DNA of 64,000 nucleotides from positions 23,498,001 through 23,562,000 of the forward strand of contig OX597816.1 of the NCBI GenBank assembly GCA_951406725.2. The letters run 5' to 3'. The notes below the pieces were generated by a model that worked only from the letters and a program-made list of their open reading frames with translations, was not told the origin of the DNA and did no database searches. This DNA comes from Octopus vulgaris (taxonomy: Eukaryota). This document shows, piece by piece, positions 1 to 64,000 of the stretch. Each line of letters starts with the position of its first letter. The first letter of the stretch is position 1. Made by a program: the position numbers and the translations under genes.

Positions 1-519
1 TACTACATGTAGCTCCTATTATCAAATGTAACACGTGTAATGGTGAATAAATAATGCCAAAAAAAATTCCAATGCCCTTTTTTTGTTTTTTCGTCTTTTT
101 TTCTTTTAATTAGTCGGCAGAAAATATTTTCCAGTACTTTCAAGTCTTATACATGCCAAATATCTACACAGGAATTTTGGATACTGAAATAAGCAGATGT
201 GATTCAAGAGGACACGGCTTGAATTTTTACCCTATCTACATTATATAAGAAAATCACAAAGAACACGAAGATGCAGATGTGCCGATCTGCGTATTCAATA
301 GTCTTAGATAAAAACTCGATCAAATATTTATAACCCAGCGAAGCGAACCCAGGACATTCATCAGCTTAATTACAGTGGGATCGCTAACTTTAAGTAATCC
401 TAAGCACTCCTTACAACTCGATGTGGTTAATCGGAACCCGGACTATAACTGACTGCTCGCACTTTACCTGCCTAGTTAACTTATCCCTATCTCTTCCTCA
501 TATATATATATATATATAA

Positions 520-947
520 TTGATATAGGATAAAATTTTTTTCGGGAAAAAAATTTTATCAATGGCCAGCATATCAAAAAATGCCTTTAAAGGTAAAATT
601 TATACATAATTTATAAGATAAGGGCAGAAGAAAAATTCTAATGCCAGATACGCCGAAACAAAAAATATATATATATATATGTATTTGGGGTACTTAAGTC
701 TGCTCGGGACTTGGTGCTTGCTTCTTCCGTGGGTATGAATAAGTATTTCATTTATATCTCGCGTATGTGCCGCTGAAGAGGGGAAAATTTCTTGTGAATT
801 AACCCCGAAATTGGACCAATACGGTAATAACGAATTTTTTAGAGATTTCTATCGGTTTGTTTCGAGACGCATAAATTTAATGATTATCGACAATATTTTT
901 TTTTCGGCGTATCTGGCATTAGAATTTTTCTTCTGCCCTTATCTTGT

Positions 948-955
<8 letters not shown>
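520..955. mobile_element. (TA)n-flanked fold-back element, HHR family A (Penelope-like terminal-repeat remnant)
   Basis: 606-660 is the reverse complement of 900-955; (TA)n on both sides; homologous to 14190-14625 and 36672-36812; degenerate HHR core CTGAAGA(773)-GGGG..CCCC-GAAA(807). Confidence 0.65.
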
Positions 956-994
<39 letters not shown>

Positions 995-1031
995 CTGTCC
1001 TCAAATAACTTACGCACCCTGTATATACACA

Positions 1032-1072
<41 letters not shown>

Positions 1073-2086
1073 ATTCTCTCCGTGTAGATTGCCTCGCTGT
1101 TCGAAATCCAAACATTATCATCGAGGCTCACATTTTATTTATCAATGTTATTATTTTCTATTTCCTAGATCGATAAGAATACAAGACAAGTAACCAATAT
1201 TCTTATCTAAAATATCAAAATAAAATCAATCATTGCCTCTACGACACAACGACACTTACTCTGAATTAAATCCTCCGAAAACAAAAAAAGTATTAACAAT
1301 TTTATATATATATAAGAATATGTCTATATCGCCTTGACAAACAGCGCGACGACCAATGTTGGATGTTATTACAATCTGGTATTAAGTTAGTGTATGAAAT
1401 AATGAAATACGGCAATGAGAATGGTGTACCACAATATCTGTATAGTATATATATCCAATACAATCAGAAAACGTGGTGTGCACAAACAGAACAAGGAAAT
1501 AATTTAAGTAAGTAATGTTTGACGCAACTACATTGACCAGACTCAACTCATACACTGATTAACTGTGACCAACGTGAAACCTCGGTGTTAAATCTGATGC
1601 AGTCGTGTATCCTTTGTAAGTCAGCTTTGATGTTTCTGAAAATGCACACAAACACACACCATATATACACATGTACGTATGTATGTATGTATGTATCTAT
1701 GTATGTATGAGAGTATGTGTATGTGCGCGTATTTGTATACCTTATCTGCATGTATTTTTGAGTACATGTGTGCGAAAAATACAGAGAGAGAGAGTCTGTA
1801 TATTTATGTGTCTCGTATATTTATCAGACTTATGATATAATGTTATAACGTTACATCTCGAGAAAAAATTTTCTTTTCTTTTTTTTAATTTTTTTTTTTT
1901 TTGGTTTTCTTTTTACTTACCAAATATATCTACTCCGCTCTGTTATCTCAAAGTGAACAAATGATATTGAGATTTATTCCCAAAACGATAAGCAATATGT
2001 ATATATCCTTAAATTGATGTAATACAGAAACTCACAAACTCTGTTGACAAGAAAGTTGCTTATACCTCTGCTACCATCACTACAAC

Positions 2087-2100
2087 TATTATTATTATTA

Positions 2101-2152
<52 letters not shown>

Positions 2153-2181
2153 CATGATTGTTATTATTATTATTATTATTA

Positions 2182-2244
<63 letters not shown>
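2087..2244. repeat. (ATT)n microsatellite
   Basis: Direct reading; source of the poly-N and poly-L ORFs. Confidence 0.98.
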
Positions 2245-2245
<1 letters not shown>

Positions 2246-2590
2246 GTTTCTTCAATTTTTATTTTTGCCTTTCACCAATCGCTGTGTTTTTAAATCCACG
2301 TAGAGGTAGAAATAAATCTATCAAATGGCATTTTTGGTTTAAGTAGTAAGGGCGCAGGTTCAAGTTCTTTTGGGATCAAATGTGTTTTATTTATTTTTGT
2401 AAATCTTTTTTTTTTTTCTTATTTCTTTTATTATTGAGCCCTAATACTCATCAGGCCGTTGTCCCGGATTCTTTGATGTGTAAATGACCAAGACAACAAC
2501 ATTTGCCTTTGAACGAGACGCTGGTTTGTTGTGGGGTTCGAGGCCAGAGACTTTAAAGAGTGAGCAAGTGTTTGATTGATACTTTATCTT

Positions 2591-3125
2591 ATCCTTTCTA
2601 CTATAGGCACAAGACCTGAAATTTTTGGTGAGGGGTCTAGTCGATTAGATCGACTCCAGTACGCAACTGGTACTTAATCTATCGACCCCGAAAGGATGAA
2701 AGCCAAAGTCGACCTCAGCGGAATTTGAACGCAGAACGTAACGGCAGACGAAATACCTATTTCTTTACTACCCACAAGGGGCTAAACACAGAGGGGATAA
2801 ACTAGGACAGACATAGGTATTAAGTTGATTACATCGACTCCAGTGCGTAACTGGTACTTATTTACTCGACCCCGAAAGGATGAAAGGCAAAGTCGACCTC
2901 GGCGGAATTTGAACTCAGAACGTAACGGCAGACGAAATACGGCGAAGCATTTCACCCGGTGTGCTAACGATTCTGCCAGCTCGCCGCCTTGGTACTTTAT
3001 TTTATCAAACCCCAGAAGGATGAAAGGCAAAGTTGACCACCGTGGCGTTCGAACTCAGAACATAAGGAACCAGAAGAAATGCCGCTAAGCTTTTTATCCT
3101 GAACGATTTTACCAGCTTGCCGCCT
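2591..3125 (-). mobile_element. cluster of tRNA-derived SINE family B copies
   Basis: Reverse complement of GGCGGCGAGCTGGCAGAA..GAGTTCAAATTCCGCCGAGGTCGACTTTGCCTTTCATCCTTTCGGGGTCG (Pol III A/B boxes), three times; many other copies in the window. Confidence 0.9.
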
Positions 3126-3467
3126 TTCTCTTTTAGCTATTTGGTGTAAATACATAAATACAATAAACAAAAAGTGAATTGAATCAGTCGATAAATTATT
3201 GCAGCCGACTTTCATGTAGCGTAAATTTTAATCTTCTCAGAAGACCTTGTGACATGAACAACCGTTATCTAAATCTATGTGAAATACTTCCTGAGACTGG
3301 AGAACTGACCTAAAGATCTGTATAAAGTAATCCTGGACCAGTTAATGGCGCGCAAAGGGTAACGCTTGAAGTGTATTACGCAAGAACGAGATGTCCTTAC
3401 GTCGGGATTCCACGCATTTTCCTTCTACCATATTTCACTTGCTCAAAATGCAGTGTATTTGTATGGT

Positions 3468-3822
3468 TGTGTAGTTCAGAAGTTCGCCTCACAAGCAAAA
3501 GGTTTTGGTTTGGGTTTCAGTCCCACTGCGCAGCACCCATGGCAAGTGTTTTCTACTATAGTCTTGGACAAATAAATTCTTTCTGAGCCGATTGGGGAGA
3601 CGGAAACTGTCATATATATGCGTGGGTGGGGTCGGGATTATCTGTCTACCAAACACCCACCACTTGACAACCGATGCTGTTTTAGCAAAACGAACCGATA
3701 AAATAAGGACCAAACTTAGAAAAAAGAAAGAAATGGGTCCGATTTGCTCAACCAAAACCTGTGAAGACGAGACCACAGCATGGCAGTAGTACAATTACTG
3801 AAACGAGTAAAAGAAGTAAAAG
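3468..3822 (+). mobile_element. degenerate tRNA-derived SINE family A
   Basis: Diverged match to the 34556-34963 copy (cagtcccactgcg..ggcaagtg..ctactatag..gacggaaactg..cagcatggc..actgaaac). Confidence 0.8.
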
Positions 3823-5839
3823 AAATTGTGATTGAACTTAAAAATTCTATAGTTGCGTATAGAACCTCTAAGGTACACGGATGTCGAGAAAAACACAAAT
3901 TCTTACTATAATCTATTAGAATACAGAAACAAAATATATGCAACTTATAGGGCATATGGTTAAGATAACACAGAATGCAACGTATATGGCATTTGGTTAA
4001 GATAAATTCAAAACAAAAGTCCGAAATTCGGAGAAATAGTCAGATAAAGTCATCTGATTTAGAATTTCGCTTCATTATTACATGGTTCTCCGTTTGATTT
4101 CATTGCATCCAACTTTGAGAAAGTATTTTATACTATAGTTTCGGATTGATGCAAATTTATGTGTGAAATTGGGAAGACCGAAAATGGACAGAAACCCATA
4201 AAATAGAATGTACCTCTTTTTTCTGCTAAGCTTAATCTCTCACCCAGTTTCATGATATTAGCCGAATGGCGGTGTTTTTCCGCCCTCAGTTCTAGAACAA
4301 AGTCCCTGATCTGCGAATGACTTGCTATTCTAAGGTATTGCTTCCTACTGCAGTTTAACACTCTCCGTGGTCAAATTTGTCTTTCATCGTTTTGGGGACT
4401 CGATAAAGTAAAATACACCCCTTCACCTTTTCCACCTGTGACTCAAAGGGGCATCAAGGATACGCCAGCTGGATAGATAGAGGGCCGTAAAATAATTGCT
4501 GATACACATTTCAGTTGAAAAATATTTGAGCAACATATAATGAAGTGTCTTACTCGAGGATGCAGCCTGATGCTTCATTCAAGAATAGAACTGAAGACGT
4601 TATGATAAGGGACACAATATCCTAAATCTAAGACCATGAGCCTTCATAATGCACTTATAAATAGTATGAATATTGCACGTTCATTTTCCTTTCGCATTTA
4701 CATCCAAAGGTTTGAGAGAAAAGTTTTTTAAAATGTAAAGTGGTGCCAAATGCTAAGTAATAACATTTAGCTACTGGCAAGGCAAGGCTGTGACCTTCAG
4801 TCAATTCTCTCTTAGAGTTATTTCCTTTTCGATTATGACCGTCGGTGAAACCATTGGGAAAAGCATAAACGATTACACACATTGTGTTTCTTCTAACTAT
4901 AGTATTTATTGCTTATGTAATAAATTAATACAGTTCGTTAATGTCGTAGCGTAAAAATGAAGCCCTCTGTAAACCAAGTCCGCTAGCCAATTTCGATTCC
5001 CGATTAGAACTACTTAAGCTTGCTTGCGTTGCTAATGTCTTTGGGTCTGTTTATATCACAAATGCATTATTATCCCACAATTACATTTTCCGCTATCCCA
5101 ATAATTCTGAGATTTTCAGCTTATGCAAAAGAGGTTTAGCTACCTATAAAATTTCTCGTTTTCGATAAAATTCCTGCTTTCCTATAATAGTTTTTCTCTT
5201 CGTCCATATATCTAACTTCCCTATAAATGATTTCCCTATAAATCACTTTTCTATAATTCGATAATTCCTATCATTCCGAGGTCTTGGACTTATGTAGGAA
5301 ATAAATACGATACGAAGTGTCGTAACGTATTAAGAAAAAGCTATCTGTGGAACTAGACATGAACGTTACACGATCTCGTATAATTTCCTCCATAAATCTC
5401 AAATCTCGGCTATGTCGCTTGCGCAATAAATCAATATGTAGTGAAATTGAAATCGATTTCTCAGCTGTGATGTTGCAAGGAACATTGCAACAAGGTCACT
5501 TGAACTATTCACCTACAATATAAACATTAACAACTTCTTATAGTTCTCCATCTCTATAGCCATTATACGTAAATGTATCAAAGCAATATGCATGTACCTG
5601 CTCCTTGACAAACATCTTAAACTCCGGTTTATATTACAACTTCAAACGCAACCAAGTCAGTTTGCACACGTCAAGGCTTTCGTGTGCCATACGTGACATA
5701 TGGACTGAAAATGCATTATCTTTCATTCTGCTGAAGGTTGATCAACAGATCAAAATCTTGTTTTATCAAAGAGACACAGCCCTTGCATAATCACTATAAA
5801 TCTTACATCTTACCCGCCATCTCCATGACATTTAATACT

Positions 5840-6315
5840 CTCCCCCCTCTCTCTCTCTTTCAATCCACCTCACTCTCACCTCTCTCTCTCTCTTTTAGTG
5901 TTTCTCTCTCACTCTTATTCTGTCTCTTACTCTTATTCTCTCGTTCTCTCTCTTTTAGTTTTACTCTCTCTCACTCATTGTCTCTCTCTCTCTCTTACTC
6001 TTACTCTCTCTTACTCTTACTCTCTCTCACTCTCATTCTCTCCCTTACTCTTTCTCTCTCTCACTCTCGTTCTCTCTCTCTCTTACTCTTACTCTCTCTT
6101 ACTCTTACTCTCTCTCACTCTCATTCTCTCCCTTACTCTTTCTCTCTCTCACTCTCGTTCTCTCTCTCTCTCTCTCTCTCTCTTAGATTTACTCTCTCTC
6201 TCACATCGTCTCTCTCTTAGCCTTACTCTCTCTCTTTCTGACTCTCATTCTCTCTCTCGTTCCCCTAGCTTTACTCTTACTCTCTCCCCTCCCCCACTTC
6301 TCTCTTTCTCTCTCA
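5840..6315. repeat. CT-rich low-complexity tract
   Basis: (CT)n and CTCTTA repeats; explains the LS-repeat ORFs. Confidence 0.95.
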
Positions 6316-6611
6316 AACACTCATTTTCATTCATATTCATACAATTGGTTACAAAATTATACACAAATACATTTACGGAAACATACAGCTGATAGCAGTG
6401 TGGTTTGGTAAAGGATCAGGCTGTTACATACATATATGAACACACATACATATATACATATACGCATACATAAACCCACATTGGTAAACGCGCACACAAC
6501 ACACACACACACACACACACACGCGCATAAACACCCACCTTCCTCTGCATACAAACCTTTCATTTTCACTCCGTCCAAAAACTATCCATCCACCTATATA
6601 TCAATCCACAG

Positions 6612-6668
<57 letters not shown>

Positions 6669-7444
6669 ATATATTCTTCTATATCTATCGCTATCTCTAC
6701 CATTCTAGCAGAGTGAAACGAAAAGCAAGGAGTTAAAAACGATTAAGAATTATGACCGCCGAAATATTATCGCAGTCCATTTCTAACTTGTTCACGAACG
6801 TCTTATCAGCTTCCAAGATATTATCATACAAAACACCCCGTAGGCGAAGAAGCTGAAAGCAATACTCAAAGACAGATTTAATAAATTCTTGATCTGTGTA
6901 TCATACTCTTGATCATTTAAACAACGGAAAAACCAATCCGAACCTTTTGATCATTGGTCAATGAGGACTGACCCGGAGCAGCATAATATCAATATCAGAA
7001 ACAATACTTTAAATTCTCTCTCAAATAGAAGCATCTGTCGACCAGTCACATGACGGAATATCATAATCAAAAATTGTCCATACCCAAGTAAAATTAGCAA
7101 ATATCAAAGTTTCTGAGGGAGAAAAAGCAATGTTGAAAGTGATAAGATTTACTTTTATCCAGAGGGCAAAGTATGGAAGACGTTGGTGCTAAAATAAACA
7201 GAGATGATAGTTTTGCAGTTGAGAAATAGCTACAGGACAAAAAAGAAAAGATGAACGAAGATAATGAACACTGTACTGAAAGTATACAGACAAACACACG
7301 CGCATGCGTACACATGTAAACACGCACACGCGTTCACATACACATAGACCTATGTATTTATTCACACGTATACACATACATATATACATGTTTATATACA
7401 GTCATATATAAAAACAGACGTTAATATAAATACCGAGATATGCG

Positions 7445-7910
7445 GATGTATATGTATTTGTGTGTGTGAGAGAGAGAGTGTGTATAAGTATGTATGTGTA
7501 TATGTGTGTGTGTACGTGTATGTACGCATGTATATGTGTGTGTACGTGTGTGCGTCTATTTAAGTATCATGTGTGTATTTGTGTATATGTGTGTGCGTGT
7601 GTATGTGTGTGTATGTGTGTGTGAGTGTAAGTAGTGTTTATGTGTGTGTACGTGTATGTATGCGTGTGTATATGTGTGCACGTGTGTGTGTGTATAAGTA
7701 TGTATGTATGCGTGTATGTGTGTGTACGTGTGTATCTGTGTGTATGTGCTTGTACGTGTGGTGTGTGTGTGTATAAGTATACATGTGTGTATGTGTGTGT
7801 ACGTGTGTTTCTGTGTGTATGTGTTTGTACGTGTGATGTGTGTATGTGAGTGTATAAGTATGTGTGTATGTGTGTGTGTATATGTGTGTGTATGTGTGTG
7901 TGTGTGTACA
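7445..7910. repeat. degenerate (GT)/(GTAT) microsatellite tract
   Basis: Direct reading. Confidence 0.95.
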
Positions 7911-8270
7911 CACAATTTATTGTGACTCCGAAGATGATAAATGTGTGGAATATGGGACTGCTTTCGTTTCTTCAGTCGATCGACGATAAATTGATTGATT
8001 GATACGACTGAACTATGGAACGAGACCGCCTCCAATATTTATCGGAAACATATGTCAGGCTTGAATAAATGCATAAAATCTATTATATGTGTTAAACTGT
8101 TTATCATATATATGTGTGTGTGTGTGTGTGTGTGTCTTTGTGTGTGTGTGTATGTGTGTGTGTGTGTGTATGTATGTATGTGTGTGTGTGCATGTGTGTG
8201 TGTGTGTGTAGTGTAGTGTCAGCCCTGCGCATATTATCACTGTAAGTCAGTGGTAATATATAATAATGGA

Positions 8271-8450
8271 AGGCGACGAGCCGGCAGAATCATTAGAATA
8301 ATACTTAACGATATTTCGTCCGACTTTACATTCAGAGTTCAAATTCCGCCGAAGTCCACTTAGCCTTTCATCATTTCGAGGTCAATAAAATAAGTACCAG
8401 GCGAACACTAGGGGTGATGAAATTGCTGGCCTTGCGCCAAAATTTAAAAC
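8271..8450 (+). mobile_element. degenerate SINE family B
   Basis: ggcgacgagccggcagaatc..gagttcaaattccgccgaagtcc..cctttcatc..aagtaccag. Confidence 0.8.
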
Positions 8451-8559
8451 CAATATAGGATAACGAGATGTAAATAGATTTGACTTAGCAAGTCTGTTGA
8501 ATTTATTGGGTAGAAGCTGATGTAAATATTTATAAGAGCTACAATGTCTCTATAGAATA

Positions 8560-8950
8560 CTAGCAGTATCGCCCGGCGTTGCTCGAGTTTGTTTCGACCC
8601 TTTAGAATTGGAATTTTTGAAAAGGAAAAATTTTGCATTATGTAGCTTGTTATTCTGTTTAAGTGAACATTTTTCTGGTTGAAATACACCGAAAAATGGC
8701 GACACAGCAGTCAAAAAATCGTAACAAAATAGGGATTTTAATAGAAAAAAAGCACCTTTTTGATGTAAATAAGTTTTGGTCTTAACATGGTCCGATTTGA
8801 ATTTTATCTTCTACGGAATGAAGAGCAAACCTTCTTCTATCATACTCTTAATTTTAGTCAACTTGCGCCGCAGGGTCTCGGAGGAGATATTGTTAGTTGA
8901 AGGCTACGGAACCTGCCACACAGAGACAACTTCAGCTTTATATATATAGA
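8560..8950 (-). mobile_element. non-autonomous Helitron
   Basis: Minus strand starts A|TCTATATATATAAAG (8950) and ends with hairpin CTCGAGCAACGCCGGG, about 8 nt, then CTAG|T (8563-8560): canonical 5'-TC, 3'-hairpin-CTRR, inserted between A and T. Confidence 0.8.
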
Positions 8951-9329
8951 TATGGTTTTATACGAAAAATGGATATTATTATTACAATTCAAAGTTTTTG
9001 AGGTTTTTTTTTTCCTTCAGAGACCATTTGGTTTCGAAATTAGAAACCTTGTAATAGTCGCCCCCATGAATTTACCCATCACAAAATTCGAGTTTTACAC
9101 GAGTTCATATAGTAAGGAAATATTGTCAAAATGGCTGAAAGAGGATCAATTGGCCATCATGAATAAAATGAAGCATACTTTACAGCTGATCTCTGGTATT
9201 GCCCCCCCCCCCAAAAAAAAAGGAGAGAAATTCTTTCCCTAGTTAATGACAACAAAACAATCTTGATTACAAGTATTAAAATAAACGAACGAATAGACGC
9301 ACACCCAGATATGTTTGTATGTCTTTTTA

Positions 9330-9531
9330 GCTTGCTTTAGTCATTAGACTGCAGCCATGCTGAGGCACTGCCTTGTAGAGTTGTCGAACAAATCAACTCC
9401 AGTACTTAGTTTTATTAGTCTGGTAATTATTCTATCGGACTATCGCGCGCTTTTTGCCGAACTGCTAAGTTACGGGGATGTAAATGAGCCAAAACCGATT
9501 GTGAGGCGGTGGTGGTAATCAAACACAAATA

Positions 9532-9582
<51 letters not shown>

Positions 9583-10128
9583 TATACATATATATATATA
9601 CACACGAAATGCTTCCCCATCTACCAGATTCACTCACCCTGAAGTCCAACCCCTCCTCAAAGCGGTAGGGTGGTGTAAACGGGCAGTGTCTGAGCTATGC
9701 CGTCGGGAACTTCGGTTCCTGGTAGGGCCACCCAAGGCGGTTTGGTCTGGCACCGAGCGGTATTAGGGCCGCAGCCTGGCCAACGGGGCTCTGGTGAAAA
9801 TTCCAAGAGGCGTCTGATCGGCAACCGGCGGCTTCGAGGTCGTTCTGTCCCTGCGTCTGTGGAGGCAAACAGGGCGTCCCGTCACTCGGGATATGCATGC
9901 AGGATGCCGGGGACCGCATGTGAATTCAATATTCCCACGAAACTTCTTCTCAGAGAAGAAGCCGGCTCAACCCGCCCTGGGTGAATGCCGTCACAAGTAC
10001 AAGTAAGTAAGTAAGTCCGATGCTGTAGTAGAAGACACTTGCCTAAGGTGTCAAGCAATGATAATAAACTTGAAACTACGAGGTTGAAGAAACGAGTTTT
10101 TTAACCACACACCCACATGCCTGTGTCT
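9330..10128 (-). mobile_element. SINE family A, split by an RTE-derived insertion
   Basis: SINE A sequence runs 9330-9637 and resumes at 10017; about 15 nt of SINE consensus are missing at the junction. Confidence 0.8.
9638..10016 (+). mobile_element. short internally deleted RTE-clade retroelement (5'UTR fused to 3' tail)
   Basis: GC-rich island; 5' motif GAGCTATGCCG..GGTAGGGCCACCCAAGGCGG resembles RTE/BovB 5'UTR; ends in CCGGCTCAACCCGCCCTGGGTGAATGCCG plus CAAGTA/AAGT tandem tail typical of RTE. Confidence 0.7.
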
Positions 10129-10369
10129 CCAGACACATTATGATAGAAGAAAGCATTGTCGCGACAAGAACGACTTTGATACACAACTTACTCAGTAAGA
10201 ATAGAAAAGGGCAAACAATAATATTATAAATTGCTTCTTTAGCACAATATATAAAAATATAGTAATAGAACGCATTGCTTTTATATATCGATCTTTACAA
10301 AAAATTGTGCGTTATTATATCTTACATATTATATCTTAGAAATTATTAGCATTATGTTTCGGTATTGTT

Positions 10370-10585
10370 AAGGAGGACAGTTGGCAGGGTCGTTAGCTAG
10401 CATATCGAACAATATACATATTTCTTTTGGTTCTTTCCGTTCTGAGTACAAACATTGCCGAAATCAACTTCGTCTTTCATCCTTTCTGAGAAGATAAAAT
10501 AATTACAAGACAAATAAATCGGGTCGATAAAATCCTCTAACACATACATCCCCATAAAACTGCTGGTCTTTTACCAAAATTTCAA
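10370..10585 (+). mobile_element. highly degenerate SINE family B
   Basis: gttggcagggtcgttagc..cgttctgagtac..ctttcatcctttc..gggtcgat..tgctggtctt. Confidence 0.65.
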
Positions 10586-10714
10586 ATAATTATGCTTTGG
10601 TATTGTTGGTGTTGTAGTTTATAACTTCGTCACCTCTGATCGAAAACCTCTATCATCAAAGGCTTTCTATCTATGGCCATCTATCGAATGATTTTCATTT
10701 ATAAAAATCCTCAA

Positions 10715-11280
10715 AAAAATGTTTCAGCCCAAAAGCTGCGGTCATGCTGGGGCAACACCGTTGATTGTGCTACACTAGTATGTGAAACTCCCCCTGATAC
10801 GTGGCATTTGGTCAACAAGGGAGTTCGACGCCGCTGCCCGCATCTGCGATTCCTGCCGAGAGATAGGTTCAACTGGAACCTCTGACAAGAAGAGATCGAG
10901 TTTAGTTGTAAAGAAACCCACATCCACACCATGCAGGTCTCTCAGGCATTTAGGAAGGATATTAAAAAGTTGTGGTCCGTTGAAACCCAAGCTGTTGCAG
11001 TTTCTTGTCCTGTATTTTGATGGTGATGTTGGGATCTTTGGCACCATGCAGTGGTGCCCCGTTCTTTCAATGCCAACATTTGGGACAAGGCTCTCCAGGA
11101 CCTTCCAGATGTATATCGCTGCATATCTCTCCTGCCTTCGCTCCAGGGAGAAGAGTTTTAATACTTTCAGTCTTTTCCAGAAGCTGATACGTTGCATTGA
11201 GACGATCATTTTAGTGTAGCTTCGCTGGATTGCTTCGAGTTTTACTGTTAGCTTTATATTGTGTGGTGACCATAGTTGTA
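10715..11280 (-). pseudogene. 3' fragment of CR1/L2-group LINE ORF2 plus 3'UTR
   Basis: ORF 10775-11383: LEAIQRSYTK..WKRLKVLKLFSLERRQERY..IYIWKVL..GPQLFNILPKCLR..FTTKLDLFL, typical post-RT C-terminus; followed by a CAGCATGACC-hairpin-GAAAC tail. Confidence 0.85.
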
Positions 11281-11442
11281 GTAGTCCCAGCGGTTGAGGA
11301 CGAATGTCTTCCAGAGGACCATCAGTGTCTCCTGAACTAAAAACAACCAAATCACTACGAGATATATAGTACTTACACTTCAAAAGCCGAAAAAACAGAT
11401 CTATATATATGGCATCCCTTGTTCACAAGGCAGTTTACAGGT

Positions 11443-11612
11443 TGTATAAGTTTGATCTGCTTTTGTATAAGTTTGATCTGCTTTTGTATAAGTTTGATCT
11501 GCTCTTGTATAAGTTTGATCTGCTTTTGTATAAGTTTGATCTGCTTTTGTATAAGTTTGATCTGCTTTTGTATAAGTTTGATCTGCTCTTGTATAAGTTT
11601 GATCTGCTTTTG
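11443..11612. repeat. 21-bp minisatellite (TGTATAAGTTTGATCTGCTTT) x8
   Basis: Eight near-identical units, two with a T>C variant; explains the QIKLIQK and YKFDLLL ORFs. Confidence 0.97.
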
Positions 11613-11664
11613 TTTGAATATTTCCCTAATCAAATAGATTCAAAATATAGCTACATGTTTGTTT

Positions 11665-11811
11665 TCTAGCTTGCTTACAAACCACATGGTTCCGGGTTCA
11701 GTCCCACTGCGTGGCACCTTGTGCAAGTGTTTTCTACTATAGCTTCGGGCCGACCAAAGCCTTGTGAGTGGATTTGGTAGACGGAAACTGAAAGAAGCCC
11801 GTCGTGTATAC

Positions 11812-11873
<62 letters not shown>

Positions 11874-12085
11874 ATATATCTGTGTTTGTCCCCAACATCG
11901 CTTTACAATCGATGCTGGTTTGTTTACGTCCCCGTAACTTAGCGGTTCAGCAAAAGACAACGATAGAATAAGTACTAGGCTTACCAAGAATAAGTCAGTC
12001 CTTTAGTCGATTTGCTCGACTAAAGGCGGTGCTCCAGCATGGCTACAGTCAAGTGACTGAAACAGGTAAAAGAGTAAAAGAGAGA
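11665..12085 (+). mobile_element. SINE family A (5'-clipped) with internal (TA)(TG) microsatellite
   Basis: Match to the 34556-34963 copy; tail aaggcggtgctccagcatggc..gactgaaacaggtaaaagagtaaaagag. Confidence 0.92.
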
Positions 12086-12558
12086 CATCTACAACTGCAT
12101 TACTTCATGTATCTTCCCTTCTCCATGCCAGTTCGATTTTCGCAGGATTTCTTTGCTATATCTAGCTAATAGAACCACCATTTTGCAGTCCTATCGTTAG
12201 CAGTCTTAACAGCGTTTTAGAAACTCTTTGTAGTGGAACACTTTCATAACGTTATTACTTTTACGTCGCTGACATTTCAAGAGTTAAAAAAACACCCGAG
12301 GGGAAAATATTTCTCACAATTTAGCTGACATCATAGGTAATTGCGTTTATTACTTAAATGGTATTTTTATTACTTCTGGTCTGGAGGGAAATCGAATTCA
12401 TTATATCTTCATGGCCTCGATTATGAAGCAAACTTCTGCTAAGAAAAACCAACGGTTCTCATCGGCTAGTTTTATTTTAATAAGTTTTTCAATTTCTCTG
12501 ATTATGATTCGTGACCACATAATAACACACACACACACATAAATATTACTATACTTAT

Positions 12559-12610
<52 letters not shown>

Positions 12611-12688
12611 CATTATAAATATGTATATATACATATATATATACATACATATATACATACATATATATATACATACATACACACACAC

Positions 12689-12752
<64 letters not shown>

Positions 12753-12989
12753 GTATATATGTGTGTGTATTCCTAATATTGATTTCACCGGGACTCGAAG
12801 CCTCAGGGTCCCAGTCACATCAATTTTATCAATAAATTTCACTCTATTTTATAAAGAGTTTCACCCTCAGTAAATGTTCTTGTTTTTCAACAACTTTATT
12901 AACACTTCCAAATAATATTTGTGTACGTGCGTAGGTAAGTATTATCTATAATACATCTAGATATAATATACATGTATAATTTATATACA

Positions 12990-13050
<61 letters not shown>

Positions 13051-13482
13051 ATGTATGTATGTATGTATGTATGTATGTATGTATGTATGTATGTATGTAT
13101 GTGTATATATACACATGTATGTATATAAACGTGTGTGTGAGTATGTGTATATTTATGTATGTATGTGTATATATATACACATGTATGTATATAAACGTGT
13201 GTGTGAGTATGTGTATATTTATGTATGCATGTATCTCTCTTCATTTATATGAGTTTGTATGTGTTATGGATTTGTGTGCTGTTAATCGCTAGAGGTTACA
13301 ATTACTAAAGGACCGAGAATTTAGTGCATTGGGCACTTATAAAACAGGTTTCTAATTAGGGGGTTGTATTTACATGTCCTATGATACCTCTCTGGATTGT
13401 TCTAGAAAAATTGTAAGAAGCTATTACAAGGTCTCGTATATACATTGTAGATAGTTTGCCCGTTCAGCAGTTCAATAAGAAT

Positions 13483-13745
<263 letters not shown>

Positions 13746-13748
13746 ATT

Positions 13749-13985
13749 TATGAAAGAAGATTTGAAAATGCAATTTAAAGATTCACTTGATTGGTTTCAC
13801 TTTTCTTGATATATCAAAGAATCTATATATGTATTTTAATGCTTTTGTGACAACCAGGACTTAACACAACAAAGTTTATACAAAGCTTTACATTTTACTT
13901 TTGACAGTCTTTTTCTAAAAAAGCGAAACCGGTCAAGTGAATAAACATCTTTAAAATTGCATTTTCAAACCTTCTTTCATATATA
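13749..13985. mobile_element. fold-back element with decayed minimal HHR (family B)
   Basis: 13749-13805 is inverted relative to 13920-13985; ACTT-TTGACAG-T-CTTTTT..AAAAAGC-GAAA-CCGG-TC-AAGT at 13897-13938. Confidence 0.55.
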
Positions 13986-14028
13986 CTTCCACTCGTGCGG
14001 TACCTTTCAACTTCACTTTGATATTTAT

Positions 14029-14076
<48 letters not shown>

Positions 14077-14118
14077 ATATTTTGGAATGGTCATATCTTG
14101 CACAACAAATATTTAAAC

Positions 14119-14170
<52 letters not shown>

Positions 14171-14189
14171 ATGTATACATATATATATC

Positions 14190-14625
14190 TAATGTAGGAT
14201 AAACTTTTTTTCGAAAAAAATTTTATCAATGGCCAGCATATTAAAAAATACCTTTAAAGGTTAAATTATAAACAACTTATAAATATCGCACGTATCTTAA
14301 ATGGGCTGGAGTATTTCTATTTTGGATGTATTTGGTGTACTTAGTTGTGGTCATGACTTAGTGTTTGCTTCTTCCATGGGTATGAGTAATTATCTCATTT
14401 ACTTCTTTACCACATGTATCACTGACGAAGGGAGGGTTCTTTTTGAACTAACCCTGAAATCGGTCCGATATGGTAATAATTGAATTTTTTAGAGATTTCC
14501 GTCGACCTTTTATCGAGTAGCGTGCCCACTGGGAAAAAAAATATATGGTAAATGGACAATATGTCCAATTTTCGGCATATTTGGCATTAGAAATTTTTTC
14601 GTTTGCCCTTATTTATAAGTTGTTT
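14190..14625. mobile_element. (TA)n-flanked HHR family A element (inverted tail plus forward body)
   Basis: Homologous to 520-955; (TA)n both sides; contains the HHR at 14407-14476. Confidence 0.7.
14407..14476 (+). ncRNA. type I hammerhead ribozyme motif (minimal stem III)
   Basis: TTACCA..TATC-a-CTGACGA-AGGG..GGTTC/GAACT..CCCT-GAAA-TCGG-TC-c-GATA-TGGTAA; one mismatch at the base of helix I. Confidence 0.7.
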
Positions 14626-14741
14626 ATATATATATATATATATATATAAGCTAAATTAAAATATATGTTTATATGCGCACACAAATAAATGTAGTGAAGC
14701 GTATGTACGTAAGCATACAAATACAATATGTATGTGAATGT

Positions 14742-15008
14742 GAGGGCGTGTGGCCCAGTGGTTAGGCTGTTGCACTAACGGTCACTAGATCGTAGGTTGG
14801 ATTCCCAAACCGGGCGGCGCGTTGTGATCTTGAACAAAACACTTCATTTCACATTGCTCCATTCTCCCTTCGAACAAGGGGGCACTGTTTTCCTGCTCGC
14901 CTACCCAGCGGGGTGGCGTCATTTGATGGCTAAAACGATGCTAAGTGCATTGAGACTAGAGATGTGTAACAGCATCCGATAGTCTGGTCGGTCACGGGAT
15001 CACGTGAT
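14742..15008 (+). mobile_element. tRNA-derived SINE (family D)
   Basis: A box TGGCCCAGTGG, B-box-like GGTTGGATTCCC, body cttgaacaaaacacttcatttcacattgctcca shared with 55330-55545. Confidence 0.75.
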
Positions 15009-15303
15009 GTATGTGAATATATGCACCCAGTTTCTGCCTTTAAACCAACAGATTATAATGAAAAATCTGCGTGTGTGCGCGCGAGTTTGTGTATATATAG
15101 AAATAACGAAATATGTTTTCATTTATATATGCATAGATTTGACAAAAAATCAGTTGCAGGCAGAGGCTTCTTGATAATTTTAGTAACTTCTATGCTGAAG
15201 TAGAAGCAACATGTTCTTTGTCTATCTCCTTAACTTCTTGGAGATTTTAGGTATAATTATACTAATGTCTCCATCTGTTCTAATTTAATTAAATTCTGTC
15301 TTT

Positions 15304-15392
15304 GTGCAGCTGAAGATTGGTCTACATTTTAAATTGATGTAAGGATTGCATTGTTCAATTAAATGGAGTTGCATGAAACGATCGTACTGCAT
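15304..15392 (+). ncRNA. type I hammerhead ribozyme, intact core, long stem II
   Basis: GTGCAG-CTGAAGA-T-TG..ACATTT..AATTGA/TCAATT..AAATG..CA-T-GAAA-CGATCG-TA-CTGCAT: 6-bp helix I, complete core, palindromic stem III, GUA cleavage triplet. Confidence 0.8.
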
Positions 15393-15704
15393 TAGCTCTG
15401 AATATCTTTGTTGCTTATTTTGATTTTAATCACCTTACTTTGAAATTGTATGGATAATACCGTACTAAATTCTGGTGCCTCAACTTAAGTACCATATTCA
15501 TCTGAATCTAAATTTTTGCTATAAATAGATTTGTAGAGTTTTGAGATTTTCTTTTTCTTTTACTAGACTATTGTTGTATGAAAAGTGTGGTCATCTGTTA
15601 ATACTTAACGTAAGAACGGGTGAAATGCCGCTAAGCATTTTGTCCGGCGCAGTTCTGTCATCTTGTCTCTTTAATCTGGTAGAATATATTAAAAATGAAT
15701 AAAT

Positions 15705-16272
15705 TTGGGTTGTCCGGAAAGTTCGTGCCGATTTATAGTAGCTTAAATTTCGACTTATTTTAGAACATGGTTGAGTTCATAAAATAGGATTTGACTACAC
15801 CTCCATTTAGAGCACAGTTTAATCTATCTTTTTGTGGAAGAAGGTTTATATTCCTATAACCTTTATTAATTCTGTAACCCTTTAAAATAGAAGATAAGAA
15901 AGTTCATTTTCGGCACTTGATGCTTTGGGAACCAGACAAAAATTGATGCAGCTCGGCTTAGATGTGTTACCCCACCCTCCATATTCACCAGATATTGCTC
16001 TTTCGGATTTTCACTTATTCAGGTCTGTGCAGAATAGTGTTAATGGTAAAAATTTCAATTCCTTGGATGACGTAAAAAGATACATTGATGAATTTTTTGC
16101 CATGAAACCACCTCTATTCTGGGAAGAGGGTATTTTCAAGTTAAAGGAAAGATGGAGACGCATTGTGCAACAAAATGGTTCATATATCTGGTTGATTAAA
16201 AATGTAATGGCAAGTATTTATTGACCTTTTTCTTTCTTTTAAAAATCGGCACGAACTTTCCGGGCAACCCAA
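15705..16272 (+). mobile_element. internally deleted mariner transposon
   Basis: TIRs TTGGGTTGTCCGGAAAGTTCGTGCCGATTT / AAATCGGCACGAACTTTCCGGGCAACCCAA|TA; N-terminal EDKKVHFRHLMLW fused to C-terminal LPHPPYSPDIALSDFHLF..LKERWRRIVQQNGSY (ORF 15925-16224). Confidence 0.93.
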
Positions 16273-16321
16273 TAGTTGCGAATATGAGCGACAAAAAGTA
16301 GTAGATGCTTCCGTGCGTGAG

Positions 16322-16591
16322 AGAGATTTAAGTATTATTACAGACAGATATCGGGGGATGAGTTGGCGAATAACAATGAAACGACTCCGTCAAGCCATTT
16401 ATTAATTTTTCAAATTATTAATGGAGCAATCATTTAGCTAATTCCTTATTAGGTTAAGAGATTTAAGTATTATTACAGACAGATATCGGGGGATGAGGTG
16501 GCGAATAACAATGAAAGGACTCCGTCAAGCCATTTATTAATTTTTCAAATTATTAATGGAGCAATCATTTAGCTAATTCCTTATTAGGTTA
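16322..16591. repeat. 135-bp tandem duplication
   Basis: 16322-16456 repeated at 16457-16591 with about 2 substitutions. Confidence 0.95.
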
Positions 16592-16799
16592 ACTAATAAG
16601 GTTATTGGTTAACTACTACTACTTGTAGAGTAAGTAGCAGTAAGAGGTAGGAGCTATAATAGAAAGCACTTGCTCGAAGAGGGATTGAACCCAGAAACAG
16701 ACGGTTGCAAAGCGGGTTTCTTAACCACACAACCATCAAATTTTTTAACAAGCTTTGATTGGTTAACCGGTAATCATTTCATAGTGACACATCACCAAC

Positions 16800-17100
16800 G
16801 AATTTTAGTTTGGTTTTTGATACATGCCCTGATGCTCAGCCTGTTAAATCCGTCAAGAACTTTTGTATCGACAGCCATCCTCTTCCATGCTCTATCAACC
16901 GTATGAGATAATTCTACTGAAAATGTTCATATAATCTCCCGTGTCTCTCATTCGTTGTGCATACCACACAGGCAAAGAAGTTGTAATGTAAATAACACAA
17001 GCCTCATAAACATTCAACTTATGACTGCCGTACATCGCATTGAGACCACACTTCAGATACCACCATGCCGAAGGCCCACAATGACTCTATTCGTTGAAAT
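16800..17100 (-). pseudogene. decayed RTE-like LINE C-terminal fragment
   Basis: Frame-shifted minus-strand translation WAFG..EVWSQCDVRQS/KLNVYEACVI..AWKRMAVDTKVL resembles the RTE post-RT region. Confidence 0.45.
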
Positions 17101-17359
17101 CTGAATTACCGCGGAGAAAGTAAGGAAACGAGAAAATATTCTATGGTAAACGAACTTCTCATTGAAAAGCAGTTTCATGCGACAAGTAAATATAGTTGTC
17201 AGAGCAAAGATTCCTGATGAGAGAACACATCAATTTTCATTTAGATAACGTTACAGTGAATATATAGTTACAGTGCATGCAACCGAAATCCTATATGTTC
17301 TTTTCCACATTTCTTTCCCCTTCTCTATGTCTATCTCTCTCTCCTTCTGTGACTATATA

Positions 17360-17645
17360 AATATATATATATATTGGTAAAAACAGTAAGATAACAAAAG
17401 AATGAAAGGGACCTCAATATTATGTAAATAGAGGAAATTATCTGTAAATATAATATGTGACAATTATTCGGTAGCCAAGAAAAAACTCTGCGCTTCGGAT
17501 TCCGAGGTGGAAATTCACACCAGCATCTCTTCAGAAATGGCCAGATAACTGAAGAGATGGTGGTGTGGATTTCCACCTCGGCATCCGAAAGTCAGGGTTT
17601 TATCTTGGCTACCGAATAATTGTCACATATTATATTTGCAGATAT
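17360..17645. mobile_element. (TA)n-flanked fold-back with HHR-like cores on both arms (family C)
   Basis: 17439-17534 inverted with 17549-17644; CTGAAGA-GATG..CATC-C-GAA(A/G) on each strand next to the axis. Confidence 0.6.
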
Positions 17646-17771
17646 ATATATGTGTGTGTGTGTGTGTGTGTATGTGTGTGTGTGTGTGTGTGTGCGTTTG
17701 TGTGTGCATGTGTGTGTATGTTTGTACGTATGTATATATGTATATATATATATTTTTATAATTATATTTTT

Positions 17772-18160
17772 TTACTCGTTTCAGTCAACTGACAACGGTT
17801 ATGATGGAGCACCGCCTTTTAGTCGAGCAAATCGACCCCTGGACTTATTCTTTGTAAGCCTGGTGCTTATTCTATCGGTCTCCTCTGTAAGACCGCTAAG
17901 TTACGGGGACGTAAACACACCAACATCAGTTGTCAAGTGATGTTGGGAGGACAAACACAGATATAACCAAACACACACGCACACATATATACATATATAC
18001 GACGGGTTTCTTTCAGTTTCCGTCTACCAAATCTACTCACAAGGTTTTGTTCTGCCCGTGGCTATAGTAGAACACATTTGCCCAAGGTGAATGCAGGGGA
18101 ACTGAACGCGGAACCATGTGGCTGAGAAGCAACCTACTTACCACGCAGCCCCGCCTGCGC
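17772..18160 (-). mobile_element. SINE family A
   Basis: Reverse complement of the family A consensus, full length. Confidence 0.9.
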
Positions 18161-18210
18161 CTGCCACATCAACGCTTGCCACACAGCCACGCATGCGCAC
18201 AATTATACTC

Positions 18211-18387
18211 ATAAAGTTTATATTAAGGGCAACTGCCGAGTACTTCTACAGGCCATGCCACATGCCAAAAGAAGCCACACTATCTTAAGTATCGGATAAA
18301 CACGCACCGTGATATTTAAGGTAGTTTAGCGCCATTTGGCGTCTTCTTCTAGCATGTAGCTAGGTGCCCTTAATATAAATTTTATAG
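18211..18387. mobile_element. MITE-like element with about 24-bp terminal inverted repeats
   Basis: ATAAAGTTTATATTAAGGGCA..TGCCCTTAATATAAATTTTAT. Confidence 0.5.
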
Positions 18388-18805
18388 ATGCAGGAGTGAC
18401 TGTGTGGTAAGTAGCTCCCTTACCAACCACATGGTTCCGGGTTCAATCCCACTGCATGTTACCTTGGGCAAGTGTCATCTACTATAACTTCGGGCTGAAC
18501 AAAGCCTTGTGGATGGATTTGGTAGACGGAAGCTGAAAGAAGCTCGTCGTATATATGTATATATATATGTATGTGTGTATATATGTTTGTGTGTCTGTGT
18601 TCCTCCGCCCCAACATCGCTTGACAATCGATGGTAGTGTGTTTACGTCCCCGTAACTAAGCGGTTCGGCAAAAGACCGAGAGAATAAGTACTAGGCTTCC
18701 AAAGCGTAGGTCCTGGGGTCGATTTGCTCGACTAAAGGCGATACTCCAGCATGGCCGCAATCAATTGACTGAAACAAGTAAAACAATAAAACAGTAAAAC
18801 AGTAA
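18388..18805 (+). mobile_element. SINE family A
   Basis: Full length: gcaggagtgactgtgtggtaag..ggttcaatccc..cagcatggccgc..gactgaaacaagtaaaa. Confidence 0.92.
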
Positions 18806-18922
18806 TTATAATTATAAAATGATATACTCTATTAATTCGTTATTACATGCTTACTACCCGATAAAATCATATATAGATTTTTTTCCTTAATTTTAATTAA
18901 TATATATCTATGCATATATATG

Positions 18923-18983
<61 letters not shown>

Positions 18984-19299
18984 ATGTATGTATGTATGTA
19001 TGTATGTATGTATGTATGTATGTATGTATGAGTATATATATGTATGTGCATATTGTTCGACTAAATCCCTCCAAACCGGTGACTCAGCATTGCCGGATCA
19101 AATGACTGAAACAAGTAAAATAAAGAAAGCACATCTAATACTTTTAACATCAACAGCAGTTTTTGTAGAGGAATCCTCAGCATCTTTACAGACAATAGAA
19201 ACTTCTGGTACAAAACACTGGAGAAAAGCAGGGATTAATTTGAACGGATTAATTTGAACTCCAAGTCTGAAATAATTCGCTCTAAATGGAAGCAAAACC

Positions 19300-19830
19300 T
19301 ATCTCCATTATGTAATCAGCTATAATCCTTCATTGACACTTACTGAACAATGTGACATGGCCAAGAGCTTCTTAAATACCTACATTTCTTCGTAGATCAT
19401 AAATATAACAAATTATTCACACGGAAAGACTTTACAGTTAGCTAGAGTAGCATAAATAATATGACAAAGATCATAGCAGCAAATGTCCTAAATTATGCTA
19501 CATCGTTGTGAAATGTCAATAGAAGAGAAACTGCAACAGTAAAAGTAAGGAGCTATGTCTTCAGATGATTTATCAAAAAAATGGATCTACTGAGCTATAC
19601 CCTAAAACAAACATTGAAAGAGTTGAACGAAGCTTAATGAATAGTTTTGGAAAGCACATTTCACTTTTTAGCAAAAGGATTTCTACAGTGTTATTAAGAT
19701 ATATTTGGCATTTTAAAGATATTGTTAGTAGTTTTTAGATTATCAGCCATCATTTATAAATACTAAACCTACTCTAAATTCTGTGACTCAAGTGATAAAA
19801 AGATAAGCAAAACATTGCATTCCCTTAGGG
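19300..19830 (+). pseudogene. decayed Penelope-like element ORF (region between RT and GIY-YIG)
   Basis: YNPSLTLTEQCDMAKSFL then, after a frameshift, HFFVDHKYNKLFTRKDFTVS*SSINNMTKIIAA; resembles the PLE motif FNPP..IGK.FL..HFP..H.LHKIFNRNT.K.SYSCM.NM..II. Confidence 0.55.
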
Positions 19831-20177
19831 TTTTCTAACTTGTTAAACGGTAGATTAGATCTCATATCAGAACGTTGCTATGGAAAACGGTTCAATCCAT
19901 CAAATCCTAACAAAACCATTATTCCAGAATAAAGAGCGAAAAGCACAACCCGCCTTCGAGTACGCATAAATATAAAATGTGAATATAGAAATATTTGCGT
20001 GTCCATATGGGTGCGTATATGTATATTTAGATATATTAGTATGTGTGTATACATGCATTTGTCTGGAGAAGTATGTTCTCATGTATGTAATTATATTCAT
20101 ATGCATAGCGTCCATTTATGTGCGTATATACAGTTCCATTCAAGCATGTCTATGTGTGTATACAGACTTGAAAAACC

Positions 20178-20215
<38 letters not shown>

Positions 20216-20217
<2 letters not shown>

Positions 20218-21380
20218 AGTAATAAGAGAGAGTCCACATGTGGTCACTCTAACGCTAGATATAGATCCGCAATGTGAATCCACCACTAAAGAATTGTTCT
20301 CGAGAATTAATTCAATACGCCAAGAATGTAAGCGAGCAGGACAAATGAAAAATAACGAAAAAATAGATTAACTCTATACAATTGTTTAATCGTTAATAGA
20401 TTGTGTAATTTTACTTACGTAATCATTTTCGAATCGTCAGTAGAGTATATCAAAAAAATATAATTTGCTGAACCGAACGCCAAAATCCACACGAAGCCAA
20501 ACAAAGGCGAACGGCACAGCTGATTATATTTCCAGTTACGTTCAAATATCCTCATTCTGGCGCGTTAAAAAAACGGATGTAAATACTACCCCAGTAATTT
20601 ACTGCCGGTTTGAGAACATACTAATTTATAACTAAAATCACAATAAGGGTGAAAAAAATTGAATATTAATAAATAACATTAATCTAAAACACCAAGTGGC
20701 CTAGCGTATAAAAAGACTGGGATACAGTAAAAATTATTAATACAATAAGAGAGAGTCCACATGTGGTCACTCTAACGCTAATAATTTTTACTGTATCCCA
20801 GTCATTTTATACGCTAGGCCACTTGGTGTTTTAAATTAATGTTATTTATTAATATTCAATTTTTTTCACCCTTATTGTGATTTTGATTATAAATTAATAT
20901 GTTCTCAAACCGGCAGTAAATTACTGGGGTAGTATTTACATCCGTGTTTTTAACGCGCCAGAATGAGGATATTTGAACGTAACTGGAAATATAATCGGCT
21001 GTGCCGTCGCCTTCGTTCGGCTTCGTGTGGATTTTGGCGTTCGGTTCAGCAAATTATATTTTTTTGATATACTCTACTGACGATTCGAAAATGATTACGT
21101 AAGTAAAATTACACAACCTATTAACGATGAAACGATTGTATAGAGTTAATCTATTTTTTCGTTATTTTTCATTTGCCTGCTCGCTTACTTTCTTGGCGTG
21201 TTGAATTAATTCTTGAGAACAATTCTTTACAAATCTAGCGTTAGAGTGACCACATGTGGACTCATTCTTATTACTTGTATTAATAATTTTTACTGTATCT
21301 CAGTCTTTTTATACGCTAGGCCACATGGTGTTTTAAATTAATGTTATTTATTAATATTCAATTTTTTTACCCTTATTGTG

Positions 21381-21386
<6 letters not shown>
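20216..21386. mobile_element. ~523-bp HHR-bearing unit in partial tandem plus inverted partial tandem, in (TA)n (retrozyme/PLE-like)
   Basis: Unit start aataagagagagtccac at 20221 and 20744; 20779-21280 is the reverse complement of the unit and restarts at 21281; (TA)n at both ends; related copy at 61946-62220. Confidence 0.8.
21071..21146 (+). ncRNA. type I hammerhead ribozyme motif
   Basis: ACTCTA-CTGACGA-T-TCG..CGA-T-GAAA-CGATTG-TA-TAGAGT; the mirror copy at 20371-20446 (-) has CAATTG but GAAA>TAAA. Confidence 0.75.
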
Positions 21387-21421
<35 letters not shown>

Positions 21422-21435
21422 ATATATATATATAT

Positions 21436-21734
21436 AGATTCAGATGAATAAGGTACTTATGTTAAAAGAATTTTTGATTATAATCAAAATAAGCAACAAT
21501 GATATCCAAGGTAGTGTAGTACAATCGTTTCATGCTACTTCATTTTATTAAATACTGTAAGTATTACCTCAGTTTTAAAATGTCGAGCAATCTTCAGCCA
21601 CATATAGAATTTTTTAATTAAGCGGATTGCTCGATAGTTTAAAACAGAGGTGATACTTACAGTATTTAATAAAATGAAGTGACATGAAACGATTGTACTA
21701 CACTACCTTGGATATCATTGTTGCGTATTTTGAT

Positions 21735-21738
<4 letters not shown>
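21436..21738. mobile_element. (TA)n-flanked fold-back of the 15304 HHR family
   Basis: 21478-21592 inverted with 21625-21738; shares the 3' tail aagtacc.tattcatctgaatcta with 15487-15510. Confidence 0.75.
21515..21602 (-). ncRNA. type I hammerhead ribozyme motif
   Basis: Minus strand TGTGG-CTGAAGA-T-TGCT..AGCA-T-GAAA-CGATTG-TA-CTACA. Confidence 0.75.
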
Positions 21739-21769
<31 letters not shown>

Positions 21770-22182
21770 GAGTGGGTGTGTGTTAAGTAGCTTGCTTACC
21801 AACCAAATGGTTCCGGGTTCAGTCCCACTGCGTGGCATTTTCGGTAACTGTTTTCTATTATAGCCTCGAGCCGAACAAATCCTTGTGAGTGGATTTGGTA
21901 GACTGAAACTGGAAGAAGCCCCTCGTATATGTATATGTACGTGGGTGTATGTGTGTTATATGTTTGCGTGTCCGTGTTTGTCCCCCCCCCCCAATACCGC
22001 TTGACAACCAATGCTGGTGTGTTTACGTCCCCGTAACTTAGCGGTTCGGCAAAAAGGATTCCGATGGAATAAGTACTAGACTTACAAAGAATAAGCTCTC
22101 GGGTCGATTTGCTGGACTAAAAGGCGGTGCTCCAGCATGGCCGCAGTCAAATGACTGAAACATGTAAAAGATAAAAGAGTAA
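21770..22182 (+). mobile_element. SINE family A
   Basis: Match to the family A consensus. Confidence 0.92.
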
Positions 22183-22269
22183 CAGAGATATATATACGGA
22201 TAGCTTCTTCCAACTTTTGTATATATGAGCATACCTGTATGTGTGTATATGAGCATACCTGTTTGTGTG

Positions 22270-22332
<63 letters not shown>

Positions 22333-22399
22333 ACGTATGTGTGTGCACACACACGCATACATACAGACAAGGAAATCTTAAACCATTTTATGGACCCCT

Positions 22400-22670
22400 G
22401 TACATCGACCCCAGTACGCAACTGGTACTTATTTTTACCGACCCGGAAAGGATGAAAGGCAAAGTGGACCTCGGCGAAGTTTGAACTCAGCACGTAAAAA
22501 CAGACAAAAATGCCGGAAAGCATTTTATCCGGTCTGCTAACCGTTCTGCCAGCTCACCACCTTATGTAGTTGTATATAATAAGTACCAGTTGGACATAAG
22601 AGCCGATGTAATCGATTAATTCCTTCTTCCAGAGAATTGCTGGCCTTGTGACAAAATTTGGAACCATAAT
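22400..22670. mobile_element. SINE family B (22400-22563, minus) plus plus-strand tail fragment
   Basis: Match to the family B consensus. Confidence 0.85.
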
Positions 22671-23438
22671 TAGAAGTAATATACCCTGTCGTAAATGAAT
22701 ACGGTGCCTGTGCAGGATGATTATCGATTTCCATGGCACAGCATTTTGATACTCAAACGATATAAATAGATTTATGTCAAGAGCATCGATGTATTGTTAA
22801 AAGACACATTTTGAATGAGGCTAAGTGGGGAAGACGGAAGATGGAAGGAGGAAAATCTTGAGTGCAGTGTACTGTTTGTAAAGGAAAACAAGAATACTTA
22901 CTTCATATATAATAATAAAATTTACATGACAATATACAGATGTCTCTGTGTGTGTGAGTAGATGTTTTAAAGAAGAAAAAAAAAACAGCAACGTGCTGGT
23001 TTTGATGCATAAAGCAAAACCGAAAGTGAGAAAATATATTTACATATATATATTTTTTTTTCAAATGTAAATATACATTTACAATTTCATCCTACTTTAC
23101 GCATGACTAAAACGAAAGAAAAATCTAAATAGAGAATTTACATAAAACTTATGTAAATTCTGTTGTACTTACTCAATTGAATTGATCGAGAATTTATTAG
23201 TGTAGGTCTTAAACCATTTTCCGAGTGATTCTTCACCGGAACACAACGAGCAATCATAAACGCACAACATAGACACACACATATACACACTACACTGACA
23301 TACAGATAGATATATAGATATATACACACATATATACATATACATACACATATATAACATACATATAAGAATGCGTATAGCTATATACGCATATACCGTA
23401 TGTGTGTATATGAGCATACCTGTTTGTGTGTATGTATG

Positions 23439-23499
<61 letters not shown>

Positions 23500-24250
23500 G
23501 TGTGTGTGTGTTTGTGTGAGTGAATGTGTGTGTACTCACACGCATACATACTGACAAAGAAATGTACTTATGTACCCATGTCGTACATAAATATGTTCAT
23601 AAATATACACAGACATATATGTATATGGGTATGTATGTATATATATATATATATATATAATATATATGTACGTATGTATGTGTCTCTGTGTGTGTGTAGA
23701 TATAATCATATATATATATATATATATACACACGCATACACACACATGTATATGTGTGTGTCCACATATATGTGTGTGAGTGTGTGTGTACGTACATACG
23801 TAAATATTATATTTCTCTATTTGTATGACTATATATGCGTGTATGTGCGTTATGAGTGAGCGTGTGTGTCGGTCAATATATATACACAAGCTATTGTATA
23901 GTCTAGGCTCGAATCATAATATGAAGGTTTGAAAAGCTTGTAAAATAAAACTAATAAAACCAGTTGATGTGAAACGTGTGTAAAAATGTTTTATTTCTGA
24001 ATCAAGTAATGAAGTACATATCAATTTGATTTTCTTCTAGACCATATATAATAAAAATGTCATCAAACTACTTCCTTTGTTAACCTGGCTATTGAATAGG
24101 TCTGAATAGAGACTTTTTCACATATGTTTTATGTGCATATATGTTAATAAGTGTGTTTATATGAATTTCTGTATGTACGTATGTATGTATGCATGTATGC
24201 AAGCATTATATATATATTTATTAGTATTAGCATGATTTGATAAATACAAG

Positions 24251-24282
<32 letters not shown>

Positions 24283-24339
24283 GATTGATAGATAGATAGA
24301 TAGATAGACATATAGACAGATAGATAAATAGATAGATAT

Positions 24340-24385
<46 letters not shown>

Positions 24386-24519
24386 GGATAGATCCTAATA
24401 TATATAAGAATATATATAACACTTTATATATACTATATTTAGATGTAAATATTAGGTATATATGTATATATGTATATATAGAGAGAGATAGATATGCATG
24501 TACATTTTTTTTTTTTTTT

Positions 24520-24570
<51 letters not shown>

Positions 24571-24751
24571 TACATATATATTTAAGCATATATATGTTGG
24601 CATATACATCTATTTAAGCATATATATATATGCATATATATATATATATTTAAGCATATATATGTGTGTATATATATATGTACATATATATACACATATA
24701 TACTTCTATATACATAAGCATCCATATATATATATATGTATATGTATATAC

Positions 24752-24814
<63 letters not shown>

Positions 24815-26198
24815 GAATATATGCGCCGATGCGACTCTGTATGAATGTACTTATTCGTGAAAATGGTATTTTTATCTCTCCCGTTGTCCACATAATACTG
24901 GGAAGTAAACATAAAGCGAACTTTCAAACCTAGTTAAATTTTAGTATTCTGTTTTGTTGTCTGCTTTAGTCATCATTTTTAATTGTCCGGTTTGATATCC
25001 TTCGTAACTCTGCCTCTTGATTGAGAATAAAAACTGAGTTTTCTTTACTGCAAAATACAATATCATTTTTCTTCTCGTATCGTTTTCCGTCTCGCAGGAC
25101 TATTTACTTATTGTCTGGAATAGGTTTACATATTTTTACCTTTAGTTCGATTCCAGTGAAGCTTAAATATTCCCTGTTGTACTTATGAAAATATGTTTTT
25201 ATTCTGCATAATTTCAGACGTCGAGAGTAACTTCAAATTATGGTAAAAGCAAGCGTTCTTCTATAATGTTCTATCGTTGCAATTTTTCCTTTTGTCTGTA
25301 GATGCACTTCTCAATATCCGTATATTTCAGTCATTGATAATTATATTTCCAGTACTTAAGAGAATCTGAATAAATACTGAAGTTTTCAAAGCTATGTATG
25401 TGACAAAGCTATTCGTAACAAAAAATAATATAATGTAGGCACAATATATTAATAATGATTTAAACAACAAACTAATATTATTTCAAAACGAGTTAAATAA
25501 AGACCTGTCTTTCTTATATTTCAACAATCTAATAGTACAAACCTTTTTTATCAGCTTGACAGAAATATATATACTAGGTTATTAATACACGATAGAGCAT
25601 AAAACTGGTTTTCGAATATCGAGCATCAAATGATGGAGCGAAAGATTTCTCTATAAAATCAGAAATAGAATATTGTATTTAACGCTTAAGGACCACAACC
25701 TCCAATGCGCCCGAAAAACCCTGACGTTTAAGCAACATGCTGAGTGGTCAAAACCGTATTCGAAAAATTCAGTTTCTCGGAGCCTTCTTAAAGGTATAAA
25801 AAGGGAGCAGTCAGTCATTTTACTACAGTTGTCAAGAACTCAACTCAACTGTCAGTCAATGCATTTTGAAATCTGATGATTACCACGAACGTATGAAAGT
25901 GCTAATTGAACTTTATGAACTTTACTAAGTAGAACGCTGATTCGAAGTCTATACATTCAGTCTACATTGAAACTGTAAAAAACTGTTAACTTTTCTAGAG
26001 ATTTATCATTTAAAAATATATGAGCATGTCTAGATATGCAACATACAAATCTTCACATATACATTCATACAAAAATGCGCTGTTTTTGATGTTAAAATTC
26101 CAATGAAAGAGCCTTAGATGTGAGTCAAAAACCGGTTCTTTCTCTATTTTCAAGAAATCCTGAAATAGAATTGAATAATTACATATATACATACATAT

Positions 26199-26265
<67 letters not shown>

Positions 26266-26614
26266 CATACATACATACATACATACATACATACATACAT
26301 ACATACATACATACATACGTAAAAGCTATGCTATGCATCCATTTTACTATGAGAGTTGCTACGAAACAAAAATAAGAAATTTTCGAAACGGTGCACATAA
26401 AAAAGAAAGCATGTGCCCATCACAAAAAAAAAAAACATTAATCTTCCTTTTTTTTAAGTACGAGGTTTTCATGTCGGATGTATATATCTACCTCTCCATA
26501 CACTCTTTTGTTGCTAACTTACAAGAGTAACCACTAATATTTTATAGCTTCTGCAGAAAATATAACAAATGTATAAAAGCACACATCTTGCAGCTATACA
26601 TGTATACATATGTG

Positions 26615-26681
<67 letters not shown>

Positions 26682-26876
26682 GTATGCATACATACACAGA
26701 CACACAAACACACCCATATATGTATATGCGTACATATCTATTTACATATATATAAGTATTTATATATATATGCATGTGTACGTATGCATACATGTATATT
26801 TATGCATAAATAAATGTGGAAATATATATATATTGATGCATATATAAATATATATGTGTGTGTATGTGCATGTATT

Positions 26877-26933
<57 letters not shown>

Positions 26934-27113
26934 ATATGTATGTGCATATGTATACGTATATGTATATATGCGTATATCTACATAGGTATGTTTAAATCTA
27001 TATGTATATATAAATATATGTATATATATATATATACGTATATATAAATATGTAAGTATAGTAAGTATATGTTTACGTGTGTGTGTGTGTGTTAATATAT
27101 GTATATACACACA

Positions 27114-27165
<52 letters not shown>

Positions 27166-27726
27166 CACAAACTACATACTAGCATGCACATACAGAACAT
27201 ATTCTCTATTGTTTTTTTGCCATCAATGGAACCGAATTGACCGCACATGACCTAACACCTCATTTGTCACCGGATTTTCTCTGACATTTATTATGCGTTT
27301 CCCGGCGATGGGTTACATGGTTGACACATAGCGAGCGGCTCTTGTCTCTTAAAACTTAAGGGCAACAATAATCGCAGGTAAGCTTAAACTCCAGAAAGTG
27401 CTGCACATCACTGTCACTTTTTTTTAAGTGTTCCCATTTTGCACTAGAAATTATACAAGCGTATTGTGCCTGCTTAAAGTTATGTCTATCGGGTTGTTAG
27501 AACTTAAAAAGATTTGACTCATAAGCACATCCAAACACAGAAGATCTGTTATGGATGCATGTCAGTACTAACTTGCGTATATATGGATGAGTGAGTAGGT
27601 GTGTAGGTGGATTGAAATTCCTTATATGTTTATCTAACATATAAAACTCTGTAATTCCTCGTAGCTAATGAAACAGATCTAGTGGTAAATATATAATACC
27701 AATAAACTTCCCAGTTTCCTGTTTTG

Positions 27727-27784
<58 letters not shown>

Positions 27785-27787
<3 letters not shown>

Positions 27788-28183
27788 TGTGTTAAGTAGC
27801 TTGCTTACCAACCACATGGTTCCGGGTTTAGTCCCACTGCGTGGCACTTTGGGCAAGTGTCTTCTACTATAGCTTCAGGACGACCAAAGCCTTGTGAGTG
27901 GATTTGGTAGACGGAAACCGAAAGAAGCCCGTCGTATATATGTATTTTGTATATATGTATGTGTATGTATATGTTTGTGTGTCTGTTTTTCCCCCCGACA
28001 TCGCTTGACAACCGATGCTGGTGTGTCTACGTCCCCGTAACTTAGCGGTTCGGCAAAAGAGACCGATAGAATAAGTACTAGGCTTACAAAGAATAAGTCC
28101 TCGGGTTATTTGCTCGACTAAAGGCGTGACTCCAGCATGGCCACATTCAAATGACGTTTTACTGAAACAAGTAAAAGAGTAAA
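27785..28183 (+). mobile_element. SINE family A
   Basis: Match to the family A consensus. Confidence 0.92.
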
Positions 28184-28194
28184 ATATATATATA

Positions 28195-28410
28195 TAAACT
28201 TAGATAAACTTAGATATATTTCGACCAAGATTGGTCCAGGCCATGTCTAACTTAATAGCACCACCTTATAGGATTATCTAAATTCTTTTTAAATCACGTT
28301 TTGTTTATGGTCCATTCTAATAGCGAGTTCTTGTTGAGTGAGTTGTATCGAGGTATGGGTGGCTTATCCGGTATTCCTTGAAGAAATCTGTCCAAAGGCA
28401 AATGAAGATT
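28195..28410 (-). pseudogene. extreme 3' end of a CR1/L2-group LINE
   Basis: Minus translation LDRFLQGIPDKPPIPRYNSLNKNSLLEW, then GGTGGTGC..CATGGCC-hairpin-GAAA tail and (TCTAAGTTTA) repeats; tail alone recurs at 46270-46341. Confidence 0.7.
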
Positions 28411-28522
28411 GAATGTACGAGAATTCATACCTAACGATTACTGTGAAAGTTACCTTGTTTTACCAGTAAGCTACCAGGTCTAAACCATTCCTTTTATTAT
28501 CCATTATATACATGTATGTATG

Positions 28523-28581
<59 letters not shown>

Positions 28582-28586
<5 letters not shown>

Positions 28587-29086
28587 TCGGAAAAGGATGC
28601 GTGGAGTTCGATCAAATGATAATATAAATAATATATAAATATATGCATATATACATACATATATGTACATACCTACATATATATGTATATATACATTCAT
28701 ATATGGGTATAGGACGTCAAAAAGAACGTGGAACACAATGAGAAACGAAAACATAAAAACAAAATCATGGAAACGAACTATTTTTCAAACAACAAAAAAA
28801 CAGAGTACAAGACATACAGCACAAGGAATATTCCCCTTCTTCAATTGTCCCTCTTTCATCTACTCAGCGTTACGAAGGTAAGGACAAACGTGGAGGAGAT
28901 GAAACAGGCTCAACTGAAGAAGGGGAATATTCTTTGCGTTGTATGTCTTGTAGTCTGTTTTTTTTTGTTGCTTGAAAAAAGTTTGTTTCTATGTTTTGTT
29001 TTTATGTTTTCGTTTCTCATTGCGTTCAACGTCTTTTTGATGTCCTGTACCCATATATGCATGTATATATACATATATGTAGGTAT
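28582..29086. mobile_element. fold-back element (family E) in TA-rich sequence
   Basis: 28668-28862 inverted with 28897-29086; same family as 29700-30170. Confidence 0.7.
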
Positions 29087-29699
29087 ATATTTTGGCAGTA
29101 TTCTGGCAATATTTTGAATGATGTGTTCATGTTGATTGAGTGGTTAGCTAGTATATAAAAAATACTGCTTGGATCTACCTGGGATTATACCTAAGGGCCT
29201 ATACCTTCACGAAAGTACGGACCAACATACCTTCTGGAAAAAGATGAACTGTGAACCTTTTTGTCCTGTCTGTGTACTTCTATCTATTCTTACTCTTTAT
29301 TCCTCTATTTTTATTCCTTGTAAACTGTGGATTTCCCTCTCTAGAACGTTGATACATACTCAACTTTTCACTCATAGAGGAATAACCAGTATACGGACAT
29401 ACTAGTCTATCACTTGCTGTATACCAGAAACAGCTGTAAGACTTCAAATTCACTTTACCCTAATTAAATTATTATAAACGAATTGAGATAATCGTCCTGA
29501 CTTGGTTTTTGTTGTCCTTTTCCTCAAGTATATACCCGTTAACACGGTAGTCTAATACGCATCCCTAGCTCCAGCTTCAGCTGTGAAGTTGGAAATTAAC
29601 GGATGACCAATTATAGCATTTACTCAGCGAAGCTATTCGTTTAGATCACCAGTGAATTAAACCCCTTATATTCATTATATATATATAATATAATATAAT

Positions 29700-30170
29700 A
29701 TAATATAATATAAATAATATATAGATATATGCATATATACATACATATATGTACATACCTACATATATATGTATATATACATGCATATATTGGGTACAGG
29801 ACATCATAAAAACGTTGAACACAATGAGAAACGAAAACATAAAAACAAAAAACATAGAAAACGAACTTTTTTTCCGAAAAACAAAAAGAAAACAAACAGA
29901 GAATCGAGACATGCAACATAAAGAATATTCCCCTCTTTTCTCTGTTTCTTTCGTTGTTGGAAAAAAAAAGTTCGTTTTCTATGTTTTTGTTTTTATGTTT
30001 TCGTTTTTCATGGTGTTCAACGTTTTTTTGTTTATGTCCTGTACTCATATATGCATGTATATATACATATATATGTAGGTATGTACATATATGTATGTAT
30101 ATATGCATAGATCTATATATTATTTATATTATTATATGATCGAACGCCAAGCATTCTTTTCCGAAGTAAG
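29700..30170. mobile_element. fold-back element (family E)
   Basis: 29700-29915 inverted with 29940-30135; homologous to 28582-29086. Confidence 0.7.
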
Positions 30171-30177
30171 TTTTATC

Positions 30178-30212
<35 letters not shown>

Positions 30213-30214
<2 letters not shown>

Positions 30215-30428
30215 TTTTATTCTTTTACTTGTTTCAGTCATTTGACTGTAGCCATGCTGGAGCACCGCCTTTAGTCGAGCAAATCGACCCCAGGACTTAT
30301 TCTTTGTAAGCCTAATACTTATTCTATCGGTTCCTTTTGCCGAACCGCTAGGTTACGGGGACGTAAAGACACCAGCATCTCTTGTCAAGCGATGTTGGGG
30401 GGACAAACACAGACACACAAACATATAC

Positions 30429-30463
<35 letters not shown>

Positions 30464-30632
30464 AATAAATATATACGACGGGCTTCTTTCAGCTTCCTAT
30501 TACCAAATCTACTCACAAGGCTTTGGTCGGCCCGAGCCTATAGTAGAAGACACTTGCCCAAGATGCCACGCAGTGGGACTGAACCCAGAAACATGTGGTT
30601 CGTAAGCAAGCTACTAACCACACAGCCGCTCC
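30213..30632 (-). mobile_element. SINE family A
   Basis: Reverse complement of the consensus. Confidence 0.92.
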
Positions 30633-30822
30633 TTTGCCCATGTATATATATGTATATATATATATATATATATAACAAAACTCTCCAACGAACGGGAACG
30701 TGAAACTCCGAGTAACAGCTTTTGTTATATTTCTGCTGCTTTTAAATATAGCATATTACTCTACCTCTGGTATTTGAGTACTCTTTTTTCCACCTTGCTT
30801 CACATTTATGTACTTATTCCGG

Positions 30823-30868
<46 letters not shown>

Positions 30869-31311
30869 CACACACACATACATACATAAATACATTCGTA
30901 CGTACATACATACATACATACATACATACATACATACATACATACATACATACATACATGCAAATACGCTCGCGCACTCGTTGTATCCATCTATTTACAT
31001 ATGACGCTTTGGCAGTATCGCAATAAAACAGCACGAGCAAACTTTTAAGCTCACGAACATTTTACTACGACGGAGCCGCATATTTGAATTTACATTCCAA
31101 ACAGCATTGTTCGAAGAAAAACTACATTATCTCACGATGCGTTCATAAAACAATCTGCTCATCTTATAAAACTATTAATCTTCTTTAAGTACGAGATTTT
31201 CATGTGAGATTTTTTATGCCTCTTCATGCACTCCTTTTGTTGCAAACTTACAATAAAAATCCTTACTATTTTATAGTTTCTGTTGATACCATAAAAGACA
31301 CACATACAAGT

Positions 31312-31369
<58 letters not shown>

Positions 31370-31876
31370 TTACTCACACACACACATACACACATATATA
31401 TATATATAAATATGCTTACATATATGTGTATATGATTGCGTGTATGTATACACATAAACATTCATATCTACACATAACTATATATATTAAAACTATACAT
31501 ATATTTCTACATGTGTATCCTCATTTTTACGCACATATTTAAATGTATGTAGAAATTTAGTAGTAGTTTCGACGAACTACATACACATAAACATGTGTGT
31601 GTTTGTGTGTACATACACAGATGTAGCATATATAATATACATATATATATACACACACATATAAATATATGTATACATACATATCTTGTATGTACACCTA
31701 TATGTGTGTATATATATATGTACATATATGTATATATATACATATATATACATACATATATATATATATATACATACATACATGCAAAAATATATGTATA
31801 TATGTGTGTGTGTGTGTGTGTGCATGTGTGTATGCGTGTATATATATATATATATATATACATTATTATATATATG

Positions 31877-31916
<40 letters not shown>

Positions 31917-31962
31917 CAATATATATATATATATGTATGTATATATATATATATATATAATC

Positions 31963-32013
<51 letters not shown>

Positions 32014-32048
32014 CAATTATGTGTATATATATATGTATATATATATAT

Positions 32049-32106
<58 letters not shown>

Positions 32107-32418
32107 GTTTGTATGTATATAAAATATATGACGTGTTCATTTTCATCTTTTCCCGTCAATTGCCTTTGGCAAACGTGACCTAACACCTCTTTTGTCGTTG
32201 GATTTTCTCAAACATTATATTTGTGTATGTTTCCAGGCGAAATATATTTCGTGTCTAACTCGTAGCCATCCTTTATGTCTTCAGTTCGAGCAAACGCACG
32301 AAGAGAGTTAAAATTCAACGAAGTGCTGCCAAACAATACAACGTCTTTATATGATCCAGTGTTGAAACTGCATGTTGAACGAGAACAGTACGGACGGCCA
32401 CATGGGACCCGAATATAT

Positions 32419-32650
32419 ATTTCTTTACTACCCATAAGGGGCTAAACATAGAGGGGACAAACAAGGACAGACAAAGGGATTAAGTCGATTACATCGACCC
32501 CAGTGGGTAACTGGTACTTAATTTATCGACCCCGAAAGGATGAAAGGCAAAGTCGACCTCGGCGGAATTTGAACTCACAACGTAACGACAGAAGAAATAC
32601 CGCTAAGCATTTCGCCAGGCGCGCTAACGTTTCTGCCAGCTCGCCGCCTT
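32419..32650 (-). mobile_element. SINE family B, full length
   Basis: Reverse complement of the consensus. Confidence 0.92.
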
Positions 32651-32820
32651 ATATATATATATATATACGGATCAGGTCGGTATTGGGATTTCAGATTACC
32701 TCCCATTATTCATTTTACTTTCAGGTAACTTGAACTCGATTTCAGGTAAGCGCCCTCAAATCTAAGCTTATCGCAATAGTAGCTAAAACAGAAATTAATA
32801 ATAATAATATATCATTATTA

Positions 32821-33040
32821 AGGCGGTGAGCTGGCAGAAACGTTAGCACGCCGAGCGAAATGCGTAGCCCTATTTCGTCTGCCGTTACGTTCTGAGTTCA
32901 AATTCCGCCGAGGTCGACTTTGCCTTTCATCCTTTCTGGGTCGATAAATTAAGTACCAGGTGCGTACTGGAGTCGATCTAATCGACTGCCCGGTCCCCAA
33001 AAATTGCTGCCCTTGTGGCTTGTGACAAAATTTGAAACAA
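32821..33040 (+). mobile_element. SINE family B
   Basis: aggcggtgagctggcagaaacgttagc..gagttcaaattccgccgagg. Confidence 0.92.
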
Positions 33041-33428
33041 GGAGTGGCTATGTGGTAAGTAGCTTGCTTACCAACCACATGGTTCAGGGTTCAGTCTCAC
33101 TGCGTGGCACTTTGGGCAAGTGTCTTCTACTATAGCCTCGGGCCGACCAAAGTCTTGTGAGTGGATTTGGTAGATGGAAACTGAAAGACGCCCGTGGTAT
33201 ATATGTATATACATATGAGTGTTTGTATGTTTGTGTGTCTGTGTTTGACCCCCTAGCATTGCTTGACAACCGATGCTGGTGCGTGTATGTCCCCATCACT
33301 TAGCGGTTCGGCAAAAGAGTCCGATAAAATAAGTACTAGGCTTACAAAGAATAAGTCCCGGGGTCGATTTGCTCGACTAAAGGCGGTGCTCCAGCATGGC
33401 CGCAGTCAAATGACTGAAACAAGTAAAA
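33041..33428 (+). mobile_element. SINE family A
   Basis: Match to the consensus. Confidence 0.92.
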
Positions 33429-33444
33429 ACAGAGTATTATTGAA

Positions 33445-33840
33445 AAGCTGGTAGAATCGTTAGTACGATGGACGCAATGGTTAGAAGCATTTCATATGTC
33501 GCTACGTTCTGAGTTCAAATTTCGCCGAGGTCGACTTTGCCTTTCATCCTTTCACGCTCGACGAAATAAGTATCAGTCAAGTGCTGGGGTCGATGTAATC
33601 GACTAGTCCCCTCCCCCAAATTTCAGGCCTTGTACCTGTAGTAGAAAGGATCATTTATTACCATTATTACATAAGGCGGCGAAATAGCAGAACCATTAGT
33701 ACCTCGAGCAACATGCCTAGTGTCATTTTTCGACCATCTTTACGTTCTTAGCTCACATTCCGCTGAGGTTGACTTAACTTTTCATTCTTTCGGAGTAGAT
33801 AAAATAAGTTCCGGTTGATTTCTGTGGTCGATGTATTTTA
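33445..33840 (+). mobile_element. two older SINE family B copies
   Basis: 33445-33650 and 33673-33840 match family B with divergence. Confidence 0.82.
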
Positions 33841-34555
33841 CTATAACTTCAGAAAAGTTGGAGAGTTTCGCTGAAGGAAGATAAGAGGCCGGATCATGAA
33901 TATGTGTGTTTTATGTGTGTATTTACGTTATTAACATATGCGTTTACATAAAACAGTATATAGTTTGCATTTAATATGTATAAATTTATTTCATTTTGTA
34001 TATAAATACCTGTCATTCATATTTGAAGTATATTGATATATTTTGTTTTGTATAATAAATCTATTTCGTTTGCATTTGAAGTGTATGTCAATGAATCTAA
34101 ATTAGTTTCTTATTTATAAAAAAATTACCAATGATTTTCTTTTAAAATTTGCAGACTCAGAGTCTCTGATGTTCAAAGTATTTCTATTTTAAAATACATC
34201 ATAAAAATGACAGGGAATGTTCAAAAGCCCAATATCTTTTGCCATTTTCATAATTTAAGATCTGTATCGTGAGTTGTAAGCGTTTCAATTCATTATTTTA
34301 GCAAGAGGATAATGTGAACAATGCAGGAGTAATTTGAAATCGGCTTCTGGGTACTTCAGGGTACTCCCGGAGGTAATTCGAAATTGATTTCAGATTACCG
34401 TAAGGTAGTTTGAGAAGGAGGTGGGTAACTTTAAGTTTTTACACTGTTGGAACTTAAAGCTAGTTTACCCGAACACCTCCTCGACAGGAATATGACGAAT
34501 TCAGGTCCGTTGACATGTGCTTAGATAAATACATATTTTTATATATACTTATATA

Positions 34556-34963
34556 GGCGCAGGAGTGGCTGTGTGGTAAGTAGCTTGTTTACCAACCACA
34601 TGGTTCCGGGTTCAGTCCCACTGCGTGGCACCTTGGGCAAGTGCGTTCTACTATAGCCTCGGGCCGACCAAAGCCTTGTGAGTGGATTTGGTAGACGGAA
34701 ACTGAAAAGAAGCCCGTCGTATATATGTATATATATATGCATGTGTGTGTTTGTGTGTCTGTGTTTGTCCCCCTAGCATTGCTTGACAACCGATGCTGGT
34801 GTGTTTATGTCCCCGTTACTTAGCGGTTCGGCAAAAGAGACCAATAGAATAAGTACTGGGCTTACAAAAGAATAAGTCCCGGGGTCGAGTTGCTCGATTA
34901 AAGGCGGTGCTCCAGCATGGCCGCAGTCAAATGACTGAAACGAGTAAAAGAGAGTAAAAGAGT
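34556..34963 (+). mobile_element. SINE family A, full-length reference-like copy
   Basis: A box TGGCTGTGTGG, B box GGTTCAGTCCC, body GTGGCACCTTGGGCAAGT, internal microsatellite, LINE-like tail with (GAGTAAAA) repeats, TA flanks. Confidence 0.95.
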
Positions 34964-35186
34964 ATATATGCTGTTGTTTGTTCCTCCTCGAGCCATGCCT
35001 GGTTCATGGGGCCGGTCTCCCAGTTTCTTTGGCGTATAGGCAAAAACAACAATCTCGATGTTAACCTATTTTAAGATCAAGAAGTGAGGTTGAGGTCAAC
35101 AGCACATACCTATAAATAAGAACACCCCAGTTTCCCGCGAAACGCTAACAAAACTTTTAACCAATCAGTTCCCTTCGAGGACGACC

Positions 35187-35290
35187 ACATGGACGGACAC
35201 TGATGAAGCTGCACCGACAATATTGCAAAGTTGCATGTGCAACAGTGAGTAGTCGCTGCAGTGGAAACATATGTAGGTCAAACGTGCTAT
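35187..35290 (+). ncRNA. type I hammerhead ribozyme motif with extended stem II
   Basis: CATG-gacg-GAC-a-CTGATGA-a-GCTGCA-c-CGAC..GTCG-c-TGCAGT-g-GAAA-CATATG-TA-g-GTC-aaa-CGTG; followed by AATAAA and (TA)n. Confidence 0.72.
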
Positions 35291-35340
35291 ATATAATTAT
35301 ATAATAAATTCTGCGGATGTACAAGTTTCCATACTCTTTG

Positions 35341-35404
<64 letters not shown>

Positions 35405-36299
35405 ATGTATGTGCATAGACAGAGTTATACATACATACACACATACACACATACACACACATAGATATTTATACATGCATGTGGTCGGTTGAGCTGAAAA
35501 TATGCACACCTACGTTAAAAGTGCTGGCGACTTTGCATGGCAACTATTTTTTTCTCAAATAAAAGGCGTGACCTCTAGGACAAAATTCCTCATCTTATAA
35601 AATGTGGCCCGGGTAGACCCGAATGAAATCGAGTTATATTAACCAAAATGTGAAAAGAGGTCTAAATGGGGCTGGAAGGGGATTAAAATTTACAGGAGCG
35701 GGTGTTTAGGAATTCTCTGTTACATCAAGCTAATAAATCGTTACATCAAGCCTTTAAATCGTCAATGTGTTGTCGTCCATGATGAATAAGTTTTGAATGC
35801 TTGCCATGGTGAGTCTAGTGTCGTGAGAAAGAATTACTTCAAAACTTGGTGTTTAGGAATCAAGTTCAAAATTTGAAACTGCTACTACGTTGCTGTCCGT
35901 CGTTAAGAAATGCCAGCCATGGTGAGCCTACTATCCTCAGATTCTATCCCTTCAAACTTTGGTTTCCAATATTTTTTTTTTTTATTCAGCTCGCAAGTTC
36001 GTCTGTCCCTTTTAAATGTTATTGTTTTGCTGTCTGCCTTGAAGCAGACCTTTCAGTTGTCACTGCCTGATATTTATGATTGATCTTTCAAAATATATTC
36101 TTTCTCAACTTATTCAGGATCTTTTGTTGTTTATAAATGGGAGAGAGATAGATAGAGAAAGATAGAGAGTAAGAGAAAACGAGGGAGAGTCCGAGAGAAA
36201 TGAAGAGTAAGAGAGTGGGGAAGTCTAAGAGAGAAACAAAGAGAGAGAATGTGGTGATAAAAAACGGAAAGGAAGCAACAGAAAGTAACAACCAGACCC

Positions 36300-36334
36300 T
36301 TACCCGCGCGTATAGCGGGTCACCTTAAGCTAGT
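36300..36334 (+). mobile_element. Helitron-type 3' terminus (5' end not located)
   Basis: Hairpin ACCCGC-GCGTATA-GCGGGT, 9 nt, CTAG|T. Confidence 0.5.
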
Positions 36335-36594
36335 AATATTAATATTTTCGTGTGTGTATGTGTGTGTAAATGTTATCCATCACTTGGCTCACACACACTC
36401 GACTTAAAGAAACTTCTCTATGTTTCCGTCGCATGTTCGAGACACTCTTCGTTTCTTTCGTTCTTTTTTTCTTTTACGTATCCACTATCACACGGCAATT
36501 TAATCTCTATCATCCAGAAATATAACAATATCTGTTTCAACACACGATCTCACATCTTGCAAAACAAATTCATAAACGTATGTATATATATATG

Positions 36595-36668
<74 letters not shown>

Positions 36669-36671
36669 ACC

Positions 36672-36812
36672 TATAAACAAGGGCAAAAGAAAAAAAGAAA
36701 AAAAATTATTTTCCTTTTTTTTTTTGCCCTTTTTTATAAATTTAACCTTTAAAGGTGTTTTTAAGATATGCTGGCCATTGATAGAATGTTTTCGAAAGAT
36801 TTTATCCTATAT
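36672..36812. mobile_element. family A tail fragment without HHR, in (TA)n
   Basis: Reverse complement of 525-630; short internal inverted repeat aagggcaaaa/ttttgccctt. Confidence 0.65.
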
Positions 36813-37037
36813 TATATATATATATATATATAAGGTTTAAAATAATGGTTATTACATATTTTTTTCTATATTCGAGCAAACAGATAAACACACACACACA
36901 TAGATAGACAGCCGACAGCTGATGAAGGGTCGTTCTCTGTGTTTGCTTGTCCTGTTCTCCATTTTTTTCTCTCGCTGTTTGCGTATTTAACACGTCTGTT
37001 TTCGTACTGTATGCTGTTTATACAGTTGGTGACGTCC

Positions 37038-37068
<31 letters not shown>

Positions 37069-37074
37069 TTTATT

Positions 37075-37272
37075 AGGGAAAGTTTACAAAAAAACCAAAA
37101 GACGAAGACAGGTGGTGTACAAAACAAACTGATGTATTAGAATAACGCTCAAGAATAGAAAAAGTCTTTTACGTTTCGAGCCTACGCTCTTCTACAGAAA
37201 GGTACACAGAAAAAACAAGGAGAGAAACAAGGAGAGAAGAAAAAGTGTTTTGTGGCTAACGATCTATCATGG
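37075..37272 (-). mobile_element. family F element with minimal HHR at 37166-37201
   Basis: Minus strand CTTT-CTGTAGA-A-GAGC-GTAG-GCTC-GAAA-CG-TA-AAAG; homologous to 44577-44752 and 53992-54165. Confidence 0.7.
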
Positions 37273-37375
37273 CGTCTGACTCGGACAGAATGGTCAGACG
37301 AGAGAAGGAAAGTAGGGGAGATAACAAGGTAAAGATGACCCCCAACACAAAGGTGCCTGTGAAGCATTGTGTAGA

Positions 37376-37647
37376 ATATATTGTATAAAAGATCGTGGGT
37401 AAGGCCAAAACAATGCAAAGTAAATGCAAGGTAAATCACAAGAAAACAAATATATGAACAAATATATAGACTCATCCTGTATTCAATATTTCGGGGTTAT
37501 CACCCCATTTCTTGAAAATGGTGTCATAATCCTGAAATATTGAATACAAGGGAAGTCTACATTAATTCATATATTTATTTTCTTGTGATTTACCTTGCAT
37601 TTACTTTGCATTGTGTTGGCCTTACCCACGATATTTTATACAATATA
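37376..37647. mobile_element. ~130-bp-arm fold-back with HHR 3' half (family G)
   Basis: Arms meet near 37512; each reads outward GG(G/T)G..ATAA..CC(C/T)-GAAA-TA-TT-GAATAC. Confidence 0.6.
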
Positions 37648-37849
37648 AAGAAACAATCAATATCAGAGACTTAATTTATTAAGCAAAGTTTAATAAATTT
37701 CATCGAATAATTAAAGGAAACAGATTGGGTGTTAAAAAATTCGTAAATAACGTATGAGGAAGAGACTTTAGAGATCTATGGAAAAAATTCTTATTAAAGG
37801 ACGAAAATAAATTCATCCGGATAAATATGATATAATATAATATAATATA

Positions 37850-37906
<57 letters not shown>

Positions 37907-38260
37907 CTATTACCATCACATATGTATCAGTTATTTTCGCATCCTAACCGATGTACCTGTCGATTTTCGCATTCTGAATAGATTTAATAAAACTAGTAAA
38001 TCGAATCGATCGTAAATGTTACCTTCATCTTTGCTTCCTTCTTTGTTTTCTAATTAAATTAAAGGCATACCAGCGAAAACGACGAGTCTCCCCTTGTTAT
38101 CACATCCATTTTCTTCTATATAACCTAAACTACTGTCTACCAAACGAACCACCTGCTACCGTACAACCTTACAAAAGACTGTACCTACCCAGGTAATAAT
38201 CAGGAGCGAATTTGGATTTAATTATCCCTTAGAGGTATTAAACTCCTCTAACTGATACTT

Positions 38261-38309
<49 letters not shown>

Positions 38310-38383
38310 ACGCAAATATATTGACGCAAATATATATATTTTTTAACATTTAAGCCTTCCGTCGTTTTTTCACTCTTTTTACT

Positions 38384-38430
<47 letters not shown>

Positions 38431-38497
38431 CACACGCACACGCACACAGAATTTATACAAATCAACCGGCGAGGAGTGGTATAATATTTATCAACGT

Positions 38498-39060
38498 AAG
38501 GCGGTGGGTGAGCTGGCAGCAACGTTAGCACGACGGGCGAAATGCTTAGTGGTAATTCGTCTGCCGTTACGTTGTGAGTTGAAATTCCGCCGAGGTCGAC
38601 TTTACCTTTCATCCTTTCGAGGTCGATAAATTAAGTACCAGTTACGCACTGGGGTCGATGTAATCGACTTAATACCTATGTCTGTCCTTGTTTGTTCCCT
38701 CTATGTTTAGCCCCTTGTAGATAATAAAGAAATATGTATTTCATCTTTACGTTCTGAGCTCAAATTCCGCTGAGGTCGACTTTGCCTTTCATCATTTCGG
38801 GGTCGATAAATTGAGTACCAGTTACGCACTGCGGTCGATATAATGGATTTAATCCGTCTGTTTGTCCTTGTTTGTCTCCTCTGTGTTTAGCCCCTAATGG
38901 GTAGTAAAGAAATAGGGATTTCATCTGTTTTTACCTTCTGAACTCAAATTACGCCTTTCATCCTTTCAGGGTCGATAAATTAAGTACCAGTTTCGTACTG
39001 AGGTTGATCTAATCGACTGGCCCCCTTCTCCAAAATTTCGGGTGTTGTGCTTAGTGTAAA
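38498..39060 (+). mobile_element. SINE family B with tandemly reiterated body
   Basis: One head, then the B-box-to-tail module three times. Confidence 0.9.
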
Positions 39061-39654
39061 AATAATAATAATAATAATAATATTTATCAACATTGAAACA
39101 ATGAAATTAAAGTTAGTGTCGGCGGGATTTGAACAGAGGAAGCATGGACTCCACTCTCGTTTCACGAGGCATTCTATACAACGTTCTTACGATTCTGCTA
39201 ATTCAAAACCTTAACAATAATATAAGCAGTATTTACAAAACAGCACATTTTATACAAATTGATGATTTGTGCATTTTTGTTTGTAAATGAAAATTTACAA
39301 TGATGAATCAGTTTTAAATGGTTAAAATTCAATACAATATAGAATTTCTCCGAATAAATAATTCAACGGTTTTAATTTCATACCTTACCCCGCCGCTTCT
39401 TTTATCAACGTCCTCCCTAAGTTTTCTTCTTTACTCTCGGCCATTAAACATTCGCGTTCGTGATAAGTGTTCTCAGAAGCTCTCAAAGGCTTTGAAGAAT
39501 TTATAAGATTAATAAAACACATTCGTAATCTTTTTTCTGTAAATAAATATTAAATTTCATTCTATGTATAGATTTCTTTACATAGATTGTGATTTCCCTT
39601 GTTAATACAAACAACATATCATGATTATTGTCAACATCATCATCATCATTAATA

Positions 39655-53319: not shown

Positions 53320-53572
53320 CCTGAGGAGTTACAACCGTGTTTCGTGGTCTGCTACCACAACAACTCCTTTATAGGATCCAGTTAGCTCAAGACATCATCA
53401 GGAGGAACCACGTCCGATTTCGGCCCCTACTCCTCTACCGTTTTGACGTGGCACCCCCATCCTTTCGGAGGTGTCTTCAGCTCTGGTGTTGGGTGCATGT
53501 CTTTCCCTGGCCTCTTCGATGTATCGTCAGCGAGTATCAGCCGGTGACTGACTGACCTGTCAAATTTTTCCT
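53320..53572 (-). mobile_element. second copy of the 47100-47365 repeat
   Basis: Near-identical reverse complement; explains the twin ORFs 47146-47343 and 53337-53555. Confidence 0.6.
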
Positions 53573-53951
53573 ATTAAAAAAAAAGCCATATAAACTGATA
53601 ATGTTATAACTGTGCCAATACACTGTTGCACTTCTTTCGCTTTTCTTTGTCAAAGAATACGTTTAGTTGTGATAGATTGCTTGTTGCAGATCGTAATATG
53701 GCAGCTGAACAGTTTTCGATAAATTGTGAAAGCCACGACTCTCTAGGAAATGTGTCATACTTTTTGTATCCCCACTAAACGTTCTGAAGATTTCCGGGGA
53801 TGGTTGTTTGGTTAGGAATCTCGAATTGCAATCACTTTGTTTCAAGTTCATTCCCACTCACAGCATTAAGAGTAAATGTTTTCTGTGATAGCCCCCGTGC
53901 CGAATAGTGAGTTTTGGGTGAATTTAATGACGGGAAACTGTTGAAGCTTTT

Positions 53952-53991
<40 letters not shown>

Positions 53992-53992
<1 letters not shown>

Positions 53993-54164
53993 CGGGAAGG
54001 TTTACGAAAATAAACAAAAGACGAAGGCAGGTGGAGTACAAACAAACAAATGTATTAGTATGGTGCTCAGGAATGGAAATAGAACAAGTCTTTTACGTTT
54101 CGAGCCTACGCTCTTCGACAGAAAGATACACAGAAAAGAAACAAGGAGAGAAACAAGGAGAGAA

Positions 54165-54165
<1 letters not shown>
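53992..54165 (-). mobile_element. family F element with minimal HHR at 54090-54125
   Basis: CTTT-CTGTCGA-A-GAGC-GTAG-GCTC-GAAA-CG-TA-AAAG on the minus strand; (TA)n on both sides. Confidence 0.72.
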
Positions 54166-54245
<80 letters not shown>

Positions 54246-54248
54246 CGT

Positions 54249-55290
54249 ATCAGGCTGAGTAAAAAGTAAGCAGCGTAAGTACCATTACAATCAACACACT
54301 TTTGCCAACGAGTTACAAGTTTGTTTATTCCGGTAAAATAAAAACCTAGACTTCCGGAGCTGATTAACTCTTTGAATGCACTTTCAGCATCAGTTTGATT
54401 TTTGAACTCCTTCTCTCGTAGGATACCATCAATGTACTTGAAAAGATGGTAGTCGGTAGGAGAAAGGTCGTAACCAAGTTCCCTGAACTTCTGGAGCGTC
54501 ATTAGTGAAACCTGTGGTCGAGCATCATGATGAAGAATGATTGGTTCTCTTCTGTTGACCAGTCTGAGACGGAGGAGTAGCAGTTTTTCGTTCATTTTGG
54601 CACTTTCATGGCAATGTTTCTGCAGTAATGGTTTTTCCGGGTTTTCAGAAGTTATGATGGATGAGTCCAGCAGTACACCACGAAACAGTCACCATAACAT
54701 ACTTTTTAAAGAGCTCGGGTTTAGGGAAGGTTTTCGGGGCTTCATTTTGGTCCAACAGCTACAAAAAACGTTTTTTATTATTGTACAGAATCCACTTCTC
54801 ATCGCAAGTTGCAATACGGTCGAGAAATGGATCGGTCTGCTTATGGAGAAGAAGCAACGAGCAAATTTCCTATCTGCGCATTTTCTGATTTTCATTCAAA
54901 TTGTGTGGTATCCATTTTTGAACTTTTTGGGTTTTCCGATCGCATGCATTTGGTTGCAGGCGGTTTTCTGGCTAACTTAAAGCTCTTTTGTCAGTTCGCG
55001 ATTGGTTTTACGTAGATCTTTCTCATTGACGGTCTTTAATTGACCGTCATCGATCACAGATGGTCGTCCACTACGCTCACGATCTTCAAGGCTCAGGTCT
55101 CCACTGCGAAATCGTTTAAACCATTTTCGAGCTGACCACTCCCTAGTCATTTCCGTATCAAATATTTTTTTGATATTACGAGCAGTTTCAGCTGCTTTAC
55201 ATCCCAATTTGGAATTTGAATAGCAAAATTGCTCGAATATCGCACATTGACAGTTCCATTTCAGATGATTGTAACAACGATGAAAAAAAT
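54249..55290 (-). pseudogene. decayed near-full-length mariner transposase
   Basis: Minus strand MELSMCDIRAILL..GCKAAETARNI..WFKRFRSGDLSLEDRERSGRPS..LVNRREPIILHHDARP..DLSPTDYHLFK..GINKLVTRWQKCVDCNG; multiple frameshifts; TIR-like TA|TCAGGCTGAGTAAAAAGTAA at 54249. Confidence 0.92.
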
Positions 55291-55329
55291 ATCAATGTTA
55301 ACTGATTGAAGTCTGGGCAAGGTTGTTTT

Positions 55330-55545
55330 ATGGAAGACCAACAGTCACCCATGCATACCAGTCTCCCATCTCCATGCCACCGATGTTATCCAAGGGAAAG
55401 GCAAAGGCTGATACAGCTTGGCACCAGTGATGTCGCAAATCATTTCTACAGCTGAGTGAACTGGAGCAACGTGAAATAAAGTGCCTTGCTGAAGAAGAAA
55501 ACACAGGAATCGAACTCACAACCACATGATGGTAAGCCCGAGAGG
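55330..55545 (-). mobile_element. tRNA-derived SINE (family D-related)
   Basis: B box GAGTTCGATTCC on minus; body GCAAGGCACTTTATTTCACGTTGCTCCAGTTCACTCAGCTG. Confidence 0.75.
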
Positions 55546-56244
55546 CTTCCTAGAGGATGTCCAATAATGTTGAAACGTGCCTGTTGCTTTCAACAGTTTG
55601 CTTTAAATATATCCACTGCCGCACTGGCATTTCAACACATTTAAAGAATTTCGATTATCACTTTTATTACAGCTATGTAATAAAAGTTTAAGCACTTTTA
55701 TTACTTAAACTGCGTTTAAAGTTTAAGCACTCCTCCAGCTTCTTTTAGTTTACTAATTATATGGGCAATCATAATTAATCGTTATATTACATCCATAAAA
55801 CACTGTCGTATTTTTTACTTAGTTTATAGAGGTCGCCTCTCAAGTAGTTTTTTTTTCAATGATATTGTTGTTATTAACGATTTTATTGTTTGCACATTAC
55901 ATTTTATTATCTGACAATTACAATTTTCCAAACGTATTATATTTCTTGCACTGAAGGAAATTCTTCCCTTTTATTCCCTGTAGAAGAATTTCCAGGTTTA
56001 TTTTCCCATTTATAAATCTTTGAATGTAAATAATTAGAAAATTGCTTTAAAAGTTCGAGTGAATAACCTTTTATACAATTCATCTCCAAAAGAATTTGTT
56101 ATACATCTTTGTGCCATTACAGTTAAGTTCTCTTACTATATTTCTTATTCTCTGCTAATATACAAATTAGTGAGTATAAAGTTTAGGAGCGAATCGTGTA
56201 CAAATCCAGGCCTTCATACTATATGTAAAATGATAAAATTTATT

Positions 56245-56676
56245 TATTTATGCGCCCTTTTCAAGCCTAGCCAGGCTCATGGGGCCGGTTTCTATGGCGT
56301 ATGTGTTCCTCCCAGTTGGACGGGACGCCAGTCCATCGCAGCGTTACTCAAGAAACAGGAAGAAAGAGTGAGAGAAAGTTGGGGCGAAAGAGTACAACAG
56401 GGGTCGCCTCGTGGAGCTGTAGGTGTTTTCGCTCAATAAACACACACAACGCCCGGTCTGGGAATCGAAACCGCGAGTACTCAAGAAACAGGAAGAAAGA
56501 GTGAAAGTTGTGGCGAAAGAGTACAACAGTGGTCGTCACCACCCCCTGCCGGAGCCTCGTGGAGCTTTAGGTGTTTTCGCTCAATAAAAACACACAACGC
56601 CCGGTTTGAGATTCGAAACCGCGATCCTCCAAAAGCGAGTCCGCTGCCTTAAACACTGGGCCATTGCGCCTCCACA
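56245..56676 (-). mobile_element. SINE family C with internal ~130-bp duplication
   Basis: Reverse complement of 46467-46778; segment tactcaagaaacagg..cgaaaccgcga occurs twice. Confidence 0.9.
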
Positions 56677-57158
56677 AAATGATAAAATATAAAGAGAATA
56701 TTAGGGACACAGACGAAATAAAATAATACCAAATGCCGTCGAAATTACTTTGTAATCTATTGTATATTTTAAATAGATTGAAATGCTGAAAAAGAAAGCA
56801 TCTCAGATTTGGTGAGAAATCTTACACAGCACAGGATATCGAGTGGCTTGTGTCAATTCATATCTCATTATTCCATATTTGCATCAGGGACGCGTTCACG
56901 AAATCATACATACACACATGCTTGTATGAATATATAAAACATCGTTTTGAATGTGAATCTGTAAGCGTATGTGCATATATGTTACTGTGTGGAAATGCAT
57001 GAATGTATGTATGCTTTGTGTCTAGAAACAGACAGATACATAGAAATTCACGGAGAAACCTTGTTAAATAACGAATTACTATGTTTCATGTCAAAAACCA
57101 ACAGGAGATTAAGTCGTCGCAATACGAACATAAAGTATTTAATATTTACACAAACATA

Positions 57159-57757
57159 AGGCGGCGAGGTGGCAGAAACGTTAGCACTCCGGGTGAAATG
57201 CTTAGCGGCATTTCGTCTGCCGTTAGATTCTGTGTTCAAATTCCGCCGAGGTCGGTTTTGCCTTTCATCCTTTCGGGGTTGATAAATTAAGTACTAGTTG
57301 CGTACTGAGGTAGATCTAATCGATTGGCCTTGTGCCTAAAATATAGGCGGCGAGCTGGCAGAAACGTTAGCACATCGGGCGCAATGCTTTGCGATAGTTC
57401 GGTTGTCTTTACGTTCCGAGTTCAAATTCCGCCGAGGTTAGTTTTGCCTTTCATCCTTTCGGGGTCGATTAAATAAGTACCAGTTACGCACTGGGATCGA
57501 TATAATCGGCTTAATCTGTTTGTCTGTCCTTGTTTATCCCTTCTATGTGTAGCCCCTTGTGGGCCATAAAGAAATAAGAAACGTTAGAATGCCGGGCGAA
57601 ACGCTTTACAGTATTTTGTCTATCTTTACATTCTGAGTTCAAATTCCGCCGATGTCGACTTTGCCTTTCATCCTTTCGGAGTCGATAAATTCAGTACCAG
57701 TTGCATACTGGCGTTGATCTAATCGACTGCCCTCCCTCCCCCAAAATTTCAGGCCAT
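57159..57757 (+). mobile_element. three tandem SINE family B copies
   Basis: Heads at 57159, 57345 and about 57578. Confidence 0.9.
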
Positions 57758-57821
57758 GTACGACACACACTCATACACCCACGGACAAATACACACACAC
57801 ATACCTACACTGTTGCATGAT

Positions 57822-57864
<43 letters not shown>

Positions 57865-57948
57865 TTATTATCATAGTTATATACAATTATGTCAACTTTC
57901 TCTTCCTTCTTGAGTATGTATATGTGTATATATATGCATATATTTACG

Positions 57949-57989
<41 letters not shown>

Positions 57990-57992
<3 letters not shown>

Positions 57993-58052
57993 GGTGCCCC
58001 AGCATGGCCACAGCTCATAAGCTGAAACTGGAAAAATCAAAATCAATCAAAA
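57990..58052 (+). mobile_element. isolated LINE/SINE 3' tail
   Basis: GGCGGTGCCCCAGCATGGCCACAGCTCATAAGCTGAAAC followed by (AATCAA) repeats. Confidence 0.7.
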
Positions 58053-59989
58053 ATATGTGTGTATAATTATATATAAAACTATCATATATCACGTCGCTCA
58101 CTATCTCCCTATATATTTATATGCATCCATACATATATACATATATGTAATTAATAAACTATAAAGAGAGTGAGCGGGCGAAATGAGGTGAAAGGGTGAG
58201 TCAACTAGGTAGGACGGCAGACAAATAAATGCATACTTTGGTATTCAAAACACTCCCGTTATTAAAACGTCACCACGTTTGTTTCCATAACCTTGTAATA
58301 CCAGTTTCTATTTGTTAATCTCAGTCCAATTAAAATAATACTACAACAACAGTAGCACGACGATGTCAGAATTTGAATGTTTGAGCTCTTTCTCTTCCAC
58401 CTGTCTGTTCTATTTGAGTTAATCTGTTGAAAATTGTTATCTCTTCCGGTTTTACATAGAAAGCATAACATCTTGTTTTACATTAAAAAAAAAAGACAGA
58501 CACTATCATGTGGAATATTTTTTTAATGCCACTCTCGCATAGGTTTAGAGTAGCGGAATCACACACACACATACTCAGAGGAACTCATGCACGCACGTAC
58601 ACACTCACACACATATGCTTTCACTGCACGGTTACAGTATGGAAAGAATGTGTGTGACGTACGGGAATGGAAGGAATCGAAACAGCGTCCTTCGTCTCTG
58701 GCTCCGGATTGCTGTCCTACTTCAGATACCATCTGAAGAGCAAGATGGGGTTGGGGAAGAGGACCCTGCCGCAGAGCGTGTATGATAAAAGATGGAAGGA
58801 AGTGACGAAAAAGGTGGGTGTCAGGAACTCAGCTTGATCACTAATGGAGAAACAATGGATAACTGCGGGGCCTTACAGGTTGCCGGGTAGTTAGAGAGAA
58901 CTTGGATTTAATTGATTGTTTAAGTGATTCGTTTCATAACATAAGGAATATCCAAAGTCATCGAAGTATATAAAATCTTGAAATTTTTAGACGAACTCAT
59001 TCGACAGTTTGTGTGTAACGTTGTGTCCTGAATTGTCTTATTCTATGTATGATTTTTATAATCTTAATAAAAAGTTCAGAGCTGCATTTCTTGTGAATGG
59101 AGCCGTGCTAGTGTAGCCGTTTAAGGCAAAAAAAAGAAGGGGAAAAAACGAGAAAATAACAAGGAATAAACTAAGGAAAAAGCCGGTGGGTTAAACAAAA
59201 ACCCCAGAACAATATTTTTAATTATACATATTTTTATTCTTCACCTTCGATTTTAAAATTTAATTTCCCAATTCGATTTCATCCAAATTATCATGAATGT
59301 AACCCTAACACTGTGTAAGACTGTCCTTGTTTCGTTCCCGCCCCTGTTCTGTTCCTTCTACGTATGCCCTTAAAGGCAATAAAGAAATTCAGAGCTGCGT
59401 CTCTAACCTACATCTCGGTGTTGGCTGCTGCTTGTTTGTGAGTTCGTTTTGCGTTATTCCCATGTTTTGTTGTTATTGCACTGGTTATTATTAAAATTTG
59501 AACAGTTATCAATTTGTTAAGTGTAATTTTCGCCCTACGGGGCAGAAAACTCTGAAATTGTTATTTGTTTGAAAACGACTACTGTTGAACTTTTTGAACT
59601 CTGTGATATTTTACCCCCTTTGCAGGGTCAAAAAAAATATTATTTTTGTCATTTTTGGCAAAAATTATTTTTCAAAAAATATTCTAGCTATTCCTTTTGA
59701 AGGAATTCATTTTGTAATGGAATTTAACGTCATGTTGAGGGAGGATTTCCCAGAGATGAAGGCACCAGAAAAAATGTTGATAGTGCAAAGCAAGTGTCTG
59801 GGGAGAAACCCGCTTTTCGGCTGCCGTAGGCGGGAATATGATAGAGATAGCGGTAACGGTGGCGAAATTATTTAAGTATCGAGATTTAGTGAATAAAAAC
59901 GGAAATGATACAAAATTACTACCCCCGCAGGAAATTGTTCAGAATTTAGTGACAAAAACGGTAGTTTAAAAAACTTGTAACGTAAAAGA

Positions 59990-60835
59990 AAAAAAAAGGA
60001 TTGTGACTTGCAAAGTAAAATAATTAAAAGGTGTTTGGCACCGATTTCTAACAAGATTGTATATGTCGGACGTGGTACAAGGAGCGCCACAGTGGAGGCG
60101 CGGTTCGCTAACGAGAAGACAGCTAAGGAGTTATCCACAAGGACTTTAAAAATCGAGGAGATAATCTTACTACCCACGTATTTGGGTACACGAACCGCAA
60201 AAATTACAGTATAAGAGGTACGAGCTGGGTACGAGGTAATCTGGATAGCGGCAACCATAACCTATGAGGAGAAAATGGCGGCATTGTAGATAAAGAAGAA
60301 AGAGGCCGAAAATTGGAAAGGACAGACACTTGAGATCGTGGACTAGGCCTCACCTGAAGAATTTGAAATGCTGCTCAATAAGGTTTTAATAGGGGAGGGG
60401 CTGAGTGTAAGAGTTGCAGTAGAGGGGCTTAGGCCACGTTGCTTTAAATATGGCGATAAGGGTCTCGTCCGCTCTCAATGCGAAACAAAAAGAAAGAGTG
60501 AAGCCCCTCCTCAAAAAGAACACCAAAAAGATCCGCAAGAAAAGGGAGGAAAAGAAAAACAAACGGAAAGGATAGAAAAGGAGGTAGAAGAAACGAAAAG
60601 ACAAGAAGAGAAACAAAACAAAAACACAGAAATGGATTTTACCGTGGTTACATCCCACAAGATGGAAAAGGCCCAAGCCCCGGACTTCCCTTCCCATACA
60701 AAGAAAACAAGTAAGCATGCTACAGACACACACGAAAATACTCCCCACACATCCCCTTTACCAAACCCCACTCCAAGACGAAAGATGAGAGCCAGCCAGC
60801 CAACCTGTTTCAAATATATAGAATATGAGGGATAG
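59990..60835 (+). pseudogene. decayed ORF1 (gag-like) of a non-LTR retrotransposon, probably L1/Tx1 group
   Basis: Stop-interrupted frame with RRM-like VEARFANEKTA..LLPTYLGTRTAKITV and degenerate knuckle VAVEGLRPR-C-FK-Y-GDKG-L-VRSQ-C, then a K/E-rich tail. Confidence 0.6.
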
Positions 60836-61289
60836 TTCAGTGGTGATTTGGTGATTTAAACGAATAGGTATGCTGGTTAAGTGCTGTAACGGATTATTAG
60901 GGCCCCAAGCTCGTAACTGAGACAAGAGCTTTGGATCCATTTTAGGTTTGCGAATTAGCTGATGTATATTTGTGAAAGAGGACAACAAACGCCGAAGCAT
61001 AACAAGCATCTCAAGTCATATACATTATTTTAAATTATTCTTATATTATTCTTAAGAATAATATAAGTTGAGCAGTACATAGAAAGTATATAAAACAACT
61101 TTCAGGAACAGTAATGGTTTAGTAGTGTAGAAAGTTGTAAATTTTTCCCGTTCGATAATCGGTTAGCAGCTGGGATTGGTGTATATGTATTCCTAAACTA
61201 GGGAATGAAGTAGATAAAAATCTAGGCTACATATATGTCACAGCTAGCAGAACTTTGGAAGTAATAATTATTCAAATAAGGGCTAATCC

Positions 61290-61471
61290 GCTAGCTACTC
61301 GTTGGGCCGAGGTTACCTTAATCAAAAGAAGTTTATATTGTTGCCAAGGGATCCCATGTTTACTTGCATGAGTCATTTCCGATTGAATCTCCAGCGAATC
61401 AACACGGGATCCCTTGATGACAATGTAAACTTCTTTTGATTAATATATCTTCGGACTAACGAGTAGCTAGC
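61290..61471. repeat. ~70-bp-arm inverted repeat (MITE-like hairpin)
   Basis: GCTAGCTACTCGTT..TTAATCAAAAGAAGTTTA..CAAGGGATCCC mirrored by GGGATCCCTTG..TAAACTTCTTTTGATTAA..AACGAGTAGCTAGC. Confidence 0.85.
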
Positions 61472-61599
61472 ATATTGTTTGAGGAATTCCTATTTCCGAG
61501 GTTCTGCTAGTTTTGAAAAGGATGTAGTATGGATTTTATATACTCCATTCTCTAATTTTGGATATCTTCTTCTTTTTAATCCTTTTTGCTCCTTGTGGA

Positions 61600-61858
61600 G
61601 CATAAGGCCGGTTTCCCGGTTTCCTTGGCGTATAGGTTCCCCACCTGGACGGGACACCGATCCACCTCAGGTGAGTTGCAAGATGCAGGAGGAAAGATTG
61701 AGAGAAAGTTGTGGCGAAAGAGTCAGCAGAAGTTCGCCATTACCTTCTGCCGGAGCCACGTGAAACTTAGGTGTTTCGCTCATAAGCACACACATCGCCC
61801 GGTCTGAGATTCGAACCCGCGATCCCTCTGCTCTAACCATTAGGCCATGTGCCTCCAC
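61600..61858 (-). mobile_element. SINE family C, diverged subfamily
   Basis: Match to family C with a B box GGTTCGAATCTC. Confidence 0.82.
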
Positions 61859-61867
61859 AATTTTGGG

Positions 61868-61943
<76 letters not shown>

Positions 61944-61945
61944 AC

Positions 61946-62220
61946 TATGAGAGAGAATCCATTATGTGGACGCTCTTACGCTAGATATAGATCCGCAAAG
62001 GGACTCAACCACTAAGAATTGATCTCAAGAAATAATTTACCACACTAAGAACGTAAGCAAGCAGGACAAATGAAAAATAACGAAAATATAGATTAACCCC
62101 ATACAATTGTATGGGGTAAATCTATATTTACTGAATCTCAGTCTTTTATACGCTAGGTCACTGGTGACCAAATTGATGTTATTAAATTAATATCCAATTT
62201 TTTCACCCTCTTTTTGACTT
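61946..62220. mobile_element. rearranged relative of the 20216-21386 unit
   Basis: 61946-62109 matches 20220-20384; palindrome 62084-62129; 62127-62220 matches the inverted unit end. Confidence 0.75.
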
Positions 62221-62965
62221 ATATATATATATACACACTCCGAAAGAGCAACAAAGAGAGAGCGAGGTGAGAGTCGGAAAAATACCTTATACTAGTCTTC
62301 TCTTAGTAGAGTAGAATGAATCTATGAGCAGGCAAACAAACGTTATAGGTTTAGATCGTGTTATTTATATGCTTGTGTGTGTGTGTGTTTATATTTTTCA
62401 CTTATTGCACAGAAGAACAGGTGCACCTCAATGATCCTCGGGCGAGGAAATGTTACATGTTTCGAAAACGAGGTGTTTATGTTACATCAATTTTTCCGTT
62501 TGTGATATGTTGACTTGTCTCTTAGACTTTCAACTGTTACTCTGAGGTCTCTTTTCAGCTGTCGCATTTGTGAATTTAATGGTATAAACGTTCTGTTTTC
62601 AAGCCGCTCTTTTCGCTTTCTTTCCTCTTTTTCTTCTGAATTTCTTTGGCCAAGCTGTTCCTCATACTTTGTAAATATTTACACATCATATCTATAAGAA
62701 TCTGTGAAATATTTAATCCGAGATATGAAAGAATTACTGATAAAGAATTACGGTTCATGAAATCAGATGAAGCCTTGTGATTCATAAAATTAGATAAAGC
62801 CTTGAATCAGATAAAGTCTATATCTGATAGAATCCAGCTAAATAATGGTTGTGATAATCCCATTTACTTCTTTATTAGTTTGTTTTTTTCTCAGACTTAC
62901 AATATCCGAGAACATATTCATTTTTGTACTTTTCTCTTTTCTTGTAAATCGTGTGTGAGTTAAGC

Positions 62966-63645
62966 ATTATTTGGCTGTTGTTTCTAGTTTGTCTTGTAAT
63001 CATGTAAAAGCTTCCTCGCTGAATCACCGTTTTTTTTTTTGGTTTTTTTTTTTATTGTGGGGGTCGGTGGAATAGGAACTTTTTGTTACTCCCACGAGTC
63101 TTTATTAATCTGCGGAAGAAAGACGATGAGATGGCGAGATGGTTAACACGCCGGACAAAATTACTTGGCCTTTCGCCCTTCTTTACGTTCTGAGTTCAAC
63201 TTCTGCTGAGGTCGACTTTGCCTTTCCTACTCTCGCGATTAATAAAATAAATACCAGTTGCGCACTATCCCTCACGCCTAAAATTTAAAGCCTTGTGCCT
63301 ATAGTAGAAAGGATTATTTGGTTCTTTTTTCTAGCTTTTCCTGAGACCATGTAAAAGCTCCCTCACTAAATCCCGTTTTTGTATGGGGGGTAGGTATTTC
63401 TGCTATGTGTTTCTATTAAGCTGTAAAAGAAAGGCTGCGAGTAACTAGGATTGTTAACGCTTCAAACAAAATGAGAAATGGTATTTCTTTCGGCTCTGTA
63501 CGTTCCGAGTTCAAACACCAACGAAGTCAACTTTGCCCTAATCCTTTCGAATGTTGTTAATATAAACTACAAATACTAGAGTCGATGTAAGCGACTTGCC
63601 CCTTCCCCTCAACAATGTTGACCTTGTACCAAACTTAGAATGAAT
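62966..63645 (+). repeat. old ~350-bp tandem duplication, each unit containing a degenerate SINE B
   Basis: attatttgg..tttctag..catgtaaaagct..tattaa.ctg..aagaaag at 62966 and 63313, each followed by SINE B. Confidence 0.65.
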
Positions 63646-64000
63646 CTATAAAAGAATGTCAATGGCCTTCCCTTTTGAAGTCCTTCTTAAATTGCGTTGC
63701 TGGCCACTAAAACTCTTTAAAATGTGTGAATAGAAACACTTCAGATTTGTAAAAGATGTAAAGAGCTTCTTGTGACGTTCATGTTATTCTTAAAAAATGT
63801 TGAATGAAGTTTCATTTGTCAAGGAAGAACCTGCAAAGACTAAGGGACTATTTCCTTCTTCTCATCCTCCTCCTTCTCCCACTCCTGTTCCTCTCGCTAA
63901 TTATTAATGAAAAAAAAAAGAATGAGTTAAATAACAATGAAACTGTGAAATTAATTGTCTTTCTCAACGTTGCTCACCAAATTATATTTTATAATTATCG

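What the first reader, a model, noticed from the sequence alone, without database searches (positions are those of the whole stretch)
15304..15392. Apparently intact HHR with U-U at the base of a long stem II, supported by helix I covariation
Seen: complete core and GUA triplet. Helix I is GTGCAG/CTGCAT here, TGTGG/CTACA in the homologue at 21515-21602(-), and ACTCTA/TAGAGT in the distinct family at 21071. All three have U10.1-U11.1 instead of the usual G-C, a 45-60-nt stem II domain and a 6-nt (near-)palindromic stem III insert. Inference: a structural subclass maintained by selection; this copy is the best candidate for a still-active ribozyme.
Basis: partly seen in the sequence, partly recalled or inferred. 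Interest (0 to 1): 0.72.

Follow-up and report, generated by a model that had tools for sequence, protein, structure and literature searches.

The report
Hammerhead ribozyme of octopus Penelope retrotransposon
This is one damaged copy, among thousands, of a hammerhead RNA motif (likely self-cutting in intact copies) at the tail of a Penelope-type jumping gene; its U-U mismatch is already common in that element group, and only its unusually long stem II looks undescribed.

Summary
The motif is real: complete type I hammerhead core, GUA at 15384-15386, 6-bp helix I, U10.1·U11.1, 58-nt stem II domain, palindromic helix III. [quoted passage not shown] The genome has 3896 U·U long-stem matches (control 5). 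Helices covary between families.

The interpretation only partly holds. U·U is published: 14 of 25 Hydra-clade families in Craig 2021 File S2, axolotl HHR_Amex2 (cleaves), Perreault 2011; this scan also noted it in a phage. It is not tied to the long stem: 2120 long-stem motifs lack it (mostly G-C) and 643 short-stem motifs have it. This copy is a poor candidate: G15320 (C in 40 of 46 copies) breaks the base of stem II, and 21 of 46 copies are more intact. No cut-site pile-up in genomic copies or RNA reads.

Not found in print: the 44-63-nt stem II with a covarying distal hairpin, and at least two G-C/U·U switches within one lineage. Cleavage untested.

The parts
15141..15520 (+). 5'-truncated 3' terminal repeat (pLTR) of a Penelope-like retrotransposon, 'family A'; no ORF in the window copy
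   Evidence: copies 93-96% identical, homology limits; same repeat downstream of RT and GIY-YIG in L270-L272, L274-L276; no PLE protein hit in window
15304..15309 (+). helix I, 5' strand
   Evidence: (pair probabilities 0.73-1.0)
15310..15316 (+). core C3-A9 (CUGAAGA)
15317..15374 (+). stem II domain, 58 nt: U10.1 (15317) and U11.1 (15374); basal pairs 15318-15320 with 15373-15371; long irregular hairpin with a covarying distal 6-bp helix in family-typical copies. This copy: G15320 breaks the third basal pair, G15343 also departs from the family
15375..15386 (+). G12-A15.1, 2-bp helix III with palindromic loop (8-nt palindrome 15378-15385), U16.1, A17; predicted cut after 15386
   Evidence: self-duplex -10.0 kcal/mol
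15387..15392 (+). helix I, 3' strand
21515..21602 (-). family B hammerhead (sister of A), U·U, basal stem II intact; left arm of inverted pair 21479-21592 / 21625-21738 whose right arm lacks the 5' half of the core
   Evidence: GIY-YIG upstream in L231
21071..21146 (+). family C hammerhead, U·U, 45-nt stem II domain; family occurs head-to-tail at 523-530 bp in 4 places; parent ORF not found
20371..20446 (-). inverted family C copy with G12 changed to U (core broken)
   Evidence: (arms 20342-20510 / 21007-21175)

Best explanation
This is a decaying, 5'-truncated copy of the 3' terminal repeat of a Penelope-like retrotransposon, likely of the Hydra clade, and it carries that element's type I hammerhead motif, which is predicted to cut after GUA at 15386 weakly and mainly as a dimer in intact family members, while this copy is predicted to be impaired. 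Shown: the anatomy, the copy numbers, the RT and GIY-YIG upstream in longer copies, covariation between families, and this copy's departures from the family. Inferred: two RNAs pair through the 8-nt helix III palindrome to build a stable helix III; U·U is a tolerated, probably slower, substitute for G10.1-C11.1; selection acts on the transposing source elements, not on inserted copies; cutting trims or separates tandem or read-through transcripts and is probably not required for insertion.
For: Parent element: GIY-YIG in sense directly upstream of the family's UTR in 19 of 30 loci, none in another arrangement; L272 shows inverted truncated repeat, RT, EN, about 3.3 kb of UTR and the repeat with the hammerhead. 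DKT, CxCX5C, CxxC, CxH, no CCHH cysteine pair, (TA)n at 3' ends match the Hydra description; Hydra-1_Obim is listed from octopus; nearest named proteins are octopus. Fixed 3' end, variable 5' ends, inverted partner copies. Covariation, including GATC/AATT exchange that keeps the palindrome (5 vs 5 of 11 rows). U·U precedent with measured cleavage: axolotl HHR_Amex2, 22% as monomer, more as dimer. This copy: (C at 15320 in 294 of 305 RNA reads).
Against: No cleavage was measured. No 5'-end pile-up at the cut site: 0 of 29 pieces in the 3'-probe sample, 3 of 80 in all loci and those 3 lie in one cluster on contig C17; no read-end pile-up in two RNA runs, 6% of each read. Even a family-typical monomer prefers another fold (-21.6 vs -18.0 kcal/mol; basal stem II probability 0.07-0.10). 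No same-strand pair of family A hammerheads in any fetched locus, so a cis dimer partner is not shown. The element (at least 6 kb) is longer than the '<3 kb' typical of Hydra, the RWK motif was not seen, and no tree against reference PLEs was built. All family A ORFs seen are broken.
Confidence: 0.82

Rival explanations
1. One reading: U·U, long stem II and palindromic insert form one selected subclass, and this copy is the best still-active example.
For: All three window motifs share the three traits; 3896 genomic matches; covariation.
Against: 2120 long-stem motifs have non-U at both positions, mostly G-C, including sister families with the homologous long stem; 643 U·U motifs have short stems; U·U with 3-8 nt loops in 14 of 25 published Hydra families; G15320 breaks basal stem II.
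Confidence: 0.05
2. The U·U families are catalytically dead or nearly so; the fold is kept as a structural signal (for example for the element's own protein) or is simply carried along.
For: No cut-site footprint in genome or reads; hammerhead mutants of an anole PLE still insert in vitro and no reads end at its cut site (PMC11167929); core only slightly better kept than flanks among copies (10/351 vs 258/4821 changes, p=0.045).
Against: All catalytic core positions and GUA are invariant across 11 aligned rows while helices covary (note the rows were found with core-containing probes or patterns); U·U hammerheads cleave in axolotl.
Confidence: 0.1
3. Family A is a non-autonomous retrozyme- or SINE-like repeat rather than the tail of a coding element.
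For: The 2.4 kb upstream of the hammerhead has no ORF and no RT/EN match; family C occurs head-to-tail at 523-530 bp.
Against: EN directly upstream in 19 of 30 loci and RT in L272, L273. The reading may still hold for family C, whose parent was not found.
Confidence: 0.03

Closest known systems
Hammerheads of Hydra-clade Penelope-like elements (Craig et al. 2021, PMC8557442; seen: passages, section 11, supplement part with the Hydra sheet and File S2)
   Same: Type I, sense strand, near the 3' end; 14 of 25 listed families read U after the core and U before GAAA, several followed by the same U-A, G-C, C-G pairs as families A and B; (TA)n targets; an octopus member is listed.
   Different: Published loops II are 3-10 nt; here the domain between the core halves is 44-63 nt with a covarying distal hairpin. 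The parent has a 3' UTR of about 3.3 kb. The passages I saw do not comment on U·U.
Axolotl HHR_Amex2 retrozyme hammerhead (Cervera and de la Peña 2020, PMC7229834; seen: passages and section 15)
   Same: Type I, U·U at the base of helix II, 2-bp helix III with tetraloop, about 60,000 copies, weak monomer and stronger dimer cleavage.
   Different: Short tandem non-coding repeat with canonical helix II and loop-loop contact; here the tail of a coding element with a long stem II.
Minimal PLE hammerheads (Cervera and de la Peña 2014, PMC4209133; seen: parts 1-2 of 4)
   Same: In PLE terminal repeats, palindromic helix III, proposed dimer action, mostly solo or inverted truncated copies.
   Different: That paper reports G10.1-C11.1 as highly conserved and helix II of 6-8 bp.
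Natural U10.1-U11.1 variant (Perreault et al. 2011, PMC3088659; seen: section 8, passages, term search of supplements)
   Same: Same mismatch, stated there to be the best tolerated mispair at this position.
   Different: Reported as a rare variant; here thousands of copies in many families.

Membership tests
Type I hammerhead ribozyme | Core CUGANGA, GAAA and NUH in type I order | tested here: met
Type I hammerhead ribozyme | Helix I closing the motif, with covariation | tested here: met
   6 bp; 4 of 6 pairs change on both sides across 11 rows
Type I hammerhead ribozyme | Helix II next to the core | tested here: inconclusive
   Met for the family (3 bp beyond U·U; 3 of 5 pairs covary); this copy keeps 2 of 3 and the pairs have probability 0.0
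Type I hammerhead ribozyme | G10.1-C11.1 (consensus trait, not obligatory) | tested here: not met
   U·U; published tolerated variant
Type I hammerhead ribozyme | Site-specific self-cleavage | not testable with these tools
   No assay possible; indirect footprints blank
Type I hammerhead ribozyme | Match to an Rfam hammerhead model | tested here: not met
   none at E<=10 in 15100-15600; the long insert is the likely reason (inference)
EN+ Penelope-like element | RT followed by C-terminal GIY-YIG upstream of the repeat | tested here: met
   the sister-family EN used as query scores Pfam GIY-YIG E=2.7e-4, 21.6 bits, just under the 22.6 cut-off; the RT piece of L226 has no Pfam hit
EN+ Penelope-like element | 5'-truncated and inverted copies, fixed 3' end | tested here: met
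EN+ Penelope-like element | Same-strand tandem terminal repeats flanking the ORF | tested here: inconclusive
   no same-strand family A pair in fetched loci; loci at most 10 kb
Hydra clade | DKT in place of DKG | tested here: met
   L272 translation
Hydra clade | CxCX5C linker; CxxC and CxH near the EN end; no CCHH | tested here: met
   EN rows of L245, L272, L274, L275 read by eye
Hydra clade | RWK motif | tested here: inconclusive
   not seen; L272 is cut at its 5' end by the inverted copy
Hydra clade | (TA)n insertion bias | tested here: met
   most 3' ends run into (TA)n or related microsatellites; the window copy has only a short TATA
Hydra clade | Placement in the Hydra clade of an RT tree | not tested
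   no reference PLE proteins were fetched
Non-LTR retrozyme | Short non-coding head-to-tail repeats | tested here: not met
   family A: coding parent, no tandem; family C does show 523-530 bp head-to-tail repeats

The most novel reading that the evidence does not exclude
Octopus Hydra-clade elements carry thousands of hammerheads whose stem II has grown into a conserved 44-63-nt domain that standard descriptors miss. The domain is a functional module (a tertiary contact or a binding site for the element's protein), and the repeated G-C to U·U switches, each accompanied by U7 to A7 in the lineage tested, tune cleavage rate. Sister families would be a natural matched series for asking what PLE hammerheads are for.
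Probability: 0.2. Interest if true: 0.55.

Novelty: new variant of a known kind. Interest (0 to 1): 0.27.

Why it matters
The copy itself is ordinary retrotransposon debris. The family set is modestly useful: about 6,000 long-stem hammerhead matches in one genome fall outside the 7-17-nt spacer used in a published core search and this one is missed by Rfam, so animal hammerhead counts may be underestimates. G-C and U·U sister families with homologous stem II give ready pairs for measuring what the 10.1-11.1 pair contributes, and for the open question of what hammerheads do in Penelope-like elements.

Tried and rejected
Rfam, whole window (best 150 of 287 rows seen, none a hammerhead) and 15100-15600: nothing relevant. 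'Family A is non-autonomous' was overturned. The young Neptune-like 811-aa element is not the parent: its 3' end carries a different motif and it matched no family A or B locus except one antisense fragment in L037. Family D next to a Neptune-like ORF in L237: rejected, only 1 of 20 loci (the probe's own) has it downstream. Metagenome scan: 14 hits, 2 identical, none with convincing helix I plus helix II; treated as chance. Cut-site footprint: blank. Transcription of this locus: unique flank 15024-15185 has zero depth in X23 and X24, but these are another species label than the main DNA holders and 6% was read, so no conclusion; one search listed no holder on record as RNA. The EN protein tree leaves the position of B open, so the switch count rests on the DNA tree. 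PMC10085705 passages had no bearing. Lünse et al. 2016 was not held and may describe such variants. R-scape was not available.

Full report
Observation. The sequence at 15304-15392 is as described: helix I (15304-15309 with 15387-15392), CUGAAGA, a 58-nt spacer that begins and ends with U, GAAA, an 8-nt palindrome over helix III, and GUA ending at 15386. Rfam does not see it (one search showed 150 of 287 rows, none a hammerhead).

It is a repeat. The genome (2.8 Gb; nearest named proteins are octopus) gave 1291 first-look candidates, of which the 40 scored are 93-100% identical. The window copy spans about 15141-15520. Copies share a 3' end that mostly runs into (TA)n or similar microsatellites, differ at the 5' end, and often have an inverted truncated partner. 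The motifs at 21515(-) (family B, sister of A) and 21071 (family C) are also high-copy (2279 and 545 candidates).

Parent element. The first 2.4 kb upstream is AT-rich, non-coding and internally duplicated, which first suggested a non-autonomous element. A probe from its far end overturned this: 19 of 30 loci have a GIY-YIG endonuclease directly upstream in sense, none otherwise. L272 shows inverted truncated repeat, RT, endonuclease, about 3.3 kb of UTR and the terminal repeat with the hammerhead; its ORF is broken. DKT, a CxCX5C linker, CxxC and CxH near the end and no CCHH cysteine pair fit the Hydra clade as defined in PMC8557442 section 11. RWK was not seen and no reference tree was built, so the clade is likely, not proven.

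Is the fold selected? Across 11 rows (the window copy and 10 real copies standing for related families), 91.8% of cells pair against 81.5% in shuffles, 10 of 21 pairs change on both sides, and the covariation score is 0.448 against 0.246±0.028 (0 of 500; slid controls at most 0.146). Caveats: the rows are related, and the distal hairpin came from RNAalifold on 10 of them. The helix III loop switches between GATC and AATT and stays palindromic, as expected for dimer pairing (self-duplex -10.0 kcal/mol for A). Among inserted copies found without using the hammerhead, the core is only slightly better kept than the flanks (10/351 vs 258/4821, p=0.045), consistent with selection on source elements and drift afterwards (inference).

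Is U·U plus long stem a subclass? No. Genome patterns give 3896 U·U long-stem matches (control 5), 2120 long-stem matches with non-U at both positions, mostly G-C in the 100 rows listed (control 3; loop restricted to RATY), and 643 U·U short-stem matches (control 1). The G-C set includes sister families with the homologous stem II and the same endonuclease type. In a DNA tree of 12 terminal repeats with positions 10.1 and 11.1 masked, A+B nest inside G-C families (100/100) and a single U·U clade with family F is rejected (p-AU 0.004): at least two switches, or a switch and a reversal; F rests on one fetched copy. Other motifs in fetched loci show A·C, A·G, A·A, A-U and G·U at this position, many as single copies.

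Literature. U10.1·U11.1 is a published natural variant (PMC3088659 section 8). Axolotl HHR_Amex2 has it in about 60,000 copies and cleaves 22% as monomer, more as dimer (PMC7229834 section 15). Most directly, File S2 of PMC8557442 lists 25 Hydra-clade families, and by my count 14 read U after the core and U before GAAA, several with the same next three pairs as A and B; all have loops II of 3-10 nt. I found no description of the long stem II in Hydra-type or octopus hammerheads; Lünse et al. 2016 was not held and the supplements of the 2026 preprint (passages only) are closed, so either may bear on this.

This copy. It has G at 15320 where 40 of 46 aligned family A copies have C (one family B row dropped), as do 294 of 305 RNA reads; G15343 is T in 29 of 30 independent pieces. 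The basal stem II pairs have probability 0.0 here and 0.07-0.10 in family-typical L015; both monomers prefer an alternative fold. 21 of 46 copies pass core, 6-bp helix I, 3-bp basal stem II and helix III; this one fails. In the sample not chosen by the hammerhead, 7 of 27 pass a similar test. It is the only one of the three window motifs with a broken basal stem II.

Activity. Untested. 0 of 29 pieces found with a 3'-fragment probe start at the cut site; 3 of 80 across all loci do, all in one C17 cluster. RNA reads of the family come from both strands with no end pile-up. For an anole PLE, the hammerhead cleaves in vitro, is dispensable for insertion, and likewise shows no read ends at the site (PMC11167929 passages), so these blanks do not argue strongly against catalysis.

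Verdict. Observation confirmed; interpretation partly supported. A known kind of element with a known mismatch; the long covarying stem II and the repeated switches make it a modest new variant. Interest 0.27.

Noticed in passing
window 35192-35283 (+): A further type I hammerhead-like motif: full core, A10.1·G11.1, long stable stem II (-27.8 kcal/mol for the stretch), palindromic ATAT loop, weak helix I.
   Followed up: partly
window 20342-21370: Family C as an inverted pair plus a direct 88-bp tail 502 bp apart; head-to-tail spacing of 523-530 bp at 4 genomic places suggests a retrozyme-like unit. The sub-threshold Rfam WsnRNA46 hits at 20679-20839 are just this palindrome.
   Followed up: partly
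L150:1566-3998 (G000:C6) and about 150 scored copies: Very young Neptune-like PLE with an intact 811-aa frame; its 3' end has a minimal hammerhead-like motif with the U3-A8 core covariation and G10.1-C11.1.
   Followed up: partly
L272, L270, L271 (family A 3' UTR): 3' UTR of about 3.3 kb built from nested, about 70-76% identical internal duplications; unusually long for Hydra-type elements.
   Followed up: partly
fetched loci: Many hammerhead families with varied 10.1/11.1 states (A·C, A·G, A·A, A-U, G·U), suggesting this pair is relaxed in this genome's PLE hammerheads.
   Followed up: no
L037:1326-1421: Single antisense fragment of a Neptune-like RT joined to a family A UTR; probably a template switch or nested insertion.
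   Followed up: no
window 10778-11422(-), 41276-41848(-), 54005-54688(-): Open frames that look like LINE RT and mariner transposase remnants (labels from recall, not tested).
   Followed up: no
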